NCBI GenBank assembly: GCA_017995075.1 | Contig: JAGOJO010000002.1 | Location: 30,319 to 89,543 of the forward strand | Length of the DNA stretch: 59,225 nt | Reading direction: 5' to 3' | DNA from: Bacteroidia bacterium | GTDB lineage: Bacteria; Bacteroidota; Bacteroidia; AKYH767-A; OLB10 | Shown: positions 1 through 59,225 of the stretch, piece by piece | Position numbering within the stretch: position 1 is the stretch's first letter | Layout: every line of letters begins with the position of its first letter | Notes under the pieces: model-generated | The model's database searches: none | Told to the model about the DNA's origin: nothing | Seen by the model: only the letters and a program-made list of their open reading frames with translations | Position numbers and translations under genes: made by a program

Positions 1-2
1 AA

Positions 3-653
3 TTACTCCGCTACCGCTACTACTTCTTCAACGCCGGGTACCATCTGCTTGAGCAGGTTTTCGATTCCCGATTTGAGGGTAACTGTGGAGGAGGGGCATC
101 CGCTGCAGGCGCCTTTGAGCACTACACTCACCACCCCATCCTGAAAAGAGCGGAAATGAATCGCGCCGCCGTCGCCTTCTACTGCCGGACGTACATATTC
201 TTCGAGGACTTCGATGATCTTTTTTTCTGCTTCAGGATCAGGAGGTGTTGATTTACGTTCTTTTGCCGGAGCTTCCGTAGTGGTGGTTGCAGGAGCTGAT
301 GTTGCGGCTGTTGGTTGCAGATGATTGCGTCCTGGAATATGTCCTTCTTCAAATGGTGAGCTGATGAACAATTGCTCTCCCGACATCAGAAATCCGCGCA
401 TAAACTCCCGTAAAATATTAGTGAGATCGAACCAGTCGAGTTCGGATACTTTATTGATGGTGACAAAATTGGAGGTGATGAAGACCTTGGTGACTCCGCT
501 GAATCCAAACAGATCCCGGGCGAGGGGACAATTCACCGCTTCTTCGGGTGTGTTGTACTCTACTGTGCCGCCTTCGAGTAACATGACGTCGGCTACAAAT
601 TTGAGACTATTAGGATTGGGAGTGAGTTCGGCGTAAACGTTGATTGGTCGCAT
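3..653 (-). CDS. Nfu/NifU-type Fe-S cluster scaffold (Nfu_N domain, T/A/P-rich linker, C-terminal NifU domain)
   Basis: ORF 3..680. The N-terminus MRPINVYAELTPNPNSLKF is typical of Nfu_N, and the C-terminus has the GACSGCPSS CxxC motif. I moved the start to ATG 653 because a TAnnTTTG box (658-665, minus strand) lies inside the longer ORF. Confidence 0.85.
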   Translation of the reverse strand: MRPINVYAELTPNPNSLKFVADVMLLEGGTVEYNTPEEAVNCPLARDLFGFSGVTKVFITSNFVTINKVSELDWFDLTNILREFMRGFLMSGEQLFISSPFEEGHIPGRNHLQPTAATSAPATTTTEAPAKERKSTPPDPEAEKKIIEVLEEYVRPAVEGDGGAIHFRSFQDGVVSVVLKGACSGCPSSTVTLKSGIENLLKQMVPGVEEVVAVAE

Positions 654-657
654 GGTG

Positions 658-665
658 CAAAGATA
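658..665 (-). promoter_or_regulatory. Bacteroidetes -7 box TATCTTTG, 4 nt upstream of the ATG at 653
   Basis: Exact TAnnTTTG match on the minus strand. Confidence 0.5.
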
Positions 666-714
666 TGGAGTTGATAACAATTGACGGATAGGAATGTTTT
701 ACAGAGAATAGCCG

Positions 715-722
715 TATTTTTG
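715..722 (+). promoter_or_regulatory. Bacteroidetes -7 box TATTTTTG upstream of nadB
   Basis: Exact TAnnTTTG match, 33 nt upstream of ATG 756. Confidence 0.45.
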
Positions 723-755
723 CCCCGAACCGCCTTTCGTGGTTCTCTATCTAAG

Positions 756-2348
756 ATGCAACAACAAACAGATTTCCTTGTAATCGGTTCAGGTATTGCC
801 GGCTTGAGTTATGCCCTGAAAGTGGCGGAATTCGGTAAGGTAACCATTATTACCAAGGCAAATCGTGATGAAACCAATACCAAATACGCTCAGGGTGGCA
901 TTGCTGCTGTTACCTATGCACCCGATTCAGTGGAGAAGCATATCGCAGATACCCTGGATGCCGGAGATGGCCTTTGCGATGAGAAGATTGTTCGAATCGT
1001 GATTACCGAAGGAATGGAGCGGATCACCGAGCTGATTAACTGGGGTGCTGATTTCGATAAGGATGAATCGGGGAAATACGATCTCGCCCGTGAAGGTGGT
1101 CATAGCGAACACCGTATCCTCCACCATAAAGACAGTACCGGTGCTGAAATAGAACGCACTTTGCTCGATCAGATTGCTAAACATCCCAATATTTCCCTGA
1201 TCACGCATCTCTTCGCGCTCGACCTGATCACGGAGCACCATCTCGGACAAGAAGTCACACGGAGCTTAGGTGGTATCTCCTGTTTTGGTGTGTATGCGCT
1301 GAATCTCAAAACCCGAAAGGTAGAAACTATCCTCAGCCGTATTACCATGGTAGCTACAGGCGGTGCCGGACAACTCTACCGCACAACAACCAATCCGAGA
1401 ATAGCGACAGGAGATGGTGTGGCCATGGTGTACAGAGCGAAAGGGCATGTGCAGGACATGGAATTCATACAATTTCACCCTACAGGATTATATGAACCGG
1501 GAGTGAGTCCGGCTTTTCTCATATCCGAAGCCGTTAGAGGTGCCGGCGCTATTCTCCGCAATGCCGAGCACGAAGATTTCATGCCCCGTTATGACGAACG
1601 CGGATCCCTGGCGCCGAGAGATATCGTCGCACGCGCTATCGACAACGAAATCAAACTCGCCGGAGGAGAACATGTATGGCTCGACTGTACCGGTATCGAT
1701 CCCGAAAAATTCGAAGCGCATTTTCCGAACATCTTACGCAAATGCAAACGCATCGGTATTGATCCCGCCAAAGATTTTATTCCCGTTGCTCCGGCAGCAC
1801 ATTATATCTGCGGAGGTATCAGCGTCGACGAAAACGGTTGCAGCGATATCGCCAATCTCTATGCGGCAGGTGAATGTGCGCGCACCGGATTACATGGTGC
1901 CAACCGTCTCGCGAGTAACTCCTTGCTCGAAGCAGTGGTTTTCTCGCACCGTGCCTGGAAACACAGCGTTGAAAAATTAAAAGAAGTGACTTTCCGCAGC
2001 GATATCCCCGACTGGAATGCAGAGGGAACTACCGCGCCGCGTGAAATGATTTTGATTACGGAGAATATCCGCGAATTGCAGGCGTTGATGACGAACTATG
2101 TCGGCATAGTGCGCAGTAATACCCGTCTCAAACGAGCTATGGATCGACTACGTATCATTTACGGAGAGACGGAAGCGTTATATCTCCGGACGACAGTATC
2201 TCCTCCACTTTGTGAGCTGAGAAACATGATTAACGTGGCGTATCTGGTAGTGAAAGCCGCTATGGCACGCACTGAAAATCGCGGACTCCATTACAATACT
2301 GACCTTGAATCTGCACAACTGGCCGCCCGACATGAGGGATCTGCATAA
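756..2348 (+). CDS. nadB: L-aspartate oxidase
   Basis: ORF 681..2348. FAD motif FLVIGSGIAGLSYA, succinate dehydrogenase/fumarate reductase-type flavoprotein core, and the C-terminal RTENRGLHY motif. I chose the first ATG at 756; the track start at 681 is TTG. Confidence 0.9.
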   Translation: MQQQTDFLVIGSGIAGLSYALKVAEFGKVTIITKANRDETNTKYAQGGIAAVTYAPDSVEKHIADTLDAGDGLCDEKIVRIVITEGMERITELINWGADFDKDESGKYDLAREGGHSEHRILHHKDSTGAEIERTLLDQIAKHPNISLITHLFALDLITEHHLGQEVTRSLGGISCFGVYALNLKTRKVETILSRITMVATGGAGQLYRTTTNPRIATGDGVAMVYRAKGHVQDMEFIQFHPTGLYEPGVSPAFLISEAVRGAGAILRNAEHEDFMPRYDERGSLAPRDIVARAIDNEIKLAGGEHVWLDCTGIDPEKFEAHFPNILRKCKRIGIDPAKDFIPVAPAAHYICGGISVDENGCSDIANLYAAGECARTGLHGANRLASNSLLEAVVFSHRAWKHSVEKLKEVTFRSDIPDWNAEGTTAPREMILITENIRELQALMTNYVGIVRSNTRLKRAMDRLRIIYGETEALYLRTTVSPPLCELRNMINVAYLVVKAAMARTENRGLHYNTDLESAQLAARHEGSA

Positions 2349-3312
2349 GATTTTTGAAATTGATTCAGCGGAGATGTTCCGGCAATATGCACTGGAGATT
2401 TTCCGTCGGCAAAGTCGTGAGTTACCGGTGTATCGGGAATTCCTGCAAGCCCTGAATTGTCATCCGGCAGATGTGAATTCGCTGGAACAAATTCCTTTTC
2501 TTCCGGTAGAATTCTTCAAGAGCAGAACAATACTTCTCGAAGGAAAACAACCACAGGCTGTCTTTACTTCCAGTGGTACACAAGGACAAACGACATCTTC
2601 CCATCCGGTTGCAGACCTTAAGTTATATGAAGAAAGTTTCATGTCTGCGTTCCGGAAGTTTTATGGTGACCCGGAAGAATATTGTCTGCTTGCACTATTG
2701 CCTTCTTATCTCGAACGAGAAGGCTCTTCGCTGGTCTATATGGCCGAGAAACTGGTAGTGGCCACCCGGAATCCCGAGAGTGGATTTTACCTCAATCAAT
2801 ACGAAGCATTGGCCGATAAACTGAAAATGTTGAAAGCGGCAAAGCAAAAAACGATTCTCCTCGGTGTGACCTATGCGCTGCTGGATCTTGCTGCCTCTTT
2901 TCCAGTCGATTTTCCTGAACTGATCATTATGGAAACAGGAGGGATGAAGGGTCGCCGCAAGGAAATGGTGCGGGAGGAAGTCCATAAAGTACTTTGTCAG
3001 GCATTCGGCATTCAGGATGTCCACTCTGAATATGGAATGACAGAGCTCTTATCGCAGGCGTATTCCAAAGGCCAGGGCATCTTTGCAACACCACCCTGGA
3101 TGAAAGTGATGATCCGTGATATCCATGATCCGTTTCTGTTGCTCCCTCCCGGGCGGACAGGCTGCATAAACATCATCGATCTCGCAAATGCAAACTCCTG
3201 TTCCTTCCTGGCAACCGGTGATCTGGGAAAATGCCATACCGACGAAACCTTCGAAGTTTCCGGACGATTTGATCAGGCGGAGATACGGGGCTGCAACCTC
3301 ATGGTAGAGTGA
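2332..3312 (+). CDS. LuxE/PaaK-like acyl-protein synthetase family protein
   Basis: ORF 2305..3312. The protein (FTSSGTQG..., METGGMKGRRKE) resembles the LuxE-type adenylate-forming family. ATG 2332 overlaps the nadB stop by 17 nt. Confidence 0.65.
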   Translation: MRDLHKIFEIDSAEMFRQYALEIFRRQSRELPVYREFLQALNCHPADVNSLEQIPFLPVEFFKSRTILLEGKQPQAVFTSSGTQGQTTSSHPVADLKLYEESFMSAFRKFYGDPEEYCLLALLPSYLEREGSSLVYMAEKLVVATRNPESGFYLNQYEALADKLKMLKAAKQKTILLGVTYALLDLAASFPVDFPELIIMETGGMKGRRKEMVREEVHKVLCQAFGIQDVHSEYGMTELLSQAYSKGQGIFATPPWMKVMIRDIHDPFLLLPPGRTGCINIIDLANANSCSFLATGDLGKCHTDETFEVSGRFDQAEIRGCNLMVE

Positions 3313-3436
3313 GAATTCTTCAATTTATCAACCCGATGGTTTGGTTTTTCAGTTGTTTACCTTCTCCGGGGATTTATTCACCTCATAATTGTTATCAATT
3401 GACCCCACAAGCCACCAATTAGCTGCTTTCCCTGCG

Positions 3437-3444
3437 TAAATTTG
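3437..3444 (+). promoter_or_regulatory. Bacteroidetes -7 box TAAATTTG
   Basis: Exact TAnnTTTG match, 20 nt upstream of ATG 3465. Confidence 0.45.
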
Positions 3445-3464
3445 CCTACCCTCTACATTAGGCA

Positions 3465-4850
3465 ATGGCCATCGGATATTCCCGTTATTTAAAGTCGATC
3501 TATTTATTCATAGACTTACTCCTGCTGAACCTCACGTTCTGTCTGGTGAGTTTCTATTTTAAATATCCCAACCTTTCCGCCGACTCCAATTTTCTTGCGC
3601 AGTTTCTCTACATCAATTTATTCTGGTCGATTACCATTTCCATCTTCCGGGTTCATGAGATAGACCGCGGACTACGATTTGAGCAAGTACTGGGAATGCT
3701 GTTCAGAGCATATGGACTATTTTCCATTATGCTGATTACCTTCCTCTATTTCTTCGATCAGTATTTCATTCCTGTCTTTCATTTTGAATTAAAAATATTC
3801 ATCTGGGGTCTGGTATTTCTTCTCTGGAGATCACTGGCAGCGTACATCATTAATTTCATTCGCCGCCGCGGGATGAACTATCGGAAAGTGATCATTGTTG
3901 GAAATGGAATTCCTGCAAGGGAGATGATGAAGTATTTCAATAAACATCCGGAGATGGGTTATAAACTCAAGGGTGTTTTTTGTGATGAATCACATATCCT
4001 CGATCCACAACAGGTCACCGGAAGGGTTAGTGAAGCCAAGGCCTACGTGCAGGAGAAGAAAATTGATGAAATTTACTGTTCGCTCTCGGGACTTGAAGCA
4101 GAGCAAGTGGCAGATCTGATGAATTTTGCCGACAATAATCTCGTACGCTTCAAGGTAGTTCCTGATTTCAGGGGATTCCTGAGCAGAAAAGTAAAAATTG
4201 ATTTCTATGATCTTGTTCCGGTGCTGAGTATGCGTCGTGAGCCTCTGCAGAATGGGTTTAACCGGATCATCAAACGCACCTTCGACATTGTTTTTTCACT
4301 GTTAGTGATTCTGCTGGTGTTTCCGATTGCGCTGCTTGTTATTGCTCCGTTGATAAAATTAAGTTCCCGCGGGCCTATTTTCTTCAAGCAACTTCGGTCG
4401 GGGAGAAATAACGAAGAATTTTACTGCTATAAATTCCGCACGATGCATGTAAATGATCAGGCGGATTCATTGCAGGCGAAAAAAGGTGATACACGCATAA
4501 CAGCGATTGGTGCATTTTTACGCAAGACGAGTCTCGATGAGTTGCCCCAGTTTTACAATGCACTCATCGGCAATATGTCGGTAGTTGGTCCGAGGCCGCA
4601 CATGCTTCGACACACCGAAGAATACTCCAAGCTTATTGATAAATTCATGGTGCGACAGCTGGTAAAACCCGGCGTGACAGGATGGGCCCAGGTTCATGGT
4701 TACAGAGGAGATACACGCGATAGTAGTCTTATGGAGAAAAGGGTAGAGTACGATGTATGGTACCTCGAAAACTGGTCGCTGATTCTCGATATCAAAATCG
4801 TAGTCATCACTGCATGGCAGGTAATTGCCAGTAAGTACACCGGAGAGTAG
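3465..4850 (+). CDS. Undecaprenyl-phosphate hexose-1-phosphate transferase (WcaJ/WbaP-type initiating sugar transferase)
   Basis: Multi-pass N-terminus, a central Rossmann-like segment (VIIVGNG) and a C-terminal bacterial sugar transferase domain (KRTFDIVFS...PRPHM...KPGVTGWAQV). Confidence 0.85.
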   Translation: MAIGYSRYLKSIYLFIDLLLLNLTFCLVSFYFKYPNLSADSNFLAQFLYINLFWSITISIFRVHEIDRGLRFEQVLGMLFRAYGLFSIMLITFLYFFDQYFIPVFHFELKIFIWGLVFLLWRSLAAYIINFIRRRGMNYRKVIIVGNGIPAREMMKYFNKHPEMGYKLKGVFCDESHILDPQQVTGRVSEAKAYVQEKKIDEIYCSLSGLEAEQVADLMNFADNNLVRFKVVPDFRGFLSRKVKIDFYDLVPVLSMRREPLQNGFNRIIKRTFDIVFSLLVILLVFPIALLVIAPLIKLSSRGPIFFKQLRSGRNNEEFYCYKFRTMHVNDQADSLQAKKGDTRITAIGAFLRKTSLDELPQFYNALIGNMSVVGPRPHMLRHTEEYSKLIDKFMVRQLVKPGVTGWAQVHGYRGDTRDSSLMEKRVEYDVWYLENWSLILDIKIVVITAWQVIASKYTGE

Positions 4851-4969
4851 CTTTTGTACCTCCCGGACATTTCAAAAAAAGAACCATCACTCTTTCTTTC
4901 CAATCTGCTGACTATCAATCCAAATTAAACTTAAGAAAAGGTTTATTTGATCTTTGAAAGCGTAACGTG

Positions 4970-4977
4970 TACTTTTG
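4970..4977 (+). promoter_or_regulatory. Bacteroidetes -7 box TACTTTTG, 7 nt upstream of the ctaB ATG
   Basis: Exact TAnnTTTG match. It lies inside the GTG-started longer ORF and so supports ATG 4985. Confidence 0.5.
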
Positions 4978-4984
4978 CGCATTC

Positions 4985-5872
4985 ATGGATCAGCCCCTCC
5001 TTGCACCCAAAAACAATACATTGATAGTCAAGCTTTCAGACTACGCCCAGTTAGGGAAAATGCGTCTTGCTTCGCTGGTCGTTTTTTCTGCAGCGATGGC
5101 ATTTCTGACTGCGCCCGGACATATCGACTGGATGCGTTTTCTCATGTTGATCATTGGAGGGGTATTGACAACAGTTTCAGCCAACGGTTTTAATCAGGTA
5201 ATTGAACGGGATCTCGATAAACTCATGGACAGAACCATGTCGAGGCCTATTCCAGATAACCGTATGGGAGTTCAGGAAGCACTGGCCTATGGTGTGGTTA
5301 CCGGATTAGCGGGTGTGTTTATCCTCAGTTATTTTCTGAATATCTACAGTGGAATCCTTGGTGCACTGTCGATTGTGCTCTATACCTTGGCTTATACACC
5401 GATGAAGCGGAAATCACCGTTTGCGGTTTTTATCGGAGCTGTTCCCGGTGCAATTCCTCCTTTGCTGGGATGGGTAGCCGCCACTAACAGTTTCAGTATG
5501 AGTGGATGGTTATTGTTCAGCATTCAGTTTTTATGGCAATTCCCACATTTCTGGGCCATCGCCTGGGTCCTGGACGAAGACTATAAAAAAGCAGGGTTTA
5601 AAATGTTGCCCACCGGTGAACGCGATAAAGATTCGGCATTTCAGGCGCTGTTATATACCTTTAGTCTGCTTCCGCTCGGATTCATGCCTTACGTATTTGG
5701 TATCAGTGGATACATTGCAGCCTTCATCATCACTGCAGTAAGTCTGTATTTCTTCTACCTCGCCTTCCAGCTGTTTATCCGTTGTGATATTCCCTCTGCC
5801 CGCAAACTGATGTTCGGTTCATTTGTTTACTTACCTGTAGTACAAATAGCCTTAGTAATTGATAAAATCTGA
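4985..5872 (+). CDS. ctaB: Protoheme IX farnesyltransferase (heme O synthase)
   Basis: UbiA-family polytopic protein with NQVIERDLDKLMDRTMSRP (the NxxxDxxxD-type prenyltransferase motif). It sits directly upstream of the cytochrome oxidase subunit genes. Confidence 0.9.
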   Translation: MDQPLLAPKNNTLIVKLSDYAQLGKMRLASLVVFSAAMAFLTAPGHIDWMRFLMLIIGGVLTTVSANGFNQVIERDLDKLMDRTMSRPIPDNRMGVQEALAYGVVTGLAGVFILSYFLNIYSGILGALSIVLYTLAYTPMKRKSPFAVFIGAVPGAIPPLLGWVAATNSFSMSGWLLFSIQFLWQFPHFWAIAWVLDEDYKKAGFKMLPTGERDKDSAFQALLYTFSLLPLGFMPYVFGISGYIAAFIITAVSLYFFYLAFQLFIRCDIPSARKLMFGSFVYLPVVQIALVIDKI

Positions 5873-5877
5873 AACGA

Positions 5878-6459
5878 ATGGAAATGACCGTCGAAAATCC
5901 AGTTAGCGAAAAACCAAAAATTGCCACCCAGAAGATCCTGCTCGGATTGGGTATGGCCAGTATTGTGATGCTCTTTGCCGGACTCACCTCCGGATACATT
6001 GTGCGTCAGGCGGAAGGGCGATGGGCGTATTTTGATATTCCCACTACGTTTTATGTGTCGTCTGCCTTTATTTTGCTTAGCAGCCTCACCATGCACCTTG
6101 GACTCCTGGCCGCCAAAAAAGACCGGCTTCAGGAAGTTAAGCGATACCTCATTATCACCCTCGGGCTGGCACTGGCCTTTGTTTTCACCCAGTTTTTGGG
6201 ATGGAACGAATTGGTAAAGAACGGCGTATACTTCGTCGACCGGACTACACCTTCCGGCTCCTTCTTCTACGTAATCACCGGTCTTCACCTGGCTCACGTA
6301 GCATTTGGGATCCTCGGACTCATCGTAACCAGTGCAAAATCTATCAGAGAACGCTATAATTCAAATAATTACCTGGGCATTTCACTCTGTGCAATATATT
6401 GGCACTTCCTGGACGCCCTTTGGATATATTTATTTGTATTTTTGGCCGTCTATCGATAA
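5878..6459 (+). CDS. Cytochrome c oxidase subunit III family protein (short form)
   Basis: 193 aa with 5 TM helices and the C-terminal YWHFLDALWIYLF motif typical of subunit III. Confidence 0.8.
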   Translation: MEMTVENPVSEKPKIATQKILLGLGMASIVMLFAGLTSGYIVRQAEGRWAYFDIPTTFYVSSAFILLSSLTMHLGLLAAKKDRLQEVKRYLIITLGLALAFVFTQFLGWNELVKNGVYFVDRTTPSGSFFYVITGLHLAHVAFGILGLIVTSAKSIRERYNSNNYLGISLCAIYWHFLDALWIYLFVFLAVYR

Positions 6460-6487
6460 TCAACCAACCTAATATCTGAATCTAAGT

Positions 6488-7330
6488 ATGGCTGCAGAAG
6501 CTACTATGACCAAGGACACCGGCGCCACCAACTCATGGATGGGCGGTCGCTCCCCGTTTAATGTAAGCTGGGGTAAAATGATGATGTGGTTTTTCCTTGT
6601 GTCGGATGCATTTACATTCTCCTCATTGATCATTGCTTACGGAACAATGCGTCACCGCTTCGCCGAAATTTGGCCGAAAGCAAATGACGTATTTACGCAC
6701 TTCCCGTTTTATGAAGGGCATATCCCACTGGCTTATGTAGGTTTAATGACCTTCATCCTGATCATGAGTTCGGTAACCATGGTACTTGCTGTGGATGCCG
6801 GTCACCGTCGCGATAACAAAGGTGTAGCCATCTGGTTATTCCTGACAATCATCGGTGGTTTCATGTTCCTTGGGTCACAGGCCTGGGAGTGGTATCACTT
6901 CATTCATGGAACTGAAAAAGGAGCCTATCTGATGGCTGATGGTTCTATTTATCGTGATGTAGCGAATGCTTATGAGTTAAAAGGAGAAGTTCCTCCTGCA
7001 GGCTCGCTGATCTCGCAGGATTATAAAGTGGTTTCTGATCCTGCAAAAGTGGCAGCCATGAAAGCCGGAGCTGAACATATTCATGGTGCAAACCTTACGC
7101 ACAATGAATACGGTCATCCGCTCTTCGCCGACTTCTTCTTCTTCATTACCGGATTCCACGGATTCCACGTATTCTCCGGGGTGTTGATCAATATTATTAT
7201 CTTCCTCAATGTACTGGCCGGCGTTTATTCCCGTCGCGGACACTATGAGCACATCGAGAAGACCGGTCTCTACTGGCACTTTGTAGATCTGGTGTGGGTA
7301 TTCGTATTCACCTTCTTCTATCTTGTTTAA
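6488..7330 (+). CDS. Cytochrome c oxidase subunit III family protein (long form)
   Basis: 280 aa with the C-terminal GLYWHFVDLVWVFVFTFFY motif. This is the second half of the split subunit III arrangement common in Bacteroidota. Confidence 0.85.
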   Translation: MAAEATMTKDTGATNSWMGGRSPFNVSWGKMMMWFFLVSDAFTFSSLIIAYGTMRHRFAEIWPKANDVFTHFPFYEGHIPLAYVGLMTFILIMSSVTMVLAVDAGHRRDNKGVAIWLFLTIIGGFMFLGSQAWEWYHFIHGTEKGAYLMADGSIYRDVANAYELKGEVPPAGSLISQDYKVVSDPAKVAAMKAGAEHIHGANLTHNEYGHPLFADFFFFITGFHGFHVFSGVLINIIIFLNVLAGVYSRRGHYEHIEKTGLYWHFVDLVWVFVFTFFYLV

Positions 7331-7352
7331 TCCCTAACTGACCAAGTAAAGT

Positions 7353-7721
7353 ATGTCATCAGATAATCACTCACATCCACACGGTTATTATACCGGCGAT
7401 ATCCATAATCAGTTCGTAGAAGAACATTACGATCCGAAGAACAAATCAGTCATCTGGAGAACATTCTGGATCCTGTTGTTCATCACCATCTTTGAAGTAG
7501 CGATTGCTTTTGCTCCGATTGCTAAGAGTATCCTGATGGTTACGTTCATCGTACTTACCCTGGTGAAAGCTTATTTCATTGTGGCGTTCTTCATGCACTT
7601 GAAACATGAAAAAATCAGTTTCGCTTATACGATCATTCTTCCGTTTGTCCTGATCATTTACCTTATCGGTATGGCATTGGCTGAAGGAAGTTTCCTGAAT
7701 CTCTGGGATCGTCTGTTCTAG
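7353..7721 (+). CDS. Cytochrome c oxidase subunit IV family protein (prokaryotic caa3 type)
   Basis: 122 aa with 3 TM helices and the KAYFIVAFFMHLKHE motif, in oxidase gene context. Confidence 0.75.
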   Translation: MSSDNHSHPHGYYTGDIHNQFVEEHYDPKNKSVIWRTFWILLFITIFEVAIAFAPIAKSILMVTFIVLTLVKAYFIVAFFMHLKHEKISFAYTIILPFVLIIYLIGMALAEGSFLNLWDRLF

Positions 7722-7738
7722 TATGATATAACCAATCA

Positions 7739-8413
7739 GTGAAAAAAATTGCGATTCTTGTTATTGTTCTGATCATTCCTTCCGTTGCATACCTTTTGAT
7801 GCAAACCGGGAAGAATACTTACAAAAAACTTGAAATCTTCGGTCCGAAAGAACCTATTGAAAAGACCGTCAACGGCAAAGTAGTAGTGGATACACTCTAT
7901 CATACCGTTGGCGGTTTTTCTTTGTATGATACCGATAGTGCGTTGGTCAACGAAAAAATTGTAGATGGAAAGATCTATGTCGTGGACTTTTTCTTCAGCA
8001 CCTGCACTACCATTTGTCCCAAAATGTCGAATCAATTGATGCGTGTGCAACATACGTACGGTGATGAAAAAGATGTGGCTGTCCTTTCGTTTACGGTAGA
8101 TCCGCTGAATGATTCTCCGGAACGTTTGAAGGCCTATGCTGCGAAACATAAAGCGAAAAAGGGATTCTGGTATTTTCTTACAGGAGAGAAGGAGCAGATT
8201 TATTCACTCGCTAAAAATTCTTATTTCCTGAATGCAGTGGAAGGGGATGGAACCGGAGATGCGTTTTTACATTCCGAGCAATTTTTACTGATTGATAAGG
8301 ATAAACATATACGTGGTATTTACGATGGTACTGATCATTTTGAAGTGAAACGTCTGATCGAGGACATCGCCGCTCTGCAGAATGAGTACAAAGAAATAGC
8401 TGTGGCGAAGTAA
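7739..8413 (+). CDS. SCO1/SenC family copper chaperone
   Basis: GTG start, signal-anchor sequence and a thioredoxin fold with FFFSTCTTICP (CxxxCP copper motif). Confidence 0.85.
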   Translation: MKKIAILVIVLIIPSVAYLLMQTGKNTYKKLEIFGPKEPIEKTVNGKVVVDTLYHTVGGFSLYDTDSALVNEKIVDGKIYVVDFFFSTCTTICPKMSNQLMRVQHTYGDEKDVAVLSFTVDPLNDSPERLKAYAAKHKAKKGFWYFLTGEKEQIYSLAKNSYFLNAVEGDGTGDAFLHSEQFLLIDKDKHIRGIYDGTDHFEVKRLIEDIAALQNEYKEIAVAK

Positions 8414-8456
8414 ACTCCGCGACGGTTGGATTGTTACCGAATAAAGTAAAGTTCAA

Positions 8457-9002
8457 ATGGCAAATCTTGAGCAGTATAAAGAGAAGAATGTATTTCGTCT
8501 GGTAATGACCTTGTCAGTGGTGGTCTTCCTCGTGGTGATCATCCTCGATAGTAAAATCCTTCCACGTCCGGAGCCAATGCCCGAATTTGCGCGTTCTCTT
8601 CCGATGTTGAATGCGTTTATTAATGGTACCTGTTCCATACTACTACTTTTATCACTGCAGGCGATTAAACGAAAAAATGTGGCCCGTCACAAGCAGCTAA
8701 ACCTGTTGACCTTTGTTTTGTCGAGCCTCTTTTTGATTTCATATGTTACCTACCATTGGCTGAGTGATGAAACAAAGTTCCCGGCGGATAATCCGATGCG
8801 TCCTGTTTACTGGACCATTCTGATTTCTCATATCATCCTGGCAGCTGCAGTCTTGCCGATGGTGTTGGTCTCTTTCTGGTATGGCCTGACCAATCAGGTG
8901 CAGAAACACCGGAAACTGGTGCGATTTACGTTCCCTATCTGGCTGTATGTGACCGTTACGGGCGTAATTGTCTATCTGATGATTTCACCTTATTACAAAT
9001 AA
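8457..9002 (+). CDS. DUF420 (CtaM-like) membrane protein
   Basis: 181 aa with 4-5 TM helices and a typical position after SCO in aa3/caa3 oxidase clusters. Confidence 0.75.
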   Translation: MANLEQYKEKNVFRLVMTLSVVVFLVVIILDSKILPRPEPMPEFARSLPMLNAFINGTCSILLLLSLQAIKRKNVARHKQLNLLTFVLSSLFLISYVTYHWLSDETKFPADNPMRPVYWTILISHIILAAAVLPMVLVSFWYGLTNQVQKHRKLVRFTFPIWLYVTVTGVIVYLMISPYYK

Positions 9003-9033
9003 ATATCATTTGCGAATTACGCTCGTGTAGTCG

Positions 9034-9041
9034 TACATTTG
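9034..9041 (+). promoter_or_regulatory. Bacteroidetes -7 box TACATTTG
   Basis: Exact TAnnTTTG match, 16 nt upstream of ATG 9058. Confidence 0.45.
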
Positions 9042-9057
9042 CATAAATCCAATAGCT

Positions 9058-9285
9058 ATGAAACGGATATTCCTACTGTTGTTTACCTGCACCTTGTTGC
9101 TCTCTGCGGCAGAGGTGTCTGCTCAGTGTTCAATGTGTCGCCGTGTGGCTGAATCGAATCTTGAATCCGGGGAGAAGAAAGGCCGCGGACTGAATACCGG
9201 AATCCTGTACCTGATGTCGGTGCCGTACCTGATGGGCGGTGTAGCCGGCTATATCTGGTGGAAAAATAACCGAAAGACAAAATGA
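9058..9285 (+). CDS. Small secreted, membrane-anchored CxxC protein (hypothetical)
   Basis: 75 aa with a signal peptide, a CSMC motif right after the predicted cleavage site and a C-terminal TM helix. It has its own -7 box and a strong terminator. Confidence 0.5.
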   Translation: MKRIFLLLFTCTLLLSAAEVSAQCSMCRRVAESNLESGEKKGRGLNTGILYLMSVPYLMGGVAGYIWWKNNRKTK

Positions 9286-9291
9286 TACTTT

Positions 9292-9316
9292 ACCCGTCGA
9301 AAGGCGGGTTTTTTTA
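9292..9316 (+). terminator. Rho-independent terminator
   Basis: ACCCGTC-GAAA-GGCGGGT stem with a tetraloop, followed by T7. Confidence 0.8.
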
Positions 9317-9342
9317 TGTCTATTCTTTTTATGGATTCCATT

Positions 9343-10206
9343 TTATGGATTGCATTGATCGCAGTCGTACGGATCTGCAATGACCTTCCCGTCGCTTCTG
9401 TTTTTCTTAACACGATGTTTGCATTGATCACAAACGAAAATTTCGTGGAGGGTTAATCGTGTCGCTGTGCCGCAGGCTGAACAGGGTAAGCCCGGAATCC
9501 GTTCTTCTACTCTGAATCCCGGCCATTGACACGACGGACAATCTTCTTCCATCGCCTTCAGCAGATTTTTAGTGGCGGCCAGAATCGTTTGTTGTCGCGT
9601 GGGATTCATATGCGCCCGAAGATCGTTTTCGAGTATGGCGGTTCCGTCGGTGGAGATGGAAAGAGCTTTTTCGGCTGCTTCCTTTAAAAGCTTTTTATCC
9701 AGGATGCCTTTCTCTATAAACTGTTGGCCCGAAGCTTCAGATGTGCGGATTAGCAGTCCGTGAGAAGGAAACTTCATGGCTTTGGATTTGCGGATCGCTT
9801 CGTCTACGGTATGAAAGGTGTATTTTCCCGCCGCGACTTTTAAACTGACTTCCCAACCCTGCCATTCGGCCTGATGCCGGAAATCGCGAAGCAGAACCAT
9901 CTCGTAATTCCCGGTGGCAATATAGTATTGATGATGTGGCTGAAAAGTTCCCTCGCTGGCCAGCACCAGATCGGCTCCGGTTAATCGGGCGGCTTCTTCA
10001 ATTTTTAACCGGGCTGTATCAGGTTGGGATTGCTTTCGTTCTATCTCACCGCTGAAGGTGCCGAATTGATCGGTGTTCAATTGTTCGGTGGTGAAAACTT
10101 TTACCCCTAATTGCTGTTCCAGTAAAGAGCTAATTATCTTCTCTTTTCCATGCATAGTGGCGATAAGGAGGGGCCGGTTTTTGAAGAGTTTAAGGGCGCT
10201 GCTCAT
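9343..10206 (-). CDS. DUF6671-like protein with C-terminal Cys-rich zinc-ribbon-like tail
   Basis: ORF 9343..10233. It has the IATMHGKEKII...FGTFSGEIER N-terminal pattern and four CxxC pairs in the last ~60 aa. The start is set at ATG 10206 because a -7 box lies at 10219-10226 inside the longer ORF. Confidence 0.55.
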   Translation of the reverse strand: MSSALKLFKNRPLLIATMHGKEKIISSLLEQQLGVKVFTTEQLNTDQFGTFSGEIERKQSQPDTARLKIEEAARLTGADLVLASEGTFQPHHQYYIATGNYEMVLLRDFRHQAEWQGWEVSLKVAAGKYTFHTVDEAIRKSKAMKFPSHGLLIRTSEASGQQFIEKGILDKKLLKEAAEKALSISTDGTAILENDLRAHMNPTRQQTILAATKNLLKAMEEDCPSCQWPGFRVEERIPGLPCSACGTATRLTLHEIFVCDQCKHRVKKNRSDGKVIADPYDCDQCNP

Positions 10207-10218
10207 AATCAACATAGG

Positions 10219-10226
10219 CAAAGATA
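10219..10226 (-). promoter_or_regulatory. Bacteroidetes -7 box TATCTTTG
   Basis: Exact TAnnTTTG match on the minus strand, 12 nt upstream of ATG 10206. Confidence 0.45.
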
Positions 10227-10255
10227 GTAACACTCCTAAATATAATAGTAATACT

Positions 10256-10263
10256 TATATTTG
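10256..10263 (+). promoter_or_regulatory. Bacteroidetes -7 box TATATTTG, 4 nt upstream of the icd-like ATG
   Basis: Exact TAnnTTTG match. Confidence 0.5.
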
Positions 10264-10267
10264 CAAA

Positions 10268-11734
10268 ATGCAAGAGAAACGTAAAATCCGCAACATCGCC
10301 GTTGCTCCCGGTGATGGAATTGGTCCGGAAATCATGGATGCCGTATTGAAAATTTTTAATGCTGCCGGAGTGCCGTTGCAGTACTCGATGGTGGAGATGG
10401 GGAAGGACTGGTACCTGAAAGGGCATTCTTCGGGTATGACTGAGGAGGCTCGTGCGGTGATTGAATCGACTGGTATTCTGTTTAAAGGTCCGATGGAAAC
10501 GCCGAAAGGGAAGGGCATGAAGAGTATCAATGTTACTGCGAGAAAAACCTGGAATACTTATGCGAATAAACGGGTGTTTCGTACTCTGCCTGGCGTGGAA
10601 ACAATTTACAGTAAGGCGGGCATTCCGATCGACCTGACCATCGTGCGCGAAAACATCGAGGATACCTATGGTGGTATCGAGCATATGCTGACGGATGATG
10701 TGGCACTCTGTCGTCGGTTTATTACGCGTCCGGGTTCATTGCAGGTGCATCGTTATGCTTTTGAGATGGCTTCTCGTAAAGGGGCAAGAAAAGTGACGTG
10801 CGCGCATAAAGCCAATATCATGAAACTGACGGATGGACTTTTCCTGGAGGCGTTTTATGAGGTGGCGAAGGACTATCCGGATTTGCAGGCGAATGATGTG
10901 ATTGTAGATGATATGGCAATGAAGCTGGTGATGCGTCCGTATGAATATGATGTGATTGTTCTTCCGAATCTGCAGGGAGATATTATCTCGGATTTATGTG
11001 CCGGTTTGGTGGGCGGATTAGGTTTTGCTCCTTCGGCGAACATCGGTGACTTTGTTTCCATCTTCGAGGCAGTGCATGGTACAGCTCCGGATATAACAGG
11101 ACAACAGAAAGCAAATCCAACTGCGCTTCTGATGAGTGGTTTGATGATGCTTCGTCACCTGGGTTGTGAAACGGAAGCGAATACAATTGAAAACGCTTTG
11201 TATTATTCGCTCGAGCAAGGTGCGCATACTGCAGATTTCGGTGGCTCAGGAAATGCGCTTTCTACCAATCAATATGCAGAGATAATCATTGGCAATTTGG
11301 GTCGTAAACCTACGTCGTCGGTGAAGGAGCAGGCCGTGGTGAATGAAACAGAATTGCCTGCTCTTCCTGCTCATAATCGTATGCTGGTTTCCGGTAAAAA
11401 ATCGAAGAGAGTATTGCAGGGAGTAGATTTATTCCTGGAGAGTGAGGCGCAGCCGGATGTGGTGGCGAAGTCATTACTTTCGGTACTGGGTGACCGTTAT
11501 ACGCTGGTGACGATCAGTAATCGTGGTACACAGGTTTGGCCGACGGGTTCGGTGCTGACTGATCTGGTGAATCAATACCGGGTGAGAGTGGAGCGTACTG
11601 CTGACTTTTTCCCTTCGCAGGATCAGTTGCTGGAATTGAGTAGAGCAGTGGCTTCAAAATTCCATCTCTGTTCTGTGGAGATGTTGCTGTACCTGGATGA
11701 GCAGCCGGGATATTCAAAAGCGCAGGGTCAATAA
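10268..11734 (+). CDS. icd: Isocitrate dehydrogenase (isocitrate/isopropylmalate dehydrogenase family) with ~150-aa C-terminal extension
   Basis: ORF 10073..11734. The family core runs from [14 protein letters not shown] to [27 protein letters not shown]. The N-terminal 65 codons of the ORF overlap the divergent gene and the promoter, so I used ATG 10268. Cofactor preference cannot be judged from the sequence. Confidence 0.8.
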
Positions 11735-11773
11735 ATAATCCGATTCGCAGGAGAATTCATCTCCGAAGTTTAT

Positions 11774-11826
11774 AAACTGTTTGCAGCGGGAACATTCGTT
11801 TCCTGTTGCTGACAGTTTTTTATTTT
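11774..11826 (+). terminator. Long imperfect hairpin plus T-tract (terminator between convergent genes)
   Basis: AAACTGT...GGGAAC-attc-GTTTCC...ACAGTTT followed by TTTTTTATTTT. Confidence 0.55.
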
Positions 11827-12473
11827 ACCAATAAGTTCTCTGCAAATTTCTGCGATACATGATGTTGCTTTTTGTCTACTTCAATTTTCATCGAGTTGTC
11901 GAACTCCTGTATGGCTAACACCTTTATTTTTTTTCGCAGACTAATCCCGAGCTCGGATACAAATTGCAGGAAGACTGCGGAGTTGTCGCGGACTGATACC
12001 AGCTGGCAGACTTGTCCCGGACGTATTTCCGCCAGTGTAACTTTACGCAGTTCTTTCATCATTCCCTTCGCGTCCGGTATCGGATCACCATGAGGATCTG
12101 TTTCGGGATGTCCCAGAAATTTTTCAAGTTTCTCGATCAGTTTTTCCGATTGTATATGCTCCAGCTGCTCTGCAATCTCGTGTACTTCGTCCCAGGAAAA
12201 ATCCAGCTTTTCGTATAAAAAAGTTTCCCATAACCTATGCTTTCTCACAATCTGTACTGCCACACGTCGACCTTCCTTCGTCAACCTGATCTTGCCGTAT
12301 TTTTCATTCAATACCAGCTTCTTCAGTTTGAGCTTCTTCAGCATGTCGTTCACAGTGGCGGGTTTTATACCCAGCGCAGCCGCAAGCCGGTTGGTGCCCG
12401 TTTCCTCCTGTTCGGCTTCATGAGCCAGCTGAAATATGGCTTTGAGATAGTTTTCTTCGGTGTTGGTCAGCAT
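11820..12473 (-). CDS. DtxR/MntR-family metal-dependent transcriptional repressor with C-terminal FeoA/SH3-like domain
   Basis: N-terminal winged HTH (EENYLKAIFQL...), a dimerisation/metal-binding region (HRLWETFL...HEIAEQLEH) and a C-terminal FeoA-like segment (GQVCQLVSV). Confidence 0.85.
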   Translation of the reverse strand: MLTNTEENYLKAIFQLAHEAEQEETGTNRLAAALGIKPATVNDMLKKLKLKKLVLNEKYGKIRLTKEGRRVAVQIVRKHRLWETFLYEKLDFSWDEVHEIAEQLEHIQSEKLIEKLEKFLGHPETDPHGDPIPDAKGMMKELRKVTLAEIRPGQVCQLVSVRDNSAVFLQFVSELGISLRKKIKVLAIQEFDNSMKIEVDKKQHHVSQKFAENLLVK

Positions 12474-12477
12474 CTTA

Positions 12478-12485
12478 CAAAGATA
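12478..12485 (-). promoter_or_regulatory. Bacteroidetes -7 box TATCTTTG, 4 nt upstream of ATG 12473
   Basis: Exact TAnnTTTG match on the minus strand. Confidence 0.5.
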
Positions 12486-12508
12486 CGGGGATTTTTAAAA
12501 CAATAAAA

Positions 12509-12524
12509 GTTAGGTAAGCCTAAC
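12509..12524. promoter_or_regulatory. DtxR/IdeR-type iron-box-like operator GTTAGGTAAGCCTAAC
   Basis: 6-4-6 inverted repeat. TTAGGTAAGCCTAAC matches 14 of 15 positions of the recalled DtxR consensus TTAGGTTAGCCTAAC(CTAA). It lies between the divergent repressor and TonB-receptor promoters. Confidence 0.65.
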
Positions 12525-12533
12525 AAAATATGA

Positions 12534-12541
12534 TATATTTG
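12534..12541 (+). promoter_or_regulatory. Bacteroidetes -7 box TATATTTG, 4 nt upstream of ATG 12546
   Basis: Exact TAnnTTTG match. Confidence 0.5.
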
Positions 12542-12545
12542 TCGA

Positions 12546-14798
12546 ATGAGATTATGGGTACTTCTTTTTATCTGCTGTTTGGCTGATCTGGTATCTGCGC
12601 AGGAGAATGCTGTTCCGCAGACTGAAAATCATGCATCTGCGGTTTTACAAGGTGTGGTTCGCGACGAACAGGGTCCGGTGGCATTTGCTGCTGTGGGTAT
12701 TGCAACTTTGCAGCGGAATGTGCTGACTGATGAATCGGGCAGGTTTTTATTGGAGGAGTTGCCGGCTGGCGAATGGAAGGTGGAGGTGCAGGCTGTCGGG
12801 TATAAGGTGCAGGAACGAACGGTGACGATAAAGTCGGGTGAAGCAAAGAAGTTGAATTTTATTCTTGTTTCTGCATTGCAGGATTTCAATGAGGTGGTGA
12901 TCAGCGGTACTCTGCAGCCTGTTGAACGATTGAAGTCGGTGATTCCGGTGGAGTCGTATAGTCCGGCTTTTCTTCGTCGTTCTGCAGCTCCCGGAGTGTT
13001 TGAATCATTAAGCCTGATCAATGGTGTGCAGCCGCAGATAAACTGCAATGTTTGTAATACGGGAGATATTCATATCAATGGGATGGAAGGTCCATATACA
13101 ATGGTGCTGATTGATGGGATGCCGATTGTAAGTAGTTTGAGTACTGTGTATGGACTCAGTGGAATTCCCAATGCATTGATCAAAAGAATTGAAGTGGTGA
13201 AAGGTCCTGCAGGAATTTTATATGGTTCAGAGGCGATGGGTGGAGTGATCAATATTGTCACGAAGGAGCCGATCTCTGCACCACGTTTTTTTGCTGATCT
13301 GCAACTGACTTCTGTGGAGGAGTACAATCTGGATCTGGCGGTGCGGAAAAAAATACAGGACTGGCATACGATGGCGGGAGTGAGTCTGTTTAATTATTCT
13401 ACTCCACGTGATATCAATGAAGATGGATTCACAGATATCACTTTGCAGGAACGAATTTCTGTTTTTAATAAATGGACCAAATACCGTGCTGATACATTAC
13501 CTGCTTCACTCGCATTCCGTTATTTGTACGAGCAACGTTGGGGTGGAGAATTAAACTGGTCGCCCGAATGGAAAGGCACGGATTCCATCTACGGTGAATA
13601 CATCATCACATCTAGAATCGAAGCATTCGGACAATTTGGATTTATGCTGGCGAAGGAGAAAATGCTGATGGAGTATTCTTACAATCGTCACGTGCAGGAC
13701 TCCTGGTATGGTTTGATTCCGTTCGACGGACATCAGGAAACCGGATTCATTCAATTCCGCTGGAATAAAAAAACAGGAGTGCATCAATGGATGTCGGGTC
13801 TGCCATTTCGCTATGTGTACTACGACGACAATACACCCGGCACTGCAGGACCGAATGGAAATACTCCGCAGCAAACCTTTCTTCCCGGACTCTTTCTGCA
13901 GGATGAAATCACTCTTGGTAACAAATGGATGTTATTACCCGGATTCCGTATTGATCATCACAACGAACATGGATTTATTTCATCTCCCCGTTTTGCAGCG
14001 AAGTATAGTTATAGTAAAACAGGAATGATACGCTTCAGCACAGGAAACGGATTTCGTGTAGTGCAGTTGTTTACGGAAGATCATGCAGCTTTAACAGGCG
14101 CAAGAGAAGTCATCATTGCCGAATCACTCCGACCGGAGCGCAGCTGGAACATGAACTTCAACATCAACGAAACTTTTCAATTGAAGGGAGGTGTTCTGCA
14201 GCTGGATGGAAATCTCTTTCATACCTGGTTTACCAACCGCATCACCGGTGACTTCATGACCGACCCTCAACGCATCATCTATAAAAATCTGCAAGGGATT
14301 GCCATTAGTCGCGGCATGAGCCTGAACCTCGATTATACCACCGCTGCTTTCAGATATACACTCGGCGGCACGTATATGGATGTGTTTTTCGAAGAGCAGG
14401 GACAACGCACACCACAACTCCATGCACCGGCCCTCAGCGGAACCGCAGGCATCACCTGGAATGCACGCAATAGAAAGTGGACAGCAGATATTACATCACG
14501 AATCACCGGACCGATGTATCTTCCTGTTGTCCCCAATGATTACCGCCCCGAAAAATCACCATGGTTTGCCATCGTCAATCTTCAGCTCACACATCGCACC
14601 GGAAGCTGGGAGTTTTACTCCGGAGTGAAAAATCTGCTGAACTTCCTCCCGCAAGATCCTATTCTTCGCCCCTTTGATCCCTTCGATAAACAAACCGATA
14701 TCGACAATCCGCATGGTTACACTTTTGATCCCTCTTATAACTACGCACCCATGATGGGAATGAGAGTGTATGCCGGATTCCGGTATCAGTTTTTATAA
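12546..14798 (+). CDS. TonB-dependent receptor with N-terminal CarboxypepD_reg domain
   Basis: Signal peptide, a carboxypeptidase-regulatory-like fold (LQGVVRDEQGPVAFAAVGI), a plug domain (VEVVKGPAGILYGSEAMGGVINIVTK), a beta-barrel and a terminal aromatic residue (RYQFL). Confidence 0.9.
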   Translation: MRLWVLLFICCLADLVSAQENAVPQTENHASAVLQGVVRDEQGPVAFAAVGIATLQRNVLTDESGRFLLEELPAGEWKVEVQAVGYKVQERTVTIKSGEAKKLNFILVSALQDFNEVVISGTLQPVERLKSVIPVESYSPAFLRRSAAPGVFESLSLINGVQPQINCNVCNTGDIHINGMEGPYTMVLIDGMPIVSSLSTVYGLSGIPNALIKRIEVVKGPAGILYGSEAMGGVINIVTKEPISAPRFFADLQLTSVEEYNLDLAVRKKIQDWHTMAGVSLFNYSTPRDINEDGFTDITLQERISVFNKWTKYRADTLPASLAFRYLYEQRWGGELNWSPEWKGTDSIYGEYIITSRIEAFGQFGFMLAKEKMLMEYSYNRHVQDSWYGLIPFDGHQETGFIQFRWNKKTGVHQWMSGLPFRYVYYDDNTPGTAGPNGNTPQQTFLPGLFLQDEITLGNKWMLLPGFRIDHHNEHGFISSPRFAAKYSYSKTGMIRFSTGNGFRVVQLFTEDHAALTGAREVIIAESLRPERSWNMNFNINETFQLKGGVLQLDGNLFHTWFTNRITGDFMTDPQRIIYKNLQGIAISRGMSLNLDYTTAAFRYTLGGTYMDVFFEEQGQRTPQLHAPALSGTAGITWNARNRKWTADITSRITGPMYLPVVPNDYRPEKSPWFAIVNLQLTHRTGSWEFYSGVKNLLNFLPQDPILRPFDPFDKQTDIDNPHGYTFDPSYNYAPMMGMRVYAGFRYQFL

Positions 14799-14826
14799 GC
14801 TCAGTGTCTTGAATACAGTGATCCTG

Positions 14827-14872
14827 TTTTGGGCCGCTGATTGATTATGAAAATTATGATTTGTTATGTTTT
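14827..14872 (+). repeat. Intergenic mosaic module X (plus orientation)
   Basis: TTTTGGGCCGCTGATTGATTATGAAAATTATGATTTGTTATGTTTT. A close inverted copy lies at 16741-16785. Confidence 0.7.
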
Positions 14873-14925
14873 ATTCCCGAATGTAAAATGAACGTATCGT
14901 TTTGTACTGAGTTTCCTCTGATGGT

Positions 14926-14965
14926 GGGAACACGGATTAAACGGATTTAACTGATTTACGCGGAT
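14926..14965 (+). repeat. Intergenic mosaic module Y: 9-10-nt-period (N)ACGGAT array, copy 1
   Basis: GGGAACACGGATTAAACGGATTTAACTGATTTACGCGGAT. It matches 16796-16835 at 34 of 40 positions, in the same orientation. Confidence 0.75.
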
Positions 14966-15048
14966 TATGGATGTCAGGTACTAGATTTTTTTTCATAAAT
15001 TGAATACTATCAATTTATCACTTTTCGTTTATCAGGAAACCTTTCACC

Positions 15049-16557
15049 ATGAAACAAAACCCATACACCGGGCTGAGTTTACTATGTCTGATCCTCTCAG
15101 CATGTAACCAGCCGTCAACGAGTAATGAGCGTGAAGTGTCTCTGGAATCAATGGCTCCCAACGAGGTCATTGATGAAAAGCGTACTGATGAATTAACTAC
15201 TGATCCTGCTAATTCATTTACAAGAATACCTGCCCAATCAAATGTTTCTATTCCACCCGCACTGCTTGCATATAATTATCTGGAGAAAGAAACAAAACCC
15301 TTGATTTGTGAATTGTCCAATCAGCAGGACACGGTCATCATCACTGCGGATGGTACTCGCCTGGAAATTCCTGAAGGCGCTTTTGAGTATCCCGATCATT
15401 CGTTACCACAGGGAAAAGTAAATTTTGAAGTAACCACGTATACAGATGATTTCTCTATCCTGAAGAAGGGCTTGTCTACAACTTCAAATGGTCGGTTACT
15501 TGAAACAGGTGGTATGTTGTATTGTTCTGCGTCCTGTGATGGCAGAGAGTTGCAATTGCGAAAAAGCATGAAAGTGCGTATTCCGACTCAGCAATTGAAG
15601 GAGAACATGGAGTTGTTCTATGGTGATGTGGGTGAAGATGGATCGGTTAACTGGATTCCCGCAGGACAACCGGTTGAAGGTCCTGCTTCAGAAACACAGG
15701 ATGCTGTACCTGCTCAACGAAGAGTTGCTTTAGCCGCATTAGCGAGGGATACGTCAAGTGAATTCAAGGTGATGAGTTCTGTTTCGAATGTGACTTCCGT
15801 TCGATTGCATATCACGCATAAACATCTTGAATCTGATCGCCCGAGTCAATGGTCGAGGAGTGTTTTTAATGCACTTAGAGCAGCAGATAAGCAACTTTGG
15901 GAGGAAGATATTTTCTGTACGCAGGTTTCGGTGACGATGCGCTTATTGGAAAATGCACGCTATGAGTTACAGGTTTTACCTGCTGATATTCCATTGATCG
16001 ATTCTATCGTGCGGATAGCAACCCGTGATTATTGGGATAAAAATAAATTTCCGGAAGTGGATTCAGATCATCAGATTCGTTATACCGCTGATTATTTCCT
16101 GCGTATGTTTAAGAAGGGATTCGATCTGACCGGCGAAGTGAAAAGTAAATTTAGTAATTCAGCCATGGTCTTGAAGTCGAAACGGGATGAACAAATGGTG
16201 ATGTCATATGCCATGTCGGTGAGCAGGTTGGGATGGATCAATTGTGATCGGTTTTACAACAGTCCGCAACCGCCGGTGGATATCATCGTTGAGTTGCCCA
16301 AAAATTTTAATGGCAGAGTTCAGTTGATGGTCGATGAGTTTCGTTCTTTCCTGAACGGAGAGGTGCAGAAGTCAGGAGCAAAATTCACATCGGTTCCGCG
16401 TGGGACAAAATATACACTGCTGGTTTTTCATAAAGACAATGAAGATCGCCTGGTCGTTTCGAAAACCAGACATATCGCTGATGGTACTGTCGTCAGCGCT
16501 TTCCGGTTTAAACCAGTTACTCTCGCACAACTGGAGGAAACGATCGCTCTTCGTTGA
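15049..16557 (+). CDS. Hypothetical lipoprotein
   Basis: 502-aa ORF with a signal peptide and lipobox (LILSAC). I recognised no family. It is flanked on both sides by mosaic repeat modules. Confidence 0.6.
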   Translation: MKQNPYTGLSLLCLILSACNQPSTSNEREVSLESMAPNEVIDEKRTDELTTDPANSFTRIPAQSNVSIPPALLAYNYLEKETKPLICELSNQQDTVIITADGTRLEIPEGAFEYPDHSLPQGKVNFEVTTYTDDFSILKKGLSTTSNGRLLETGGMLYCSASCDGRELQLRKSMKVRIPTQQLKENMELFYGDVGEDGSVNWIPAGQPVEGPASETQDAVPAQRRVALAALARDTSSEFKVMSSVSNVTSVRLHITHKHLESDRPSQWSRSVFNALRAADKQLWEEDIFCTQVSVTMRLLENARYELQVLPADIPLIDSIVRIATRDYWDKNKFPEVDSDHQIRYTADYFLRMFKKGFDLTGEVKSKFSNSAMVLKSKRDEQMVMSYAMSVSRLGWINCDRFYNSPQPPVDIIVELPKNFNGRVQLMVDEFRSFLNGEVQKSGAKFTSVPRGTKYTLLVFHKDNEDRLVVSKTRHIADGTVVSAFRFKPVTLAQLEETIALR

Positions 16558-16563
16558 GTCTGT

Positions 16564-16607
16564 AACGGGGCGTTGATGAAATTTTGTTCGACGCCCCGTT
16601 TTTATTT
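16564..16607 (+). terminator. Rho-independent terminator
   Basis: AACGGGGCGTTGA / TCGACGCCCCGTT stem followed by TTTTTATTT. Confidence 0.85.
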
Positions 16608-16640
16608 GTTGGACTAGGAGTATGTTTTTAATTACACATA

Positions 16641-16677
16641 ATTAGCCAATTTGAAAATGGGTTGATTAGCCAATTTG
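16641..16677 (+). repeat. Two copies of ATTAGCCAATTTG spaced 24 nt apart
   Basis: Exact 13-mers at 16641-16653 and 16665-16677. Confidence 0.7.
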
Positions 16678-16678
16678 G

Positions 16679-16718
16679 AAATCCGTGCATATCCGAATGA
16701 CCTGGTTTATCCGCGTTC
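16679..16718 (-). repeat. ACGGAT-family array, minus orientation, copy 1
   Basis: AAATCCGTGCATATCCGAATGACCTGGTTTATCCGCGTTC. It matches 16963-17002 at 29 of 40 positions. The reverse complement carries ACGGAT / CGCGGAT words like module Y. Confidence 0.6.
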
Positions 16719-16740
16719 TTTCTACTGAATACTATTCTAC

Positions 16741-16785
16741 CAACATAAAAAAATCATAATCCTCATAACAAATCAGTGGCCAAAA
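16741..16785 (-). repeat. Intergenic mosaic module X (inverted copy)
   Basis: The reverse complement TTTTGGCCACTGATTTGTTATGAGGATTATGATTTTTTTATGTTG aligns with 14827-14872. Confidence 0.7.
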
Positions 16786-16795
16786 ATGCTCCAAC

Positions 16796-16835
16796 GGGAA
16801 CGCTGATTAAACCGATTTTGCTGAATTACGCGGAT
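16796..16835 (+). repeat. Intergenic mosaic module Y, copy 2
   Basis: GGGAACGCTGATTAAACCGATTTTGCTGAATTACGCGGAT. Confidence 0.75.
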
Positions 16836-16868
16836 CAATTCCTTCTTAGATTTTAGATACCCTTCAAA

Positions 16869-16916
16869 TTTGCCAATATGCCAATTCACCAATCCACCAA
16901 TCCACCAACTCACCAA
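16869..16916 (+). repeat. Degenerate octamer array (NNCACCAA / NTGCCAA), 6 units
   Basis: TTTGCCAA TATGCCAA TTCACCAA TCCACCAA TCCACCAA CTCACCAA. Confidence 0.8.
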
Positions 16917-16962
16917 TTAATCCCCGGAGTATGCTCACTAGCCGGAGTTTTCTTCAAAACTC

Positions 16963-17002
16963 AAATCCGTGTAAACCCGCAACATCCGTCTCATCCGCGT
17001 TC
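16963..17002 (-). repeat. ACGGAT-family array, minus orientation, copy 2
   Basis: AAATCCGTGTAAACCCGCAACATCCGTCTCATCCGCGTTC. Confidence 0.6.
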
Positions 17003-17013
17003 CCCCTCTAGTG

Positions 17014-17063
17014 TAAAATAAAAACCCCTGAACCATTTCTTTTAGTGAAGTGTTTCAGGGGTT
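17014..17063 (-). terminator. Rho-independent terminator for the 17082..17576 gene
   Basis: On the minus strand, an AACCCCTGAAAC...GGTTCAGGGGTT stem followed by TTTTATTTT. Confidence 0.75.
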
Positions 17064-17081
17064 ATGTTAGAACGGGTTTGA

Positions 17082-17576
17082 CTAATCTTCGTCTTCTTCG
17101 TTTTCAGCTGCGTTCATTCCATTTTGTGCAGCAGTTCCGCCGGATTGTATTTCCGTATGGCGAATTTGTCCTCCGAGATATCCGGTGCGGGCCATTGCAG
17201 TTGATACTACCAATGAAACCACAAAGGCAATCATGGTGATTGATTGTGCGTTTTTCCCTCTGCGTTGTTGTACCAGACTGAAGAGCGATAGTACTCCAAG
17301 TCCGATCATCAGCCATAAAGCCCACTCTGCTGCTTCTTCGTGTTCGTGAATAAGATCATGCGACATGCCCGGGAGATTTTCTACCGTTTCTTCAGCTTCT
17401 TCTCCTGTTTTCATTACAGGAAAAGTAAGTAGTGTCATGATCACCCATAAACCAAGTACGGCTTTTTGCAGGGAGTTTTCTTTTCGTATTAAGGCATATG
17501 CCATGAGTCCGACTCCAATGATTGTCCCGATGATGGGAAAGTGATTGAGGAGCAGATGAAGGTGTGTTAAGTCCAT
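17082..17576 (-). CDS. Hypothetical 4-TM membrane protein (DUF2231-like HFPI N-terminus)
   Basis: 164 aa with LLLNHFPIIG in the first helix, an acidic/His-rich loop (HDLIHEHEEAAE) and an acidic tail. Confidence 0.5.
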   Translation of the reverse strand: MDLTHLHLLLNHFPIIGTIIGVGLMAYALIRKENSLQKAVLGLWVIMTLLTFPVMKTGEEAEETVENLPGMSHDLIHEHEEAAEWALWLMIGLGVLSLFSLVQQRRGKNAQSITMIAFVVSLVVSTAMARTGYLGGQIRHTEIQSGGTAAQNGMNAAENEEDED

Positions 17577-17665
17577 AGAAATAAATAGTTGGTTGCTTCG
17601 TTTGGTGAAGCAAGATTAATTAATTCCGGAATAGGTCCGGTTGCCATTAAAAAAATCGATGGTTG

Positions 17666-18031
17666 TTATACCTGTTGCGGAGGCTGGAAAATTCCGGGTG
17701 GATAAATCGCAGGAAACTGAATGAGCGGTTGCGCAAAATGCATGCATCGCATAGGTAATTCCTGAAAATCCGGATGGTCTACTATCAGCGTGGCCGTCTG
17801 TTGTGGCATCTCCGTGATCGACTTAAATGGTAAACGACTATCCTCATCTGCATCACTGTCGGTTTCTGTTCCGGAATAATGCAAGGCAAGAAAATCAATG
17901 AATCCAATTCTACGATGTTCCTGATGATGGAGGTAATGTCGTACCAGCTCGGGTGTCTTGCCGATTTCCAAAATGGTTCTCCCTCCCAATAGAAGAGATA
18001 TGGATAAACCGATCAGCAACATCTTACGCAT
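17666..18031 (-). CDS. Hypothetical secreted protein
   Basis: ORF 17666..18049. The start is set at ATG 18031 (MRKMLLIGLSISLLLGG signal peptide) because a -7 box at 18036-18043 lies inside the longer ORF. Confidence 0.45.
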   Translation of the reverse strand: MRKMLLIGLSISLLLGGRTILEIGKTPELVRHYLHHQEHRRIGFIDFLALHYSGTETDSDADEDSRLPFKSITEMPQQTATLIVDHPDFQELPMRCMHFAQPLIQFPAIYPPGIFQPPQQV

Positions 18032-18035
18032 ACTG

Positions 18036-18043
18036 CAAAGGTA
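18036..18043 (-). promoter_or_regulatory. Bacteroidetes -7 box TACCTTTG, 4 nt upstream of ATG 18031
   Basis: Exact TAnnTTTG match on the minus strand. Confidence 0.45.
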
Positions 18044-18128
18044 AGGCAATGAAGAGCGGATATCGTACTCCTGAACAATGATTCATATCATCTGTCAGTG
18101 GCTTGTGTTAGAAAACTTCTTCGTTCAG

Positions 18129-18136
18129 TACATTTG
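18129..18136 (+). promoter_or_regulatory. Bacteroidetes -7 box TACATTTG, 4 nt upstream of ATG 18141
   Basis: Exact TAnnTTTG match. Confidence 0.5.
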
Positions 18137-18140
18137 CAGC

Positions 18141-18812
18141 ATGAAGTCACATCCCTTTGTAAAGAAAATCATCAAGTCATTCGAAGCCCATCTCGACGAT
18201 GAACTGGCGATCGGAATGAAGAAGTACATGAAGGATCATTTCGATTTTCTGGGAATAAAAAAACCGGTTCGGGCTACGTTGATGAAGGAGTTGTTGAAGG
18301 AGTTTAAAACACTTCCGGAGAATGAATGGCGAATGGTGATTCTTCAATTATGGGAGCTGCCGTTCAGAGAATACCAGTATGCGGCTATGGAGTTATGCGG
18401 AAAACGGGTGAAAGAATTACAACCAGAGGATGTCGGAATGCTGGAGCAAATGCTGCTGAAGAAATCATGGTGGGATACCGTTGATGCAGTGGCTTCGAAC
18501 CTGGTGGGTGAACTTTTTCGTCGCTTTCCGGAGGTGGCGCAATCTGCAATCAGTAAATGGTTGTCGACCGATAACTTCTGGCTGCATCGCACTTGCATCA
18601 TCTTCCAGTTAAAATACAACGATAAAACCGATCGCGAGTTATTATTTTCTCTCTGCAAACGATTCGCAGGGGAGAAGGAATTTTTTATCCGGAAAGCTAT
18701 CGGTTGGGCGTTGCGACAGTATAGCAAGTCGAATCCGGTGGCGGTGCGTAAGTTCATTCAACAACAGCCACTCAGCGGACTCAGCATCCGGGAGGCGTCG
18801 AAATACATCTGA
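18141..18812 (+). CDS. DNA alkylation repair protein (AlkD-like HEAT-repeat family)
   Basis: ORF 18078..18812. The protein has the pattern [16 protein letters not shown]...[10 protein letters not shown]...WWDTVD...[16 protein letters not shown], typical of the DNA_alkylation family. Confidence 0.8.
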
Positions 18813-18850
18813 TCTGGCTTTCAGACTTGCGTCATTCCCTTCTGCCTCCG

Positions 18851-18858
18851 TATCTTTG
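18851..18858 (+). promoter_or_regulatory. Bacteroidetes -7 box TATCTTTG, 7 nt upstream of ATG 18866
   Basis: Exact TAnnTTTG match. Confidence 0.5.
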
Positions 18859-18865
18859 CGGCCCC

Positions 18866-19930
18866 ATGTTGTACAATAAGTTCGATAAAGAAACCCTTCG
18901 GAAACGCCTCGAGGCTGAAACCTTTAAACGGATTACCCTTTCGTTTTACCGATATGTCATTATCGATGAGGTGGATACCTATCGGGATGATCTCTATCGC
19001 TGGATGGAGGAAATGGGGATTCTGGGTCGAATTTATGTGGCTCGAGAGGGAATCAATGCGCAGATCAATGTGCCGGAGCATCGGATGGAGGACTTCCGGA
19101 ACCGGATGAATGCAGATGTGCGTCTGAAGAATATGCCGCTGAAAATTGCGGTGGAAGATGATGGGAAATCTTTCCTGAAGCTGATTGTTCGCCGGAAGAG
19201 AAAGATTGTGGCAGATGGTCTCAACGACGATGCTTTCGATGTGACCAATGTTGGAAATCACCTGACTGCGAAGGAATTTAATGAGGCGATGGAGGTCCCT
19301 GGTGCGGTGGTGATCGATATGCGGAATCACTATGAGAGCGAGGTAGGGCATTTTACGGGTGCTATTTGTCCGGAGGTAGATACTTTCCGCGAAGAGCTGG
19401 AGAAAACGGTGGAGATGGTGTCCGATAAAAAGGATCAGAAAATTTTACTTTACTGTACCGGAGGAATCCGTTGCGAGAAGGCGAGTGCCTGGTTTAAGCA
19501 TCATGGTTTTCAAGATGTTAACCAACTTCATGGCGGAATTATCCAGTACGCCCGTGAGATAAAGGAGCAAGGCTTGCCTTCGAAGTTTATCGGGAAGAAT
19601 TTCGTTTTTGATGAGCGTCTGGGTGAGCGGATTACCGACGATATCATCAGTCAATGTCATCAATGTGGTGCTCCCTGCGACGACCATGTGAATTGCAAAA
19701 ACGACGATTGTCATCTGCTGTTTATCCAGTGTGCGGCCTGTGCGGAGAAGTTCGATGGTTGCTGTACACCCCGATGCATGGAAATCTCTCATCTCCCCAT
19801 AGAGGAACAGCGTAAACTCCGCAAGGGAAAGCGTAAGGAGGATACCCTTTCGGTGTACCGTTCCCGTCTGCGTCCCGACCTGCGTCAGATCCTGGGAACA
19901 GGTGATGGATGGCGCCTGGATGTGAAGTAA
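18866..19930 (+). CDS. trhO: Rhodanese-domain protein of the UPF0176/YceA family (tRNA U34 hydroxylase TrhO-like)
   Basis: N-terminal LSFYRYV...[14 protein letters not shown], a rhodanese active-site loop ([13 protein letters not shown]) and a C-terminal Cys-rich tail. Confidence 0.8.
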
Positions 19931-20051
19931 ATTAGCCTTGAATCAGTCATTTAGGAGTGAATTTTCAAAGCTCCACTGATTTTTCGGGTAATTCCACCCG
20001 AATTTGTCAATAACTTACGTAAATTGCCTGTAGGTACCCCTCTTCGTACCC

Positions 20052-20059
20052 TATATTTG
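20052..20059 (+). promoter_or_regulatory. Bacteroidetes -7 box TATATTTG
   Basis: Exact TAnnTTTG match, 24 nt upstream of ATG 20084. Confidence 0.45.
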
Positions 20060-20083
20060 TTTAAGTTTTTATAGCCGGAACTG

Positions 20084-21814
20084 ATGGAAAAAAAATGGGT
20101 TTTAAAACCGCAAGGAGATACGGAGGTCGTTAACCGGCTGGCTGCTGAGCTCCGTATTAACAAAATCCTTGTGAATCTGCTGGTCCAACGGGGCATTACG
20201 ACCTACGACGAGGCCAAGAAATTTTTCCGTCCCTCGCTCGATGATCTGCATGATCCCTTTCTGATGCGCGACATGGACAAAGCCATCGAACGAATCGGGG
20301 AGGCACTGGCTAAAAAAGAACACATTCTGGTTTATGGTGATTATGATGTAGACGGTACCACTGCCGTCTCTTTAGTTTATACCTTTTTGAAGACGTATTC
20401 CGGTAATATCGATTATTATATTCCGGATCGCTATAAGGAGGGATATGGTATCTCTCGCCAGGGAATCGATTGGGCGAAGGAGAATGGCTATTCGCTGATC
20501 ATCGCGCTGGATTGCGGTATCAAAAGCAATGATAAAATTGATTACGCCAGTTCGCTGGGAGTAGATTTCATCATCTGCGATCACCATCGTCCGGGAGCAG
20601 AACTGCCGAATGCGGTGGCTGTGCTGGACCCGAAGCGTAACGATTGCCCGTATCCCTATAAAGAACTTTCCGGTTGCGGTATCGGATTTAAGCTGATTCA
20701 GGCGTTTGCCCAGTTGAACCATGTGCCGTTTGCGCAACTCGAACAGTACCTGGATCTGGTGGCTATCAGTATTGCTGCTGATATCGTTCCGATCACAGGG
20801 GAAAATAGAATTCTGGCTTTTTATGGTCTGCATCATATCAATAAAGAACCAAGAGCCGGTATCCGTGCTATCCTCGAGTTGGGTGGCATCAAGAAGGATC
20901 TCGTGATCAACGATATTGTGTTTACAATCGCTCCACGTATCAATGCTGCCGGTCGTATCGAGCATGGCAAGAAGGCGGTGGAGTTGTTGATCCAGAAGAA
21001 GGAAGATCTGGCGAATTTCCTCGGCGATGATATCAATGAGCAGAATACAACGCGTAAGAACCTCGATTCGCTGATTACCGATCAGGCTTTGCAGCAGATT
21101 GAAAACGATGCATCATTCCGTAACAGGAAGTCAACGGTTGTGTATAATCCGGAGTGGCATAAAGGAGTGATCGGAATTGTGGCTTCACGTCTTACAGATA
21201 AATATTATCGTCCTACTATCGTTCTGACGCGCAGTAACGGACATGTTTCCGGTTCTGCACGTTCGGTGAAAGATTTTGATGTGTACAATGCGATCGAAAG
21301 CTGTAGCGATTTGTTGGAGCAGTTCGGTGGACATATGTACGCTGCCGGTTTAACGATGAAGGAAGAAAATGTACCGGCTTTTATCGAGCGTTTTGAGAAG
21401 ATTGTAGCAGATACTATTGAAGAGCGAATGCTGACTCGGGAGATAGAAGTGGATGCTGAATTGAATCTGAAAGATATTACTCCGTCATTTTATCGTATCC
21501 TGAAACAGTTTGCTCCTTTTGGTCCGGGTAATATGGCGCCGATTTTCCGTACTACCGGTGTGCGTGATAATGGTCGCGGACGGGTGGTGGGAAATAATCA
21601 CCTGAAGCTGAGTCTTACACAGGAGGAAATTCATTCCGGTTTATTTGATGGTATCGCGTTCCAGTTGGGGCATCATCATCCGATGGTGGAGCAGCAGGAA
21701 AATTTTGATGTGGTGTATCATGTGGAGGAAAATACCTTTAACGGTCGTACTACGCTGCAGTTAAATATCAAGGACCTGAAGTTTTTGAAGCAGGCGGTGT
21801 TGGCGGCTTCCTGA
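20084..21814 (+). CDS. recJ: Single-stranded-DNA-specific exonuclease RecJ
   Basis: DHH motifs (VYGDYDVDGTT, DCG, ICDHH), a DHHA1 domain (GGHMYAAG) and a length of 576 aa. Confidence 0.92.
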   Translation: MEKKWVLKPQGDTEVVNRLAAELRINKILVNLLVQRGITTYDEAKKFFRPSLDDLHDPFLMRDMDKAIERIGEALAKKEHILVYGDYDVDGTTAVSLVYTFLKTYSGNIDYYIPDRYKEGYGISRQGIDWAKENGYSLIIALDCGIKSNDKIDYASSLGVDFIICDHHRPGAELPNAVAVLDPKRNDCPYPYKELSGCGIGFKLIQAFAQLNHVPFAQLEQYLDLVAISIAADIVPITGENRILAFYGLHHINKEPRAGIRAILELGGIKKDLVINDIVFTIAPRINAAGRIEHGKKAVELLIQKKEDLANFLGDDINEQNTTRKNLDSLITDQALQQIENDASFRNRKSTVVYNPEWHKGVIGIVASRLTDKYYRPTIVLTRSNGHVSGSARSVKDFDVYNAIESCSDLLEQFGGHMYAAGLTMKEENVPAFIERFEKIVADTIEERMLTREIEVDAELNLKDITPSFYRILKQFAPFGPGNMAPIFRTTGVRDNGRGRVVGNNHLKLSLTQEEIHSGLFDGIAFQLGHHHPMVEQQENFDVVYHVEENTFNGRTTLQLNIKDLKFLKQAVLAAS

Positions 21815-21840
21815 AAATAAACTATTCGTTTTACTCTTTC

Positions 21841-22725
21841 CTATTGTGGTGCCCGGAAACTCTGGTCGGTCACTACTCTCCAGCTGATTCCAATCCGAAA
21901 TAATAATCCTTCTGTAGGGGAGATTTCTGTTTCTTCCTGCAAGAGATCGCTGTAGCTTATAAAATTCCTGGAAGCACTGTGTCCTGCATCTGCTGTGAAT
22001 ACTATCGGTGTATGTGGCAGATAATATTCCAGTCCAATGCGTACCTGCCCTTCAATATAGGTGAAGTAGTCGTTTCCTTTTTCGCGGTAGGAGTCGGTGA
22101 TGCCCTTGTAAAATAGGCAGCTGTGGACACGAGGTGTAATGGCATAATCAAATACGGCATAACGTGGCAAGATGCCCCAACAGCGGAAGTTTTTGGAGGC
22201 TTGCCAGTCGAAGCCGAGAAGTGGTAGCCAGAAGTTCCCGAAACATTCCCTGCTGTAATAAGCGCCCAGTCGCCAGGTGAATTTTTCACTTTGCTGACGG
22301 CCATAGAGCAACGCAGCAGCCGGTGTGATGGAATTTTCGGAAGGGGTGATTCCGTTGGCTCCGTAGTGTCGGATAGCCAATGCAGCGAGCAGGTGATGTG
22401 TGGTGTCGCGGAGCAGCATCCGGTGACTTACAGACAATGCTCCCGAAAGATAACGTTGTACGGATGTTCCTAACGGGGTGGATATACGAAATGATCGCGC
22501 TTCGTATATCGGATTGAAAATGGTGATGTGCCGGAGATTGTGTTTCCAGGGGAGATTCGCCTGCGCCTGAAAATAGCCTATCGTGCATTCCGCTTCATCG
22601 CCACCTTTGTAGATGGCCGAAGCCGGCGACTCGACATATTGCGTTTGCAGCACATCAAATACAGGTTGAGCCTGAGATGAAGTGGTGATTAGCAGGATGC
22701 AGAACCGGAGCAGGTAGCGGAACAT
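21841..22725 (-). CDS. Hypothetical outer-membrane beta-barrel-like protein
   Basis: ORF 21841..22995. The start is set at ATG 22725 (MFRYLLRFCILLITTSSQAQ signal peptide), preceded by a -7 box. The protein has alternating aromatic/Gly-rich strands. Confidence 0.5.
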   Translation of the reverse strand: MFRYLLRFCILLITTSSQAQPVFDVLQTQYVESPASAIYKGGDEAECTIGYFQAQANLPWKHNLRHITIFNPIYEARSFRISTPLGTSVQRYLSGALSVSHRMLLRDTTHHLLAALAIRHYGANGITPSENSITPAAALLYGRQQSEKFTWRLGAYYSRECFGNFWLPLLGFDWQASKNFRCWGILPRYAVFDYAITPRVHSCLFYKGITDSYREKGNDYFTYIEGQVRIGLEYYLPHTPIVFTADAGHSASRNFISYSDLLQEETEISPTEGLLFRIGISWRVVTDQSFRAPQ

Positions 22726-22730
22726 AAGTT

Positions 22731-22738
22731 CAAATGTA
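22731..22738 (-). promoter_or_regulatory. Bacteroidetes -7 box TACATTTG, 5 nt upstream of ATG 22725
   Basis: Exact TAnnTTTG match on the minus strand. Confidence 0.45.
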
Positions 22739-22828
22739 ATGGAATGGTCGGAATATGGGTATTTCTTAAGGAGAATTTCATTGTCTATGTCGGATTCATG
22801 TTTTATGTTCGTAGTCGAAATAAATCGT

Positions 22829-23272
22829 ATGATGTATAAATCGATATTGGCTGCCTGTACCTTCTTTTTACTGCAGGCCTGCTCCGGAGATGGAGTGAAG
22901 GAAAAGATCAACAAAGCCGGTGATGTCGCCGGGCAAACTGTTGGAGAATTTGCCCATGGTGTAAGTACGGGTGTTGAGAAGGCGTTGAACATCAAGATTG
23001 AATTAAGTCAGGCCTTGAAGGATAGCGGTGTCAGTGTCGGAAAAGTTTCTATAGCTGATTCGGGGAACAATGATAACGTATTGCAGGTCTATATGATTTT
23101 TGCAAAGGGGATCAATGCTAACCTTACAGCCAAAGCTTATGACCAGAACGGTGCGGAGATGGGCAGAGTGAAAGTGCCCGTTAAAGCAGGAGCCGATGAA
23201 GCGAAGTATGTGGATTTTATTTTTGATCCGCGAACGAATATCGACAACGACAGTAAATTGGTGATTCAATAA
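22829..23272 (+). CDS. Hypothetical lipoprotein
   Basis: ORF 22739..23272. ATG 22829 gives MMYKSILAACTFFLLQAC, a signal peptide with a lipobox. Confidence 0.5.
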   Translation: MMYKSILAACTFFLLQACSGDGVKEKINKAGDVAGQTVGEFAHGVSTGVEKALNIKIELSQALKDSGVSVGKVSIADSGNNDNVLQVYMIFAKGINANLTAKAYDQNGAEMGRVKVPVKAGADEAKYVDFIFDPRTNIDNDSKLVIQ

Positions 23273-23290
23273 TTCTTGAACCAAAGAAGA

Positions 23291-23851
23291 ATGAAAAATA
23301 AAGGAATAATACTCGTGCTGGTACTTTGTTGCTGTATCCAGGTGCTTGTTTCCGGTCCGGCTGCTTTGAACGACTGGAAGATTTTACCGGGAGATACCAT
23401 TCACATAGGGAATCAGGTGTGGATGAAAAAGAATGTTTCTATTCCGATGCCTAATAGCTTCTGGTATGAGCGGGACTCTGTAAATAACGTTGCAAATGGT
23501 CGATTGTATTTCTTCAGCAGTGCATTGGCCGCTTGTCCGAAAGGATGGCATCTACCTACCGACGAAGAATGGCAGGAGCTCATCAATCATTATGGCGGCG
23601 ATTCACTGGCTGCGAAAGAATTATTGAAAGGCGGCAGCTCCCGCATGAAACTAACGTTATCGGGTTACCGAAGTTCTAATAGTTCGAATGATCTTTTCGG
23701 GAAGAAGGATGAGCAGGGTTTTTACTGGACATCCACCGTTAAAGGTGAACAGACGGCATACGCCAGATGTTTCACTGCAGGATCGCCGGTGGTGACAGAT
23801 ATGTATTATCGGCGGGCCAATGCGTTCTCCGTTCGATATATTCGTGATTGA
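23291..23851 (+). CDS. FISUMP (Fibrobacter succinogenes major paralogous) domain protein
   Basis: Signal peptide, then GNQVWMKKN...CPKGWHLPTDEEWQELINHYGG...YWTST...FSVRYIRD, the typical FISUMP pattern. Confidence 0.75.
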   Translation: MKNKGIILVLVLCCCIQVLVSGPAALNDWKILPGDTIHIGNQVWMKKNVSIPMPNSFWYERDSVNNVANGRLYFFSSALAACPKGWHLPTDEEWQELINHYGGDSLAAKELLKGGSSRMKLTLSGYRSSNSSNDLFGKKDEQGFYWTSTVKGEQTAYARCFTAGSPVVTDMYYRRANAFSVRYIRD

Positions 23852-23852
23852 T

Positions 23853-23900
23853 ACCATGTCAGCATTCGCCTTGCGAACGCTGACATGGTGTGATTTTCTT
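23853..23900 (+). terminator. Strong hairpin plus TGATTTTCTT (terminator-like; 5' part of cloverleaf element copy 1)
   Basis: ACCATGTCAGC-ATTCGCCTTGCGAAC-GCTGACATGGT with an inner TTCGC/GCGAA stem. It starts 2 nt after the FISUMP gene stop. Confidence 0.7.
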
Positions 23901-24050
23901 GACCGCGAAGTAGAGCCATGAGATGTACTTTACTAGCAAAGTACATCTCATGGCACACTTCTCGGCACGGTTAGAAATATGTATCGCCCTGAAGTGTGCC
24001 GTGAAAAAGTACAAAAGTGCTGTTTCACGGCTCTACTTCAGGGGATGTGA
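23853..24050 (+). repeat. Cloverleaf-folding intergenic element, copy 1 (candidate structured RNA or ssDNA element)
   Basis: Direct repeat of 25260-25460. The 3' ~160 nt differ at about 7 positions. On paper it forms a four-way junction: P1 23907-17/24029-39, P2 23918-51, P3 23952-61/23991-24000, P4 24001-06/24023-28. Confidence 0.8.
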
Positions 24051-24057
24051 TGGGATT

Positions 24058-24159
24058 GCTTCTAGCTTCAAGCTTCTAGCCTCTAGCCTCAAGCCTCAAG
24101 CCTCAGGCCTTTAGCTTCTAGCCTTCAGCCCGCAGCCAGTAGCCCAAGGCCAACAGCAG
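24058..24159 (+). repeat. Degenerate heptamer array (GCYNNNN), about 14.5 units
   Basis: GCTTCTA GCTTCAA GCTTCTA GCCTCTA GCCTCAA GCCTCAA GCCTCAG GCCTTTA GCTTCTA GCCTTCA GCCCGCA GCCAGTA GCCCAAG GCCAACA. Confidence 0.85.
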
Positions 24160-24320
24160 TTTCTAATTTTAATGAGATTTGTTTTAATAATTAGTTACTT
24201 GTTTCAACATGCAATTTTTCCCGTTCGGTAGTATGATGAACTTGATTGAGTGGATTTGAATTGACTTATGGGTTTAATTAAACTCTATTTGCTTCATCAT
24301 CTTTAAAAAACCTGAAAACA

Positions 24321-25241
24321 ATGAAAACAACTATCAAATTAATCGGAGTACTTATCATCCTCATCGGATGCATCTTCCCAAACCAAGCTTCTGCACAAGG
24401 TTGCGGAGTGCCAACCGGCTTAAGTGTAACTGTAGTTTCGACAACATCAACTCAGTTGAACTGGAATGCTATTCCGGGAGCAACACAGTATAATATCGAA
24501 ATTCAGAATGCTACTGGTAACAATGTTCCGTTCCTTCAAACGGCCAATGCTACTACCAACACATTTACAGTAATTAACCTGATAGCAGGTACTAATTACA
24601 AATTCAAAGTGCGCACGCGTTGTGGAGGAACTAAGTCTAACTGGTCAGCGTATTATTTCTTCACCAGTGGAAGCGGACAAACACAATGTAGTCTTCCCAC
24701 AGGCATTACCGTTAGTAATACAACTGCCACTTCTGCTACTGTAAGTTGGGGTGCTGCAGCAGGTGCATTGAGCTATCGCTTGCGTGTTGAAGACGGACAA
24801 AATAATCCGGTTGCTTTCCTGTTTGCAGTATCAACTGCGCAAACTTCCTATACAGTAACAGGATTAACATCTGCTACTAATTACAAAGCAAAACTGCGTA
24901 GCAATTGCGGTGGACTTCTTCACAGTTCATGGACAGCCTGGACTCCATTTACAACAGCTGCTCAACGTATCACTGATCTTCCTGAAGCGAATGTTCAGTT
25001 GTTCCCTAATCCTGCCAATGAAGTTGTTTATCTCGTACTTCCGGATGAATGGACTAACGGCCTTAGCGAAGTAACCATGACTGATATGACCGGCAAAGTT
25101 GTTTACTCTTTCAAAGCACAAAACTCATCTGAGTCTGCACAGTTCGAAGTACCTGTAAATGATTTCCCACAAGGTGTATACATCCTTTCAGTAAAAGCAG
25201 GAGCTGAAGAACATCATCAGCGCTTGAGTATCGTTCACTAA
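24321..25241 (+). CDS. Secreted protein with two fibronectin type III domains and a T9SS C-terminal sorting domain
   Basis: Signal peptide, two units of GCGVPTGLSV/CSLPTGITV...W...Y...V...TNYKFKVR/TNYKAKLR, and a C-terminal LFPNPANEVVYL...GVYILSV Por tail. Confidence 0.8.
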   Translation: MKTTIKLIGVLIILIGCIFPNQASAQGCGVPTGLSVTVVSTTSTQLNWNAIPGATQYNIEIQNATGNNVPFLQTANATTNTFTVINLIAGTNYKFKVRTRCGGTKSNWSAYYFFTSGSGQTQCSLPTGITVSNTTATSATVSWGAAAGALSYRLRVEDGQNNPVAFLFAVSTAQTSYTVTGLTSATNYKAKLRSNCGGLLHSSWTAWTPFTTAAQRITDLPEANVQLFPNPANEVVYLVLPDEWTNGLSEVTMTDMTGKVVYSFKAQNSSESAQFEVPVNDFPQGVYILSVKAGAEEHHQRLSIVH

Positions 25242-25259
25242 ACCCAAGTTGATTGATAT

Positions 25260-25310
25260 AAACCTCGAAAGCATTCGCCTTGCGAAAGCTTTCGAGGTTT
25301 GATTTTCTTG
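25260..25310 (+). terminator. Strong hairpin plus TGATTTTCTT (terminator-like; 5' part of cloverleaf element copy 2)
   Basis: AAACCTCGAAAGC-ATTCGCCTTGCGAA-AGCTTTCGAGGTTT. Confidence 0.7.
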
Positions 25311-25460
25311 ACCGCGAAGTAGAGCCATAAGAGGTACTTTACTAGCAAAGTACCTCTCATGGCACACTTCTCGGCACGGTTAGAAATATGTATCATCCTG
25401 AAGTGTGCCGTGAAATAGTACAAAAGTGCTGTTTCACGGCTCTACTTCAGGGGATGTGAT
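25260..25460 (+). repeat. Cloverleaf-folding intergenic element, copy 2
   Basis: See copy 1. The P2 stem carries a compensated T:A to G:C change relative to copy 1 (25333/25354). Confidence 0.8.
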
Positions 25461-25571
25461 TGATAGAGGTGGTAGAGGTGAGGTGTTTGATTGGTGTTCC
25501 GTTAACAAAGAGTGGAAACGATTAAATCCTTCTGGCCTACCAACGGTCAACGTATTTTAGGCAATTACACC

Positions 25572-25623
25572 GCAGCCCGCAGCCGGTAGCCAGTAGCTTG
25601 CAGCCTGTAGCCTTCGGCTAGCG
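25572..25623 (+). repeat. Degenerate heptamer array (GCYNNNN), about 7 units
   Basis: GCCCGCA GCCGGTA GCCAGTA GCTTGCA GCCTGTA GCCTTCG GCTAGCG. It shares the GCCCGCAGCC..GTAGCC words with the 24058-24159 array. Confidence 0.8.
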
Positions 25624-25688
25624 GCAAACCACTGTATTTCAATAGGTAACGACACTTGCTTCTTCTGTGAAAAACGGGCTTTATTGCT

Positions 25689-25696
25689 TACCTTTG
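25689..25696 (+). promoter_or_regulatory. Bacteroidetes -7 box TACCTTTG, 10 nt upstream of the ileS ATG
   Basis: Exact TAnnTTTG match. Confidence 0.5.
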
Positions 25697-25706
25697 CGCC
25701 CTTATT

Positions 25707-28700
25707 ATGCAGCAGTATCCTGAATACAAATCGCTTAACCTGCCCAATATCGCTGAGTCGGTATTGAATCGCTGGCAGGAGCAACGCATCTTTGAACGCT
25801 CCATCGAGGAACGTGAAGGATGTCCGTCGTTTACATTTTATGAAGGTCCCCCATCCGCAAATGGTCTTCCGGGAATTCACCACGTGATGTCGCGTTCGAT
25901 TAAAGACATCTTCTGTCGCTATAAAACACAGAAGGGATTTCAGGTGAAACGGAAAGGAGGTTGGGATACGCATGGTCTCCCGATTGAGATCAGCGTAGAG
26001 AAGACGCTGGGTATTACGAAGGAGGATATTGGTGATAAAATTTCGATTGAAGACTATAACAAAGCTTGTCGCCATGAGGTGATGAAGTACAAGTCGGTGT
26101 GGGACGATCTGACCCGTAAAATGGGTTATTGGGTCGATCTCGAGCATCCGTATATCACTTTTGAAAATTCTTACATCGAGACCTGCTGGTACCTGCTGAA
26201 AGAATTACATAAGAAAAATCTGCTCTACAAAGGCTATACAATTCAACCGTTTTCACCTGCTGCCGGTACCGGATTGAGTTCGCATGAACTGAATCAGCCC
26301 GGAACCTATAAGCTGGTGAAGGATACTACTATCGTCGCACAGTTCAAGGCGGTGAGGAATGCTAAAAGTGAAGCACTCTTCAGCGCGACTGATGCGCCTG
26401 TGTTTTTCCTCGCCTGGACAACCACTCCATGGACACTCCCTTCCAATGCTGCTCTGGCAGTAGGAGAGAAGATTACGTATGTGCTTGTGCGTACATTCAA
26501 CCCGTATACGTTTGAACCGGTGAGTGTGGTAGTAGCGAAAGATCTCCTCGGCAAACACTTCAATGCGAAGAATGCGGAACTGACGATCGAAGAATATCAG
26601 TCAGGAAATAAAAATATTCCATTCCGCGTCGAGAAAGAATTTTCCGGTGCCTCCCTGCAGGATATCTCCTACGAGCAGTTATTGCCATTTGTGCAGCCGG
26701 AAGAAGGTGCTTTCCGTGTGATCACCGGTGATTTTGTGAGCACAGAAGATGGTACCGGTATTGTACATATCGCTCCAACCTTCGGTGCCGATGACTTTCG
26801 TGTGGCGAAACAGCATGGTGTACCTGCTATCCTCGTAAAAGATGAAAGCGGTAAGCCGATGCCGTTAGTTGATCGTCGTGGGCGTTTTGTGAAAGAAGCC
26901 GGAGAGTTTGCGCTGGAGTATGTGAAGGAAGAATATCTCAATGAAACAGAAAAAGAAGCTGCGCGTCAGCAACAAGGTCGGGATAAATACCTGAACGTCG
27001 ACGAACGGATTGCTATTCGTCTGAAACAGGAAAACCGCGCATTTAAAGTAGAAAAGTACGAGCATAGTTATCCGCATTGCTGGCGTACCGATAAACCGAT
27101 CCTGTATTATCCACTCGATTCCTGGTTTATCCGTACTACCGCTTGCAAGGATCGGATGATTGAACTGAATAAAACCATCAACTGGAAACCGGAGAGTACC
27201 GGTACCGGTCGTTTCGGTAACTGGCTGGAGAATCTGGTTGACTGGAACCTGAGTCGTTCCCGTTATTGGGGTATTCCGCTGCCGATCTGGCGCAGTGAAG
27301 ATGGAGAAGAGAAATGCATCGGTTCTGTGGAAGAACTCAACGCTGAACTGAAAAAATCCGCTGCTGCCGGTTTAATGGATGCATCGAAAATGGAGCATCT
27401 TGATCCGGCAAAAGGAGATTTCGATTTGCATCGTCCTTATGTGGATCATGCAGTGCTGGTATCTTCTACCGGAAAACCGATGTACCGCGAAACAGATCTT
27501 ATCGATGTATGGTTTGACTCCGGTGCGATGCCGTATGCACAATGGAATTATCCGTTTTCAAAACCTTCGCTGGAGAATGTTTATCCGGCAGATTTTATCG
27601 CTGAAGGTGTGGATCAGACACGCGGTTGGTTCTTTACGCTGCATGCTATCGCTGTAATGCTGTTTGATTCAGTCGCGTTTAAGAACGTCGTGTCGAATGG
27701 TTTGGTGCTCGACAAAAACGGCAATAAAATGTCGAAACGTTTGGGTAACGCCGTGGATCCGTTCAGTACACTCGAAACGTATGGTCCGGATGCTACACGT
27801 TGGTACATGATCTCCAATGCACAACCTTGGGATAACCTTAAATTTAATCTGGAAGGAATCGGAGAAGTACAACGTAAGTTCTTCGGTACACTTTACAATA
27901 CCTATAACTTCTTTGCGTTGTATGCCAATATTGATGGATTCCGGTATGAAGATGCTGAGATTCCGGTGGCACAACGTACAGAACTCGATCGTTGGATTCT
28001 CTCTCTGCTGAATTCCCTGGTGAAGGAGGTGGACGCAAATTATGCCGATTACGAACCAACCAAGGCTACTCGCCTGATTCAGGATTTCGTGACGGAGCAT
28101 CTCAGTAACTGGTATGTACGTCTGAGTCGTCGCCGGTTCTGGAAAGGAGAGTATACCGAAGATAAAAAAGCGGCATACCAAACGCTCTATACTTGCCTGG
28201 ATACCATCGCACGACTGATGGCTCCTGTTTCTCCCTTCTTCGCGGATCAGCTATTCTCTGATCTGAATGAAGTGAGTCATAAGGATGATCATGCATCGGT
28301 GCACCTGGCTTCCTTCCCTGTGGCTGATGAGAAAATCATCGATAAAGTACTCGAAGAACGAATGCAACTGGCGCAGGATATCAGCAGTATGGCGTTGAGT
28401 CTGCGCAAAAAAGTAAATATTAAAGTTCGACAGCCGTTGCAGAAAATTTTACTGCCGGTGATTAACCCGCACTTCCGTACACAAGTGCAGGCGGTAGCCG
28501 ATCTTATCCTTGCTGAAGTAAATATCGAATCAATCGAATTCCTCGATGATGCGTCCAATATACTTGTCAAGAAACTGAAGCCGAATTTCAAGGCGTTGGG
28601 TCCGAAGGTAGGTGGATTGATGAAGCAACTAACGGTGCGCGTATCCGAAATTACACAGGAAGAAATTGCTGTGCTGGAGCAGACAGGAATATTGTCGCTA

Positions 28701-29096
28701 CGGCTTGGTGAGGTAAGTTTCGACCTGCAGTTGGAGGATGTGGAGATACTAAGTGAGGATATCCCCGGCTGGCAGGTAGCCAATCAGGGACGCCTGACAG
28801 TAGCCCTGGATATCACGATTACCGACGATTTGAAGGATAAAGGACTGGCCCGGGAACTGGTCAACAGAATTCAGAACATACGGAAAGACAAGGGTTTCGA
28901 GATTACAGACCGGATTTCTGTCCGAATCAAGGGTCCTGAAAGCATCCATCGCTCCGTGAAGAACAATTTCGACTATATTCGCACCGAAATTTTAGCCACC
29001 GAACTGGAGTTGGTGGACCATCTGGAGGGCAGTGATGTCCAGCCGTTGGAAGTAGACGAAGAGCTCCAGGTGTTAACATCAGTAAATAAATACTAA
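25707..29096 (+). CDS. ileS: Isoleucine--tRNA ligase
   Basis: 1129 aa with the HIGH motif (PSANGLPGIHH), the KMSKS motif (NKMSKRLGN) and a CP1 editing domain. The long Bacteroidota/eukaryote-like form. Confidence 0.97.
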   Translation: MQQYPEYKSLNLPNIAESVLNRWQEQRIFERSIEEREGCPSFTFYEGPPSANGLPGIHHVMSRSIKDIFCRYKTQKGFQVKRKGGWDTHGLPIEISVEKTLGITKEDIGDKISIEDYNKACRHEVMKYKSVWDDLTRKMGYWVDLEHPYITFENSYIETCWYLLKELHKKNLLYKGYTIQPFSPAAGTGLSSHELNQPGTYKLVKDTTIVAQFKAVRNAKSEALFSATDAPVFFLAWTTTPWTLPSNAALAVGEKITYVLVRTFNPYTFEPVSVVVAKDLLGKHFNAKNAELTIEEYQSGNKNIPFRVEKEFSGASLQDISYEQLLPFVQPEEGAFRVITGDFVSTEDGTGIVHIAPTFGADDFRVAKQHGVPAILVKDESGKPMPLVDRRGRFVKEAGEFALEYVKEEYLNETEKEAARQQQGRDKYLNVDERIAIRLKQENRAFKVEKYEHSYPHCWRTDKPILYYPLDSWFIRTTACKDRMIELNKTINWKPESTGTGRFGNWLENLVDWNLSRSRYWGIPLPIWRSEDGEEKCIGSVEELNAELKKSAAAGLMDASKMEHLDPAKGDFDLHRPYVDHAVLVSSTGKPMYRETDLIDVWFDSGAMPYAQWNYPFSKPSLENVYPADFIAEGVDQTRGWFFTLHAIAVMLFDSVAFKNVVSNGLVLDKNGNKMSKRLGNAVDPFSTLETYGPDATRWYMISNAQPWDNLKFNLEGIGEVQRKFFGTLYNTYNFFALYANIDGFRYEDAEIPVAQRTELDRWILSLLNSLVKEVDANYADYEPTKATRLIQDFVTEHLSNWYVRLSRRRFWKGEYTEDKKAAYQTLYTCLDTIARLMAPVSPFFADQLFSDLNEVSHKDDHASVHLASFPVADEKIIDKVLEERMQLAQDISSMALSLRKKVNIKVRQPLQKILLPVINPHFRTQVQAVADLILAEVNIESIEFLDDASNILVKKLKPNFKALGPKVGGLMKQLTVRVSEITQEEIAVLEQTGILSLRLGEVSFDLQLEDVEILSEDIPGWQVANQGRLTVALDITITDDLKDKGLARELVNRIQNIRKDKGFEITDRISVRIKGPESIHRSVKNNFDYIRTEILATELELVDHLEGSDVQPLEVDEELQVLTSVNKY

Positions 29097-29097
29097 A

Positions 29098-29976
29098 ATG
29101 GCCACTAAAAAACCAATTTCAAAGACCAAGAAGGCCGCGGCTAAAAAGCCTGCATCTAAGGCTCCAGCCAAAAAAACTGTTAAAAAGGCAGCTGCCCCTA
29201 AGAAATCTGCTGCTAAAGCTCCGGCAAAGAAGGTGGCTCCTAAAAAAGCGGCTCCTAAAAAACCTGTGGCTAAAAAAGAAGTAAAGAAAGCAGCTCCTAA
29301 AAAAGCAGCTTCTGCTCCAAAAAAGGCAGCAACTAAACCGGTAGCTAAAACCGCCGTGAAAAAGGCAGTAGCTAAACCGGCTCCGAAAGCAGCTCCTGCT
29401 CCAAAGGCAAAAAAACCTGCTCCGGCTCCCAAAGCAACGAAACCAGCTCCGGCTCCAAAGGTGGCACCTGTTAAAGCAGTAGCACCGAAACCGACGCCAG
29501 TTTCTAAGTCAGCTCCGGCAGTGAAAATACCTGTAGTACCAAGTGTGACGAACGAGAATAAAATGACAGAGAAAAAAGAGGAAGTAAAAAAAGTAGTGAC
29601 CAATTTGCGTTATAGTGATGCGGATCTGGCTGAATTCAAAACCCTGATTCAGGGTAAGCTGGTGGATGCCCGCGAAGAGTTGATTAACCTGCAGGCTCAG
29701 ATTCTGAATGCTAATGAGAATGGTACCGATGATACTGGTGCCTCTTTCAAAATGCTGGAAGATGGTTCTGAAACGCTGGCAAAAGAAGAGGCCGCTAACC
29801 TGGCAGCTCGTCAGAAGAAGTTTATCGAGCAGCTCGAGGCAGCATTACTTCGTATTGAAAACAAAACGTATGGAATCTGCCGTGTTACCGGTCAGTTGAT
29901 TCCTAAAGAGCGCTTACGTGCTGTTCCCGGAACAACGCAGAGTATGGAAGCCAAGCTGAAGCAATACAAAGATTAA
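29098..29976 (+). CDS. DksA/TraR-family protein with a ~150-aa histone-H1-like Lys/Ala/Pro-rich N-terminal extension
   Basis: The N-terminal 150 aa are about 80% K/A/P repeats (KKAAPKK, PAPKA). The C-terminus has a coiled coil plus YGICRVTGQLIPKERLRAVPGTTQS (a DksA finger with one Cys retained). The start is 1 nt after the ileS stop. Confidence 0.8.
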   Translation: MATKKPISKTKKAAAKKPASKAPAKKTVKKAAAPKKSAAKAPAKKVAPKKAAPKKPVAKKEVKKAAPKKAASAPKKAATKPVAKTAVKKAVAKPAPKAAPAPKAKKPAPAPKATKPAPAPKVAPVKAVAPKPTPVSKSAPAVKIPVVPSVTNENKMTEKKEEVKKVVTNLRYSDADLAEFKTLIQGKLVDAREELINLQAQILNANENGTDDTGASFKMLEDGSETLAKEEAANLAARQKKFIEQLEAALLRIENKTYGICRVTGQLIPKERLRAVPGTTQSMEAKLKQYKD

Positions 29977-30020
29977 TTTCATTCCCGGTGTGTGGACCTT
30001 CCACCAATGCCGGAATATAG

Positions 30021-30060
30021 AACGAAGCTTGCGGTGGATTGCTGCAGGCTTCGTTTATTA
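30021..30060 (+). terminator. Possible weak terminator hairpin
   Basis: AACGAAGC...GCTTCGTT stem followed by TATTA. The T-tract is poor. Confidence 0.3.
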
Positions 30061-30094
30061 AAGAACGGATCATTTCCGGATTAAACTGAATCGC

Positions 30095-30769
30095 TTGAAA
30101 CGTCCACTCCTTATCATCTTTACTATTCTGTTGCTTGATCAGCTGATTAAAATCTGGATCAAGACGAATATGTATCTCGGTCAAGAGTATGAAATCACCA
30201 AATGGTGTATCATCCACTTTACAGAGAATAATGGCATGGCCTTCGGGCTTGAGTTCGGTGGAGATTTCGGAAAGTTATTCCTGAGTCTGTTTCGAATCGT
30301 TTTTGTTGGAGCCATGTTCTGGTTCCTGTATAAACTGGTGAAAGAAAAAGCATCAACTTTATTTGTTACGGTAGTGTCGCTGGTGATTGCTGGTGCCGTC
30401 GGAAATATTATAGATTCCGTTTTTTATGGCGTCATCTTTTCATCGAGCGAATTCGGGACGATTGCAGAGATGTTTCCGCCGGAAGGTGGTTATTCTACTT
30501 TGTTGCATGGAAAGGTGGTGGATATGTTTTATTTCCCCTTGCTGAGCGGACAATTTCCCGATTGGTTTCCGATTTGGGGCGGAGAGTCGTTCATGTTCTT
30601 TCGTCCGGTATTTAATCTGGCAGATGCCTCTATAAGTATTGGGGTGATTTTATGGATTCTCTTCCAAAAGAAAATTTATCCGGAGGAAAAACCGAATACC
30701 GAACACAAAGTCGCTTCTGTTACGCCGGAGTCTTCCGTTGAGAAGCCGTCTTCAGAAGAGTCTGAATAA
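30095..30769 (+). CDS. lspA: Lipoprotein signal peptidase (signal peptidase II)
   Basis: TTG start. LLLDQLIKIWI, NNGMAFG, GAVGNIIDSVFYG and FNLADASISIG motifs, plus a C-terminal Ser/Glu-rich tail. Confidence 0.85.
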   Translation: MKRPLLIIFTILLLDQLIKIWIKTNMYLGQEYEITKWCIIHFTENNGMAFGLEFGGDFGKLFLSLFRIVFVGAMFWFLYKLVKEKASTLFVTVVSLVIAGAVGNIIDSVFYGVIFSSSEFGTIAEMFPPEGGYSTLLHGKVVDMFYFPLLSGQFPDWFPIWGGESFMFFRPVFNLADASISIGVILWILFQKKIYPEEKPNTEHKVASVTPESSVEKPSSEESE

Positions 30770-30782
30770 AAGTTTGCTGTTA

Positions 30783-32567
30783 TTAATGTACTTCGACGGC
30801 GCTTAATTCGTGTTTGTAGTTTTCCATTTCCTGCGTGAATCGTAGCCGTTCTTCTTCAGTGTTGAAGTTGATGTTACGGGATATCGTCAGGTAGTAATTG
30901 ATACCACTCAGGAGATTATCGCGGAAGTTGTCGAGGTATTTCTGCTCTTTCGGGAGGATAACTAAGGAGGCACATTTCTTTTCCAGATAGTCGACGTAGA
31001 GCTTCAATTCGTTGATGAATAAATGAGGGCGTGGTTTATCAATGAGTTGCTTTCGTCCGTAGATATGATCTACCATATCCTGTAGGCTTGAAACTTTGTC
31101 GAAGAAATATAAATTAGGGCCGGGACAAATACTGACATGGTGGAGATTGTGTGGAACAGGGACTTCGTTCTTCATGAATACAGATGCTGAAAGTCCTTCG
31201 CATAAACATTCTTTTTCTGTGATCAATGCCGCTTGTTGCTCATATTCGGCAGATGAAAGATTTGTAGATTGTAGTTCCTTTAGTTTTTTGAATTGATATT
31301 CTCTGGACGAAACACAGATCGGAACAGTAGTAAACTCTTTGTTGGAGGAGAGGAATTTTTTGTAGCAGGGACTGCCCGGACGATTTTCTTCGATACGACG
31401 GTTTAAATTCTCTTCTGAGGAGGTGTGACGGAAGTTGTTAAACGGAACACCAAGTGGTGATTTGTCGCTGAGGTAATAATCTTCAGCAGTGGCGTTGCAT
31501 AGTTTTTCCATCGTGTCCTTGTCTACGTTGGTAGCTTCAGGCACTAGCAGGAACGGACTTCCCCATCCTGTTGTGTCGAGATTATAATATTCACGTAGAA
31601 ATACATCTTCTGCTGCAGTGCCTAACCCGCCCTGTGCAGTATATCGAATGCTGAACTGAAAATTGTCAGTCGTTAGTTGTAAATTATTCCATGCGTTAAC
31701 ACACGTGGTTTTCAGTTCTTCTTCCAGTTGCTTACGATGCTGTTTGAAATCTTCCAGTATTGGTCCCATCAATAACCCTTCTGTCGGGAATGCGTGTCCA
31801 CCACAATTTAATCCCGATTCAATTCGAAATTCAGAAACCCATATTCCTTTTTTCGCCAATTGCATTCCTTGGATACGTGCCGATCGGAAATCACTTACTT
31901 TAAGAACTATTTCTTTTTGAATACATCCGCTTTCATCTGGAAAGAAATCAGGGAACTCAGGAATATACTGAAAGAGTCGAGGGTTGTATCCTGCTGAAAT
32001 TACTAATGCTGACTGAAGTTTGCTTGTTGCATATCCCCGTAATGCCGATAATGCATTCGAAAATATCTCCGGCATTTCTTCTCCGTTTTCAGTGTAGGCC
32101 GGCTTATCAGCTTTCGCCATTATATTCACATCTATTGTGCCGGTGTAATGTGACTTTTTCAACTCGGCTTCTAATGAGGTTTGTTCCTGCTCCGTTAGTG
32201 ATTGAAAGTCGCCATATTTTTTTACTAATGGGTGTGTGGAAGGCAACAGTGAATAATATTTTGTTAAAGCGGAGCCGGAAGTCATTGAACTGTCCAGCAA
32301 ACTATTAACACGTGTTGTAACAATGGAGTGCAGGAGATTCAGATAGTCTGTAATTCGTTTAGCACGAAAGTCATCTTCAATAACAGGAATTGGAAAGTAA
32401 GTGCGTCCGTCAGTTGGATAGTGAATAACCCGCATCTGCTCTATCAATTCGTCGTCCATAATAGAAACAACTGAATTAATTCCCATGGGTGCAACCTTGA
32501 TGGGTGTGTCAATGGTAAAAGCTAATCCCATCACGGGAATGTGGAATGTATGCGGCTTTGATGACAT
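30783..32567 (-). CDS. Conserved-looking hypothetical protein, 594 aa (possible divergent FMN TIM-barrel oxidoreductase)
   Basis: Long uninterrupted ORF. The motifs IPVMGLAFT, DVNIM, ESGLNCGGH, AQGGLGT and GWGSPFLLVPEA occur in the same order as the nitronate monooxygenase/FabK signature motifs (recalled, not aligned). Confidence 0.7.
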   Translation of the reverse strand: MSSKPHTFHIPVMGLAFTIDTPIKVAPMGINSVVSIMDDELIEQMRVIHYPTDGRTYFPIPVIEDDFRAKRITDYLNLLHSIVTTRVNSLLDSSMTSGSALTKYYSLLPSTHPLVKKYGDFQSLTEQEQTSLEAELKKSHYTGTIDVNIMAKADKPAYTENGEEMPEIFSNALSALRGYATSKLQSALVISAGYNPRLFQYIPEFPDFFPDESGCIQKEIVLKVSDFRSARIQGMQLAKKGIWVSEFRIESGLNCGGHAFPTEGLLMGPILEDFKQHRKQLEEELKTTCVNAWNNLQLTTDNFQFSIRYTAQGGLGTAAEDVFLREYYNLDTTGWGSPFLLVPEATNVDKDTMEKLCNATAEDYYLSDKSPLGVPFNNFRHTSSEENLNRRIEENRPGSPCYKKFLSSNKEFTTVPICVSSREYQFKKLKELQSTNLSSAEYEQQAALITEKECLCEGLSASVFMKNEVPVPHNLHHVSICPGPNLYFFDKVSSLQDMVDHIYGRKQLIDKPRPHLFINELKLYVDYLEKKCASLVILPKEQKYLDNFRDNLLSGINYYLTISRNINFNTEEERLRFTQEMENYKHELSAVEVH

Positions 32568-32643
32568 GGTTTCGGAGCGGACGTTTGTTATTTGTACAAA
32601 TGAATGGAATGGACGAAGGTACGATCATTGAAAATCTCAAAAT

Positions 32644-32657
32644 ATGATGGTTGTCAA
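32644..32657. promoter_or_regulatory. Candidate FNR/CRP-family box ATGATGGTTGTCAA
   Basis: TGA-N6-TCA core. It is similar to the 33521-33534 site and lies 77-90 nt upstream of the 594-aa gene start. Confidence 0.4.
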
Positions 32658-32742
32658 TTGTAAATTACTAAGAAATTATTGTTTTGTGAATATATAAAAG
32701 ATGTAATGTGAAATGGGTTGTGCGAGGTCGAAATGTTTTCGT

Positions 32743-33441
32743 TTATTGCAAGATGTTATTCAAGACTTCTGGTTTTATTATTCGAATTCTTTTTCCTTTT
32801 AATCCGATAACTCCATCAGACTTTAAATCTGCTAGCGTACGAATAAGTGTTTCTATGGCAGTCCCACATAGTGAAGAAAGGTCACCTCTGCTTAATTGAA
32901 TGTTTATTGTTTGATCAACTGGCTCAACTCCAAACTTGGTAAGTAGATTTAGTAAAACAGCTGCAATTCTTTCTTTCACATTTTTGTTTAGAAAATGTGT
33001 TTCGTTTTTTTCATAACGCTGTATTTCACTGTTCATGAATTGAAGTATCTGAAGTGAGAGCCCATTGCTCTTTCTAAACAATCGTTGAAAGAGTTCTTTA
33101 TTTATAAAGCAAACTTCTGTCTTTTCCAATGCTATTGCAGTAGTATCGTGCTGATTTCTGAATAAGGCAGAGCGATACCCTATAATTTCCCCGGCTTTGG
33201 CCAAACGCACAATTTGAGTTCTTTTTTTTGTCGGGATCTCTAATTTTACTTTTCCAACTTCTATTATATAAATGCCAACTGAGTTGTATCCGGTTTTAAA
33301 AATTTCTTCTCCTTTGGTATAAATTTTACGGATTTTGGATTCCTCTATCTGTTGTAAATCTTCGGAGTAAATATCGCAAAATACCGATGAGTATCTCAAT
33401 TTGCAATTGAAACAGTCTTTGTAATTTCCCGTGTAATTCAT
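32743..33441 (-). CDS. Crp/Fnr-family transcriptional regulator with FNR-like Cys cluster
   Basis: Cys10-x2-Cys13-x8-Cys22 plus Cys110 in the context TEVCFINKE, which parallels E. coli FNR SMVCEIPFE (Cys122). It has a cNMP-binding-like beta-roll and a C-terminal HTH with E--IR where FNR has E--SR. Confidence 0.85.
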   Translation of the reverse strand: MNYTGNYKDCFNCKLRYSSVFCDIYSEDLQQIEESKIRKIYTKGEEIFKTGYNSVGIYIIEVGKVKLEIPTKKRTQIVRLAKAGEIIGYRSALFRNQHDTTAIALEKTEVCFINKELFQRLFRKSNGLSLQILQFMNSEIQRYEKNETHFLNKNVKERIAAVLLNLLTKFGVEPVDQTINIQLSRGDLSSLCGTAIETLIRTLADLKSDGVIGLKGKRIRIIKPEVLNNILQ

Positions 33442-33485
33442 GTTTTAGTGAGTATTTCGTTGAATATTTGGGAATGTAGCGGTTA

Positions 33486-33493
33486 CAAAGATA
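33486..33493 (-). promoter_or_regulatory. Bacteroidetes -7 box TATCTTTG for the fnr-like gene
   Basis: Exact TAnnTTTG match on the minus strand, 44 nt upstream of ATG 33441. Confidence 0.4.
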
Positions 33494-33520
33494 CTTTAAT
33501 TTTATCTGCGTTTTAGAAAT

Positions 33521-33534
33521 ATGATATCTGTCAT
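33521..33534. promoter_or_regulatory. Candidate FNR/CRP-family box ATGATATCTGTCAT
   Basis: ATGA-N6-TCAT palindrome. It is centred about 36 nt upstream of the G of a near-consensus -7 box (AATCTTTG, 33557-33564), which puts it near -41/-42 of the haemoglobin-operon promoter. Confidence 0.45.
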
Positions 33535-33597
33535 TTTTTGTGGAAATCCGAATTCTAATCTTTGCGTGCTGACAGAATAATAGAAAAAAGACGATAA

Positions 33598-33981
33598 ATG
33601 GTAAAAGGTGATATCGCAGACTTTGATGAAGTTAAACAGATGGTTGATCGGTTTTATTTTTGCGCGATGAAAGATGACTTGTTGGGGCCTGTGTTTTCAC
33701 AACATTTATCGGTTGGGATGCCGCAACATCTTGAAAAGATGTATAGTTTTTGGCATTCATTGTTGTTTGGTTCAAAAAGTTATAGTGGTCGGCCTTTTCC
33801 ACCACATATTCAACTTCCAATAGAGAAGAAGCATTTCAAAAGGTGGCTAAAGCTTTTTGAAATTGTAGTAGATGAAAGTTTTGTTGGGCCAAAGGCTGAA
33901 GAGGCGAAGAGTCGTGCAAAAGCTATAGCAACAGTATTTGAAGTAAAATTGGAGGGCATTAAAAATAAACATGCTTTTTGA
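33598..33981 (+). CDS. Group III truncated haemoglobin
   Basis: 127 aa. The pattern VDRFYF...DDLLGPVF...FWHSLLFG...YSGRPFPPH...HFKRWLKLF is typical of trHb group III (Campylobacter Ctb-like). Confidence 0.8.
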   Translation: MVKGDIADFDEVKQMVDRFYFCAMKDDLLGPVFSQHLSVGMPQHLEKMYSFWHSLLFGSKSYSGRPFPPHIQLPIEKKHFKRWLKLFEIVVDESFVGPKAEEAKSRAKAIATVFEVKLEGIKNKHAF

Positions 33982-34016
33982 ATTAACGAACGAATTAAAT
34001 CTTAAAAGTAAGTCAT

Positions 34017-34733
34017 ATGAAAACAATAAATGCAGACGATCTTATAGGTGAAATTGTGGCAATAGATTATCGAAAGGCGGCTGTCTTTACGTCGTATGGA
34101 ATCGATTTTTGTTGTCATGGAAATAGGAGTGTGCAAGAGGCATGTGACTCCGCAGGTATATATATAACTGAAGTTTTGACAGAACTAAATAAAGCATTAC
34201 CAATTAGTGAGTCTACAGTTAATATTGAAACTATGCCTATAGGTCAAATTATTGAATATATTAGGAATGTTCATCACAAATATGTAAGACAACAGGTTCC
34301 TGTAATCAAGGAAATGCTATCAAAAGTTGTAAAAGTACATGGACACAATCACCCTGAATTAATTGAAGTTTACGAATTGTTTGATTCTGGAGTTGATGAT
34401 TTACTAATTCATTTGGGAAAGGAGGAACAAATTTTATTTCCCATGATCCTTCGCTTAAGTGAAGTTTCTTTAGATGGTGGAGATATAAGTGAAGTTCCCT
34501 TCAGTCTTGAAGTGCCTATGCATGTTATGAAGAATGAGCATGCCATTGAGGGCGATCGGTATAAACGAATTTCCGATTTGACGTGTAAGTATAATGCTCC
34601 TCAGGAAGCCTGTACAACGTATAAAACCGTTTTTCAGCTTTTGAAGGAGTTTGAAGAGGATTTACATAAACATATTCATCTTGAAAATAATGTTCTGTTT
34701 CCAGCTGCTAGCTTGCTTGAAGAGTCGTTGTAA
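34017..34733 (+). CDS. ric: Iron-sulfur cluster repair di-iron protein (RIC/YtfE/ScdA family)
   Basis: N-terminal ScdA_N motif (YGIDFCCHGNRSV) and a C-terminal hemerythrin-like His/Glu motifs (HHKYV, HIHLENNVLFP). Confidence 0.85.
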   Translation: MKTINADDLIGEIVAIDYRKAAVFTSYGIDFCCHGNRSVQEACDSAGIYITEVLTELNKALPISESTVNIETMPIGQIIEYIRNVHHKYVRQQVPVIKEMLSKVVKVHGHNHPELIEVYELFDSGVDDLLIHLGKEEQILFPMILRLSEVSLDGGDISEVPFSLEVPMHVMKNEHAIEGDRYKRISDLTCKYNAPQEACTTYKTVFQLLKEFEEDLHKHIHLENNVLFPAASLLEESL

Positions 34734-34761
34734 ATAAGTATTGTTGTAAGAATTCTGTTTG

Positions 34762-36141
34762 ATGATGGTAAAATCTTCCTGGGCTGAGCCCTATAAAATG
34801 AAAATGGTGGAGTTGTTGAAGACAACCACCAAATCACAACGTACCAAAGCGATTCGTGAAGCAGGATATAATACCTTCCTTTTGCGATCGGAGGATGTAT
34901 ATATTGATCTTTTAACTGATAGTGGAACCTCTGCCATGAGCGATGTGCAATGGGCGGGAATGATGCGGGGTGATGAAGCATATGCCGGCAGCCGGAATTA
35001 TTATAATCTGGAAGCAGCAGTAAAAAAACACTATGGCTATAAATATCTGGTGCCAACTCATCAGGGACGCGGGGCTGAAAATATCCTGTCAAAAGTGCTT
35101 ATCAAAAGAGGAGATATCGTACCTGGTAATATGTATTTTACGACGACACGACTCCATCAGGAACTGGCCGGAGGTACATTTGCAGATATCATCATCGATG
35201 AAGCACATGATCCGAAAAGTCTGCATCCGTTTAAAGGTGATGTGGATTTGCAAAAGCTCGATAAGCTCGTAAAGAAATACGGGGCTAAACGAATTCCTTA
35301 TATAACGATAGGCACAACCGTAAACATGGCCGGTGGACAACCCATAAGCATGAAGAATATGAAAGCCTTGCGTGCCTATACGAAGAAACATAAACTACGG
35401 ATTATTCTTGATATGACCCGTGTGGCGGAGAATGCCTATTTCATTCAACAGCGGGAAGAAGGTTATCAGCGAAAATCTGTCCATCAGATTGTGTTGGAAC
35501 TATGTTCACTTACTGATGGCGCTACGATGAGTGCCAAGAAAGATGCCTTGGTGAATATTGGCGGCTTCATGGCAACCAATGAATGGGACGTGTTTGAAGA
35601 AGCACGTAATCTGGTAGTGGTATATGAAGGATTGCATACCTATGGTGGATTAGCAGGACGCGATATGGAGGCGATGGCGATTGGTATTGCAGAGAGTGTG
35701 AATGACAGACACCAGCAGGCACGGATTGGACAGGTAGAATATCTCGGTGAAAAAATGATGGAGTATGGTATTCCGATTGTTTTGCCGATTGGTGGACATG
35801 GAATTTTTGTAGATGCTAAAGCATTCCTGCCACACTTAAATCAGGATCAGTTTCCGGCACAGGTGCTCGCAGCAGAAATATTCATCGATTCAGGAGTGCG
35901 TACAATGGAGAGAGGTATTGTTTCCGCCGGACGCAAAGCCAATGGTGAAAATTATTATCCGAAACTCGAATTGGTTCGTTTTACAATTCCACGAAGAGTA
36001 TATACGCAAGCACACATGGATGTGATTGCAGAGAGTACGGCCCGTGTACTCGATCGTGCAGCAAAAATCAAAGGATTGAAAATGGTATATGAACCGAAAT
36101 ACCTGCGCTTTTTTCAAGCAAGATTTGAACCTTTAAAATGA
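34762..36141 (+). CDS. PLP-dependent beta-eliminating lyase, tyrosine phenol-lyase-like (tryptophanase/TPL family)
   Basis: AEPYKMKMVE, DLLTDSGTSAMS, GNMYFTTTR, the PLP lysine in MSAKKDALVNIGGF, YGGLAGRDMEAMAIG, and a C-terminal YEPKYLRFFQARF, which resembles TPL (LRFFTARF) more than E. coli TnaA (LRHFTAKL) as I recall them. Confidence 0.85.
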   Translation: MMVKSSWAEPYKMKMVELLKTTTKSQRTKAIREAGYNTFLLRSEDVYIDLLTDSGTSAMSDVQWAGMMRGDEAYAGSRNYYNLEAAVKKHYGYKYLVPTHQGRGAENILSKVLIKRGDIVPGNMYFTTTRLHQELAGGTFADIIIDEAHDPKSLHPFKGDVDLQKLDKLVKKYGAKRIPYITIGTTVNMAGGQPISMKNMKALRAYTKKHKLRIILDMTRVAENAYFIQQREEGYQRKSVHQIVLELCSLTDGATMSAKKDALVNIGGFMATNEWDVFEEARNLVVVYEGLHTYGGLAGRDMEAMAIGIAESVNDRHQQARIGQVEYLGEKMMEYGIPIVLPIGGHGIFVDAKAFLPHLNQDQFPAQVLAAEIFIDSGVRTMERGIVSAGRKANGENYYPKLELVRFTIPRRVYTQAHMDVIAESTARVLDRAAKIKGLKMVYEPKYLRFFQARFEPLK

Positions 36142-36542
36142 TGTCTGGTAGATTAAGTACATATATTTTAATTTCCATGTGCTTGGTTTTTTTCTGCTAT
36201 AGTGTGCAATTTTATTTGCCGGGCGTTAACCAGAATTTTGTTGCCGGGGAAGGAAGACTCGTATGGCAAAGGTATAATTGTCAGTCATGTCATCAATTGT
36301 ATGGGCTAGGTGGATACCTCGGTCCGGATCTGACTAATTTAACATCATCACCGGGTAAAGATGAAAACTATCTTCGGGCAATGATATTATCTGGTTCAGA
36401 TCAGATGCCTTCATTTAAATTGAATGATGAAGAAATGAAGTTGTTAATTCAGTTTTTATATGATGTTGATAAATCTGGTGATGGTCGAAATTTTACTTTT
36501 GATGTAAATTGGGATGGAATGATTATTGAATCTTATGAATAG
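36138..36542 (+). CDS. Membrane-anchored mono-haem cytochrome c (NorC/CcoO-like partner)
   Basis: N-terminal TM helix and a single CQSCH haem-binding motif. Its ATG overlaps the lyase stop (ATGA). Confidence 0.75.
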   Translation: MMSGRLSTYILISMCLVFFCYSVQFYLPGVNQNFVAGEGRLVWQRYNCQSCHQLYGLGGYLGPDLTNLTSSPGKDENYLRAMILSGSDQMPSFKLNDEEMKLLIQFLYDVDKSGDGRNFTFDVNWDGMIIESYE

Positions 36543-37857
36543 ATCTGTTGTTTGGAAGGGGTTTGCAATATTCTCTTTAGTTGTGCTTTTCTTGGGACTC
36601 AACTTTGGTGTTCTGGCAGCTCACTCATATACAGGTCGTGGTAATTTCGGGGAATTACTTAGCTTTATAAATTTACGTCCATTGCATGTCACGTCAGTAA
36701 TGCTTTGGATACTCGTCGGGGCAACAGCAGTTCTTTATTGGGTGATGAATGAATTGCATCTAAAGTACAAACCGCTTTTGGCATATCTCCAGCTGTTTTG
36801 TTGGATCGTCGCTTACGTAGGTATTTTTATTTCTTATCTTAAAGGGCAATTTGGTGGCAGAGAATATTGGGAGTTTCCGCCTGTCTGGTCACTGCCGATT
36901 TTTATTGCTTGGTGTATTATGGTATATCAATATTTTTCTACACTACAACATACAGACAAGTCTCCAGTTTATATTTGGATGTTTGGGACAGGATTAACTT
37001 TTTTCGTATTTGTTTTCTTGGAAAACTACCTCTGGGCATTTGATGTTTTTCGAGCAGATTTTGTGAAGGATACAACTTTACAATGGAAAGTGAATGGATC
37101 GCTTGTTGGTTGCTGGAATCAGATGATTTATGGGGCTTCTTTTTTTCTTATGGAAAAAATAAGTGGAAATAAAAGTATTGCTCGATCTAAAATGTCTTAT
37201 TTTATGTATTTCCTTGGCTTGTTTAACCTGATGTTTAATTGGAGCCATCACATATATACCTTACCAACTGAAAAATATATTAGGTATGTTGGATATTTGG
37301 TAAGTATGACAGAATGGGTGATTTTCTTGAGGATTATATGGACTTTCAGATCAACTATTGAATCAGTAAGGAAACATCGTAATTTGATAAGTTACAGGTT
37401 TCTAATTGCTGCAGATGTTTGGGTTTTTCTGAATCTTTTCATGGCTTTGCTGATGTCGGTTCCTGCCATCAACCTTTATACTCATGGTACCCATATTACT
37501 GTTGCTCATGCTATGGGCACTACAATTGGGATCAATTCTATGATTTTATTAGGAGTAATGGCCTTTGCATTAAATTGTAATGAATTTTCACTAAAACAGA
37601 CACGACTCATTTCTTACTCTTTCTGGTTATTGCAGTTTTCATTGCTCTTTTTTTGGTTTAGTCTCATTTATGCTGGAATTGTTAAAACTATGCTTCAGGT
37701 CAGGCTTCCTCAAGTACCACATAGATATATAATGAAACAAAGTGTAGCAATCTTTAAAGTCTTTAATTATAGTGGGTCTATTATGTTGATAGGATTTACA
37801 GTTGTTTTGTTTGTTTTTATAAAAAGGATGTCTGTCTCAGAGCCGAAATCCTCTTGA
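36535..37857 (+). CDS. Haem-copper oxidoreductase superfamily subunit I-like protein (NorB-size, atypical ligand set)
   Basis: About 12 TM helices, 440 aa. It has a helix-VII-type NWSHHIYT motif and a His cluster THGTHITVAHAMG. Its start overlaps the cytochrome c gene by 8 nt; an alternative TTG start lies at 36526. Confidence 0.7.
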   Translation: MNRSVVWKGFAIFSLVVLFLGLNFGVLAAHSYTGRGNFGELLSFINLRPLHVTSVMLWILVGATAVLYWVMNELHLKYKPLLAYLQLFCWIVAYVGIFISYLKGQFGGREYWEFPPVWSLPIFIAWCIMVYQYFSTLQHTDKSPVYIWMFGTGLTFFVFVFLENYLWAFDVFRADFVKDTTLQWKVNGSLVGCWNQMIYGASFFLMEKISGNKSIARSKMSYFMYFLGLFNLMFNWSHHIYTLPTEKYIRYVGYLVSMTEWVIFLRIIWTFRSTIESVRKHRNLISYRFLIAADVWVFLNLFMALLMSVPAINLYTHGTHITVAHAMGTTIGINSMILLGVMAFALNCNEFSLKQTRLISYSFWLLQFSLLFFWFSLIYAGIVKTMLQVRLPQVPHRYIMKQSVAIFKVFNYSGSIMLIGFTVVLFVFIKRMSVSEPKSS

Positions 37858-37925
37858 ATCACAACTAATGACCTTTAGGATTAGTTTTTTAAAAGAACGA
37901 TATGAAAAGCGATATATGGATGCTA

Positions 37926-38969
37926 TTATTTCAAAATCTCGGCGATCTTTTTCTTCACTTCTGAAACGTTTATTCGTTGAATGCATGGATTTTCCTTGTA
38001 CTTGCAATGCACCATATCGCATGGGTTACATTCCAGCACATGATGAATATACTTCGCATTCGACTGGTGCGGATAGAAAACAGGATCTCCCGGACCAAAT
38101 AAAGCCAGGGATGGTGTACCCATCGCAGCAGCAATATGGAAGGGGCCGCTGTCGTTGCCGATAAAGATAGTTGCCTTTTCGCACATAGCCGCAAACGTTA
38201 GTAAACTGACTTCTCCTGCCGCCAGATGAATCGGAAAAGGTAAGAGCGGCTGAAGTACTGTCAGGTCGTCTGCATCCTGTTTGTCGCCAATTACAATGAT
38301 TTCGGTCTGATGTTCAGTATGCAGCCACGACATCACCTCTGCTACCCGTTCAAGCGGCCATTTTTTCAGGATACGACGAGCGCCGGTATGAAATAGCGCA
38401 AACTTTTTAATACTTCGCTTTTCCAGAAAATCTACTGCCTGATGTCTTTCTTTTTCACTGAGGTATAGCCTGGGGTCGTTTAGCTTATTTTGGCTATCCA
38501 TCACTGGTTCAATCACCTGCCAGTTGGTTTCGATTTCCCGCGGATGACGGGGTAGTTTCCGGTTTTTATTTCGGACGGAACCCCGGTCGAGGCGGAACTT
38601 CGGTCGGTTTTTCAATGCAAAAAGGGTACTTGAAGCACTTCCGCGGAGATCAATTACCAGGTCATATTTGCCCGCCAGCGTTAAATAATCATCAGTAACA
38701 TGGTCAATATCCGGGCAATATTGCAGCATATGGACTCCAAATCCATGGCAAACTACGGTAATCTCGGCATCCGGAAACTGCTTCCGAATCATGGCAAAAA
38801 CGGGGGTGGCATTCATTAAATCCCCGATTTCATCTTCTTTGAAGATTACTATTCTTTTGAAAGACAGCGTTTTAGGATCCTTTCCCCGATTTATCAACCG
38901 GGAAAGGAGAATCGATGACAGGAAGATCCCCCTGTCGGACCATTGACGCCAGGCCATCGACTTTTCCAC
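37926..38969 (-). CDS. Glycosyltransferase family 9 (heptosyltransferase-like)
   Basis: KRIVIFKEDEIGDLMNATPVF N-terminal pattern and GNDSGPFHIAAAMGTPSLALFGP C-terminal signature. Confidence 0.8.
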   Translation of the reverse strand: MEKSMAWRQWSDRGIFLSSILLSRLINRGKDPKTLSFKRIVIFKEDEIGDLMNATPVFAMIRKQFPDAEITVVCHGFGVHMLQYCPDIDHVTDDYLTLAGKYDLVIDLRGSASSTLFALKNRPKFRLDRGSVRNKNRKLPRHPREIETNWQVIEPVMDSQNKLNDPRLYLSEKERHQAVDFLEKRSIKKFALFHTGARRILKKWPLERVAEVMSWLHTEHQTEIIVIGDKQDADDLTVLQPLLPFPIHLAAGEVSLLTFAAMCEKATIFIGNDSGPFHIAAAMGTPSLALFGPGDPVFYPHQSNAKYIHHVLECNPCDMVHCKYKENPCIQRINVSEVKKKIAEILK

Positions 38970-39034
38970 GGGCGCAATGTTAATGAATCCTGAGGAGCTA
39001 TTGTTTGTCCGCTTGTAATTACAGGTATTTTTCC

Positions 39035-39042
39035 TATATTTG
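39035..39042 (+). promoter_or_regulatory. Bacteroidetes -7 box TATATTTG for rimP-nusA-infB
   Basis: Exact TAnnTTTG match, 45 nt upstream of the rimP ATG. Confidence 0.5.
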
Positions 39043-39054
39043 CATCGTGATGTG

Positions 39055-39084
39055 AGAGGGGACCCAAGTCCCCTCTTTATATTT
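39055..39084 (+). promoter_or_regulatory. Leader hairpin plus U-rich tract (candidate attenuator) in the rimP-nusA-infB leader
   Basis: AGAGGGGAC-CCAA-GTCCCCTCT (9-bp GC-rich stem with a tetraloop) followed by TTATATTT. It lies between the -7 box and ATG 39088. Confidence 0.55.
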
Positions 39085-39087
39085 CAA

Positions 39088-39558
39088 ATGGTTGAAAAAG
39101 AGAATATAAGAGAACTGGTAGAGGCCTTTTTACAGGGAACGGAGTGTTTCCTTGTGGAGGTCAAATTGTCGCCAAATAAGCTGGCTGTTGCAATTGATAA
39201 ACCAACCGGAGTTACGCTTGACGAGTGCACCGCTCTCACACGACACCTGTTGAATCATTTGGAAGAGACCGGGTTTCTGGAGAAGCATGAGGTAGAAGTC
39301 GGGAGTCCGGGAATGGAAGAACCGCTCAGGGTGCCTCAACAATATCAACGCCGGCTGGGGAAAGAACTTCGGGTAATGGGTATTGACGGAAAAGAATGGA
39401 AAGGTATCTTGCAACAAATCTTTCCGGAAGGAATAGAACTCAAGGTGACCACCAGTCGCAAAGAGAATAAAAAGAAAATAATCACTGAATCGCTGGAGAC
39501 AATTCCGTTCAGCAATATCAGGGAAGCAAAACTGATAATAAACTATAAATTCAAATAG
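39088..39558 (+). CDS. rimP: Ribosome maturation factor RimP
   Basis: 156 aa directly upstream of nusA, with the pattern LVEVKL...LAVAIDKP.GVTLDECT...SR...EVGSPG. Confidence 0.85.
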   Translation: MVEKENIRELVEAFLQGTECFLVEVKLSPNKLAVAIDKPTGVTLDECTALTRHLLNHLEETGFLEKHEVEVGSPGMEEPLRVPQQYQRRLGKELRVMGIDGKEWKGILQQIFPEGIELKVTTSRKENKKKIITESLETIPFSNIREAKLIINYKFK

Positions 39559-39562
39559 TCCA

Positions 39563-40798
39563 ATGGACCATCAGGTATTGATTGAATCCTTCTCGGAGTT
39601 CAAAGAAGTAAAAAATATCGACAAGGCTACGATGATGAGTATCCTTGAAGATGTGATTAAGTCGACGCTGCGTAAAAGATTCGGTACAGCAGATAATTTC
39701 GATGTGATCATCAACCTCGACAAGGGTGACCTTGAAATTTACCGTAACCGTATGATTGTGGAAGACGGTATGGTGGAAGATGAAGCAACGCAAATTGCCT
39801 ATTCCGACGCGATCAGAATCGAACCGGATTTTGAAGTGGGTGAAGAGTTGACAGAGACAGTCCGCCTGGGTGACTTCGGTCGTCGTGCGGTATTGGCACT
39901 TCGTCAGAACCTCGTTTCACGCATCACGGAACTGGAGAAGGATAGCATCTATCGCAAATACAAGGACCGTGTGGGTGAACTCATGACGGGAGAAGTATAT
40001 CAGATCTGGAAGAAAGAGATTCTGGTACTGGACGACGAAGGCAATGAACTCGTTTTACCAAAAGGTGAAACAATTCCTGCTGATTTTTTCAAGAAAGGAG
40101 ATGCTGTTCGTGCAGTAGTATTACGCGTGGAAATGATCAATGCCAGTCCGAAAATTATTCTGAGCCGTACTTCGCCGGTATTCCTCGAGCGTTTGTTTGA
40201 GCAGGAAGTTCCGGAGGTATTTGATGGGTTGATTACGATTAAAAATATTGTTCGTGAGCCGGGTGAGCGTGCGAAAGTGGCAGTAGAAAGTTATGATGAC
40301 CGTATCGATCCGGTTGGTGCATGCGTTGGGATGAAAGGTTCACGTATTCATGGAATCGTTCGCGAATTGCGCAATGAAAACATCGACGTGATCAATTTCA
40401 CCAATAATATCCAGTTGTATATTACCCGTGCATTGAGTCCGGCGAAAATTACTTCGATCAAACTTGATGATGAAACGCACCGTGCTGCCGTGTACATGAA
40501 GCCTGATCAGGTTTCGTTGGCGATTGGTAAGGGCGGACATAACATCAAACTTGCCGGACGTTTAACCGGTTATGAAATTGATGTATACCGTGATTCTGAA
40601 GACGAAGATGAAGATGTGGATCTCGATGAATTCTCTGATGAAATCGATAGTTGGATCATTGAAGAGCTGAAGTCTATCGGTTGTGATACGGCGAAATCTA
40701 TTCTTGCGCTTACAGTGGAAGATCTGGTGAAGCGTACCGATCTGGAAGAAGAAACAATTCGTGAAGTGGTGAAGATCCTTCGCTCAGAGTTTGAATAA
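39563..40798 (+). CDS. nusA: Transcription termination/antitermination factor NusA
   Basis: NusA N-terminal domain, an S1 domain (GELMTGEVYQ) and two KH domains (GACVGMKGSRI, IGKGGHNIKLA). Confidence 0.95.
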   Translation: MDHQVLIESFSEFKEVKNIDKATMMSILEDVIKSTLRKRFGTADNFDVIINLDKGDLEIYRNRMIVEDGMVEDEATQIAYSDAIRIEPDFEVGEELTETVRLGDFGRRAVLALRQNLVSRITELEKDSIYRKYKDRVGELMTGEVYQIWKKEILVLDDEGNELVLPKGETIPADFFKKGDAVRAVVLRVEMINASPKIILSRTSPVFLERLFEQEVPEVFDGLITIKNIVREPGERAKVAVESYDDRIDPVGACVGMKGSRIHGIVRELRNENIDVINFTNNIQLYITRALSPAKITSIKLDDETHRAAVYMKPDQVSLAIGKGGHNIKLAGRLTGYEIDVYRDSEDEDEDVDLDEFSDEIDSWIIEELKSIGCDTAKSILALTVEDLVKRTDLEEETIREVVKILRSEFE

Positions 40799-40900
40799 GT
40801 ATCTGTGTTGTCCTCAAATGAAGTTTGCATCATGAAATAGCAAACACCGAGTAAAAAAATAAATTAGTGCCCCTTAAAGGGAAGAAAGATAAAACTGTAG

Positions 40901-43900
40901 ATGTCCGAAGAAAAAACATTACGCCTCATCAAGGTTGCCAAAGAGTTTAACGTAGGTATCCAGCATGTGGTAGAATATCTCGAGTCGAAAGGTGTGAAGG
41001 TTGATAGCAGCCCGAACGCAAAACTTTCGATGGAGGTGTATACCCTTTTGCAGGAAAAATATCAGCCCGATAAACTGGCGAAACTAGAAGCGCATGAGGT
41101 TACCCGTGAGAAGCTGAAACGCGATACCGTAACGATCGAGTCGAAATCGACTACGTCGGATGCACGCGAGCAGGAAGTTGAACCGGACAATGATGAGAAT
41201 CTTAAAAAGAGTCTTGAGGAGATAAAACTCTCCGGATCTTCTACAAAGAAGGCTACTCCGAAAGCTAAAAAATCAGAGGACACTCCTGCAGAGCCCGAAG
41301 TTATTAAGGCGAAGGCGGATGTGGAGTCACCAAAGATTCTGGGTAAGATCGACCTGGAGGCTGGCGCGAAGAAAAAAACTGCGAAGAAAAAAGAAGAGGA
41401 TGATGCTAAAGCGGCAGAAGCGGCTCAGGCAGAAGCGGCTGAAGTGAAGAAAAAAGCTGCAAAGAAAGCGGCGGATGATGAAGCGGCAATTGCTGCAGAG
41501 AAAGTAAAGCAGGAAGCAAAGAAGGAGAAAGAGAAGCCTGTTAAGGTGGAAGTGAAGGAGAAGGCCAAAGAAAAAGAAAAACCTGCGGAGGCACCAGCTG
41601 CTAAACCTGTTGTTGCTGAAGCGAAGAAGGAACCTGAAGTAACTGCAAAGGCTACAACTGAGAAACCAGTTGCTGAAGAGAAACCCGCAGCTCCTGCAGC
41701 TCCGGAAACTCCCGCAGCTCCTGCAGGACCGGAACATATCGGTATTCGGGTAGATAAATTGAGTGGACCAAATATTCTTGGTAAAATTGAACTTCCTGTT
41801 GATCCACCCAAAAAGAAACCGGTGGCTTCAAGTTCCGATTTTGAAGGAGATAAGAAGAAAAGAAAACGCAAAGAGAAAAATGGTCCTCAGGGACAGGGTC
41901 AAGGTGGCCAACGTCCTGCCGGGCAACCTGGTCAACCTGGTCAGCGTCCGCAAGGGCAAGGACAAGGAGGTGGCCAACGTTTTGGTCCGGGTGGACAACG
42001 TCCGGGAGGTCCGGGAGGTCCAGGCGGTCAGCGTCGCGACAATCGCCCAGGCCAACGTGGTAAGGGTGTTCCACTAGTTATTACTCCAAAGGCGGAGCCT
42101 ACCGATAAAGAAATTCAAGATCAGATTAAAGCAACACTGGCTCGTTTGAGTGGTGGTGGTAAATCGAAGTCTGCAAAATTACGTCGTGAAAAACGTGATT
42201 TACATGCGCAGCGTGAAGAAGCCCGTGCAGAACAACAGTCAGAAAAAGCAATTCAGGTGACGGAATTCGTTTCAGCAAATGAGTTGGCGAAGATGATGGA
42301 TGTTCAGGTGAATCAGGTAATCAGTACCTGTATGAGCCTCGGATTATTCGTATCGATTAACCAGCGTCTGGATGCAGAAACGATTACTGTAGTGGCTGAA
42401 GAGTTCGGGTTTAAAGTAGAATTCGTTTCAGCGGATGTGCAGGATTCAATATCTGATGAAACTGATGCTCCGGAAGATTTATTACCACGTGCGCCGATTG
42501 TAACCGTTATGGGTCACGTCGATCACGGTAAGACTTCCTTGCTGGATTATGTACGTAAAGCAAATGTAATAGCCGGTGAGGCGGGTGGTATCACTCAGCA
42601 CATTGGTGCATACGAAGTAAAACTGGAAGATGGTCGTAAGATTACCTTCCTCGATACACCGGGTCACGAAGCATTTACTGCGATGCGTGCACGTGGTGCG
42701 AAAGTAACCGACGTAGCGATTATCGTTATTGCTGCAGATGATAGTGTGATGCCTCAAACGAAAGAGGCGATTAATCACGCACAGGCTGCCGGAGTACCGA
42801 TCGTTTTTGCTATCAATAAAGTGGATAAGCCGGATGCGAATCCTGAACGAATCAAGGAGCAACTTGCGGCAATGAATTACCTCGTCGAAGATTGGGGTGG
42901 TAAATATCAGAGTCAGGAAATCTCTGCGAAAAAGGGAATGAATATCGATAAGTTACTCGATAAAGTATTGCTGGAAGCAGAACTGCTCGATTTGAAAGCG
43001 AATCCCGGACGCCTCGCAAAAGGTACTGTCATTGAATCTTCACTCGATAAAGGACGTGGTTATGTAACTACAATTCTGGTACAAACCGGAACCCTTAAAA
43101 TGGGTGATGTAGTGTTGGCAGGTTGTCATAGTGGTCGCGTAAAAGCAATGTTCAATGAGCGTGGCAACAGAATTAAAGAAGCAGGCCCATCAACTCCTAC
43201 AATGATTCTTGGTATGTCCGGCGCAGTGCAGGCGGGCGATCAGTTCAATGTGATGGAAGATGAGCGTGAAGCAAGAGAGATCGCTAATAAGCGTTTGCAA
43301 TTGCAGCGTGAACAGGGAATTCGTACACATAAACATATTACCCTCGATGAAATCGGTCGTCGATTGGCAATAGGAAACTTCAAGGAACTTAATATCATCG
43401 TAAAAGGTGACGTGGATGGTTCTGTAGAAGCACTTGCCGATTCGTTACTGAAGTTGTCAACGCAGGAAATTCAGGTAAATGTTATTTTGAAAGGAGTTGG
43501 TCAGATTTCTGATTCTGATATCATGCTGGCTTCTGCTTCAAATGCAATCATCGTCGGCTTCCAGGTTCGCCCAAGCAGCAATGCACGTAAACTGGCTGAA
43601 CAAGAAGAAATCGATATCCGACTCTATTCTATTATTTACGACGCTATCAACGAAGTGAAGGCGGCAATGGAAGGAATGTTGGCTCCTGAGTTTGAAGAGA
43701 AAATTGTTTGTAACGTTGAAGTACGTGAAACATTCAAAATTCCGAAAGTTGGTACAGTTGCCGGTTGTATGGTGACAGATGGTAAGATTAACCGTAATAC
43801 CAAAATACGAATTATCAGAGATGGTATCGTAATGCACTCCGGTGAACTCTCTTCATTGAAACGTTTTAAAGACGATGCAAAAGATGTTCAGGCAGGAATG

Positions 43901-43996
43901 GAATGCGGATTGAGTGTACATAATTTCAACGATATCAAAGTAGGCGATATTATTGAAGGGTACGAAAACGTTGCGATAAAACGTACGTTAGCGTAA
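40901..43996 (+). CDS. infB: Translation initiation factor IF-2
   Basis: 1031 aa with GTPase motifs ([21 protein letters not shown]). The long N-terminal low-complexity region contains K/A/E-rich and G/Q/P/R-rich tracts. Confidence 0.97.
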
Positions 43997-44186
43997 TACG
44001 GCGGCATACTGCTGCTTACGGCGGCATACTGCTGCTTACGGCGGCATACGGCGGCATACTGCTAGATACGGCTACATACGGCTAAGTACGGCTGCATACG
44101 GCTAGATACGGCGGCATACGGCTAGATACGGCTACATACGGCTACATACGGTTTTGAATAGCTGAATACGGCTTCATAGGGTGTTT
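43997..44186 (+). repeat. Degenerate decamer array (TACGGCNNCA), about 19 phased units, starting on the base after the infB stop
   Basis: The first 40 nt are an exact 20-nt duplication (TACGGCGGCATACTGCTGCT x2). These are followed by TACGGCGGCA, TACGGCTACA, TACGGCTAGA and similar units with no phase slip. Confidence 0.9.
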
Positions 44187-44360
44187 AGTGTTTTGATGAG
44201 AATTGCTACTAAGGTATGCAAGCATCATTTTATTGAAGACTATCAACGTAATTTACTAAAGAAAACAAATTTTTGTTGCCAGTAGTCAGTAAATAACTGT
44301 GAACATCAGTATATCTGTAGAAATCGGTATATCGGTATATCCGTATGAATCTGTAGCCAT

Positions 44361-44440
44361 CCGTCTATCCGTCTATCAGTCTATCAGTCTATTAGTCTAT
44401 CCGTTTATCCGTATTTCAGTCTATCCGTTTATCTGTATGA
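44361..44440 (-). repeat. Degenerate octamer array (CCGTCTAT/CAGTCTAT; reverse complement ATAGACGG), 10 units
   Basis: CCGTCTAT CCGTCTAT CAGTCTAT CAGTCTAT TAGTCTAT CCGTTTAT CCGTATTT CAGTCTAT CCGTTTAT CTGTATGA. Confidence 0.85.
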
Positions 44441-44524
44441 ATCCGTAAAAGCCGTATACAGCCGTATAAAACCGTATAAAGCCGTATCAAACCGTATAAA
44501 GCCGCATAAAGCCGCATACAGCCC
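44441..44524 (-). repeat. Degenerate decamer array (GCCGTATAAA; reverse complement TTTATACGGC), about 8 units, inverted relative to 43997-44186
   Basis: ATCCGTAAAA GCCGTATACA GCCGTATAAA ACCGTATAAA GCCGTATCAA ACCGTATAAA GCCGCATAAA GCCGCATACA. The core ATACGGC is on the opposite strand to the left array. Confidence 0.9.
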
Positions 44525-44529
44525 AAATC

Positions 44530-44949
44530 CTACCTCACTCCCAAATACGCTGCAATCAAGATTAGAATAACACCCGCTGCACTATATGCCATTTTCTGAT
44601 TCCTAAGCTTTGAAACATAATTAGTAAGTGCTACCTGTATGAATGTGATTTCATTTAATGTTTTGTCTGCTTCTTCGTCACTTAGATAGCCTAGTTTTTT
44701 AGCAAGTAGGATTTGTGTTTCAAGCTCAAATGACGAGCCAATGGCGATGTCCATGAAGTGTGCCTGATCTGGAATCGTGCGTCTTCCACAGCCTTCAGAA
44801 ATATTGGAAGGAATAGAAACAGATGATTTCCGGATTTGATTGGTGAGTGCAAACCTCTCTTCTTTCGGAAAGGGCTTGGTTTGGTTGTAGATGTCAATGG
44901 TTAAGTCCATTGCTTTGCTCCAAATGTGGAGTTTCTTAAAGTTTCTCAT
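44530..44949 (-). CDS. Four-helix-bundle protein (23S rRNA intervening-sequence protein / S23p family) with hydrophobic C-terminal extension
   Basis: FKKLHIWSKAMDL...IYN.TK.FPKEERFALTNQIRKSSVSIPSNISEG...F...A.GS..ELETQ is the classic family signature. The last ~25 aa (AAGVILILIAAYLGV) are atypical. Confidence 0.8.
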   Translation of the reverse strand: MRNFKKLHIWSKAMDLTIDIYNQTKPFPKEERFALTNQIRKSSVSIPSNISEGCGRRTIPDQAHFMDIAIGSSFELETQILLAKKLGYLSDEEADKTLNEITFIQVALTNYVSKLRNQKMAYSAAGVILILIAAYLGVR

Positions 44950-44965
44950 TTGATTAAATTTTTTC

Positions 44966-44973
44966 CAAAGCTA
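44966..44973 (-). promoter_or_regulatory. Bacteroidetes -7 box TAGCTTTG
   Basis: Exact TAnnTTTG match on the minus strand, 16 nt upstream of ATG 44949. Confidence 0.45.
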
Positions 44974-45235
44974 TTTCACGGACCTCCTTTAGTCGTATAA
45001 TAAATATTTGTATTCGTTTGTAAATACTTATTAGTCGAAATCTCATGAATTTCAGGGGAAAAGATTTTGTGCCAGATACAGATTGACCTGATTTCAGGAG
45101 GAGAAAATTTACTGAACCCGGGAGGAAGATAATTTAGAGGGGACCCGTTGTCGCTCGATTGAATCATGGTATATTTCATTCCGCGATGTCTGCTTTTGAT
45201 AAAAAATAGTATTTTCATCCCCATAACCTGATATT

Positions 45236-46498
45236 ATGGAACGTTTCACCGGCCTGCTGGGCTTGATCTTGATTCTCGGACTGGCATATCTTGCCAGCAA
45301 TAACCGCAAGGCTATAAATATGCGGTTGGTGATTAGCGGATTATTGCTTCAGTTGTTTATAGCTGTCTTGGTTTTGAAAATACCGCCGGTTACTGCGTTC
45401 TTTCAGACAATCGGGCATGGTATGGAGAAAATCGAAATGTTTGCGCGTCAAGGTGCTTCTTTCGTTTATGGAGGCCTTGCTGCTATGCAATTTGATGGTA
45501 CTGTTGCAAATTATACGGCAGGTGGTTTTGTGTTTGCGTTTAATATAACGGCTACTATTATTCTGGTTTGCGTGCTTGTGGCTATCCTGTATCATTTCGG
45601 GATTATGCAGAAAATAATTTCAGTGATAGCGAAAGCGATGAATTTTATTATGCGGGTGAGTGGTGCTGAGGCACTGAGTAATGTTGCGAGTGCTTTCGTT
45701 GGACAAGTAGAAGCGCAGGTGATGATTCGTCCTTATCTCGCCGGTATGACCAATAGTGAGTTGCTGGCCAGTATGAGCGGAAGTCTTGCCTGTATTGCCG
45801 GCGGAATTCTAGTGGTGTATGTAAACATGGGTGCCGCTGCCGGTTTTGATCTCGCACCTAAACTGATTGCGGCTTCATTAATGGCTGCTCCCGGTGCATT
45901 GGTGATTTCAAAAATTGTATTTCCCGAGACAGAAGAAAGTCAAACTATGGGCAATGTGAAATTGGAAGTGAAAAGTCCTTACATTAATGTTGTGGATGCA
46001 ATTTCTCATGGTGCCGGTGATGGTTTTAAAATTGCGATGAATGTAATTGCGATGCTGATTGGATTTATCGCGTTGATCGCAATGATTGATTGGACGCTTG
46101 TGAAAGTTGCGCACATCTTTAATCCTGATTTTGATCTTACGTTGAACTGGATATTCGGTAAGGTGTTCTATCCAATGGCGTGGGCAATGGGCGTGCCGGG
46201 CGAAGACGTGAATAGTGTGGCGACGTTACTCGGACAAAAACTTTCGATCAACGAATTTGTAGCGTTTCAACATCTGGCTGATAAGTCTGTGCCTGTTGTC
46301 ACGGAGAAAGGACTGTTAATCGTATCAATTGCTATTTGCGGGTTTGCAAATTTCAGCAGTGTTGGTATGCAAATCGGTGGTATTGGTGAGTTGGCTCCTG
46401 GTCGTCGTGCGGATCTTGCACGACTGGGTCTGAAGGCCCTCTTTTGTGGTACACTTGCTTCCTATCTCTCTGCTACAATTGCCGGTATTATTATTTAA
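45236..46498 (+). CDS. NupC/NupG-family concentrative nucleoside transporter
   Basis: 420 aa, polytopic, with the patterns GLLGL..ILGLAYL.S.NRK.I, GA.FVYG and NEFVAF. Confidence 0.88.
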   Translation: MERFTGLLGLILILGLAYLASNNRKAINMRLVISGLLLQLFIAVLVLKIPPVTAFFQTIGHGMEKIEMFARQGASFVYGGLAAMQFDGTVANYTAGGFVFAFNITATIILVCVLVAILYHFGIMQKIISVIAKAMNFIMRVSGAEALSNVASAFVGQVEAQVMIRPYLAGMTNSELLASMSGSLACIAGGILVVYVNMGAAAGFDLAPKLIAASLMAAPGALVISKIVFPETEESQTMGNVKLEVKSPYINVVDAISHGAGDGFKIAMNVIAMLIGFIALIAMIDWTLVKVAHIFNPDFDLTLNWIFGKVFYPMAWAMGVPGEDVNSVATLLGQKLSINEFVAFQHLADKSVPVVTEKGLLIVSIAICGFANFSSVGMQIGGIGELAPGRRADLARLGLKALFCGTLASYLSATIAGIII

Positions 46499-46501
46499 TA
46501 G

Positions 46502-48604
46502 TTAGCGGAGCACACTGAATTTTTCGCAGTAGATCAGCGTTTCCTGTTGGTACAGTTCAATGAGGTAGCAACCGTTTTGCAAGGATGAAACGTCAATACT
46601 ATTGGTGGGTGTCAATGAGCGTTGTTGAATTGTTCTGCCTTCACAGGAGCGGATTTTATAGTGTTCATTGCCTTTGAAGGAGCCGGTAATCGAAATCTGA
46701 CTGCTTGAGGGGTTTGGGTAAAGCTGAAACGTAGAAGCACTGTTTTCATTGAGCCCCACATTGGTAATGAATACCTGAGGAGATAGTGCACTGTTACATC
46801 CATCGTTGTTTATTGCGAGCTGGTAAATTCCGTTTGCCGTGGCGAGTAAGTTTATTGATGTATCGTTCGGTAAGGCGTTGCCGTTATAATACCATGTGTA
46901 GTTGTTTGCGGTTATGCTGGAGGTTAGTAAGAGTCCGCTTACAATTATTGTCGGTGTTAAGGGTATCTGGTTGATTTGATAGTGAAGTGTATCGGATGGA
47001 GCACTTGTATTGCAGGCAGATGCTGCATAACAAATAATGGACACCGGTCCGCTGTAGCTATCGTTGATGTTTATAGTCGCCAGATTGGTGGTGCCTGTTA
47101 CTGTTCCTGCTTGTTGCGGGATAATCTGCCATCCATAGGATAAAGCACCAACTACCGGATCAACAGAGATACTGAAGAGCGGATAGTCTGCACAAATGGT
47201 GTCGGGTGCTGTTCCGCTTAGATTTTGTGGTGAACTTAAGAGGGTGGAGGAGTCGGTTCGCATGGCAATGAATGCATCGGCATATCCTCCAGTGATCGTA
47301 TCGGTATTCGACTTTAAACTATCCGTGAATGAACCGGTGATATAAAGTTTACCGCAGCTGCCATCGCTTAGCATTCCTGATTCGTAGGTGGAGTTATGTT
47401 GTGTTTGTAATGTTTCAGTGTTGAGAATTGTCCCGCTTCCGTTTACCAATGATATTTTTAATCCGTAGGCATACACCATGTTGAGGACGAAATACTGATT
47501 GGGTCCCTGTTGATCTATGTCGTAGATGACATCATCATAATAGGAAGTCGCACCGGCAGTGGTGGTGAATATCTGCGACCATTGTGGAAGCAGTGTAGTA
47601 TCGGTGCAGAATAGAAATCCTTCGTTACCACCATTGGTATTGTAGCTTACACCATTCAGGACGGTACTGAAATAATAACTGCCGCCAATCAATACTTTGT
47701 TTCCGTCGAGTAAGATGGTTCTTGGAATATCATAGTTCGTTCCGCCTTCCCTGAGAGCATACTGTAATGTTCCTGTACTATCGTAGCGAACGATGAACAT
47801 GTCGTAGAATCCAAATCCTCCCACCGCTGTTAGCTGAATACTGCCGATAAAAATACTTGCATTGCCCAGACCACTGAGATTGCCAAATGCACCGGTACAG
47901 TAGATGTTACCATTCGCGTCGGTTGTAACAGCACTCAGGAAATCTTCCCCAACACCATAGCCGAATCTTCCCCATGACGAAGTGCCGCTGAGATCTAATT
48001 TCAACAGATAGGTGTCGTATCCACCGGAGCTGGAGGCTAAAATTCCATTACCACCATCAAAAATTCCCTGGAACGCACCGGCAACAAAGACCGCATCCTG
48101 TGTAATGTGCAGATCGCTAAGTTGTACTTCGCTGGTGTTGGATGAACCATAAGAACGCGCCCATAGAAAATTACCCAGAGTGTCCATAGCTGAAACAAAA
48201 CATTCGCTTGTGCCCGGACTATTATTCTGTAGCGTCGATATCTGAAGATTTAAAGAGGCTGATTTGTAAGTACCACCAAGATACAATACTCCATCACGGT
48301 ACTCGAGCTCTGTAATTGATTCCACATCGCTTCCGCCTACAACTTTTATCCACCTGGGTCCGCCTGTCTCATCTATCGAAAGTATAAATCCATCATAACT
48401 TCCCTGGCTGATGTATTGCTGATTATTAAACGATAATGTGTCTGAAAAAAATCCCGTGATATAGAGATTCCCCGCCTCGTCACGGGCTATGGCATTGGAA
48501 CTGGTTACTCCACTGTCGATGAATTTTTGTAGTTCCCATTGTTGGCTCCGGCTTTCATAAAGGAACCCAAGGCTCAATAACAGTGTCAGAAAGGTGATTT
48601 TCAT
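46502..48604 (-). CDS. Secreted beta-propeller (SBBP-repeat-like) protein with T9SS C-terminal sorting domain
   Basis: Signal peptide, repeated D..GN.Y..G.F......G motifs and a C-terminal FQLYPNPSSSQISI...NGCYLIEL Por tail. Confidence 0.75.
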   Translation of the reverse strand: MKITFLTLLLSLGFLYESRSQQWELQKFIDSGVTSSNAIARDEAGNLYITGFFSDTLSFNNQQYISQGSYDGFILSIDETGGPRWIKVVGGSDVESITELEYRDGVLYLGGTYKSASLNLQISTLQNNSPGTSECFVSAMDTLGNFLWARSYGSSNTSEVQLSDLHITQDAVFVAGAFQGIFDGGNGILASSSGGYDTYLLKLDLSGTSSWGRFGYGVGEDFLSAVTTDANGNIYCTGAFGNLSGLGNASIFIGSIQLTAVGGFGFYDMFIVRYDSTGTLQYALREGGTNYDIPRTILLDGNKVLIGGSYYFSTVLNGVSYNTNGGNEGFLFCTDTTLLPQWSQIFTTTAGATSYYDDVIYDIDQQGPNQYFVLNMVYAYGLKISLVNGSGTILNTETLQTQHNSTYESGMLSDGSCGKLYITGSFTDSLKSNTDTITGGYADAFIAMRTDSSTLLSSPQNLSGTAPDTICADYPLFSISVDPVVGALSYGWQIIPQQAGTVTGTTNLATININDSYSGPVSIICYAASACNTSAPSDTLHYQINQIPLTPTIIVSGLLLTSSITANNYTWYYNGNALPNDTSINLLATANGIYQLAINNDGCNSALSPQVFITNVGLNENSASTFQLYPNPSSSQISITGSFKGNEHYKIRSCEGRTIQQRSLTPTNSIDVSSLQNGCYLIELYQQETLIYCEKFSVLR

Positions 48605-48644
48605 ACAGGAATTGATGGTGATTTTCTGCTAATTTAAATACCAA

Positions 48645-48692
48645 ATCCGGAATTTGATGCTTTTTTGGACTAAAAACAGCTGAATTCCGGAT
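48645..48692. promoter_or_regulatory. 10-bp perfect inverted repeat ATCCGGAATT-N28-AATTCCGGAT in a divergent promoter region
   Basis: Seen directly in the sequence. Function unknown. Confidence 0.3.
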
Positions 48693-48798
48693 GAATCTTC
48701 ACGCATTTAGACAAATCCCCTGTTTTAATCGACCAACACGAACCGGTCGGAGGGCTTTAATTCCTTACTTTGCGTTTCCTTAAAATAAATAGATTACT

Positions 48799-50976
48799 AT
48801 GAAGAAAAAATTGCTTGGACTGCTGATCATTCTCGGACTGGGATTTGGTAAGCAGGTTCGCGCCGATGAAGGCATGTGGCCTTTGTTTCTGATTCAGCAG
48901 CTGCAGGATTCTATGCAGGCGCGTGGTTTACAATTAACGGCTGAAGATATTTACAGTATCAACAAAGCCTGTATCAAAGATGCAGTTGTACGATTGATGA
49001 GTAAACAAAACCGGATGTTTTGTACAGGAGAGATAATCTCCCAACAAGGTTTGTTCCTGACCAATCACCATTGCGGATACGGAGCGATTCAGGAATTAAG
49101 TACTCCTGAAGATAATATTCTCTCTAATGGTTTCTGGGCGAAAAATCAGGGTGAAGAACGTCCAGCCAATTTCAACATCGGCTTACTTTCTAAAGTTGAA
49201 GATGTAACGGCGATGATCCTGATAGATTCTATCAATAATATCACTGATGAGGCTGCTCGTACTAAAGCGATCAGTGCGGCGATGAAAGCTGCTACTGCTA
49301 AGCTGAAAGAAAGTATGGGTGATGAGAAAGATTTCTACGTGGTGGAGATCGTTCCTTTCTGGGCTGGAAATAAATACCTGGCGATGTACTATCAGGTGTT
49401 TCAGGATATTCGTCTGGTAGGTACGCCTCCTGAAAATATCGGTAAGTTCGGTGGAGAAACTGATAACTGGATGTGGCCACGCCATACCTGTGATATCAGC
49501 ATCTTCCGTATTTATGCTGATGCTTCCAATAAACCTGCGAAATTCAGTAAGGAGAATAAGCCATATGCACCGAAGTATTTCTTCCCGATCAATATTCAGG
49601 GTCCTCAGGAAAACAGCTACGCAATGATTCTCGGTTATCCTGGTCGTACACAGCGTTACACTTATAGCGAAGGAATTAAATTCTACTCTGAAACTGAGCG
49701 TCCGAAGCGTGTGAAAGTACGTCGTGATATCCTCGATATTTATGAAGAGTATATGCATGCTGATCCAAAGATTAAATTAATGTATGCTGATAAATTCGCC
49801 GGTTTGAGTAACTACTGGAAGAAGTTTATGGGTGAAGCTGATGCGTTGACTAAGTTGAGTATCTATGAGCGTCGTAAAGACGAAGAGAATAAATTCTCTG
49901 CATGGGTGAAAGCTAACAACAATGCTAAATATGGTGAGGTGATCGGATTGTATGATCAGGCTTATACGAATGTGAAAAAGTACGGTTTATATAGCGTGTA
50001 TCTGCAGGATGGTGTAAGCAACTCACAGCCGATGACTTTTGCAATGAGCATGGGTCCACTGGAAGCATTGCTGAAGGATAAAACCAAAGCAGCAGATGCT
50101 AAAGCAAAAGGTCAGGAAATGGCGAAGGATCTCGATACAGATTTCAAAGAGTTCTATGAGCCAATCGAGAAGAAAGTACTTGCTTCGGTGTTGAAGCACC
50201 TGGTGGAAGATCTCGATCATACGTATCTTCCTGCTGATCTGTTGACCATGTCTGCGAAATTCAAAGGTGATTACACCGCCTTCGCTGAAGACCTGTGGAA
50301 AAAATCAGTATTCGTGAATAAAGAGAAACTGGCTAAGTTCCTGAATGCTCCTTCACTGAAGACACTTGAAAAAGATCCTATCTACAAAATCACGAACGGT
50401 TATATGACGATTCTTACAGAGAAACTTCAGCCGGAAGTGATGAAAATTAATACACAGTTGAGTAAGGCAAATCGTTTGTTCCAGGCTGGTGTGATGGAGA
50501 TGAGTCCTAAGCGTTTATTCACTCCTGATGCGAATGGTACAATGCGTATGACTTATGGTCGCGTGTTGCCCTACAAAGGAAAGGATGCTGTGTTCTTCAA
50601 AGAATTCACTACTTCTCGTGGTGTTCTGGAGAAATTTACTCCTGGTGATATTGAGTTTGATGCTCCGGCTCGTTTGATTGATATGATGAAACGTAAAGAT
50701 TTCGGTCAGTATGCAGATAAGGATGGTGAATTACATACTTGCTTCCTTACTGATAACGATATCACAGGTGGTAACTCAGGAAGTCCTGTTATCAATGGAA
50801 AAGGTGAATTGATTGGTACCGCATTCGATGGTAACTGGGAGGCAATTGCCAGTGACTTTGCTTTCGAACCACAGTTCCAGCGTACCATTTGCGTTGACGT
50901 TCGTTATACCTTGTTTATCCTTGATAAATTTGGTGGTGCCGGACACCTGTTGAATGAAATGAAAATCGTTCGCTAG
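48799..50976 (+). CDS. S46-family dipeptidyl peptidase (DPP7/DPP11-like)
   Basis: Signal peptide followed by ADEGMWP, a catalytic His context (LTNHHCG) and a catalytic Ser context (TGGNSGSPVIN). Confidence 0.9.
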   Translation: MKKKLLGLLIILGLGFGKQVRADEGMWPLFLIQQLQDSMQARGLQLTAEDIYSINKACIKDAVVRLMSKQNRMFCTGEIISQQGLFLTNHHCGYGAIQELSTPEDNILSNGFWAKNQGEERPANFNIGLLSKVEDVTAMILIDSINNITDEAARTKAISAAMKAATAKLKESMGDEKDFYVVEIVPFWAGNKYLAMYYQVFQDIRLVGTPPENIGKFGGETDNWMWPRHTCDISIFRIYADASNKPAKFSKENKPYAPKYFFPINIQGPQENSYAMILGYPGRTQRYTYSEGIKFYSETERPKRVKVRRDILDIYEEYMHADPKIKLMYADKFAGLSNYWKKFMGEADALTKLSIYERRKDEENKFSAWVKANNNAKYGEVIGLYDQAYTNVKKYGLYSVYLQDGVSNSQPMTFAMSMGPLEALLKDKTKAADAKAKGQEMAKDLDTDFKEFYEPIEKKVLASVLKHLVEDLDHTYLPADLLTMSAKFKGDYTAFAEDLWKKSVFVNKEKLAKFLNAPSLKTLEKDPIYKITNGYMTILTEKLQPEVMKINTQLSKANRLFQAGVMEMSPKRLFTPDANGTMRMTYGRVLPYKGKDAVFFKEFTTSRGVLEKFTPGDIEFDAPARLIDMMKRKDFGQYADKDGELHTCFLTDNDITGGNSGSPVINGKGELIGTAFDGNWEAIASDFAFEPQFQRTICVDVRYTLFILDKFGGAGHLLNEMKIVR

Positions 50977-50993
50977 TAGATACACTATATTCG

Positions 50994-51029
50994 AAAAGCC
51001 ATCTCTCAGCCGGGAGATGGCTTTTTTTT
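50994..51029 (+). terminator. Rho-independent terminator
   Basis: AGCCATCTC-tcagccgg-GAGATGGCT followed by T8. Confidence 0.85.
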
Positions 51030-51129
51030 GGCTAATTTTTCGGTGAAAGTTTTACTATCAACAAAAATAGCTTCATTATCAGGACCTTAGAATCTGTCTC
51101 GTTAAAACAATTAACTGGCTGATCTGTTG

Positions 51130-51137
51130 TAAATTTG
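51130..51137 (+). promoter_or_regulatory. Bacteroidetes -7 box TAAATTTG, 9 nt upstream of ATG 51147
   Basis: Exact TAnnTTTG match. It lies inside the TTG-started longer ORF. Confidence 0.5.
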
Positions 51138-51146
51138 ACCTATCCT

Positions 51147-52727
51147 ATGTCTCACCTAAACCTAAAGCCCGGCGCATCCAATCTGCGTTATGATTTGCCG
51201 GCAGCACTCGTTGTCTTCCTTGTAGCTCTGCCCTTATGTCTGGGTGTTGCCGTTGCATCCGGCGTTCCCGCTTTCTCCGGTATTATTGCCGGTGCAGTCG
51301 GAGGTATAGTCATCGGCTTATTGAGCGGTTCTCCATTAAGCGTAAGTGGCCCTGCGGCAGGGTTAACAGTAATCGTATTATCGGCAGTTAATTCTTTGCC
51401 TTCGTTTGAAGCGTTTTTACTTGCTGTATTTATTTCTGGTGTCATTCAGCTGTTGTTGGGTATTATAAGAGCTGGAGTAATTGGTGATTTTATTCCTTCT
51501 GCAGTGATTCGTGGTATGTTGGCTGCCATAGGACTCATTCTGATTCTTAAGCAGATTCCGCACGCTGTTGGTTATGATAAGGATTACGAAGGCGACTTCA
51601 GTTTTTCTCAATCAGATGGCAGAAATACAATTTCAGAGATCACCAATCTGTTTAATGAAGCACTTTCAACAGGCGCAATTCTGATTGCTGTGGTTTCGTT
51701 GGCGATCCTGAACCTCTGGGAAAACAAGAAAATAAAAAATCATCCGGTGTTACAATATGTTCCAGGCCCACTGCTGGTAGTGGTGTTCGGAATTGTGGCA
51801 AATGTGATTTTCAATGCTTCGTTTCCTGATTTGGCCATCGCAGCCGAGCATCTGGTAAATATTCCTGTGGCTGGTAGTACGGAGGCGTTTTTATTACAAT
51901 TTACGATGCCCGATTTTAATCATATCGCTAATCCTGAAGTATGGATTACTGCGTTTACTCTGGCGATTGTTGCGAGTGTGGAAACATTGCTGAGTATTGA
52001 AGCAGTTGATAAAATTGATCCATTTAAACGCATTTCACCTACCAATCGTGAGTTGCTTGCACAGGGTGCCGGAAATATGGTGAGTGGACTTATCGGAGGC
52101 ATGCCGGTAACTTCAGTTATTGTTCGTAGCTCCGCTAACGTTAGTTCAGGTGGGCGTACCAGAGTCTCTACAATTATTCATGGATTATTGTTGCTTTTAT
52201 CTGTGGCTTTGATGCCGCGTTTACTGAATATGATTCCGTTGAGCGCTTTGGCCGCTGTTTTAATCGCTGTTGGATATAAATTGACGAAGCCTGAAATATT
52301 TATGCGTAAATGGAAGAAAGGTTACGCTCATTTCTTCCCGTTCGTTATTACTATCATTGCCATCCTGCTTACCGATTTATTGGTAGGGGTGGTGATTGGT
52401 TTGGTGGCAGGCTCTGCTTTTATCCTGTTTAGTAACTTTAAATCTTCAATCACATATATCGTAGATGGTCGGAATCATTTGATTCGGTTTAAAAAGAATT
52501 TATCGTTTATACATAAACTGGAACTTCGTAAACTCCTTCGCGAAATCCCGGATGATGTTACAGTGTTATTCGATCTTTCGAAAATTGACTTCGTAGATTA
52601 TGATAATGCAGAGATTCTGAATGACTTTATTGATAATGCTGCCTTGAGAGGTGTTTATGTAATTATTAAACGAAATGAAACTCATGCCGCCGACATTATC
52701 AAAGAACCGCATGCCACAGCATCCTGA
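51147..52727 (+). CDS. SulP-family anion transporter with C-terminal STAS domain
   Basis: DLPAALVVFLVALPLCLGVAVASG N-terminal signature, about 11 TM helices and a STAS-like tail. Confidence 0.9.
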   Translation: MSHLNLKPGASNLRYDLPAALVVFLVALPLCLGVAVASGVPAFSGIIAGAVGGIVIGLLSGSPLSVSGPAAGLTVIVLSAVNSLPSFEAFLLAVFISGVIQLLLGIIRAGVIGDFIPSAVIRGMLAAIGLILILKQIPHAVGYDKDYEGDFSFSQSDGRNTISEITNLFNEALSTGAILIAVVSLAILNLWENKKIKNHPVLQYVPGPLLVVVFGIVANVIFNASFPDLAIAAEHLVNIPVAGSTEAFLLQFTMPDFNHIANPEVWITAFTLAIVASVETLLSIEAVDKIDPFKRISPTNRELLAQGAGNMVSGLIGGMPVTSVIVRSSANVSSGGRTRVSTIIHGLLLLLSVALMPRLLNMIPLSALAAVLIAVGYKLTKPEIFMRKWKKGYAHFFPFVITIIAILLTDLLVGVVIGLVAGSAFILFSNFKSSITYIVDGRNHLIRFKKNLSFIHKLELRKLLREIPDDVTVLFDLSKIDFVDYDNAEILNDFIDNAALRGVYVIIKRNETHAADIIKEPHATAS

Positions 52728-52772
52728 TTTGTAGGAGTGCATTAAATACCACAAATTTAAAACGTACTAAAA

Positions 52773-53414
52773 ATGAAAATTTACGAAAGATTATTGCTCG
52801 AAAATAAAGCCTGGGCAAAGGAAATGATGGAGGAAGATCCTCAGTTTTTTGAGCGGCTGGTGAATGTTCAATCGCCGGAGTTTTTATGGATCGGTTGTTC
52901 TGATAGTCGTGTCCCTCCAAATGAAATTACTCAAACTCGTCCGGGTGAAATATTCATTCACCGTAATATCGTAAACATGGTGGTGCATACGGATCTGAAT
53001 ATGTTAAGTGTGCTTCAATATGCTGTAGAGGTTTTGAAGGTGAAACATATTATTGTTTGTGGTCATTACGGTTGCGGTGGGGTGAAGGCTGCTATGTCCA
53101 GACAAAGCCTGGGTATTATCAATAAATGGCTGCGGAATATTAAGGACGTATATCGTTATCATCAGGAAGAGGTAGAAGCTTGTGTTTCAGAGGATGATAA
53201 GGTAAACAAACTGATCGAACTGAATGTGCGTGAACAGGTATATAACCTCGCAAAAACTTCTATTGTTCAGAAATCATGGAAAAAATTTAATGCGCCTCAT
53301 ATTCATGGTTGGGTATATGATCTGCATGACGGACTGCTTCGACCTCAGATTGACCTTAGCCCCGGAGATCATCTTGATCATCCGATTTTTGAATACGATA
53401 ATCTGGATGATTAA
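52773..53414 (+). CDS. can: Beta-class carbonic anhydrase
   Basis: WIGCSDSRVP and VCGHYGCGGV zinc-ligand motifs. Confidence 0.9.
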   Translation: MKIYERLLLENKAWAKEMMEEDPQFFERLVNVQSPEFLWIGCSDSRVPPNEITQTRPGEIFIHRNIVNMVVHTDLNMLSVLQYAVEVLKVKHIIVCGHYGCGGVKAAMSRQSLGIINKWLRNIKDVYRYHQEEVEACVSEDDKVNKLIELNVREQVYNLAKTSIVQKSWKKFNAPHIHGWVYDLHDGLLRPQIDLSPGDHLDHPIFEYDNLDD

Positions 53415-53426
53415 TCTATAATCTTG

Positions 53427-53475
53427 AAAAGAGAAAGCCCCGATACATTTGGTTTGTATCGGGGCTTTCTCTTTT
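53427..53475. terminator. Bidirectional terminator between convergent genes
   Basis: 21-bp perfect stem AAAAGAGAAAGCCCCGATACA / TGTATCGGGGCTTTCTCTTTT with a 7-nt loop and A/T tracts on both sides. Confidence 0.85.
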
Positions 53476-53487
53476 AATTTGATAGCT

Positions 53488-56400
53488 TTATTTGATTACG
53501 TTGAATCGTTTTACAGCTACTTTATCATTCGTGATCAACTGTAGGAAATACATACCTGCATCAAGTGATTGTATGTTTACCTGAACACGGTTTCCATAGT
53601 TCATTGGATTTTCAGCCATGACCAACTTTCCGCTCATATCAGTTATCTGAATTGCGTCGATCGACATCGTTTCTGAAAGTTCAACAGTTAGTTGTTCAAT
53701 TGCCGGATTCGGATACACCTGTGAAATAAGCGAATTGTCATTTTCATTTATTCCGGTGGTGATAGGGAAGGCAATTACTGTTCCATCTCCTAATGCTGCA
53801 TACAATCCGAAGTCAGCTCCGTTCTGGTTAGCTGCTGGGTTGAGGAAGCCGGATGCAAACACTGTTGCTGTTCCGCCAGTGAGTCCGCTCAGATTGGCAG
53901 TGTATGCTGCTACAACTGTGCTGTTATTGTTACCTGGAGTGATTTGCAATGTATAAGCTGCCGGACTTACACTCAGGTATGGAGTGATGTCGGTATAAGC
54001 TGCGTTGTCAACAATTACTCCTACTCCTGCTGCAACAACATCAACCGTTGGCGCATCTGTAGAACCATGCACTACGCGGAATTCTACGTTGGCAGTATTC
54101 GCTGCTGCTTCACGCATTTCATCCTGCAGTAAGAGGGTGAAGCCGGTTGGACGTCCATCAGGATTTACAGCAAATGATGCAGGTGTTAAAACCCCACTCG
54201 CAATTGCTGTATATGTTCCTCCGTTTGCGAAAGTAACATTGTAGCTTACCAGTGTGTCGTTATAGCTGGTAGAATTTTTAGGAGCAATTCCAATGTTTAC
54301 CGGAGCATCTCCAATGATGTCAATATAAGGAGTTGCTGTACGGAAGGCGAAATTGTCAAGCGCAATGTTGCCTCCGATGTAAACGTCAACACTGTCAGCA
54401 ATCGGATCAGCGCAGTTGTGAATTACCTGTAATCTTGCTACACTGGTTTGTGGTAACTGGAGTACAGTTCCATCTGGTGCTGCTGCAAACAATCCGAAGG
54501 CTTCTCCATTTTGATTCGCTGCCGGATTAAGGAATCCAGAGGCAAATACAACGAGAGCAGCGTCTGCAACCGGAGTAAGTGCAGCCTGATAACTTGCTAC
54601 GATAGTATTGGTGCCTGCTGCTTTAACATCTAAGAGATAAGAGTTGGCAGGTACACTGATGTAACCGGTGAAGTCGGTGTATGCTGCATTGTTTACAAGT
54701 GTCGCTACACCACGTGCAACTACATCTACAGCAGGTGCATCAGTAGCTCCATGCAATACTCTGAAATCCACATTTCCGGATACTTCTGCTGATTCACTCA
54801 TTCCGGATGAAAGTATCAATTGGAAGGCTGTAGATACAGCATTTGGGTTCGTAGCGAAGTTGGCTGGAGTTAGTACTCCGTTTGCAATCGCTACATATGA
54901 TTCTCCATTCGCTAATGTAACAGGGATATTCACCAGAGTATCGTTGATAGATGAAGAGGTGGACGGTGCAATACCAATGTTTAATACTGTATTGGATGGT
55001 ACATCCAGGTATGGAGTTGCTTTACGGAATTCAAAATCGTTAATAGACAATGCGCCGTTGATGTAGATGTCAACACTGGCAGCAGCAGGATCCGCAGCAT
55101 TGTGAATGACCTGTAAGCGTGAATTGCTGGTGTCGTTTAATGCCAGTACAGTACCGTCAGGAAGTGCAGCAAATAATCCAAAGGCTTCTCCATTCTGGTT
55201 GGCTGAAGGGGTGAGGAACCCGGATGCAAATACAACCGCAGCACCGCCAGCAAGTCCTGATAATGGTGCATAATAGGTGGAAAGAATTGGTGTACCTGCT
55301 GATGGTGTAATGTCAATGAGATAGTCGGAAGGAGGTACACTGAGATATCCGGCAAGATCCGTGTATGCTGCGCTGTCAACAAGCTGTGCTACTCCACGAG
55401 CATATACATCTACTGCAGGTGCATCGGTAGCGCCATGTAAGATGGCCAGATCTACATCGCCTGCATTTTGTGCAGCTTCCTGCATACCGTTAAACAACAG
55501 TAATTGAAATGCTGTGCTGATTCCTTCCGGATTGGCAGCAAATGATCCTGGTGTAAGAACGCCATTTGCAACAGCTACATAGGTTTCTCCATCGTTGAGC
55601 AATACAGGAATATTTACGAGTGTATCATTGGCGCTGGTGCTGGTAGATGGGGCAATTCCAATGTTTTGGGTAGCTCCCGAGGTAATGTCAATGAATGGAG
55701 TTGCAGAGCGGAATGCAAAATCATCCAATAAAATACTTCCGTTCAGGTATACATCGACCAGGGCTGCACCTGGATCTGCTGCATTGTGAATGACCTGGAT
55801 ACGCGCTGTTCCTGTTGGATTTAACGGTACTACATCACCGTTAGCGAAGGCTGCATATAATCCAAATCCTTCTCCATTTTGGTTCTGAACAGGATCCAGG
55901 TAACCTGATGCAAATACTACTGCTGATGCTCCTGCTACACCGGAAAGTTCTGCTGAATAAGTTGCAATTACCTGCGAGTTGTTGTTGCCGGGTGTGAGAT
56001 CAAGAAGATAATCTGCGGCCGGTACACTGATATAGCCAGTAAGATCAGTATATGCAGCGTCATTAACTAATGTGGCTACTCCTTGTGCAATTACATCTAC
56101 AGTAGGGGCATCCGTTGAACCATGGAGAACGCGGAAGTCTACTTCTCCTGCATTTAATGCTGCAGTGCGCATACCATCACTCAATAATACCTGAAAGCCT
56201 GTTGGACGACCATCAGGATTTGCTGCAAAAGAGGAGGGAGTAAGTACTCCACTTGCAATAGCAACATATTTTTCGTTGGCTTGTAATACTACCGGAATGT
56301 TGACCAGCGTGTCATTTACTGTTGAGCTGGTAGATGGTGCAATTCCGATGTTTAAAGGTAATCCCGATGGAACCGGGAGATACGATGTTGCTGTACGGAA

Positions 56401-56562
56401 AGCAAAATCGTTAAGTGTCAGGTTGCCGTTTACATAAACGTCAACTAATGCAGCAGCCGGATCAGCACAGTTGTGAATTACCTGTAATTCGGCTTGTGCC
56501 TGACTCTTTAATGCAATGCCGCTGCATAACATGAAAGCGAGTAAAAGTTTGTGTTTTTTCAT
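53488..56562 (-). CDS. Secreted protein with four ~228-aa super-repeats (eight DUF4397-like domains) and a T9SS C-terminal sorting domain
   Basis: ORF 53488..56667. The start is set at ATG 56562 (MKKHKLLLAFMLCSGIALKSQAQ). LQVIHN(C/A)ADP units recur every ~684 nt. The C-terminus has a VYPNPAIEQLTVEL...GMYFLQL Por tail. Confidence 0.8.
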   Translation of the reverse strand: MKKHKLLLAFMLCSGIALKSQAQAELQVIHNCADPAAALVDVYVNGNLTLNDFAFRTATSYLPVPSGLPLNIGIAPSTSSTVNDTLVNIPVVLQANEKYVAIASGVLTPSSFAANPDGRPTGFQVLLSDGMRTAALNAGEVDFRVLHGSTDAPTVDVIAQGVATLVNDAAYTDLTGYISVPAADYLLDLTPGNNNSQVIATYSAELSGVAGASAVVFASGYLDPVQNQNGEGFGLYAAFANGDVVPLNPTGTARIQVIHNAADPGAALVDVYLNGSILLDDFAFRSATPFIDITSGATQNIGIAPSTSTSANDTLVNIPVLLNDGETYVAVANGVLTPGSFAANPEGISTAFQLLLFNGMQEAAQNAGDVDLAILHGATDAPAVDVYARGVAQLVDSAAYTDLAGYLSVPPSDYLIDITPSAGTPILSTYYAPLSGLAGGAAVVFASGFLTPSANQNGEAFGLFAALPDGTVLALNDTSNSRLQVIHNAADPAAASVDIYINGALSINDFEFRKATPYLDVPSNTVLNIGIAPSTSSSINDTLVNIPVTLANGESYVAIANGVLTPANFATNPNAVSTAFQLILSSGMSESAEVSGNVDFRVLHGATDAPAVDVVARGVATLVNNAAYTDFTGYISVPANSYLLDVKAAGTNTIVASYQAALTPVADAALVVFASGFLNPAANQNGEAFGLFAAAPDGTVLQLPQTSVARLQVIHNCADPIADSVDVYIGGNIALDNFAFRTATPYIDIIGDAPVNIGIAPKNSTSYNDTLVSYNVTFANGGTYTAIASGVLTPASFAVNPDGRPTGFTLLLQDEMREAAANTANVEFRVVHGSTDAPTVDVVAAGVGVIVDNAAYTDITPYLSVSPAAYTLQITPGNNNSTVVAAYTANLSGLTGGTATVFASGFLNPAANQNGADFGLYAALGDGTVIAFPITTGINENDNSLISQVYPNPAIEQLTVELSETMSIDAIQITDMSGKLVMAENPMNYGNRVQVNIQSLDAGMYFLQLITNDKVAVKRFNVIK

Positions 56563-56885
56563 TTTAATGGATTTAGTGGTTGTTATCATGAACAACAAGA
56601 CTTGTATCTTTTTGTTAGTGATGGAATTTGTCACTATGAAAAATACCTTTAAGTCACACGAGATCAAGCAGCTGTGTCAATAATGGTTTTTTTGTGCCTT
56701 GTACTTTTTTAATACATGTTGGCATTGGAGCAATGCAACTAAACTTTTTTGTTTAACATAATGTTTATCACTCTTTTTCTGTTGTGTAGTCCTTGTCAGG
56801 TATGTGTAACAAATTCAATTTGCAGAAATATTTTATGCCAATACCGCCCGTTTTAAATGGACGGGTTTTAATTCTGTGGTAATGG

Positions 56886-57356
56886 TTAGGCGCGGATTAT
56901 TTTTTTGTCGCGAAGAAAACCGGTGGTAAGTAGAGGGGAGTCGTTGAGGTTTTTGTAGGCGGTGACATCGCATAAGAATGCAATATGATCACCGGCATCA
57001 ACGGAAGAAAGCACCTGGCAAAGTACTATGGCGCAGGAATTGACAAGGTAGGGGAACTCATGAAAGGTAGATATGGGTTCGCGAATCCTTTGTATTTTAT
57101 CGTGTTGAAATCCGGATGTTTGACCGAGTAATTTGACAACTTTGTACTGATCTGCAGAAAGCAGTTGGAGTAGAAATTTAGGATAGGCCTGTACGTTAGC
57201 GAGTGTTTTGGTGTTTTTATAAAGTCCAACTATATATCGCTTTGGCTGCATGGAAATAGCCGTTACATAAGTGGCGATGTTCATATTGCCTTTTTCCTCA
57301 TTAAGGGAAGAGACACTATACACAGGAAGTGATGGTCGATTCCAGGGTCGTTGCAT
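56886..57356 (-). CDS. Flavin reductase-like domain protein
   Basis: 156 aa. Its general pattern (NIATYVTAISMQPKRYIVGLYK...) resembles the flavin reductase / FMN-binding split-barrel family. It lies 2 nt downstream of the photolyase-family gene. Confidence 0.65.
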   Translation of the reverse strand: MQRPWNRPSLPVYSVSSLNEEKGNMNIATYVTAISMQPKRYIVGLYKNTKTLANVQAYPKFLLQLLSADQYKVVKLLGQTSGFQHDKIQRIREPISTFHEFPYLVNSCAIVLCQVLSSVDAGDHIAFLCDVTAYKNLNDSPLLTTGFLRDKKIIRA

Positions 57357-57358
57357 GT

Positions 57359-58831
57359 TTACAGTTTCTGAAGATAGTCTTCTGCAGTTTTCATGAGCTT
57401 GTTGAATCGGCCGGCTTCCATTTTTTCAACTTGCCGGACCATCATACTCATTCGCGGGTTCTTGAGAAAGAATTCTTTATGTGTGTAGATGAACCTCCAA
57501 TAGAGTGCATCCCATATTTCACACCAGGGACCTTTTTTATAATCACTCATTTTCAGCAGATAGTTTGAGCCGGAGATGTATGGCTTGGTGCTCATGATTC
57601 CTCCATCGGCAAATTGACTCATGCCATATACATTGGGCACCATTACCCAGTCATAGGAGTCAATGTACATTTCCATGAACCATTGATAGATGGCATCGGG
57701 ATGTATTTCGCAGAGGAGCATGAAGTTGCCAAGTACCATCAGCCGTTCAATATGATGTGTATACCCCGTTTCCAGTGTTCGCTGTATTGCTTTGTCTACC
57801 GGTTCAATGCCTGTTGTTCCGTTATAAAATGAGGAGGGCATAGGTCGGGTATGATTCCAAAAATTTCGGGTACGTTGTTGAACGCCCTTCTGTTCATATA
57901 CGATTCGAATGTACTCTCTCCAGCCTATTATCTGTCGGATGAAACCTTCCAGTGCATTTATTGGGACCTGGTATTTGTCCGCCGCGTTTAAGGCTTCTTC
58001 TATCACATCTTCCGGCAGCAGGAGTCCCGCATTGAGTAAAGGCGACAATACACTATGATAGAGGAAGGTTTGGTCGGAGACAATGGCGTCCTGATATATT
58101 CCAAACGATGAAAACCGTTCGCTGAAAAATAATTGCATTGCTGCCTTTGCCTGTGAATGTGTTGCAGCATAATATAACGGTGACGAATTACCGTAGTGAT
58201 GGTTGAAGTTGTTCTGAATATATTGTCGTGCTTCGATAGTTCTTTTTTCTTCAGCCGGAAACCGGTATTCGGGTGGTAATAGGCCTTTGGGTAATTTTTT
58301 TCTATTCTCTGTGTCGAAGGTCCACTTGCCGCCTTCCGGTTCTCCATTGGTTGTTAGTATGTTCAGCCTTTTGCGTTGTTCGATATAAAACTCGGTGAGG
58401 AAATAACGCTTTTTGTTTTTGAAGTATTCTTTCCCGTAATTTCCGGTGCAAACAAATCCGGGAGATTCACTGATTTGTAACCGGATGTTTAGCAATGCTG
58501 CTTCTCGTTTATACTTTCGGAGTAGATAGTCGTCAATTGGATCTGCAAGGAACAGTTCTTCGATGCCTTCATTGCTCCAAGTTGACATGAGTGTGCCGGT
58601 GGTGGCATCGCAGCAATCAATGTACTTTACACTAAAACCTTTTTCAAGCAGAAAACTTTCATAGGCTTTCATGCTCGAACGGTGGAAAAGGAGTTTTTGT
58701 TTATGAAAGGGATATTGGGAGAAGAAAAGTGGATCTTCTATCAGGTAAACGGGGACTCCTGCCGGCAGATGTACAGAGGCTTCGAAGAGTTGATGGGGGA
58801 AGACAATAGATGCTTTAGTCACAACCTCCAA
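57359..58831 (-). CDS. Cryptochrome/photolyase-family protein (COG3046-type photolyase-related)
   Basis: 490 aa. The N-terminal IVFPHQLF...LIEDPLFF and the C-terminal GFIRQIIGWREY...HHIERLMVLGNF...WFMEMYIDSYDWVMVPNVYGMSQFADGG are characteristic of the family. Confidence 0.85.
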   Translation of the reverse strand: MEVVTKASIVFPHQLFEASVHLPAGVPVYLIEDPLFFSQYPFHKQKLLFHRSSMKAYESFLLEKGFSVKYIDCCDATTGTLMSTWSNEGIEELFLADPIDDYLLRKYKREAALLNIRLQISESPGFVCTGNYGKEYFKNKKRYFLTEFYIEQRKRLNILTTNGEPEGGKWTFDTENRKKLPKGLLPPEYRFPAEEKRTIEARQYIQNNFNHHYGNSSPLYYAATHSQAKAAMQLFFSERFSSFGIYQDAIVSDQTFLYHSVLSPLLNAGLLLPEDVIEEALNAADKYQVPINALEGFIRQIIGWREYIRIVYEQKGVQQRTRNFWNHTRPMPSSFYNGTTGIEPVDKAIQRTLETGYTHHIERLMVLGNFMLLCEIHPDAIYQWFMEMYIDSYDWVMVPNVYGMSQFADGGIMSTKPYISGSNYLLKMSDYKKGPWCEIWDALYWRFIYTHKEFFLKNPRMSMMVRQVEKMEAGRFNKLMKTAEDYLQKL

Positions 58832-58862
58832 ACAATTTCGAAGTTCGATTGTTTATCTGATT

Positions 58863-59225
58863 ATGGAAAAACTGAACGGGAAAAAGGTGTTGGTGACCGG
58901 CGCCAGTGGTGCAATTGGTTCAGCAGTGGTAAAACAGTTGGCTGCTTCAGGTGCGTTGGTTTTTATTACAGGAAGAGATGCTGAAAGATTACAACAATCT
59001 GCTGATGAGTCTGGTATTCCGCCGGAAAGAATGGTGATTGCTGATTTGTCCAATGAAACCGATTGCAGATTTCTGGCAGATAGAGTTAATCTTGATGGTA
59101 GACCTTTAGATATATTAGTAAATGCTGCGGGTATCGGAATAATAAAACCATTTGAGCAATTATCAACCAACGATTTTGAGCGGAGTATGCAAATAAATTT
59201 TTTCGCAGCTGTACGTTTGTTGCAT
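58863..59225 (+). CDS. Short-chain dehydrogenase/reductase (SDR), 5' partial, running off the window end
   Basis: This ORF is not in the supplied track because it is open-ended. My own translation is MEKLNGKKVLVTGASGAIGSAVVKQL...LVNAAGIG, showing the TGxxxGxG and NAAG motifs. Confidence 0.8.
   Translation, partial: MEKLNGKKVLVTGASGAIGSAVVKQLAASGALVFITGRDAERLQQSADESGIPPERMVIADLSNETDCRFLADRVNLDGRPLDILVNAAGIGIIKPFEQLSTNDFERSMQINFFAAVRLLH

Follow-up and report, generated by a model that had tools for sequence, protein, structure and literature searches.

Two copies of an element of roughly 200 nt lie on either side of an fn3/T9SS gene in an uncultured member of the Bacteroidia, and each can be drawn as four helices (P1 to P4) that meet without unpaired linkers. 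Are these copies genes for a structured RNA, recombination sites around a mobile gene, or extragenic repeats of a more familiar kind? A reading based on the letters of the DNA alone (hereafter the sequence-only reading) had put forward a dedicated structured RNA folding into a gapless four-way junction. We addressed the question within the window, i.e., the whole 59,225-nt stretch of DNA analyzed, and at related loci elsewhere. Window copies 1 and 2 are designated c1 and c2, and other loci carry L-numbers.

Two composite direct repeats

The direct repetition is borne out: positions 23845-24051 and 25254-25460 align without gaps at 91% identity over 207 nt, and an alignment over 191 nt gives 93.7% identity (E=2e-81). 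In their 3' ~160 nt the copies differ at 6-7 positions, in agreement with the earlier count, and the copy alignment also confirms both of the changes noted in P2, a T:A pair replaced by a compensated G:C pair and an A.C mismatch. No third copy of the ~200-nt repeat occurs within the 59-kb window. A coding explanation was rejected, as the short ORFs that overlap the repeats differ between the copies.

Both copies are composites in which a hairpin (H0) with a U-rich tail is followed by two mutually inverted palindromic modules (A and B), an edge motif and a heptamer array (Table 1). Stop codons stand directly before both of them (TGA 23849-51, copy 1; TAA 25239-41, copy 2), and in c1, c2 and L024 either H0 or a module starts 1-15 nt past the stop codon. 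The TGATTGATA motif that precedes H0 is kept in c1, c2, L008, L009 and L032, and it recurs at the 3' edge of composites.

Table 1. Parts of the two repeats, with positions in the window and scores for covariance model R1.
Feature	Position	Strand	Sequence, pairing or basis
Copy 1 TGATTGATA motif	23845..23853	+	sequence; overlaps TGA (23849-51) of FISUMP-domain gene
Copy 1 hairpin H0	23854..23888	+	outer stem CCATGTCAGC/GCTGACATGG, inner stem TTCGC-CTT-GCGAA; predicted fold
Copy 1 U-rich tail and linker TGTGATTTTCTTGA	23889..23902	+	conserved in 6 of 6 composites
Copy 1 module A	23903..23965	+	CCGC-GAAGTAGAGCC-(P2 palindrome, 23918-23951)-GGCACACTTC-TCGG; minimum-energy hairpin; R1 87.7 bits
Copy 1 inter-module spacer	23966..23986	+	most of the 29-nt P3 loop of the sequence-only reading; conserved in c1, c2 and L009, lost along with module A in L032
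Copy 1 module B, inverted	23987..24043	-	minus-strand reading CCCCTGAAGTAGAGCC-(P4-type palindrome)-GGCACACTTCAGGG; predicted fold; R1 67 bits, minus strand
Copy 1 3' edge motif GATGTGAT	24044..24054	+	shortened form; strain variant L015, GATGTGATTGATGGAGGTGAT
Heptamer tandem array (AGCYTNN)n after copy 1	24055..24160	+	length unlike that in L032
Copy 2 TGATTGATA motif	25250..25258	+	9 nt past TAA stop of fn3/T9SS gene
Copy 2 hairpin H0	25260..25300	+	outer stem AAACCTCGAAAGC/GCTTTCGAGGTTT, different yet fully paired; inner stem as in copy 1
Copy 2 U-rich tail and linker GATTTTCTTGA	25301..25311	+	sequence; composite alignment
Copy 2 module A	25312..25374	+	R1 82.8 bits; predicted fold
Copy 2 spacer	25375..25395	+	copy alignment
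Copy 2 module B, inverted	25396..25452	-	R1 62.8 bits, minus strand
Copy 2 3' edge motif GATGTGATTGATAG	25453..25466	+	edge-motif comparison
Heptamer tandem array (AGCCNNN)n after copy 2	25570..25625	+	upstream of ileS

The palindromic module

The modules share the consensus CCnnGAAGT-AGA-GCC(variable palindrome)GGC-AC-ACTTCnnGG and measure 55-75 nt. A 9-bp basal stem (CCnnGAAGT/ACTTCnnGG) and a GCC/GGC clamp enclose an invariant asymmetric internal loop, in which AGA lies opposite AC, and beyond the clamp is a variable, covarying stem with a small loop at its tip. The tetranucleotide GTAG is invariant within the left arm GAAGTAGAGCC (GAA-GTAG-AGCC), where it is internal rather than terminal and has its GT paired with the AC of the right arm. 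Because the search pattern that retrieved the relatives demands exact arms, part of the arm invariance among them follows from how they were selected.

The same hairpin is predicted for 11 of 11 modules. In an alignment of modules (A2), 89% of the cells are paired, 12 of 28 pairs have changes in both partners, and the covariation score is 0.32, compared with at most 0.13 for slid controls. Basal pair 7-68, which is CG in 5 sequences, GC in 5 and AU in 1, lies outside P1 and P3 and is thus specific to the hairpin fold. Read in the a-to-b orientation, the modules show about 8-10 independent A.C mismatches versus 2 G.T. The counts are low and no more than suggestive, but they point to better folding of the strand that reads GAAGTGTGCC...GGCTCTACTTC.

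Occurrence at other loci and in close relatives

The module was found at nine unrelated loci in uncultured Bacteroidia, where it may stand alone, take a 26-nt mini form, lie in either orientation or be absent. Every module lies between genes and is predicted to form an imperfect hairpin, and at 6 of the 9 loci the module lies downstream of a gene and in its orientation. Single modules occur at L008, L013 and L021, and L024 combines a full module with a directly oriented mini module; at L016, L007 and L010 the mini form is inverted, such that in homologous context it can be inverted, direct or missing. Inverted doublets with a short spacer are present at c1, c2, L009 and L016/L007/L010. The complete doublet with its spacer is found at three loci (c1, c2 and L009, 87-94% identity), and the L009 composite, 90% identical, lies between unrelated genes.

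The window contains four modules, all at one spot, and only 3 loci with exact-arm matches were obtained in the single module-bearing GTDB representative MAG. These numbers suggest few copies per genome. A 21-mer from the P3/loop boundary has no match in species-representative genome contigs; viral contigs gave no match to the arm pattern or the H0 pattern, and plasmid and phage collections gave no matches. Several candidates were set aside as chance: pattern matches in high-GC or coding DNA (L005, L006, L011, L014, L017-L020, L022 and L025), an exact GGCACACTTC at 44755 (minus strand) that sits inside a gene with no partner arm, and a weak covariance-model match at 4087-4159 (E=0.08) inside a sugar-transferase gene. 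Short-read assemblies break at module loci.

In the closest relative (L032, IleRS 98% identical) both orthologous elements are present with one module each. These elements differ from those of the window by 84 nt, a difference bounded by GAAGT or GCC repeats, and one of the two (IG2) has arm a joined to P4-a', i.e., the junction minus its P2 and P3 arms. Where IleRS identity falls to 84-90%, relatives share the syntenic locus but carry no element there, and the covariance model detected none in the relatives' loci searched (about 100 kb). The window orthologue of the S46 peptidase gene at L024 is also without a module. On these sequence comparisons the elements appear to be dispersed and recently gained. 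Module loci turn over fast between strains and could serve as strain markers.

The placement of the two repeats around a T9SS cargo gene, noted in the sequence-only reading, proved to be incidental. An orthologous fn3 gene (69% amino acid identity) occupies the same place in L029 with no element, and modules elsewhere adjoin unrelated housekeeping genes (neighbors include MsrA, KdsB-like, histidine kinase, MurF-Alr, PLD, Omp28, LD-carboxypeptidase and S46 peptidase genes), on which ground an association with T9SS cargo genes was rejected. The same observations bear on the idea that the repeats are recombination sites around a mobile fn3/T9SS cassette, either integron attC-like sites or the attL/attR of an islet. 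The gene between the direct repeats is indeed present in some relatives and missing from others, and the layout of the module (basal stem, unpaired spacer, second stem, variable tip) is loosely like that of a folded attC. However, the fn3 orthologue in L029/L030 lacks any repeat, the arms CCCTGAAGT/ACTTCAGGG contain no RYYYAAC/GTTRRRY core, adjacent modules are mutually inverted, no integrase was found in the window, and the neighbors elsewhere are core housekeeping genes; we assign this explanation next to no probability.

Separate hairpins and the four-way junction

Helices P1 to P4 are present exactly as first listed (dot-bracket check), and in c1, c2 and L009 they are perfect and abut without linkers. 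They do not, however, constitute the predicted fold. Minimum-energy and centroid structures, calculated for both RNA and DNA, consist of H0 plus two separate hairpins, A (23903-23965) and B (23987-24043). For the core, the two-hairpin fold has an energy of -77.7 kcal/mol, compared with -57.6 kcal/mol for the junction as literally drawn; when the junction is enforced and extra pairs are allowed it reaches -75.8 kcal/mol, ~2 kcal/mol worse than the two hairpins. The junction is predicted to be a near-isoenergetic alternative, not the favored fold. Folding as such is much stronger than that of shuffled sequences (z about -12 to -13 on either strand).

Comparison of the six composites separates the two folds. 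Covariation was found in H0, P2, P4 and the hairpin-specific basal stems (2 covarying pairs in the hairpin-A basal stem), and the fold-distinguishing pairs that covary all belong to the hairpin fold. In P1, 10 of 11 pairs are invariant and the eleventh departs only by one unpaired cell, and in P3 all 10 of 10 pairs are invariant. Neither helix has a covarying pair, and both are largely or wholly gapped in three of the six composites (L032 IG1, L032 IG2 and L008). Since module B is a module-A-type unit in reverse complement, arms a:a' and b:b' are perfectly complementary, which makes P1 and P3 perfect. What can be drawn as a gapless four-way junction results from the geometry of the head-to-head doublet and is not a conserved RNA fold.

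The headline proposal, a conserved structured ncRNA whose functional fold is the junction, is therefore largely refuted, and we regard it as very improbable. Its perfect, linker-free helices, strong folding (z about -12) and lack of a known family count in its favor, but P1 and P3 are absent from half of the composites and never covary, a different fold has the minimum energy, an inverted pair of modules accounts for the junction in full, orthologous elements in the closest relative have one module each, and sister species are without the element. Further copies of the element do exist, as the proposal led one to expect, and Rfam yields no match at gathering thresholds (a permissive scan returned only sub-threshold, miRNA-type hairpin look-alikes), but in the further copies P1 and P3 are missing, not conserved. 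More generally, a perfect linker-free junction can arise from two inverted copies of one imperfect palindrome; given that such a drawing is possible from inverted palindromes, comparative support is needed before a new RNA class is claimed.

Hairpin H0 and a possible role at gene 3' ends

The sequence-only reading, accurate in its inventory of P1 to P4, missed a third hairpin, H0, at the start of each repeat. The outer stem of H0 is entirely different in copies 1 and 2 with pairing retained, and over 6 homologues 4 of 15 pairs change on both sides and 95.5% of the cells are paired. A stem of 13-14 bp, whose start lies 3-19 nt past the stop codon, is followed by UGUGAUUUUCUUG, with a short U-tract that starts 3-5 nt past the stem; a consensus terminator scan (simple scanner) did not call H0. 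H0 with its U-rich tail is most likely an intrinsic terminator of the upstream gene.

If the modules are transcribed at gene 3' ends, they could provide extra stem-loops that block read-through or 3' exonucleases. Taken further, the elements might be host-selected RNA only, i.e., 3'-UTR terminators, read-through insulators or exonuclease-block hairpins that are copied by gene conversion with no transposition machinery. The position and orientation of the module downstream of a gene at 6 of 9 loci, the closeness of H0 or a module to the stop codon in c1, c2 and L024, and the covarying stems are consistent with this, and the imbalance between G.U and A.C hints at folding of one particular strand. 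However, a plain stabilizer should not need invariant arms and an asymmetric loop conserved across lineages, modules lie in both orientations relative to the upstream gene (A versus B in the window), and sister species do without modules at orthologous sites. An exclusively host-selected RNA is distinctly unlikely.

A probable mosaic extragenic repeat

The explanation that we favor, with a probability of roughly 0.7, is that the ~200-nt repeats are a REP/BIME/REPIN-like mosaic extragenic repeat located after a terminator-like hairpin. Among the three options offered by the sequence-only reading, that of a novel REP/MITE-like repeat is the one favored by the evidence. The mosaic would comprise H0 and its U-rich tail, two inverted copies of a dispersed palindrome module, and the edge motif with its heptamer array, and the unit that is conserved, gained and lost would be the single hairpin. 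Modules would act like REP/BIME/REPIN elements, i.e., as non-coding hairpin DNA, spreading to new intergenic sites by means of a structure-recognizing trans-acting enzyme or via recombination/gene conversion, and slippage between GAAGT or GCC, short direct repeats that their arms contain, could rapidly remove them. Neither the window nor the neighborhood of any module yielded a transposase or recombinase, and no target-site duplication came to light when filled and empty sites were compared (L021 versus L024/L016) or around modules. Since the doublet and its spacer are conserved at three loci and the junction is only ~2 kcal/mol costlier, pairing between modules of a doublet may nevertheless have a role.

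A stricter REPIN-type model would make the head-to-head doublet the replicating unit, with singlets as its decayed, immobile remnants and with a trans-acting ssDNA enzyme that recognizes the a:a' and b:b' pairing (P1/P3, as a cruciform or junction). In Pseudomonas REPINs the mobile unit is indeed the doublet and the remnants are singlets (PMC3116915, PMC3337134), and this precedent, the recurrence of the doublet with its spacer at c1, c2 and L009 (87-94% identity), the near-equal energies of the junction and the two hairpins, and the structure of L032 IG2 as a junction without P2 and P3 arms all fit the model. It is at odds with the single full-length modules, their basal stems intact and covarying, that several independent loci and a further lineage carry (L008, L013 and L021; full module of L024 and L016), the direct orientation of the L024 mini module and the lack of covariation in P1/P3, and no RAYT-like gene was seen in the window or among module neighbors. 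We consider it unlikely.

In a bolder reading, the invariant arms and the AGA/AC loop might be the recognition site of a putative structure-specific ssDNA/RNA enzyme of this Bacteroidia clade, and the doublet junction or cruciform might be a substrate for copying, inversion and precise arm deletion. This proposal is quite unlikely to be correct; if true, it would establish a structurally new REPIN-like replicator in a phylum with none characterized. The existence of a cognate enzyme would extend REP/RAYT-type biology to the Bacteroidota.

Comparison with known repeat families

REPs are defined as short extragenic palindromes with a GTAG (PMC3733652). Like the REP/BIME elements of Enterobacteria and Pseudomonas, the modules are extragenic imperfect palindromes, found mainly a short way downstream of genes and in gaps separating convergent or co-directional ones, they occur singly or in clusters of alternating orientation joined by conserved linkers, their presence varies among close relatives, and their conserved left arm contains GTAG. 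The composition of the mosaic (H0, linker, one or more modules, edge motif, heptamers) varies among c1/c2, L009, L008 and L032, as in BIMEs. The modules are, however, longer (55-75 nt versus 20-40 nt for REPs), their GTAG is partly paired in the stem where that of REPs is an unpaired terminal tag (GTAG or CGTC), and their apparently low copy number contrasts with the tens to hundreds per genome of classical REPs. They also differ in their host, an uncultured lineage of Bacteroidia, and in being fused to a terminator-like hairpin and followed by heptamer arrays. There is no transposase Pfam match, as would be given by a RAYT (Y1/HUH transposase), in the window or beside modules.

Integron attC sites are likewise imperfect hairpins at gene 3' ends, comparable to the modules in length and with an unpaired spacer that is conserved and a tip that varies; the modules differ in lacking the R''/R' core consensus and an integrase or cassette array, in their mixed orientations and in their housekeeping neighbors. 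The MITE-like Correia/NEMIS elements of Neisseria and the enterobacterial ERIC/IRU elements have terminal inverted repeats, span tens to ~150 nt, are intergenic, form stem-loops in transcripts and show insertion polymorphism. The modules are similar in their inverted arms, size, intergenic sites, stem-loops and insertion polymorphism, but are without a target-site duplication, and no parent insertion sequence or IHF-like internal site was seen. Unlike in MITEs, the interior of the module is palindromic and covaries, which argues for selection on the hairpin and not only on its two ends.

The closest structural parallel to the doublet is with REPINs (Bertels & Rainey 2011, PMC3116915), in which two inverted palindromic units separated by a short spacer can likewise pair with each other; here too the doublet is found at several loci and singlets also exist. 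In contrast to REPINs, each module is itself a long stable hairpin, such that inter-unit pairing gives a four-way junction and not one long hairpin, and module singlets look intact and conserved. Neither an associated RAYT nor a population of hundreds of copies was seen in the window or at the loci compared. The kind of element, REP/BIME/REPIN-like, is already known; the module family itself is new, a previously uncatalogued group in uncultured Bacteroidia of activated sludge and lakes.

Structure of the two repeats

The element is built as a mosaic from palindromic units. Its two copies, reported as a direct repeat pair by the sequence-only reading, align without gaps at 91% identity over 207 nt, or at 93.7% over 191 nt (E=2e-81) in a second alignment; no third copy is present in the 59-kb window. 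A stop codon lies at, or just before, the start of each repeat. The copies differ where that reading had placed their differences, including a compensated T:A to G:C pair in P2. Both strands fold well beyond shuffled sequences (z about -12 to -13), and a scan of the repeats against Rfam gave no family match.

The same reading had proposed a four-way junction of helices P1-P4. In terms of the arms described below, P1 pairs arm a with a', P3 pairs arm b with b', and P2 and P4 are palindromic interiors. These helices can be drawn exactly as written, but the minimum-energy and centroid structures of both copies, as RNA and as DNA, are three separate hairpins: H0, absent from the earlier description, and hairpins A and B. 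For the core, the two-hairpin fold has an energy of -77.7 kcal/mol, while the junction comes to -57.6 if drawn literally and to -75.8 if it is enforced and may take up extra pairs; it is a near-isoenergetic alternative. Pairs outside the shared arms, CCGC/TCGG in hairpin A and CCCT/AGGG in hairpin B, are usable by the hairpins but not by the junction.

Hairpin A reads CCGCGAAGTAGAGCC-palindrome-GGCACACTTCTCGG and hairpin B, on the minus strand, CCCCTGAAGTAGAGCC-palindrome-GGCACACTTCAGGG; hairpin B is the hairpin A unit in inverted orientation. In this module a basal stem of 9 bp is followed by an asymmetric internal loop, with AGA facing AC, then by a GCC/GGC clamp and a palindromic interior that varies. 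When one module is present twice in inverted orientation, arm a is necessarily perfectly complementary to a', and b to b', which are the proposed P1 and P3; the inverted doublet yields the four-way junction as a by-product.

Between copies, H0 varies in the sequence of its outer stem but keeps the pairing, and its inner stem, TTCGC-CTT-GCGAA, is conserved, as is the TGTGATTTTCTTGA that follows. Because H0 lies directly after stop codons and has a U-rich tail, it is most likely an intrinsic terminator; a simple terminator scanner did not call it. Composites (H0, linker, one or more modules and an edge motif) carry TGATTGAT at both edges, and since this motif is identical at every site, it either belongs to the element or marks a preferred target and is not a random target-site duplication. 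After each composite, ahead of the next gene's promoter, lie 7-nt tandem arrays, (AGCYTNN)n or (AGCCNNN)n, whose length differs between the window and its closest relative, L032.

Coordinates of the repeats, their parts and associated features (window positions unless a locus is named)
Feature	Position	Remark
Copy 1	23845-24051	after TGA 23849-51 of FISUMP-domain gene
Copy 2	25254-25460	after TAA 25239-41 of fn3/Por_Secre_tail gene
H0	23854-23888	hairpin
Hairpin A	23903-23965	hairpin
Hairpin B	23987-24043	hairpin
H0 outer stem, copy 1		CCATGTCAGC/GCTGACATGG
H0 outer stem, copy 2		AAACCTCGAAAGC/GCTTTCGAGGTTT
H0 outer stem, L009		CCCCGTCAGC/GCTGACGGGG
Heptamer arrays	24055-24160; 25570-25625; L008 about 2640-2665; L032 IG1 and IG2	
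EamA region compared	23852-24320; L026 8934-9824; L029 683-1582; L031 8775-9647; L033 3187-4062	
TACCTTTG box	25691-25698	9 nt upstream of ileS start codon
ORF-internal tandem repeats	29236-29460	15 nt and 27 nt (AAACCAGCTCCGGCTCCCAAAGCAAAA)
Three tandem arrays	43996-44525	(ATACGGCNGC) x15.6; (ATCCGTCT) x9; (GTATAAAGCC) x9
PF05635 gene	44530-44949 (-)	E=3e-36
fn3-ileS spacer	L029 2724-3628	900 nt
Nested or stuttered module	L023 116-193 (-)	

Covariation

Covariation backs the hairpin fold. In the module alignment, which like the composite set is small and made of related sequences (11 modules, six composites), 89% of cells are paired under the hairpin structure, both sides change in 12 of 28 pairs, and covariation scores 0.32, with slid controls reaching no more than 0.13; in the basal stem, pair 7-68 is CG in five modules, GC in five and AU in one. 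Under the junction structure, all covariation in the six composites falls in H0 (4 pairs), P2 (4 pairs) and P4 (1 pair). P1 is invariant at 10 of its 11 pairs, the eleventh differing only by one unpaired cell, and P3 at 10/10, arm invariance in pattern-derived loci being partly by construction since the search pattern fixed the arms. Under the two-hairpin structure, the hairpin A basal stem contributes two further covarying pairs.

The junction is not conserved: P1 and P3 are largely or wholly gapped in half of the six composites. L032, found through synteny, has diverged arms. Its first intergenic element (IG1) reads GACCGC-GAAGTGTGCC...GGCTTTGCTTC, joining the arm a flank to b', and its second (IG2) TAAGTTGAGCC-P4-GGCTCTACTTC, joining an a-like arm to P4-a', so the junction can form at neither orthologous site. 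The 84-nt difference between the window and L032 has short direct repeats at its edges (GAAGT or GCC), common to arms a and b'. A.C mismatches weakly exceed G.T in the a-to-b orientation, a hint that it is the strand reading GAAGTGTGCC...GGCTCTACTTC that folds.

Synteny and dispersion

L032 (IleRS 98% identical to that of the window) shares the window's arrangement and has both elements, with one module each. Relatives at 84-90% IleRS identity (L026, L029/L030, L031, L033) have the order FISUMP - EamA - (fn3) - ileS and no element, and the module covariance model R1 found no module in about 100 kb of relatives' loci. All of these carry an EamA-family transporter gene between FISUMP and fn3/ileS; the window and L032 lack it and have element 1 and a heptamer array in its place. 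Only some relatives have the fn3/T9SS gene. That the repeats bound an fn3 cassette is ruled out by L029, whose orthologous fn3 gene (69% amino acid identity) has no repeat. Short-read fn3 assemblies (Logan contigs L003 and L004, 1.3 kb) stop within copy 1 at one end and within copy 2 at the opposite end, so the repeat fragments assemblies here.

The ileS promoter lies outside the repeat. Its TACCTTTG box belongs to the Bacteroidota TAnnTTTG -7 type; L026, L029 and L032 conserve the box, whose position implies a very short leader. The L029 fn3-ileS spacer holds a different hairpin family, with four hairpins of loop CCCGTAAG or CCTGTAAG, two followed by T-runs, suggesting that every lineage has repeated terminator-like hairpins of its own.

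A metagenome scan for the two module arms returned real relatives together with chance matches in high-GC DNA. L009 contains the whole composite at 90% identity to copy 1, set between unrelated genes; L008 and L013 have one module each; L007, L010 and L016 represent a single locus, where a 26-nt mini module accompanies a full one. Among GTDB representative genomes, a single MAG, a 'Bacteroidia bacterium' from Lake Mendota, gave real matches, at the loci L021, L023 and L024. In homologous context the mini module lies inverted in L016 and in direct orientation in L024, and L021 lacks it. Viral, plasmid and phage collections contained no modules. The module is thus dispersed over nine distinct loci with unrelated neighbours (FISUMP, fn3, ileS, MsrA, DAO, KdsB-like, T9SS cargo protein, histidine kinase, MurF-Alr, PLD, Omp28, LD-carboxypeptidase, S46 peptidase), none with a transposase beside it. 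The L023 module has its left arm twice in tandem (CCCTGAAGTAGAGCC CTGAAGTAGAGCC), and its interior is itself a small GAAGT...ACTTC hairpin.

Elsewhere in the window, three short tandem arrays make up the whole intergenic region between infB and the next gene; the outer two are mutually reverse complementary (ATACGGC/GCCGTAT), so a very long imperfect hairpin could form. Directly adjoining is a small '23S rRNA intervening sequence protein' family gene with a weak bAvd-like match. Similar ATCTGTA/ATCCGTA arrays flank modules in L007, L010, L016, L021 and L024, and a CACATCCC array flanks that of L023. Downstream of ileS, tandem repeats within a 292-aa ORF with no Pfam match indicate a low-complexity repeat protein.

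Comparison with known repeats

The repeat is real and uncatalogued, and belongs to the extragenic palindromic mosaic repeats. That two lineages strictly conserve both the arms and the asymmetric internal loop argues for recognition by a putative specific factor; effects of the modules at the RNA level, and their mode of spread, are what we infer. A REPIN-like role for the doublet conformer seems improbable. Among the options raised by the sequence-only reading, the evidence favours a REP/MITE-like repeat. The mosaic is similar to REP/BIME clusters and to REPIN doublets as known from Proteobacteria (PMC3733652, PMC3116915, PMC3337134). Like these, it is extragenic and mostly at gene 3' ends, varies in orientation, occurs as singlets and doublets, is gained and lost quickly, and has covarying stems. 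Unlike them, its modules are larger and apparently low in copy number, its GTAG lies inside an arm and is partly paired, and it is joined to one particular terminator-like hairpin and accompanied by short tandem arrays.

What the first reader, a model, noticed from the sequence alone, without database searches (positions are those of the whole stretch)
23853..23889. Hairpin with a completely different but still perfectly paired stem around an identical 14-nt apex in the two element copies
The copy 1 hairpin is ACCATGTCAGC-ATTCGCCTTGCGAAC-GCTGACATGGT (23853-89). The copy 2 hairpin is AAACCTCGAAAGC-ATTCGCCTTGCGAA-AGCTTTCGAGGTTT (25260-25300). The apex ATTCGCCTTGCGAA, itself a TTCGC/GCGAA mini-hairpin, and the following TGATTTTCTTGACCGC are identical. 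The 11-13-bp outer stems share essentially no sequence. The adjacent 160 nt have diverged by only about 4%, so ordinary drift with compensation cannot explain a fully replaced stem. The outer stem therefore looks like a deliberately variable part. It could be copied from or templated by the flanking DNA on insertion, for example by foldback. Alternatively, a conserved module may be targeted next to pre-existing terminator hairpins.
Basis: partly seen in the sequence, partly recalled or inferred. Interest (0 to 1): 0.65.

Follow-up and report, generated by a model that had tools for sequence, protein, structure and literature searches.

The report
Hairpin module of mosaic intergenic repeat
The hairpin is one building block of a patchwork non-coding repeat found only in this uncultured Bacteroidia bacterium and its sister species; its stem drifts at about the neutral rate yet stays paired, and the well-conserved 160 bases beside it are a younger, separately inserted piece, so no stem-rewriting mechanism is needed.

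Summary
Both hairpins exist as described and share the apex ATTCGCCTTGCGAA. Their stems are not unrelated: in register, 7 of 11 positions match and the other 4 base pairs are fully compensated.

The hairpin lies inside a larger repeat: (G/T)TGATTGAT, hairpin 1, GTGATnnnCnTGATAGnGATGATT, hairpin 2 or module J, GGGATGnGATTGAT..., then simple repeats. This genome has at least 13 copies. The family was found only here and in one sister species, out of 41 relatives and a scan of 185,579 species genomes.

Seventeen distinct copies of this hairpin type have different stems around the consensus ACCCCGTCAGC. They are 95% paired, and the apex helix never varies. The 5' arm always follows conserved sequence, so the stem is not copied from unique flanking DNA.

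At orthologous loci, stems differ by 9-37%, against 29% at four-fold sites. The stems therefore drift neutrally while the apex and linkers are constrained.

The adjacent 160 nt (J) is a separate, younger insertion. It is absent from the intact linker at orthologous sites in a 96%-identical strain and in the sister species. That explains the 4% versus 36% contrast.

Loop inversions and transversion-type pair swaps suggest intrastrand template switching keeps the arms complementary. The likely role is a REP/BIME-like hairpin at gene 3' ends; this is inferred, not shown.

The parts
23845..23852 (+). TGATTGAT tag of copy 1. Its second TGA (23849-23851) is the stop codon of the upstream Fib_succ_major gene (ORF 23276-23851).
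   Evidence: The motif is invariant in all 17 H copies.
23853..23889 (+). H-type hairpin 1, copy 1. It has an 11-bp outer stem, an A.C mismatch, and a 5-bp apex helix TTCGC/GCGAA with a CTT triloop.
   Evidence: Covariation is shown.
23890..23902 (+). Linker GTGATTTTCTTGA. It is the first half of the conserved linker GTGATnnnCnTGATAGnGATGATT and is cut here by the J insertion.
   Evidence: The intact linker is seen at the orthologous or paralogous sites L080, L110 and C147.
23903..24042 (+). Module J, copy 1. It consists of CCGC, GAAGTAGAGCC...GGCTCTACTTC and AGG, is about 140 nt long, and folds into a four-way junction. It is a separately inserted, younger module.
   Evidence: (I13). J is absent at orthologous sites in L080 (G015) and L110.
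24043..24059 (+). Remnant of the second scaffold linker (GGATGTGATGGGATTGC).
24058..24159 (+). Heptamer (AGCCnnn) tandem array that ends the mosaic element.
   Evidence: D2, D9. The array length varies between strains (L116).
25250..25257 (+). TGATTGAT tag of copy 2. It lies 8 nt after the TAA stop (25239-25241) of the fn3/T9SS gene.
25260..25300 (+). H-type hairpin 1, copy 2. It has a 13-bp outer stem, an A.A mismatch, and the same apex helix and loop as copy 1.
   Evidence: (I6).
25301..25311 (+). Linker GATTTTCTTGA of copy 2.
25312..25451 (+). Module J, copy 2. It is 96% identical to J of copy 1.
   Evidence: (I14).
25451..25464 (+). Second scaffold linker GGGATGTGATTGAT of copy 2.
25572..25625 (+). 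Heptamer array downstream of copy 2.
   Evidence: D2.

Best explanation
The hairpin is the hairpin-1 module (called H type here) of a lineage-specific mosaic intergenic repeat that resembles REP/BIME elements. The repeat is built as (G/T)TGATTGAT, hairpin 1, GTGATnnnCnTGATAGnGATGATT, hairpin 2 or module J, (C)GGGATGnGATTGATnGATGTGATGGGAT, and then tandem simple repeats.

Shown:
- The GAT-rich linkers, the 5-bp apex helix with its triloop, and the A.C mismatch below the apex are held constant.
- The outer 8-9 base pairs of the stem change at about the neutral rate and stay complementary.
- The two window copies are old paralogues whose stems differ at 4 of 11 base pairs.
- The nearly identical 160 nt next to them is a different, younger module (J). 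It inserted into the linker between TGA and GGGATGA after the split from the sister species.
- The contrast between 4% and 36% divergence therefore reflects two ages, not a stem-diversifying device.

Inferred:
- The arms are kept complementary mainly by intrastrand template switching during replication, which copies one arm from the other and can flip the loop. Selection for a folded single strand adds to this. The conserved mismatch marks one strand for recognition.
- The H type acts as a hairpin at the 3' end of the upstream gene's transcript, as a terminator or exonuclease barrier, in the way proposed for REP/BIME elements.

The confidence given applies to the structural and evolutionary account. 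The functional role alone I would put at about 0.35.
For: Architecture and copy number
- There are 8 H copies and 13 scaffold elements in G000.
- Further copies occur in sister species G015 and in metagenome strains.
- Two independent assemblies, one with an 856-kb contig, are 99.8-99.9% identical to the window across the locus and carry both hairpin-plus-J copies with the same sequence.

Distribution
- The CM search hit 2 of 41 relatives.
- In the GTDB-wide pattern scan, the only true hits were on 8 contigs of one Lake Mendota Bacteroidia MAG.
- No copies were found in viral contigs.

Covariation
- Across 17 distinct H copies, 94.9% of cells are paired.
- 8 pairs show changes on both sides, in 24 cells.
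- 0 of 500 shuffles reach these values, and slid controls pair at 36-40%.
- The 5 apex pairs are invariant.

Rates
- G000 and G015 are 89% identical over 6.9 kb.
- Four-fold degenerate sites differ at 185 of 635 positions, or 29%.
- Stems at orthologous loci differ at 2/22, 9/24 and 8/32 positions.
- Their apex and linkers differ at 0-1 position.

J is separate and younger
- L110 is the orthologue of the C154 locus, 96.1% identical over 2.35 kb. It has the same hairpin followed by the intact linker GTGATTTTCGTGA-TA-GGGATGATT with no J.
- The G015 orthologue of the copy 1 locus (L080) carries an ordinary hairpin 2 instead of J.
- J-like modules also belong to a second mosaic family elsewhere in the genome.

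Template switching
- The loop is inverted in C166 (AAG instead of CTT), and there the A.C mismatch has become G-C.
- Hairpin-2 loops read ATG in one copy and CAT in others.
- Half of the double changes are transversion swaps that have no wobble intermediate.
- The mechanism is described in PMC8794818 and PMC8604942.

Position at gene 3' ends
- At 9 of 13 distinct H loci, a long co-oriented ORF ends between -7 and 31 nt before TGATTGAT.
- Related species that lack the element keep the fn3-to-ileS synteny and have ordinary hairpin-plus-T-run terminators at that position.
Against: - The transcribed strand and any RNA role are therefore untested.
- The simple terminator scan does not call H. The U-rich tract starts 4 nt after the stem.
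- Non-H elements of the same scaffold mostly abut the start of a divergent gene (4 of 5), and one H copy (C166) does too. Orientation relative to genes is therefore not uniform.
- Mismatch types do not decide the functional strand. By my count of independent events there are about 14 A.C against about 6 G.T.
- Template switching is inferred from footprints.
- Some hairpin changes are too large for drift at the observed strain divergence. At the C147 locus, hairpin 2 is about 50% different while the flanks are 98% identical. No donor copy was found for it.
Confidence: 0.7

Rival explanations
1. Mobile single-strand DNA element. On this reading the hairpins are TGAT-tagged palindromes, analogous to GTAG-tagged REPs or to the ends of IS200/IS605-derived miniature elements. 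They would insert 3' of a TTGAT-like target, as ISDra2 does, and be moved in trans by a Y1 (HUH) transposase. The conserved A.C mismatch would mark the strand that the enzyme recognises. This concerns origin and spread and is compatible with the best explanation.
For: - Every hairpin 1 starts 0-4 nt after (G/T)TGATTGAT, and every hairpin 2 starts after GATGAT(T/C).
- Related species without the element already have TTGAT-like words at the homologous spot. After kdsB, G003, G016 and G005 read ttattttct(t/g)tgattTA where G000 reads attatttcttgattGATgcccc. The fn3 orthologues end in CATTGATAC, CATTGATAA or CGTTGATAT.
- One IS200/IS605-type transposase gene is present in G000 and one in G015. The G000 protein scores 62 bits against NF033573, above its 55-bit cut-off.
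- Hairpin modules sit at different loci in the two species. Similar hairpins, about 10% different, occur at the C40 locus in G000 and at the C111 orthologue in G015.
- J shows presence/absence polymorphism with clean boundaries.
Against: - All scaffold loci that are assembled in both species carry an element in both. No gain or loss of a whole H element was seen.
- The transposase gene is flanked by a different ~180-nt tandem repeat, not by H or scaffold units.
- The same transposase family occurs in genus members that lack the elements.
- Each hairpin sequence is unique in the genome rather than multi-copy.
- The target-site resemblance rests on two loci.
Confidence: 0.2
2. A family of structured small RNA genes or cis-regulatory RNA elements. 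The invariant apex would be a binding site for a protein or a target RNA, and the GAU/GGA-rich linkers would act as single-stranded protein-binding tracts, like a sponge RNA.
For: - Covariation is strong with an invariant apex.
- The whole H-plus-J region folds very stably, with z about -12.5.
- The single-stranded linkers are conserved across old paralogues.
- The minus-strand version of H is a continuous 17-bp helix containing a G.U pair.
Against: - No Rfam family matches; only generic hairpin (miRNA) models score, and all fall below threshold.
- Both strands fold equally well.
- Half of the pair swaps are transversions and wobble intermediates are rare.
- Loops flip in place.
- Whole hairpins are exchanged between loci.
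- No promoter or terminator signals define a gene.
- The family is restricted to two species.
Confidence: 0.12
3. The outer stem would be generated anew at each insertion, with the 5' arm taken from unique flanking DNA and the 3' arm synthesised as its reverse complement by foldback.
For: - Every copy has a different stem.
- In copy 2 and in L016, the stem extends by A-T pairs into the neighbouring T-rich linker (TTTGATTTTC). This could be a small templated extension.
Against: - The conserved TGATTGAT lies 5' of every stem.
- The stems are graded variants of one consensus. Copy 2 differs from C147 at one base pair, and copies 1 and 2 share 7 of 11 positions.
- Orthologous loci in two species carry related stems, so the stems are inherited and not made at insertion.
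- Between strains 96-99% identical in the flanks, the H stems are identical at five loci and differ by a single uncompensated base at the sixth, the C154 locus.
Confidence: 0.03
4. A double-stranded DNA operator. On this reading TTCGC-N3-GCGAA is a palindromic binding site for a dimeric regulator, and the surrounding stem is incidental.
For: The 5-3-5 inverted repeat is invariant in 17 copies in intergenic DNA.
Against: - A duplex operator would not require 11-13 further base pairs of covarying complementarity.
- It would not require a conserved A.C mismatch.
- Most copies lie just after stop codons, not in promoter regions.
- The same core also sits on top of an unrelated long stem, in hairpin 2 of L080.
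Confidence: 0.04

Closest known systems
REP sequences and BIMEs (bacterial interspersed mosaic elements), including REPIN/RAYT systems (Di Nocera et al. 2013, PMC3733652)
   Same: - Both are 35-40-nt imperfect palindromes with an unpaired conserved tag at one end.
- Both are combined with other short conserved motifs into mosaics.
- Both lie in intergenic DNA, mostly just downstream of coding regions.
- Both are lineage-specific.
- Both are proposed to act as RNA 3'-end hairpins.
   Different: - The tag here is TGAT/TGATTGAT, not GTAG or CGTC.
- There are tens of copies, not hundreds.
- No RAYT gene is flanked by the repeats; the only Y1 transposase is IS200-type and sits among other repeats.
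- Stems differ from copy to copy while the apex is fixed.
- Hairpins are separated by conserved GAT-rich linkers and are followed by simple tandem repeats.
IS200/IS605-family elements and their miniature derivatives (for example ISDra2, which inserts 3' of TTGAT; from my own knowledge, and PMC6006769 abstract)
   Same: - Hairpins lie directly 3' of a TTGAT-containing word.
- The palindromes are imperfect, with a conserved mismatch that could give strand specificity.
- TTGAT-like words are present at empty sites in relatives.
- An IS200-type TnpA is encoded in the genome.
   Different: - No left-end/right-end pair bounds a defined unit.
- No recent insertion of an H unit was observed.
- The flanks of the tnpA gene are unrelated to H.
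- The distance between the tag and the hairpin is 0-4 nt, not ~15-20 nt as at IS608 left ends (from my own knowledge).
Hairpins created and maintained by replication template switching (Monttinen and Loytynoja 2022, PMC8794818; PMC8604942)
   Same: - The stems are perfectly complementary despite neutral-rate change.
- Compensatory changes affect several bases at once and include transversions.
- Loops are inverted in place.
   Different: Those papers describe a mutational process seen in rRNA and coding genes, not a repeat family. In this family the process is inferred from footprints only.
Integron attC sites
   Same: Both are sites with conserved structure and variable sequence that lie directly after ORFs, and both contain a strand-marking unpaired base.
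   Different: - No RYYYAAC/GTTRRRY core sites flank H.
- The gene between the two copies is a resident gene, syntenic with ileS in species that lack the element. It is not a cassette.
Intrinsic (Rho-independent) terminators
   Same: Both have a stable GC-containing hairpin shortly after a stop codon, followed by a U-rich stretch (GUGAUUUUCUU). Relatives have ordinary terminators at the same place.
   Different: - The U tract begins 4 nt after the stem.
- The apex and both flanks are conserved between unrelated genes.
- The consensus scan does not call H as a terminator.

Membership tests
REP (GTAG/CGTC-tagged palindromic repeats) | A 20-40-bp palindromic unit that forms a stable hairpin | tested here: met
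   The hairpins are 37 and 41 nt, fold at -25 and -25.9 kcal/mol, with z about -7.8.
REP (GTAG/CGTC-tagged palindromic repeats) | An unpaired GTAG or CGTC tag at one end (PMC3733652) | tested here: not met
   All copies are flanked by TGATTGAT on the 5' side and G(T)GAT on the 3' side. Neither strand has GTAG or CGTC next to the stem.
REP (GTAG/CGTC-tagged palindromic repeats) | High copy number, tens to hundreds per genome | tested here: inconclusive
   There are 8 H copies and 13 scaffold elements in a MAG that is 80% complete. At least two further loci are hidden in runs of N.
REP (GTAG/CGTC-tagged palindromic repeats) | A RAYT (REP-associated tyrosine transposase) gene flanked by the repeats | tested here: not met
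   The genome has a single Y1_Tnp gene. It scores as IS200-type (62 bits) and reaches only 33 bits against the 80-bit cut-off of the RAYT model. Its flanks are a different tandem repeat.
REP (GTAG/CGTC-tagged palindromic repeats) | Location mostly downstream of coding regions | tested here: met
   At 9 of 13 H loci, a co-oriented ORF ends within -7 to 31 nt upstream.
BIME-type mosaic element | Palindromic units combined with other conserved short motifs in variable arrangements | tested here: met
   The scaffold has exchangeable hairpin 1, hairpin 2 or J, and simple repeats. One locus has scaffold units in tandem (L046). Orthologous loci carry different modules.
IS200/IS605-derived miniature element | Insertion 3' of a fixed tetra- or pentanucleotide without target duplication | tested here: inconclusive
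   TTGAT precedes every hairpin. TTGAT-like words occur at two empty sites in relatives. No insertion event of an H unit was captured.
IS200/IS605-derived miniature element | End hairpins that match those of a resident autonomous element | tested here: not met
   No H or scaffold sequence lies next to the tnpA gene.
Integron attC | R''/R' core sites (RYYYAAC ... GTTRRRY) flanking the hairpin, within a cassette array | tested here: not met
   Direct reading of the flanks finds no such sites. The bracketed gene is syntenic with ileS in species without the element.
Any Rfam RNA family | A score at or above the family's gathering threshold | tested here: not met
   The window gives 0 matches. Only sub-threshold miRNA-type hairpin hits appear at E up to 10.
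Intrinsic terminator | A GC-rich stem followed within 0-2 nt by a T run | tested here: not met
   The consensus scan does not report H. The T-rich tract starts 4 nt after the stem.
Intrinsic terminator | Transcript 3' ends map just after the hairpin | not testable with these tools

The most novel reading that the evidence does not exclude
The elements may be a new class of palindromic repeat in Bacteroidota, like REPs but tagged with TGAT. In this reading, hairpins are exchanged as cassettes between conserved GAT-rich docking sites 3' of TTGAT. An enzyme that acts on single-stranded DNA would do this, either the resident IS200-type Y1 transposase or an unknown one. It would read the invariant apex and the A.C mismatch, while the stems correct themselves by template switching.
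Probability: 0.15. Interest if true: 0.6.

Novelty: new variant of a known kind. Interest (0 to 1): 0.3.

Why it matters
The result removes the need for a special stem-rewriting mechanism. The puzzle came from comparing two modules of different age. It also gives a clean natural example of hairpin stems that change at the neutral rate yet stay paired, with loop flips and transversion swaps that point to template switching rather than stepwise RNA-level compensation.

The family extends REP/BIME-type mosaics to an uncultured freshwater and wastewater Bacteroidia lineage, with a different tag (TGAT) and no RAYT. It therefore offers a small test system of about 15 loci per genome for two questions: what constrains an apex and a mismatch inside an otherwise free palindrome, and how such modules move between docking sites.

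For annotation, these regions should not be called RNA genes or terminators on covariation alone.

Tried and rejected
- **Rfam.** Neither the gathering threshold nor E up to 10 gave a family, only generic miRNA-hairpin hits.
- **Viral contigs.** The hairpin-plus-tag pattern gave no hits. The 11 linker-pattern hits are all Asp-rich coding sequence (GDIRDSDD-type), not elements.
- **GTDB-wide linker scan.** Hits outside the sister MAG are single chance or coding matches. Of the hits outside that MAG I read only three; the Saprospiraceae, Nemorincola and Nitrosopumilus records are coding or unrelated sequence.
- **G015 orthologue of the copy 2 locus.** It is not assembled in that MAG.
- **Whole-element empty sites between G000 and G015.** Every locus assembled in both has an element. 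Two G000 loci (C84, C152) are runs of N exactly where relatives carry H.
- **Choosing the functional strand from A.C versus G.T mismatches.** My count of independent events gives about 14 against about 6, which is not decisive. Much of the raw count comes from spurious long-range pairs.
- **Donor copies for replaced hairpins.** None was found in G000.
- **RAYT link.** The only Y1 gene is IS200-type and is surrounded by a different repeat.
- **Integron or cassette reading of gene-element-gene-element.** Rejected because the fn3 gene is syntenic with ileS in species that lack the element.
- **Terminator scan.** It does not call H.

Full report
**Observation**

Each folds into a single hairpin. 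An outer stem is interrupted by one mismatch and capped by a 5-bp helix, TTCGC/GCGAA, with a CTT triloop.
- As RNA the energies are -25.0 and -25.9 kcal/mol, z about -7.8, and 0 of 200 shuffles fold as well.
- DNA parameters give the same structure.
- The 14-nt apex occurs exactly twice in the window.
- The next ~160 nt are 96% identical between the copies.

Read outward from the apex, ACCATGTCAGC and ACCTCGAAAGC agree at 7 of 11 positions, and the four differing base pairs are all compensated. Copy 2 has extra A-T pairs at its base.

**The hairpin is internal to a larger element**

A search of the window's own genome (a MAG of 3.24 Mb in 176 contigs, 80% complete) found eight hairpins with this apex. 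In every one, the 5' arm is preceded by (G/T)TGATTGAT and the 3' arm is followed by GTGATTTTC(N)TGA. The 5' arm is therefore never continuous with unique flanking DNA.

A covariance model of the module and a regular-expression scan revealed a general scaffold present at least 13 times in this genome. Its parts, in order, are:
- TGATTGAT
- hairpin 1
- GTGATnnnCnTGATAG(G/T)GATGATT
- hairpin 2, often with a CCCGAGGTA...TACCTCGGG foot
- (C)GGGATGnGATTGATnGATGTGATGGGAT
- tandem simple repeats (GGGATGTTC-type nonamers, AGCCnnn heptamers and others)

Hairpin 1 can be the apex type studied here (H) or quite different palindromes.

**Distribution**

- The model hit only this genome and one same-genus genome (G015) among 41 genomes. 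That set includes 18 other species of the genus.
- A scan of one genome from each of 185,579 species with the linker pattern found true elements only on 8 contigs of a Lake Mendota 'Bacteroidia bacterium' MAG. The sequences show this is G015. The hits elsewhere are single matches; the three I read are coding or unrelated sequence.
- Viral contigs have none.
- A metagenome scan gave nine true loci from strains 96-99% identical to this genome.
- Two independent assemblies, one with an 856-kb contig, are 99.8-99.9% identical to the window across the locus and carry both hairpin-plus-J copies with the same sequence. The arrangement is therefore not an assembly artefact.
- Rfam has no matching family.

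**Stems**

Seventeen distinct H copies were aligned. They scatter around the consensus ACCCCGTCAGC...GCTGACGGGGT. The stem of copy 2 differs from the C147 copy at a single base pair. On this alignment:
- 94.9% of cells form standard pairs, against 36-40% when the partner column is slid.
- 8 of the 11 outer pairs show changes on both sides, in 24 cells.
- 0 of 500 shuffles reach the observed values.
- All five apex pairs and the adjacent G-C pair never vary.

The stem is a normal covarying helix that descends from one ancestor. It is neither two sub-families nor a stem made afresh for each copy.

**Rates, and why the adjacent 160 nt mislead**

The sister species is 89% identical over 6.9 kb around the locus. 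It differs at 185 of 635 four-fold degenerate sites, or 29%.

Elements occupy orthologous loci in both species: copy 1 with L080, C132b with L046, two loci on C55, C40 with L060, and C111 with L026. The family therefore predates the split.
- Orthologous stems differ at 2 of 22, 9 of 24 and 8 of 32 positions, 24% overall. This is about the neutral rate.
- Nearly all of these changes are compensated.
- The apex, tag and linker differ at 0-1 position.
- Between strains 96-99% identical, H stems are the same or differ by one base.

Nothing in these rates calls for accelerated or directed change.

The 160-nt block (J) has its own history.
- At the kdsB locus, G000 reads GTGATTTTCGTGA-[CCGC GAAGTAGAGCC ... 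CTACTTCAG]-GGGATGATT.
- The orthologous contig L110 is 96.1% identical over 2.35 kb. It reads GTGATTTTCGTGA-TA-GGGATGATT, which is the intact canonical linker, after the same hairpin.
- At the copy 1 locus, G015 has the intact linker and an ordinary hairpin 2 where G000 has J.
- J-like sequences also form part of a second mosaic family elsewhere in the genome.

J is therefore a younger module that entered pre-existing H elements. Its 4% divergence says nothing about the age of the hairpins. The apex and the TGATTTTCTTGA stretch, however, belong to the old hairpin module.

**How pairing is kept (inferred)**

Neutral-rate change with almost perfect complementarity is hard to obtain by stepwise compensation. 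Three features fit intrastrand template switching, which copies one arm from the other and can invert the spacer (PMC8794818, PMC8604942).
- In copy C166 the loop reads AAG instead of CTT, and the A.C mismatch has become G-C. This is a perfected palindrome with a flipped loop.
- Hairpin-2 loops read ATG in one copy and CAT in others.
- Half of the 24 double changes are transversion swaps (A-T to T-A, G-C to T-A, C-G to G-C) with no wobble intermediate. One-sided G.U states are rare.

Against this self-correcting background, one feature stands out. The A.C mismatch below the apex persists in 15 of the 17 copies; copy 2 has A.A there and C166 has G-C. The same arrangement recurs in unrelated hairpins of the family: a 5' A and a 3' C flanking a 4-5-bp apex helix and a triloop (C55 hairpin 1, C166 and L058 hairpin 2, L026 hairpin 1). 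This argues that a folded single strand is recognised in a strand-specific way. Whether that strand is RNA or DNA, plus or minus, could not be decided. My mismatch count is about 14 A.C against about 6 G.T, and on the minus strand the mismatch becomes a G.U pair.

**Likely role (inferred)**

At 9 of 13 distinct H loci, a long co-oriented ORF ends between 7 nt inside and 31 nt before TGATTGAT. In copy 1 the stop codon is part of the tag. Species of the genus that lack the element keep the fn3/T9SS-to-ileS gene order and have ordinary hairpin-plus-T-run terminators after the fn3 gene. H is followed by GUGAUUUUCUU. The most economical reading is a REP/BIME-like hairpin at the 3' end of the upstream message.

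The caveats are these.
- The simple terminator scan does not call H.
- Non-H elements mostly abut the start of a divergent gene.
- No expression data could be obtained.

**Mobility lead**

Every hairpin follows a TTGAT-containing word. The homologous empty sites in relatives already contain TTGAT-like words, after kdsB in the G003/G016/G005 group and at the stop codon of the fn3 orthologues. ISDra2 of the IS200/IS605 family inserts 3' of TTGAT (my own knowledge). The genome encodes one IS200-type transposase.

However, that gene sits among a different repeat, the same family occurs in genus members without the elements, and no gain or loss of an H unit was seen.

Hairpin modules do move or get replaced.
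- Similar hairpins lie at the C40 locus in G000 and at the C111 orthologue in G015.
- Hairpin 2 at the C147 locus is about half different between strains whose flanks are 98% identical. No donor was found in the assembly. This remains unexplained.

**Comparison with known systems, and verdict**

The element works like REP/BIME mosaics but fails the membership tests for tagged REPs. It has no GTAG or CGTC tag and no RAYT flanked by the repeats (PMC3733652). It is not an attC site, a Rfam family, or a canonical terminator. I class it as a new variant of a known kind.

The specific surprise that motivated the finding dissolves on inspection. The stems are related, they drift at the neutral rate, and the conserved neighbour is a later insertion. 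Earlier notes of this scan describe similar mosaic hairpin repeats in other lineages. I treat them as leads only.

Noticed in passing
window 23903-24042 and 25312-25451; G000 C154:62090-62230; L110: Module J folds as a four-way junction with ends GAAGTAGAGCC/GGCTCTACTTC. It shows presence/absence polymorphism: it sits between TGA and GGGATGA of the linker and replaces TA at the empty site. Its two halves also occur 100-150 nt apart, separated by CTGTAATCC-type simple repeats, in a second mosaic family on contigs C94, C47, C96 and C147.
   Followed up: partly
G000 C147:3312-3371 versus L119:~690-750: Hairpin 2 at one locus is about 50% different between two strains whose flanks are 95.7-98.3% identical. 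All differences are compensated, and the CCCGAG...CTCGGG foot is kept. No donor copy was found in the assembly.
   Followed up: partly
G000 C40:~11284-11346 versus L026 (G015 orthologue of the G000 C111 locus): About the same long hairpin 1 (about 10% different) sits at non-orthologous scaffold loci in the two species. Meanwhile the C111 locus of G000 carries the H type, and the C40 orthologue in G015 (L060) carries a third hairpin. Hairpin modules are exchanged between docking sites.
   Followed up: partly
L080 (G015 orthologue of the copy 1 locus), hairpin 2: The same core, CAGTATTCGCCTTGCGAACACTG, caps an unrelated 24-bp stem (CCCGAGTTGAACGGCCTTTCCAGT...). The apex core can therefore sit on a different palindrome. 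This may be a nested insertion into a loop.
   Followed up: no
G000 C166 (minus strand) about 14255-14325; hairpin-2 loops of C147, C55 and C35: Loops are inverted in place: CTT becomes AAG, with the A.C mismatch converted to G-C, and ATG alternates with CAT. These are footprints of template switching.
   Followed up: partly
L046 (G015) 2611-2913: Five tandem copies of a 59-nt scaffold unit without hairpins (GTGATATTCATGATAGGGATGATTTTTCGAGGCGGAGGAGAGGGATGTGATTGATGGGG).
   Followed up: no
G000 C35, C55, C126 and C166, downstream of the scaffold: G-rich simple repeats on the element's plus strand, such as (GGGATGTTC)n and (GGGATGTGGGGATGAT)n, fit the G3-N1-7 pattern for G-quadruplex formation.
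   Followed up: no
G000 C129:3971-4312 (L040 about 380-1476 upstream): The single IS200-type transposase gene is preceded by a tandem array of a ~180-nt repeat that contains GCCCTGGGTTTAAACCCGCCGCGGCC. This repeat is unrelated to H.
   Followed up: partly
G000 C84:~1930-2087 and C152:~4300-4560: Runs of N lie exactly where close strains and G015 carry H elements (after an M23 peptidase gene, and after an aminopeptidase gene upstream of rpmG). Element counts in this MAG are therefore underestimates.
   Followed up: yes
window 22739-23851: The two genes upstream of copy 1, one of them Fib_succ_major, are absent from the syntenic position in G002, G013 and G017. There an EamA-like transporter gene or other sequence precedes the fn3 gene.
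   Followed up: no
L047 and other CBDFIG01 loci (Nitrosopumilus MAG); viral loci L142-L152: The linker pattern GTGATnnnCnTGATAGnGATGAT recurs in unrelated genomes as Asp-rich coding sequence (GD..DSDD). This is a caution when searching for the scaffold by pattern.
   Followed up: partly

What the first reader, a model, noticed from the sequence alone, without database searches (positions are those of the whole stretch)
30783..37857. Putative FNR-controlled nitrosative/low-oxygen stress island with unusual members
The minus arm encodes an Fnr-like regulator (Cys10, 13, 22, 110) followed by a 594-aa unknown protein. The divergent plus arm encodes a group III truncated haemoglobin, RIC (di-iron Fe-S repair), a TPL-like lyase, a cytochrome c and a NorB-like oxidoreductase. 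Intergenic gaps in the plus arm are at most 35 nt, and two junctions overlap (ATGA at 36138-41, and 8 nt at 36535-42). Haemoglobin, RIC and NOR are each established NO-detoxification or repair functions. A Crp/Fnr regulator controlling a group III trHb has a precedent in Campylobacter NssR-Ctb. The combination with a beta-eliminating lyase and the 594-aa protein is not a module I know to be described.
Basis: partly seen in the sequence, partly recalled or inferred. Interest (0 to 1): 0.65.

Follow-up and report, generated by a model that had tools for sequence, protein, structure and literature searches.

The report
FNR-type nitrogen-oxide island with tyrosine lyase
This is a real, insertable gene island in a soil/water Bacteroidota genome that pairs nitric-oxide protection genes with an unusual, uncharacterised nitric-oxide-reductase-like membrane enzyme. 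Its two "odd" members, a tyrosine phenol-lyase and a large unnamed flavoprotein, turn out to be regular companions of nitrogen-oxide-respiration genes in hundreds of related species.

Summary

**Island.** It sits between lspA and a GT9 gene. Four same-genus genomes without it have those two genes abutting.

**Regulation.** The regulator has FNR-like cysteines. A rTGAT-N4-rTCAy box lies exactly 36.5 nt upstream of a Bacteroidota -7 element in all five promoters compared, across three species. This supports FNR-type control in silico only.

**Conserved linkage.** Linkage is strong for the core but weak for the regulator and haemoglobin. Among 80 species loci:
- the NorC-like cytochrome c is adjacent in 79;
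- the lyase is present in 55, and is the immediately preceding gene for 40 of 82 enzyme copies;
- the 594-aa protein is present in 44, RIC in 32, an Rrf2 regulator in 35, a Crp/Fnr regulator in 19, and trHb in 9.

**The NorB-like enzyme.** It belongs to a cNOR-sister family with invariant substitutions: helix VI His to Asn, the FeB Glu to Val, and HxH to HxM.

**Link to N2O respiration.** Carriers have clade II NosZ in 45 of 51 genomes, against 33% background. The module often lies beside nos operons.

**The 594-aa protein.** It has a FabX/nitronate-monooxygenase fold.

**Best reading.** This is an NO-handling accessory of N2O-respiring Bacteroidota. The roles of the lyase and the flavoprotein are unknown.

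The parts
30770..37925 (.). Island insert between the lspA stop (30769) and the GT9 stop (37926). It has lower G+C than its flanks.
   Evidence: G+C is 0.36-0.42 against 0.44-0.47 in the flanks. Same-genus genomes L152-L155 have dksA-lspA directly next to GT9-rimP. L001, L056, G462 and G463 carry island variants at the same site.
30783..32567 (-). 594-aa soluble protein (U594). It belongs to an unnamed FabX/FabK/nitronate-monooxygenase-fold family, a putative FMN enzyme with a Cys-rich C-terminal part.
   Evidence: No Pfam or NCBIfam hit. AF2 model pLDDT 88, pTM 0.90. Best folds are H. pylori FabX, the DfnA enoyl reductase and NMO 5lsm. Invariant residues are C255 (in NCGGH), C401, C418, C454, C456 and C481.
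32614..32621 (-). Candidate -7 promoter element (TACCTTCG) of the 594-aa gene.
   Evidence: Its last G lies 36.5 nt from the centre of the box at 32644-32657, the same spacing as in the other four promoters. This was read from the sequence printed.
32644..32657 (.). FNR-type box ATGATGGTTGTCAA upstream of the 594-aa gene.
   Evidence: The orthologous L056 promoter has ATGATGATCATCAC at the same distance from TAATTTTG.
32743..33441 (-). Crp/Fnr-family regulator with C10-x2-C13-x8-C22 plus C111, and the recognition helix TAIETLIR.
   Evidence: Pfam cNMP_binding plus HTH_Crp_2; the best NCBIfam model is Fnr, but below its cut-off. The cysteines and the helix are conserved in the L001 orthologue.
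33521..33534 (.). FNR-type box ATGATATCTGTCAT in the divergent promoter region.
   Evidence: Conserved as ATGATATTGATCAT in L056 and GTGATGAGGATCAT in L001. In each case the centre lies 36.5 nt upstream of the last G of the -7 element, while the distance to the ATG varies from 70 to 116 nt.
33556..33564 (+). Bacteroidota-type -7 promoter element (TAATCTTTG) of the plus-arm operon.
   Evidence: The TAnnTTTG consensus is cited from established knowledge of Bacteroidota promoters.
33598..33981 (+). Group III truncated haemoglobin (Ctb-like).
   Evidence: Pfam Bac_globin. The only PDB hit is C. jejuni Ctb 2ig3, E 8e-12. The aligned Tyr in the FY motif, the His in the EH/QH motif, the Trp in WLKLF and the His in the H-x-x-LP motif are kept.
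34017..34733 (+). RIC/YtfE/ScdA di-iron Fe-S repair protein.
   Evidence: TIGR03652 at 228.4 bits against a cut-off of 204.7; ScdA_N plus Hemerythrin domains.
34762..36141 (+). Tyrosine phenol-lyase.
   Evidence: TIGR02618 at 719.8 bits against a cut-off of 720.7. The best PDB hit is the Erwinia TPL chain 1c7g at 605 bits, well above tryptophanases at 403-454 bits. The equivalents of Tyr71, Arg100, Thr124, the KK PLP-lysine motif, Arg381 and Phe448/449 are kept.
36138..36542 (+). NorC-like membrane-anchored monohaem cytochrome c (CQSCH, with Met in QMPSF).
   Evidence: The best PDB hits are NorC chains 3o0r_C and 4xyd_B, E 3e-8. It lies directly upstream of the HCO in 79 of 80 loci.
36535..37857 (+). 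NorB-like haem-copper-superfamily subunit I of a cNOR-sister family with an altered active site.
   Evidence: COX1 3e-29. Best PDB sequence hits are NorB 4xyd and 3o0r. The AF2 model matches NorB at TM 0.80-0.82 and cbb3 CcoN at about 0.84. Invariant residues in 121 sequences are H54, E113, N190, N198, H241, H242, E263, H328 and M330.

Best explanation
This is a variable genomic island inserted between lspA and a GT9 gene.

**Regulation (inferred).** The island encodes an FNR-type regulator, probably carrying an O2/NO-labile [4Fe-4S] cluster. The regulator would activate two class-II-type promoters through rTGAT-N4-rTCAy boxes. One promoter drives the operon trHb-RIC-TPL-norC-like-norB-like. 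The other drives the 594-aa flavoprotein gene.

**Function of the island (inferred).** It is the NO-handling accessory of a clade II NosZ, N2O-respiring and mostly non-denitrifying Bacteroidota lifestyle.
- The Ctb-like globin and RIC protect and repair.
- The cytochrome-c-dependent NorCB-like enzyme most likely reduces exogenous or neighbour-derived NO to N2O, which NosZ then consumes.

**The two conserved companions.**
- The tyrosine phenol-lyase is co-expressed and often translationally coupled. Its most economical role is an Fe-S-independent supply of pyruvate and ammonium from tyrosine during anoxic, NO-exposed growth.
- The FabX/NMO-fold flavoprotein is a co-regulated FMN/(Fe-S) oxidoreductase of unknown substrate.

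**Shown versus inferred.**
- Shown: gene identities, the island's insertion, box conservation and spacing, conserved linkage, co-occurrence with NosZ, and the altered active site.
- Inferred: the sensing mode, NO reductase chemistry, and the roles of the lyase and the flavoprotein.
For: **Gene identities:**

**Island and empty site:**

**Regulator and boxes:**
- The FNR-like Cys pattern and the ETLIR helix are conserved in L001.
- Boxes are conserved in three species.
- In five promoters the box centre lies exactly 36.5 nt from the last G of a TAnnTTTG-like element, although the leader lengths differ.

**Linkage in 80 species loci:**
- cytochrome c 79, TPL 55, U594 44, RIC 32.
- TPL-cytc-HCO is directly contiguous for 40 of 82 HCO copies. 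The gap is at most 33 nt in 38 of those, and a 4-nt overlap occurs in 12.

**NO-type context elsewhere:** Rrf2 regulators with an invariant Cx6Cx5C motif occur in 35 loci, and RIC in 30-32.

**N-oxide respiration context:**
- Clade II NosZ is over its cut-off in 45 of 51 carrier genomes, including the window's own, against 132-136 of 401 in the phylum sample.
- nos genes lie within 10 kb of the HCO in 14 of 80 loci.
- A homologue of the fasciclin-domain protein encoded in the window genome's own nos cluster lies within 10 kb in 32 of 80 loci.
- G139 has nosZ...DFY-RIC-norC-like-HCO in one string.
- G104 has Rrf2-cytc-nosZBLDFY-hemN-PPDK-ctaA-RIC-U594-TPL.
- U594 lies within 15 kb of nosZ in 21 genomes.

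**NO is probably external:** NirK is present in only 8-12 of 51 carriers and was not found in the window's genome.

**HCO features kept from cNOR:**
- the NorC partner;
- the helix II His;
- the HH pair;
- the haem b3 His;
- the GREYWE glutamates, equivalent to the haem-bridging Ca2+ and proton-entry Glu135/138;
- the Glu280 equivalent.
Against: - Two of the four FeB ligands of cNOR are replaced in every family member: His207 to Asn190 and Glu211 to Val194. Glu215 is also replaced by Asn, and the second haem b His by Met. From established mutagenesis knowledge of cNOR, the FeB glutamate is needed for activity, so ordinary NOR chemistry is not assured.
- The regulator and the globin are linked to the module only in close relatives.
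- No convincing wider regulon was found for the box.
- TPL and U594 are far more widespread than the HCO (about 74 and 143 of 400 genomes against 5). Their adjacency could therefore reflect co-regulation rather than a shared pathway.
- The proposed role for TPL is conjecture.
- The 80 loci are the nearest of at least 590, so linkage frequencies apply to that subclade. In five more distant carriers TPL lies elsewhere in the genome or is absent.
- The co-occurrence tests ignore phylogeny.
Confidence: 0.5

Rival explanations
1. The island is a plain nitrosative and low-oxygen stress (detoxification) island. Globin, RIC and the NOR-like enzyme only detoxify NO. The lyase and the 594-aa protein are passengers that share a promoter for unrelated reasons.
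For: Ctb-like globin, RIC and an FNR-type regulator are classic stress genes. The window's genome shows no nitrite reductase. TPL and U594 occur widely without the HCO, and U594 contexts are variable.
Against: The tight and often overlapping TPL-cytc junction recurs in 40 of 82 copies across several families. U594 and TPL co-occur (odds ratio 5.6) and sit at the ends of nos operons. Carriers have NosZ in 88% of cases. Passengers would not be retained so widely.
Confidence: 0.2
2. The NorCB-like enzyme is not an NO reductase but a membrane-bound N2O reductase. This would be the sulfide- and acetylene-insensitive activity reported for Flexibacter canadensis, which Murali et al. 2024 tentatively assigned to a cNOR-related HCO family.
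For: PMC11214002 describes an uncharacterised family 'closely related to cNOR' as a putative N2O reductase. The window's family is cNOR's nearest relative by sequence and fold, was found in Bacteroidota (named records, apart from a few differently labelled MAGs), has a non-canonical active site, and lies beside nos genes.
Against: I could not verify that the two families are the same, because no supplements are held. 45 of 51 carriers already have NosZ, which makes a second N2O reductase less needed. RIC and NO-type regulators next to it point to NO.
Confidence: 0.12
3. The lyase, the flavoprotein and the HCO form one chemical pathway for nitrated or nitrosated aromatics or thiols. One version: the lyase cleaves 3-nitrotyrosine or S-nitrosocysteine, the NMO-fold enzyme removes the nitro group, and the released N-oxide is reduced at the membrane. 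A second version: phenol from the lyase acts at the ligand-depleted HCO site.
For: Translational coupling of TPL to the cytochrome c. U594 has the nitronate-monooxygenase/FabX fold. U594 and TPL co-occur and are adjacent with or without the HCO. The HCO lacks exactly the helix VI His that carries the Tyr cross-link in oxygen reductases (plus established HCO knowledge).
Against: There is no direct evidence. The tyrosine-specificity residues are fully canonical. TPL is present in many genomes without the HCO or NosZ. PPDK next to U594-TPL in G104 fits simple pyruvate metabolism.
Confidence: 0.1
4. The HCO is an NO-dismutase-like or otherwise non-reductive enzyme, by analogy with the qNOR-derived NOD family, in which a metal-ligating His is also replaced by Asn.
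For: [quoted passage not shown] The window's family shows His to Asn and two Glu replacements.
Against: NOD lacks an electron entry site. This family keeps a dedicated haem c subunit in 79 of 80 loci and keeps the low-spin haem ligands (His/Met). That argues for a reductase fed with electrons.
Confidence: 0.05

Closest known systems
cNOR (NorCB) of denitrifiers, e.g. P. aeruginosa 3o0r and R. denitrificans 4xyd
   Same: Two-gene norC-norB order with overlapping genes. A membrane-anchored monohaem cytochrome c. A 12-helix subunit I of about 440-450 aa. cNOR is the best sequence and fold match. The helix II His, the HH pair, the haem b3 His, the GRExxE glutamates and the Glu280 equivalent are conserved.
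   Different: Helix VI His is replaced by Asn, the FeB Glu211 by Val, Glu215 by Asn and haem b His349 by Met in all members. No norQ/norD-type genes are in the island. Most carriers lack a nitrite reductase. The gene is preceded by a tyrosine phenol-lyase.
Putative 'N2O red' HCO family of Murali et al., PNAS 2024 (PMC11214002)
   Same: It is described as an uncharacterised HCO family closely related to cNOR, and is linked by the authors to a Bacteroidota organism (Flexibacter canadensis).
   Different: Identity with the window's family could not be checked. The paper gives no neighbourhood, lyase or flavoprotein link in the text held. My data show that NosZ is present in most carriers.
Campylobacter NssR-Ctb/Cgb and E. 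coli FNR/NsrR regulons (hmp, ytfE/RIC, norVW)
   Same: A Crp/Fnr-family regulator sits beside a group III truncated haemoglobin. RIC is a co-regulated repair protein. A palindromic TGA-N6-TCA-type box lies near -41.5.
   Different: This regulator carries FNR-type cysteines, which NssR does not (established knowledge). The promoter is a Bacteroidota -7 type. The regulon includes a lyase, a FabX-fold protein and a NorCB-like enzyme.
Clade II nos gene clusters of Bacteroidota
   Same: The island's genes (RIC, U594, TPL, norC-like/HCO, a fasciclin-domain homologue, Rrf2) are found contiguous with nosZ-nosB/L-nosD-nosF-nosY in other species.
   Different: In the window's genome the nos genes lie on another contig (C163), and the module has its own FNR-type regulator.
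H. pylori FabX (7e1q), FabK and nitronate monooxygenase
   Same: These are the best structural matches for the 594-aa protein. It has an FMN-type TIM barrel with a GGH-like motif (NCGGH). Its conserved cysteines recall the FabX [4Fe-4S] site.
   Different: No detectable sequence-family membership. It is about 230 residues longer, with extra helical domains. The substrate is unknown.

Membership tests
[quoted passage not shown] | Haem-copper-oxidoreductase subunit I fold with 12 transmembrane helices. | tested here: met
   Pfam COX1 3e-29. The AF2 model has pTM 0.86 and matches 3o0r_B and 4xyd_A at TM 0.80-0.82.
[quoted passage not shown] | Six invariant histidines: haem b His60/His349, haem b3 His347, and FeB His207/His258/His259. 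| tested here: not met
   Only four are kept (H54, H241, H242, H328). His207 is Asn190 and His349 is Met330; the Met is invariant and the Asn at least 95% conserved in 121 sequences.
[quoted passage not shown] | FeB-ligating Glu211 and nearby Glu215. | tested here: not met
   They align with Val194 and Asn198, both conserved family-wide.
[quoted passage not shown] | Partner NorC: a membrane-anchored monohaem cytochrome c encoded directly upstream. | tested here: met
   Best PDB hits are NorC at 3e-8, with CQSCH and the Met ligand aligned. It is adjacent in 79 of 80 loci.
[quoted passage not shown] | Catalyses 2 NO + 2 e- + 2 H+ -> N2O + H2O. | not testable with these tools
   This needs an enzyme assay.
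FNR ([4Fe-4S] O2-sensing Crp/Fnr regulator) | cNMP-binding-like sensor domain plus a C-terminal Crp-type HTH. | tested here: met
   PF00027, PF13545 and PF00325. The best NCBIfam model is Fnr at 88.9 bits, below its cut-off of 228.
FNR ([4Fe-4S] O2-sensing Crp/Fnr regulator) | Three N-terminal Cys plus one central Cys that ligate the cluster. | tested here: met
   C10, C13, C22 and C111 are present and conserved in the L001 orthologue. The spacing is Cx2Cx8C, whereas E. coli has Cx2Cx5C. Cluster binding itself was not tested.
FNR ([4Fe-4S] O2-sensing Crp/Fnr regulator) | E--SR recognition helix and a TTGAT-N4-ATCAA box at about -41.5. | tested here: inconclusive
   The helix is ETLIR (Ser replaced by Ile). 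The boxes are rTGAT-N4-rTCAy, with 2-3 mismatches to the consensus, and the consensus is not enriched in the window. However, position and sequence are conserved in five promoters.
Tyrosine phenol-lyase (TIGR02618) | Score above the equivalog cut-off. | tested here: inconclusive
   719.8 bits against a cut-off of 720.7. It scores clearly above the tryptophanase models.
Tyrosine phenol-lyase (TIGR02618) | Catalytic and specificity residues Tyr71, Arg100, Thr124, Lys257, Arg381 and Phe448/449 (C. freundii numbering). | tested here: met
   All are aligned and identical in the comparison with 1c7g and 9j3u, which score 602-605 bits.
RIC/YtfE/ScdA di-iron repair protein (TIGR03652) | ScdA_N plus hemerythrin domain, with a score above the cut-off. 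| tested here: met
   228.4 bits against a cut-off of 204.7.
Group III truncated haemoglobin (Ctb type) | 2-on-2 globin that is closest to Ctb and conserves the haem-pocket Tyr, His, Trp and proximal His. | tested here: met
   The only PDB hit is 2ig3 at 8e-12, and the pocket residues align.
NMO/FabK/FabX FMN TIM-barrel enzymes | The fold. | tested here: met
   Foldseek E 6e-9 to 1e-4 against FabX, the DfnA enoyl reductase, the FAS enoyl reductase domain and NMO.
NMO/FabK/FabX FMN TIM-barrel enzymes | Sequence-family membership (Pfam NMO), FMN binding, and for FabX a [4Fe-4S] cluster. | tested here: not met
   No Pfam or NCBIfam hit. A profile search against PDB sequences found nothing. Cofactors cannot be tested here; the conserved cysteines are only suggestive.
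'N2O red' HCO family (Murali et al. 2024) | Clade membership in their tree or HMM. | not testable with these tools
   The supplements are not held. Only the verbal description matches.

The most novel reading that the evidence does not exclude
The NorC/NorB-like pair is a new catalytic type of haem-copper-superfamily enzyme. Its metal site has two His plus Asn, no Glu, and a His/Met low-spin haem. Its function in N2O-sink Bacteroidota would be tied to tyrosine phenol-lyase and a FabX-fold flavoprotein. Two versions are open. In one, the three form a pathway that turns nitrated or nitrosated amino acids or phenol into substrates for membrane N-oxide reduction. In the other, the enzyme is the long-sought membrane N2O reductase. 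The lyase-cytochrome coupling would then be mechanistic and not merely regulatory.
Probability: 0.2. Interest if true: 0.85.

Novelty: new variant of a known kind. Interest (0 to 1): 0.6.

Why it matters
Clade II NosZ Bacteroidota are among the main biological sinks of the greenhouse gas N2O in soils, lakes and wastewater plants. At least 590 species genomes carry this NorCB-like enzyme. Its active site differs from every characterised NO reductase, and its activity has never been measured.

Whether it makes N2O from NO, consumes N2O, or does something else changes how these organisms are counted in N2O budgets.

The strongly conserved and often translationally coupled tyrosine phenol-lyase, together with the unnamed FabX-fold flavoprotein, give two concrete and testable handles. 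They also link amino-acid catabolism to N-oxide respiration, a connection that does not appear in the literature I could search.

The fixed 36.5-nt spacing between box and -7 element is a clean in-silico case of class-II-type activation at a Bacteroidota promoter.

Tried and rejected
- **Canonical FNR box.** TTGAT-N4-ATCAA with up to 2 mismatches is not enriched in the window (62 found against 56.5 expected). Only the U594 box was caught.
- **Sigma-70 promoter and terminator scan.** Uninformative for a Bacteroidota genome.
- **Neighbourhood clustering around U594.** De novo clustering at +/-8 kb in 60 phylum-wide genomes found no conserved neighbour. The flank was too short to reach nosZ. The nosZ link only appeared when genome coordinates were compared.
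- **Profile search of the U594 alignment against PDB sequences.** It returned only coiled-coil noise.
- **Supplements of Murali et al.** Not held, so the identity of the HCO family with their 'N2O red' family stays unverified.
- **Literature searches.** Searches for TPL with NOR or nosZ found nothing relevant. The compost N2O preprint was unrelated.
- **NirS search.** Zero of 51, but the control genomes did not ring either, so the result is not informative.
- **Genome-wide regulon scans for the box.** They gave 19 intergenic sites, and 9 sites genome-wide with the promoter spacing (27 nt to TTTG). These were barely above other spacings, and no recognisable O2/NO genes lay downstream. A wider regulon is unresolved.
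- **O2 reductase idea.** I considered and set aside the idea that the HCO is an O2 reductase. There is no helix VI His to carry a His-Tyr cross-link.

Full report
**1. Observation**

- Minus arm: a 594-aa ORF (30783-32567) and a 232-aa Crp/Fnr protein (32743-33441).
- Plus arm: a 127-aa globin (33598-33981), RIC (34017-34733), a 460-aa beta-eliminating lyase (34759/34762-36141), a 134-aa cytochrome c (36138-36542) and a 440/443-aa haem-copper subunit I (36535/36526-37857).

The plus-arm gaps are 35 nt and 25-28 nt. The lyase and the cytochrome overlap by ATGA. The cytochrome and the HCO overlap by 8 nt if the ATG at 36535 is the start, as in the near-identical 440-aa homologue P0121.

Family searches confirm each label.
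- RIC passes its equivalog cut-off.
- The lyase scores 719.8 bits against a cut-off of 720.7 for tyrosine phenol-lyase. Its best PDB hit is the Erwinia TPL chain 1c7g (605 bits, against 403-454 for tryptophanases), with all catalytic and specificity residues kept.
- The globin's only PDB relative is C. jejuni Ctb.
- The cytochrome's best PDB relatives are NorC chains.
- The HCO's best PDB relatives are NorB chains. Its AF2 model superposes on NorB and cbb3 CcoN at TM 0.8 or better.

The 594-aa protein has no Pfam or NCBIfam match. One correction: the regulator's fourth cysteine is C111.

**2. It is an island**

G+C falls to 0.36-0.42 inside the unit, against 0.44-0.47 in the flanks. The unit is bracketed by ileS-dksA-lspA on one side and GT9-rimP-nusA-infB on the other.

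In four same-genus genomes that lack the HCO, dksA-lspA directly abuts GT9-rimP. Other congeners carry the HCO, or RIC plus a U594 fragment, at the same junction. L001 has the island without the 594-aa gene. L056 has it with that gene.

The HCO is present in 9 of 19 same-genus genomes and in 17 of 41 genomes of the relatives set (the window's own included). It is present in only 6 of 401 genomes of a phylum-wide sample, again counting the window's own. The content is therefore variable and the site is fixed.

**3. Regulation**

The regulator has C10-x2-C13-x8-C22 plus C111. C111 lies in the ALE-x-T-x-V-C context that matches the central cluster ligand of E. coli FNR; that comparison rests on my own knowledge. 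The recognition helix reads TAIETLIR. The cysteines and the helix are shared with the L001 orthologue.

The canonical FNR consensus is not enriched in the window. However, both intergenic regions carry a related palindrome:
- ATGATATCTGTCAT at 33521-33534;
- ATGATGGTTGTCAA at 32644-32657.

The orthologous promoters carry ATGATATTGATCAT (L056), GTGATGAGGATCAT (L001) and ATGATGATCATCAC (L056, 594-aa gene).

In all five promoters the box centre lies exactly 36.5 nt upstream of the last G of a TAnnTTTG-like -7 element. The elements are TAATCTTTG, ACATCTTTG, GAACCTTTG, TAATTTTG and TACCTTCG. The distance to the start codon meanwhile varies from 60 to 116 nt.

If transcription starts a few bases after that element, the box sits near -41 to -43. 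This is the class II activator position. That last step is inference.

A wider regulon could not be defined. No transcript data could be obtained.

**4. The NorB-like enzyme is not an ordinary NorB**

The family is large. More than 2,800 proteins were found, and at least 590 GTDB species genomes carry it. The named records are Bacteroidota, apart from a few MAGs with other labels.

In a 121-sequence alignment the conserved cNOR features are:
- the helix II His (H54);
- the helix VII HH pair (H241, H242);
- the haem b3 His (H328);
- the GREYWE glutamates;
- the Glu280 equivalent (E263).

The replaced features are:
- the helix VI metal-ligating His, which is Asn190;
- the FeB-ligating Glu211, which is Val194;
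- Glu215, which is Asn198;
- the second haem b His, which is Met330 (HxM in place of HxH).

Two of the four FeB ligands are therefore gone, and the low-spin haem is probably His/Met-ligated.

Murali et al. (PMC11214002) mention an uncharacterised family 'closely related to cNOR'. [quoted passage not shown] It is probably this family, but I could not verify that.

The putative NO dismutases likewise replace a ligating His with Asn (PMC3413370). They lack an electron entry site, whereas this family keeps a haem c subunit in 79 of 80 loci.

**5.

Around the 80 closest species loci (+/-10 kb) the neighbours are:

| Neighbour | Loci of 80 |
|---|---|
| NorC-like cytochrome c | 79 |
| TPL | 55 |
| 594-aa protein | 44 |
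| Rrf2 regulator with invariant Cx6Cx5C | 35 |
| RIC | 30-32 |
| Proline dehydrogenase | 32 |
| Fasciclin-domain protein | 32 |
| Crp/Fnr-family regulator | 19 |
| Truncated globin | 9 |

TPL is 76-91% identical in most of these loci, while the HCO is only 47-63% identical.

Among the 82 HCO copies with an adjacent cytochrome c:
- TPL-cytc-HCO is directly contiguous for 40;
- nine of those also have the 594-aa gene in front;
- another 8 have 594-cytc-HCO;
- the TPL-cytc gap is at most 33 nt in 38 of the 40, and a 4-nt overlap occurs in 12.

TPL and the 594-aa family are much more widespread than the HCO. In the 400 other genomes of the phylum sample (the window's own set aside), TPL is in about 74, the 594-aa family in 143 and the HCO in 5. 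The two co-occur with an odds ratio of 5.6.

They are therefore independent enzymes that are repeatedly recruited next to the NorC/NorB-like pair.

**6. The wider context is N2O respiration**

- Clade II NosZ is over its cut-off in 45 of 51 HCO-carrying genomes, including the window's own. Its nos genes lie on contig C163 in the order nosZ-nosB/L-nosD-fasciclin-nosF. The background is 132-136 of 401 in the phylum sample.
- NirK is present in only 8-12 of 51 carriers. It was not found in the window's genome, which is 80% complete. The NirS result is uninformative.
- nos genes lie within 10 kb of the HCO in 14 of 80 loci.
- G139 reads cytc-nosZ-...-nosDFY-RIC-norC-like-HCO.
- G104 reads Rrf2-cytc-nosZ-nosB-nosL-nosDFY-hemN-PPDK-ctaA-RIC-U594-TPL on one strand.
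- The 594-aa gene lies within 15 kb of nosZ in 21 genomes of the sample.

The co-occurrence statistics ignore phylogeny. The 80 loci are the nearest relatives of the query, so the frequencies describe that subclade.

**7. The 594-aa protein**

Its AF2 model is confident (pLDDT 88, pTM 0.90). The best matches are H. pylori FabX (an FMN plus [4Fe-4S] acyl-ACP dehydrogenase/isomerase), a trans-AT PKS enoyl reductase, fungal FAS enoyl reductase domains and a nitronate monooxygenase.

The NCGGH motif and five further cysteines are invariant. Sequence profiles do not connect it to any solved structure.

An earlier agent reached the same fold assignment for a relative that sits beside bioB in another lineage. 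Its substrate remains unknown.

**8. Reading**

The most coherent account is as follows. The island supplies NO handling to an N2O-respiring, mostly non-denitrifying bacterium.
- An FNR-type sensor switches on the Ctb-like globin, RIC and a cytochrome-c-fed NorCB-like enzyme.
- That enzyme probably converts NO to N2O for NosZ.
- The tyrosine lyase and the FabX-fold flavoprotein are obligate-looking but unexplained companions.
- For the lyase I favour an Fe-S-independent supply of pyruvate and ammonium. PPDK sits beside U594-TPL in G104. This is conjecture.

The altered metal site is real evidence against simple NOR chemistry. It keeps open the N2O-reductase, NOD-like and 'one pathway with the lyase' readings.

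Nothing here has been tested at the bench. The decisive experiments are enzyme assays of the NorC/HCO pair, expression and regulator tests, and gene removals.

Noticed in passing
window 29098-29976 (+): The DksA/TraR-type protein carries a roughly 150-aa N-terminal Lys/Ala/Pro-rich, histone-H1-like extension. In relatives only the C-terminal 43-69% of the protein aligns, so the tail is variable.
   Followed up: no
L141 (G104:C4:249500-268500): One-strand string: Rrf2-cytc-nosZ-nosB-nosL-nosD-nosF-nosY-hemN-PPDK-ctaA-RIC-U594-TPL. Haem biosynthesis genes and pyruvate phosphate dikinase are embedded in a nos cluster.
   Followed up: partly
L146 (own genome contig C163) 4255-4830; 32 of the 80 HCO loci: A fasciclin-domain protein is encoded between nosD and nosF in the window's own nos cluster. 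A homologue lies near the HCO module in 32 of 80 loci. It is an unexplained nos-associated gene.
   Followed up: partly
L056 10004-11319 and 7462-7908: In this syntenic island the HCO is split into two ORFs and RIC is shortened. The regulator ORF lacks the first two cysteines. These could be assembly indels or decay of the island; I could not tell which.
   Followed up: no
Own genome C80:18223 and C80:18453: Two FNR-type boxes, the second being ATGATAAATATCAT with the 27-nt spacing to TTTG, lie upstream of a 153-aa protein with no Pfam family. It is a possible extra regulon member.
   Followed up: partly
80 HCO loci, downstream side: Several genes recur near the module: proline dehydrogenase (32 loci, directly downstream of the HCO), NadA (26), NadB (25), QueD/PTPS (19), and MbnP with a MauG-like di-haem peroxidase (17-18). 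Their relation to the module was not examined.
   Followed up: no
G451:C6:38461-39729: The genome that holds L001 has a second, very distant HCO (24% identity to the window's). It may be a canonical oxidase or NOR.
   Followed up: no

Follow-up and report, generated by a model that had tools for sequence, protein, structure and literature searches.

A foldback pair of short tandem-repeat modules between the convergent infB and four-helix-bundle genes of a Bacteroidia bacterium

Downstream of infB in a Bacteroidia bacterium, two arrays of 10-nt direct repeats share the core ATACGGC and point in opposite directions, the second of them ending next to a small gene of the four-helix-bundle (4HB) protein family. 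The question raised by this locus is what such a pair of arrays is, and whether it serves the host genes beside it, the small gene alone, or nothing. We analysed it within a window of 59,225 nt (the whole stretch of DNA under study), a Bacteroidota chromosome segment that carries rimP-nusA-infB, a nucleoside transporter gene (nupC) and genes for type IX secretion-tail proteins. The 4HB family was first found in intervening sequences (IVS) of 23S rRNA. The original prediction had read the arrays either as an interrupted RNA stem reminiscent of these IVS or as a DNA array for protein binding or bending.

The inverted arrays at the infB/4HB locus are real. The two genes are convergent and both arrays lie between their stop codons (Table 1). 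The stop codon of infB is TAA, and its final A is base 1 of the first ATACGGC core. In the left arm 16 in-register 10-nt units, TACGGCNNNA, occupy 43997-44156, three of them being TACTGC variants, and a tail of 3-4 decayed units ends at about 44186. An array of 19 uninterrupted units had been proposed here; its extent was right, but it consists of 16 clean units and 3-4 decayed ones. Tandem Repeats Finder (TRF) reported 15.6 copies of period 10 at 43996-44151 with a score of 158. The motif TACGG occurs 14 times within 43990-44200, always in one common phase modulo 10, and TACGGC was counted 13 times in the 528-nt region versus 6 times in the remaining 58.7 kb of the window. In the unit logo TAC.G was invariant and the linker variable. 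The exact 20-nt duplication that had been read in the first 40 nt is present, and each of its two copies is predicted to be able to form a small GGCGGCA/UGCUGCU hairpin.

Table 1. Features of the infB/4HB region in window coordinates. TRF, Tandem Repeats Finder; 4HB, four-helix bundle; IVS, intervening sequence.
Feature	Position	Strand, or unit by strand	Evidence or remarks
infB (translation initiation factor IF-2)	40901-43996	+	ORF of 1031 aa; IF2_N/GTP_EFTU/IF-2 Pfam matches for the called gene in the identical locus L001
Left arm	43997-44186	core (A)TACGGC on +, the infB sense strand	16 clean + ~3 degenerate 10-nt units; TRF score 158, phase, unit logo
Exact 20-nt duplication, TACGGCGGCATACTGCTGCT twice	43997-44036		sequence read; missing from the other strain haplotype
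AT-rich spacer	44187-44304		few haplotype-conserved blocks: GAATTGCTA, TTATTGA, TTTAGTTGCC
Octamer zone, inner part of the right-hand module	44305-44440	ATCNGTNT on +; ACGGAT-type units on -	TRF rows 44323-44346 and 44359-44433
Right arm	44435-44524	GCCGTATAAA on +; TTTATACGGC on - (4HB sense strand)	~9 decamers; TRF score 108
4HB protein gene, 23S rRNA IVS protein family	44530-44949	-	PF05635, E 2.9e-36; TIGR02436, E 2.3e-35

Between the arms the DNA is poor in G+C (32% for 44187-44360 vs 44% for the window). No convincing promoter motif was found in the spacer by eye or with a sigma-70 scan, which does not cover promoters of the Bacteroidetes type. The octamers that had been placed at 44361-44440 were present, though the zone is longer, from about 44305 to 44440: TRF reported 9.4 copies of period 8 at 44359-44433 with a score of 87, and a weaker octamer periodicity starts at about 44305 (TRF 44323-44346, period 8). 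The right array followed at 44435-44523 (period 10, 9.0 copies, score 108). Its reverse complement, TTTATACGGC / TGTATGCGGC, has a core identical to that of the left array, which bears out the inverted pair with a common ATACGGC core. The 3-nt linkers are GGC/TAG/TAC/TGC in the left arm and TTT/TGT/TTG in the right arm. The distance of 5 nt given earlier between the right array and the 4HB stop codon was confirmed, the first unit starting 5-7 nt past the stop. The 4HB protein itself has 139 aa; at its C-terminus some 20 aa form an additional hydrophobic tail, which is conserved in relatives of the clade. A PADLOC scan assigned it to no defence family, and an Rfam search of the whole window at gathering thresholds returned no family and no rRNA.

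Since the modules are inverted at convergent gene ends, transcripts of either strand can fold both decamer arms into a long hairpin. The long interrupted RNA stem suggested earlier agreed with in silico folds of 43990-44535 on both strands: the plus-strand RNA was predicted at -176 kcal/mol (z -5.1) and the minus-strand RNA at -188 kcal/mol (z -7.1), in both cases with the decamer arms paired. In these stems 7 of every 10 nt are paired and each unit has a 3x3 internal loop. Ten of the mismatches between the arms are transitions, and nine of these are G.U pairs on the 4HB-sense strand, which is modest evidence that the RNA of this strand matters. The diverged linkers, which leave the pairing at 7/10 with the 3x3 loops, make it less likely that a perfect stem is under strong selection at present, and a 3x3 loop at every unit would weaken cleavage by RNase III.

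The position of the foldback relative to infB was compared with that of ordinary terminators. We detected no terminator-like site in 43800-45300, as expected from the earlier statement that infB has no canonical terminator here, while two array-less relatives (L125 and L126; NusA 89% identical, no 4HB gene) have an ordinary hairpin and T-run directly after infB. The foldback thus occupies the position at which a terminator would be expected. Like bidirectional intrinsic terminators, it provides a strong hairpin between convergent genes, infB and the 4HB gene, at a place where relatives have a hairpin and T-run. Unlike them it is built of tandem units, and the stems are 27-36 bp or longer as against the usual 5-15 bp. 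A consistent U-tract after the hairpins was absent, so they are not canonical intrinsic terminators; a U5 past the hairpin on the 4HB strand, in the sequence UGAUUUUUAAG, was found in a single sister lineage (L014). A Rho utilisation site was considered and rejected on inspection, because the units have no YC dinucleotides on the sense strand.

The reading that we prefer, and to which we would give an even chance, is that the locus is a foldback pair of tandem-repeat modules that acts as a 3'-end RNA hairpin of infB and the 4HB gene. The pair would belong to a family of composite short-tandem-repeat modules dispersed in this Bacteroidia lineage, one module following infB and a second, inverted one following the convergent 4HB gene. 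Given transcription through the arrays, the hairpin would replace the canonical infB terminator and may define or protect the 3' ends of both transcripts. It would also be a likely substrate of RNase III, at which cleavage is plausible.

Orthologous infB/4HB/nupC loci of other strains and species were retrieved via the 4HB protein and its homologues. In two sister lineages, whose 4HB proteins are 60-62% identical to that of the window, the intergenic region is short and amounts to about one hairpin of ATACGGC decamers. In the first (L011/L012) it reads (CATACGGCTG)x3.5, a 27-nt loop and (CCGTATGCAG)x3.5, and was predicted to form a perfect stem of 36 bp (dG -85, z -12). In the second (L014) it reads CATACGGCTG-CATGCGGTGG-CATACGG, an 18-nt loop and CCGTATG-CCACCGCATG-CAGCCGTATG, again a perfect stem, of 27-32 bp, whose middle unit CATGCGGTGG pairs with CCACCGCATG. 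Compared with L011, this middle unit of L014 has three changes; all three are compensated and none is uncompensated. Pairing is conserved across species, and judged from these alignments the hairpin appears to be the entity conserved between the locus of the window and the sister lineages. In L083, as in L011 and L014, the array starts just past the 4HB stop codon. The perfect palindromes of the sister species could, on the other hand, be kept identical by template switching at the DNA level and not by selection.

Among strains the locus changes fast. Ten metagenomic or genomic copies that encode an identical 4HB protein had intergenic regions of 533, 521, 496 and 477 nt, the 496-nt version holding an assembly gap (Ns). 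Three haplotypes were fully sequenced and differed by whole units in all three arrays: by two units in the left arm, by several in the octamer zone and by one and two in the right arm. The array length therefore varies between strains, in line with the slippage dynamics that had been anticipated. Between the window haplotype and L001 the genes infB, 4HB and nupC and the intergenic region upstream of the 4HB gene are 99.0-99.7% identical, versus 64% for the spacer between the arrays and 75% for the whole intergenic region. Many contigs stop inside the arrays. We concluded that slippage and recombination reshape the arrays at a much higher rate than the flanking genes change.

Rapid change in the number of units of every array, next to flanks that are at least 99% identical, fits an explanation without any function: neutral or selfish micro- or minisatellites of STRR/LSSR-like kind, lengthened by replication slippage where intergenic DNA permits it, the sister hairpins being products of palindrome homogenisation at the DNA level. 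The diverged linkers of the window arms point the same way. So does the presence of several unrelated unit families in the intergenic DNA of the clade, namely AGCCNNN heptamers, CCAATNCA octamers and 11-mers, which are absent from the more distant L125 and L126. At the infB-nupC site of L124, moreover, heptamers and 11-mers stand in place of the decamers, and no wobble bias on the sense strand was detected over 4HB cassettes elsewhere (see below). A purely neutral origin is opposed by the three compensated changes between L011 and L014 with none uncompensated, and by the placement of the arrays exactly at the terminator site of the relatives. It is also opposed by the conserved core, by the consistent orientation after stop codons and by the persistence of the modules at orthologous positions, which are described in the next paragraph. 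We regard the neutral explanation as a real possibility, though on balance an unlikely one.

Pattern scans of related Bacteroidia genomes and metagenomes revealed that the arrays belong to a composite module with the order ATACGGC decamers, T-rich junction and ACGGAT-type octamers. It follows uvrB in L033 and L099 and asd in L098, separates a UvrD-like helicase gene from DUF4290 in L025 and L119, and forms an inverted pair between mrdA and rodA in L100/L120. With order and core constant at no fewer than five loci, it was kept at orthologous positions across species: at uvrB in L033/L099, at DUF4290 in L025/L119 and at infB in four lineages. Where an array abuts the stop codon of a gene, ATACGGC lies in most cases on the sense strand of this gene. 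Single arms without a partner exist as well (L033 and L025, among several other loci), so the hairpin does not define the module. With a MITE or foldback transposon in mind we compared seven loci: the arms are inverted, and the module ends, which consist of degenerate units, showed no common terminal signature and no target-site duplication. Littering of the genome by ATCCG/ATCCGT was rejected, as these motifs are only slightly enriched elsewhere between the genes of the window (3.8 vs 3.0 per kb); TACGG is depleted there.

The ATACGGC arrays, whose co-occurrence with 4HB genes had been suggested as a check, proved not to be specific to these genes. The modules at uvrB, asd, mrdA-rodA and helicase-DUF4290 have no 4HB gene, nor was one present among the 103 loci (631 kb) that were fetched by decamer patterns. 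The same scans also returned many such decamer arrays with an ATACGGC core in unrelated phyla, as well as eukaryote-like contigs in which telomere-type TTAGGG/CCCTAA repeats abound. These matches we treated as ascertainment, since any decamer array with an ATACGGC core fits the pattern.

The period of the arrays had also been taken as one helical turn, with every core on the same side of the duplex. One turn of B-DNA measures about 10.5 bp. The period here is 10.0 bp, at which the phase drifts by almost one full turn over 19 units, and arrays in equivalent positions have periods of 7, 8, 10 and 11, so the claim of a common helix face was given up. A cooperative protein-binding or bending array at the DNA level, with its cores phased on one face, would account for the conservation of the 5-7 nt core, which in both arms and from locus to locus far exceeds that of the 3-nt linker, and the right arm does contain phased TAAA tracts. 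Besides the departure from the helical repeat and the periods of 7, 8 and 11 in related arrays in like positions, it conflicts with the freely varying unit number between strains, and no candidate DNA-binding gene is linked to the arrays at the other loci. We consider a binding array very improbable.

Seen from the side of the 4HB gene, the association with short arrays is different. We scored 26 distinct (independent) 4HB loci outside the clade of the window; they came from Bacteroidia, from plasmids of cyanobacteria and proteobacteria, and from viral contigs. A bracketing inverted-repeat score of at least 29 (29-67) was reached in 19 of them, and in 22 the inverted score exceeded the direct score. 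The units are mostly heptamers, and the arrays start 0-60 nt past the stop codon. Among controls a score of at least 35 was reached by 2 of 47 window genes, neither with tandem arrays, and by 1 of 102 pseudo-genes in loci of the clade, this one being the L124 4HB gene; overall about 2% of the control positions reached such a score. Nine of ten plasmid loci (Nostoc, Anabaena, Calothrix, Stanieria, Leptolyngbya, Picosynechococcus, Geminocystis, Pseudanabaena and Azospirillum) had inverted arrays on both sides of the ORF, with 3-15 short units that are mostly 7 nt long. The viral-contig loci, which gave a like picture, numbered twenty, of which 16 were scored and 13 counted as distinct. The association is asymmetric: 4HB genes mostly have inverted short arrays, and ATACGGC arrays need no 4HB gene.

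Several 4HB genes with their arrays lie inside operons, in the orders cysD-4HB-cysN, cas6-4HB-cas4 and cmr2-4HB-cmr3. At the cysD/cysN site (L127) the flanks are GTTGGCTATTGGCTATTGGCTATTGGC and, past the stop codon, GCCAATAGCCAATAGCCAAAAGC. Another 4HB gene, between two aminoacyl-tRNA synthetase genes (L086/L130), is surrounded by inverted GCTNCTG heptamers, and that of L124 by inverted CAGCTAC / GGTAGCY arrays. Insertion of 23S_rRNA_IVP genes in cas operons was noted earlier, with the repeats unmentioned (PMC3936711). In the literature that we searched, a general rule that 4HB genes are bracketed by inverted arrays was not found stated, and it may exist beyond that scope. A signature of selection at the RNA level was looked for over the 4HB cassettes and rejected: sense-strand mismatches were balanced between 44 G.U and 46 A.C, in relaxed alignments that are noisy.

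The clade of the window departs from this geometry. Its bracketing scores were 16-29, and the right arm is in the usual place just past the 4HB stop codon. In the window and three sister lineages the partner arm lies beyond this first arm, beside infB, and none lies in the roughly 170 nt that precede the start codon; in the window the region upstream of the 4HB ORF (44950-45235) holds no array, both arms being 3' of the ORF. A search for leftovers of a 4HB ORF in six-frame translations of the spacers between the arms gave no HMM match even at E <=100.

These data bear on a further explanation, a rearranged IVS-like 4HB cassette with the arrays as its arms. These would serve the cassette itself, by RNase III excision from RNA or by insertion or exchange at the DNA level, and not the host genes. 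The bracketing of 19/26 4HB genes, together with the 5-nt distance of the right arm in the window, agrees with it, as do the cassettes inside cysD/cysN, cas6/cas4 and cmr2/cmr3 (PMC3936711). At the infB-nupC site L124 has a different 4HB gene, its protein 41% identical to that of the window while NusA is 94% identical, and different arrays, which suggests cassette replacement. Yet the position of both arms 3' of the ORF in four lineages and the lack of a 4HB remnant between them are at odds with a cassette, the decamer modules occur at loci that have no 4HB gene (0 of the 103 pattern-fetched loci), and neither a target-site duplication nor a recombinase gene came to light. We therefore think that a rearranged cassette is improbable, and retain the 3'-end hairpin as the preferred reading.

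Among the known systems closest to this locus are the IVS of 23S rRNA. In Coxiella an S23p ORF lies in the loop of a 28-bp stem that is cut by RNase III, and the stem contains tandem GACAGAT heptamers in numbers that differ between strains; IVS with an S23p/4HB ORF, found in the 23S rRNA of Coxiella and Leptospira, are thought to be selfish and horizontally acquired (PMC4990558). The locus studied here has in common with them the 4HB family and long complementary arms, predicted as stems on both strands in the window and perfect in L011 and L014. It differs in that the element is between protein-coding genes and not in a 23S rRNA helix (9, 25 or 45), in that the ORF is beside the hairpin and not in its loop, and in having 10-nt units in imperfectly matched and far longer arms, of about 190 and 90 nt. 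The proposed kinship to the 23S rRNA IVS stems is upheld by the inverted arrays that usually bracket genes of the family, and falls short at this locus, where the ORF is outside the stem.

A second group of known sequences resembles the arrays. STRRs are the short tandemly repeated repetitive sequences of heterocystous cyanobacteria, and we know of no function assigned to them, or to the 4HB "IVS protein" family, since the first descriptions around 1990. As in STRRs and long simple-sequence repeats, the units here are arranged head to tail in intergenic DNA, are dispersed over loci of related Bacteroidia and vary in copy number between strains. Both kinds form intergenic arrays of 7-11 nt units with several families per genome at many loci, often beside start or stop codons, and both are strain-variable, break contigs and occur sporadically across lineages. 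The present units differ from the classical 7 nt of STRRs in length, at 10 nt and 8 nt, and they follow a fixed composite order in an uncultured Bacteroidia clade; here two inverted modules form a hairpin that the sister species conserve with compensated changes. Direct repeats of 7 nt are on record from Beggiatoaceae, cyanobacteria and some Bacteroidetes; contigs break at them, and they have no established function (PMC4679880).

REP/BIME and REPIN sequences are dispersed extragenic palindromes located 3' of genes, with a supposed role in ending transcription or in stabilising the 3' ends of mRNA (PMC3733652, PMC3116915). The modules share with REP/BIME their dispersal, a position just 3' of genes and the frequent inverted pairs that form hairpins. 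REPs, however, are single palindromes of 20-40 nt with GTAG/CGTC heads and RAYT transposases, whereas the window arms are tandem 10-nt direct repeats without internal palindromes, and Pfam scans of the neighbouring genes detected no RAYT. A CRISPR array was rejected as well: the units are contiguous, of 8-10 nt and without spacers, as opposed to repeats of 23-47 nt with unique spacers.

The decamer/octamer foldback has features of STRR-like arrays and of IVS-like stems; intergenic short-repeat arrays as such are already known. The regularity to which the locus leads is that 4HB-family genes are usually bracketed by inverted short arrays, as in the 23S rRNA IVS, where RNase III cuts this geometry. 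If the arrays work as RNA stems, this would explain how small 4HB genes can lie inside operons (cysDN, cas, cmr) without destroying them, and at least part of the STRR-type repeats would gain a testable role. A wider proposal, which we put forward as speculative and somewhat doubtful, is that 4HB/23S-IVS genes with inverted short arrays form a widespread class of small IVS-like insertion cassettes, of which we found no earlier description, located in rRNA genes, within operons and between genes. On this view the enigmatic STRR-type arrays, both cyanobacterial and from the present clade, might be arms, empty sites or trans-targets, the 4HB protein might bind, generate or mobilise the arrays, and the hairpin of the window might be an ORF-less or rearranged member. 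Genome annotation has to reckon with arrays that are hypervariable, interrupt assemblies and take the place of ordinary terminators, which matters for the quality of metagenome-assembled genomes and for strain typing in this abundant freshwater lineage.

Arrays of other units are found elsewhere in the window and its clade. Heptamers of CTAGCC/GCAGCC type are located at 24061-24140 and 25570-25620 of the window, and the AGCCNNN heptamers and 11-mers of the clade are likewise intergenic. The CCAATNCA octamers are at 16867-16918 of the window, with a related array in L100. As for the octamers of the infB locus, read as RNA their ACGGAU units recall a CsrA-like GGA sponge.

The orthologous infB-nupC site was found in a close relative, whose NusA is 94% identical. 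There the gene of the four-helix-bundle/23S rRNA IVS protein family (4HB, PF05635) is a different one (41% identical), and the site also carries DUF6678 and a fragment of HATPase_c_4 as additional small genes. Nested inverted heptamer arrays and 11-mers were found in place of the decamers. The infB-nupC site looks like a hotspot of cassette turnover.

The 4HB proteins of the window clade carry an additional hydrophobic C-terminal segment of ~20 aa (AAGVILILIAAYLGVR and equivalents), which is absent from typical members of the family. With this tail they may be tail-anchored membrane proteins. On a Pseudanabaena plasmid, where the 4HB gene lies between cas6 and cas4, the heptamer arrays beside it are unusually long, with ~15 copies of AAAAGCT upstream and ~10 copies of AAAAGCC downstream in direct orientation. 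An additional inverted array is located 158 nt upstream. At this locus direct and inverted arms coexist.

Elsewhere in the window, a gene encoding 502 aa, whose product gave no Pfam match, is bracketed by several colinear inverted repeats with lengths of 39 nt (82%), 27 nt and 19 nt. This arrangement suggests another inserted cassette, here between two convergent terminators. The window also contains two copies of a ~207-nt repeat element, 91% identical to each other and each made up of several strong hairpins. In the first hairpin (CCATGTCAGC.../...GCTGACATGG in one copy vs CCTCGAAAGC.../...GCTTTCGAGG in the other) the differences are compensated. Both copies come after a gene end and are followed in turn by a heptamer array. 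No Rfam match was obtained for the element, which may represent a MITE or a structured RNA.

Coordinates of repeat features and associated genes
Feature	Locus	Position
C-terminus of 4HB protein	window	44530-44600
Orthologous infB-nupC site	L124 (close relative)	12590-15360
502-aa gene	window	15049-16557
Inverted repeats around 502-aa gene	window	14827-15010, 16698-16786
~207-nt hairpin element, two copies	window	23845-24051, 25254-25460
Intergenic heptamer and other arrays, units differing from decamers	window	24061-24140, 25570-25620, 16867-16918, 14932-14958
AGGCTAG heptamer array, 195 nt	L033 (uvrB locus)	1117-1311
~100-nt hairpin-rich element	L033 (uvrB locus)	4690-4900
mrdA frame open across left decamer array	L100 (mrdA-rodA locus)	480-830
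684-687 nt repeat, 4 tandem copies, 61-72% identical	window	54311-56487
Large gene containing the 684-687 nt repeats	window	53488-56667

The additional arrays of the window are built of CTAGCC/CAAGCC and GCAGCC/GTAGCC heptamers, CCAATNCA octamers and ACGGATTTA 9-mers, and a related octamer array, TTGGTGAA, was found in L100/L120 (mrdA-rodA). Downstream of uvrB in L033 and L099, 3' of the decamer/octamer module, a hairpin-rich element of ~100 nt containing …AACCCCGTAGGGGTG…CCCGCGCTCCGAAGGAGCGCG… occurs in 2-3 copies; it is a further small dispersed repeat of the clade. The long tandem repeats of the large window gene are probably repeated protein domains.

Decamer arrays of the type CTTTATACGG were also observed within TTAGGG/CCCTAA telomere-type repeats on eight lake metagenome contigs (L089, L097, L101, L104, L112, L118, L122 and L123), presumably subtelomeric DNA of a freshwater eukaryote without relation to the bacterial arrays. 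In L100 the reading frame of mrdA (PBP2) stays open through the left array of decamers and on across the spacer up to a stop codon, and unless this reflects a frame error in the assembly the product would gain a repeat-encoded C-terminal extension of ~60 aa.
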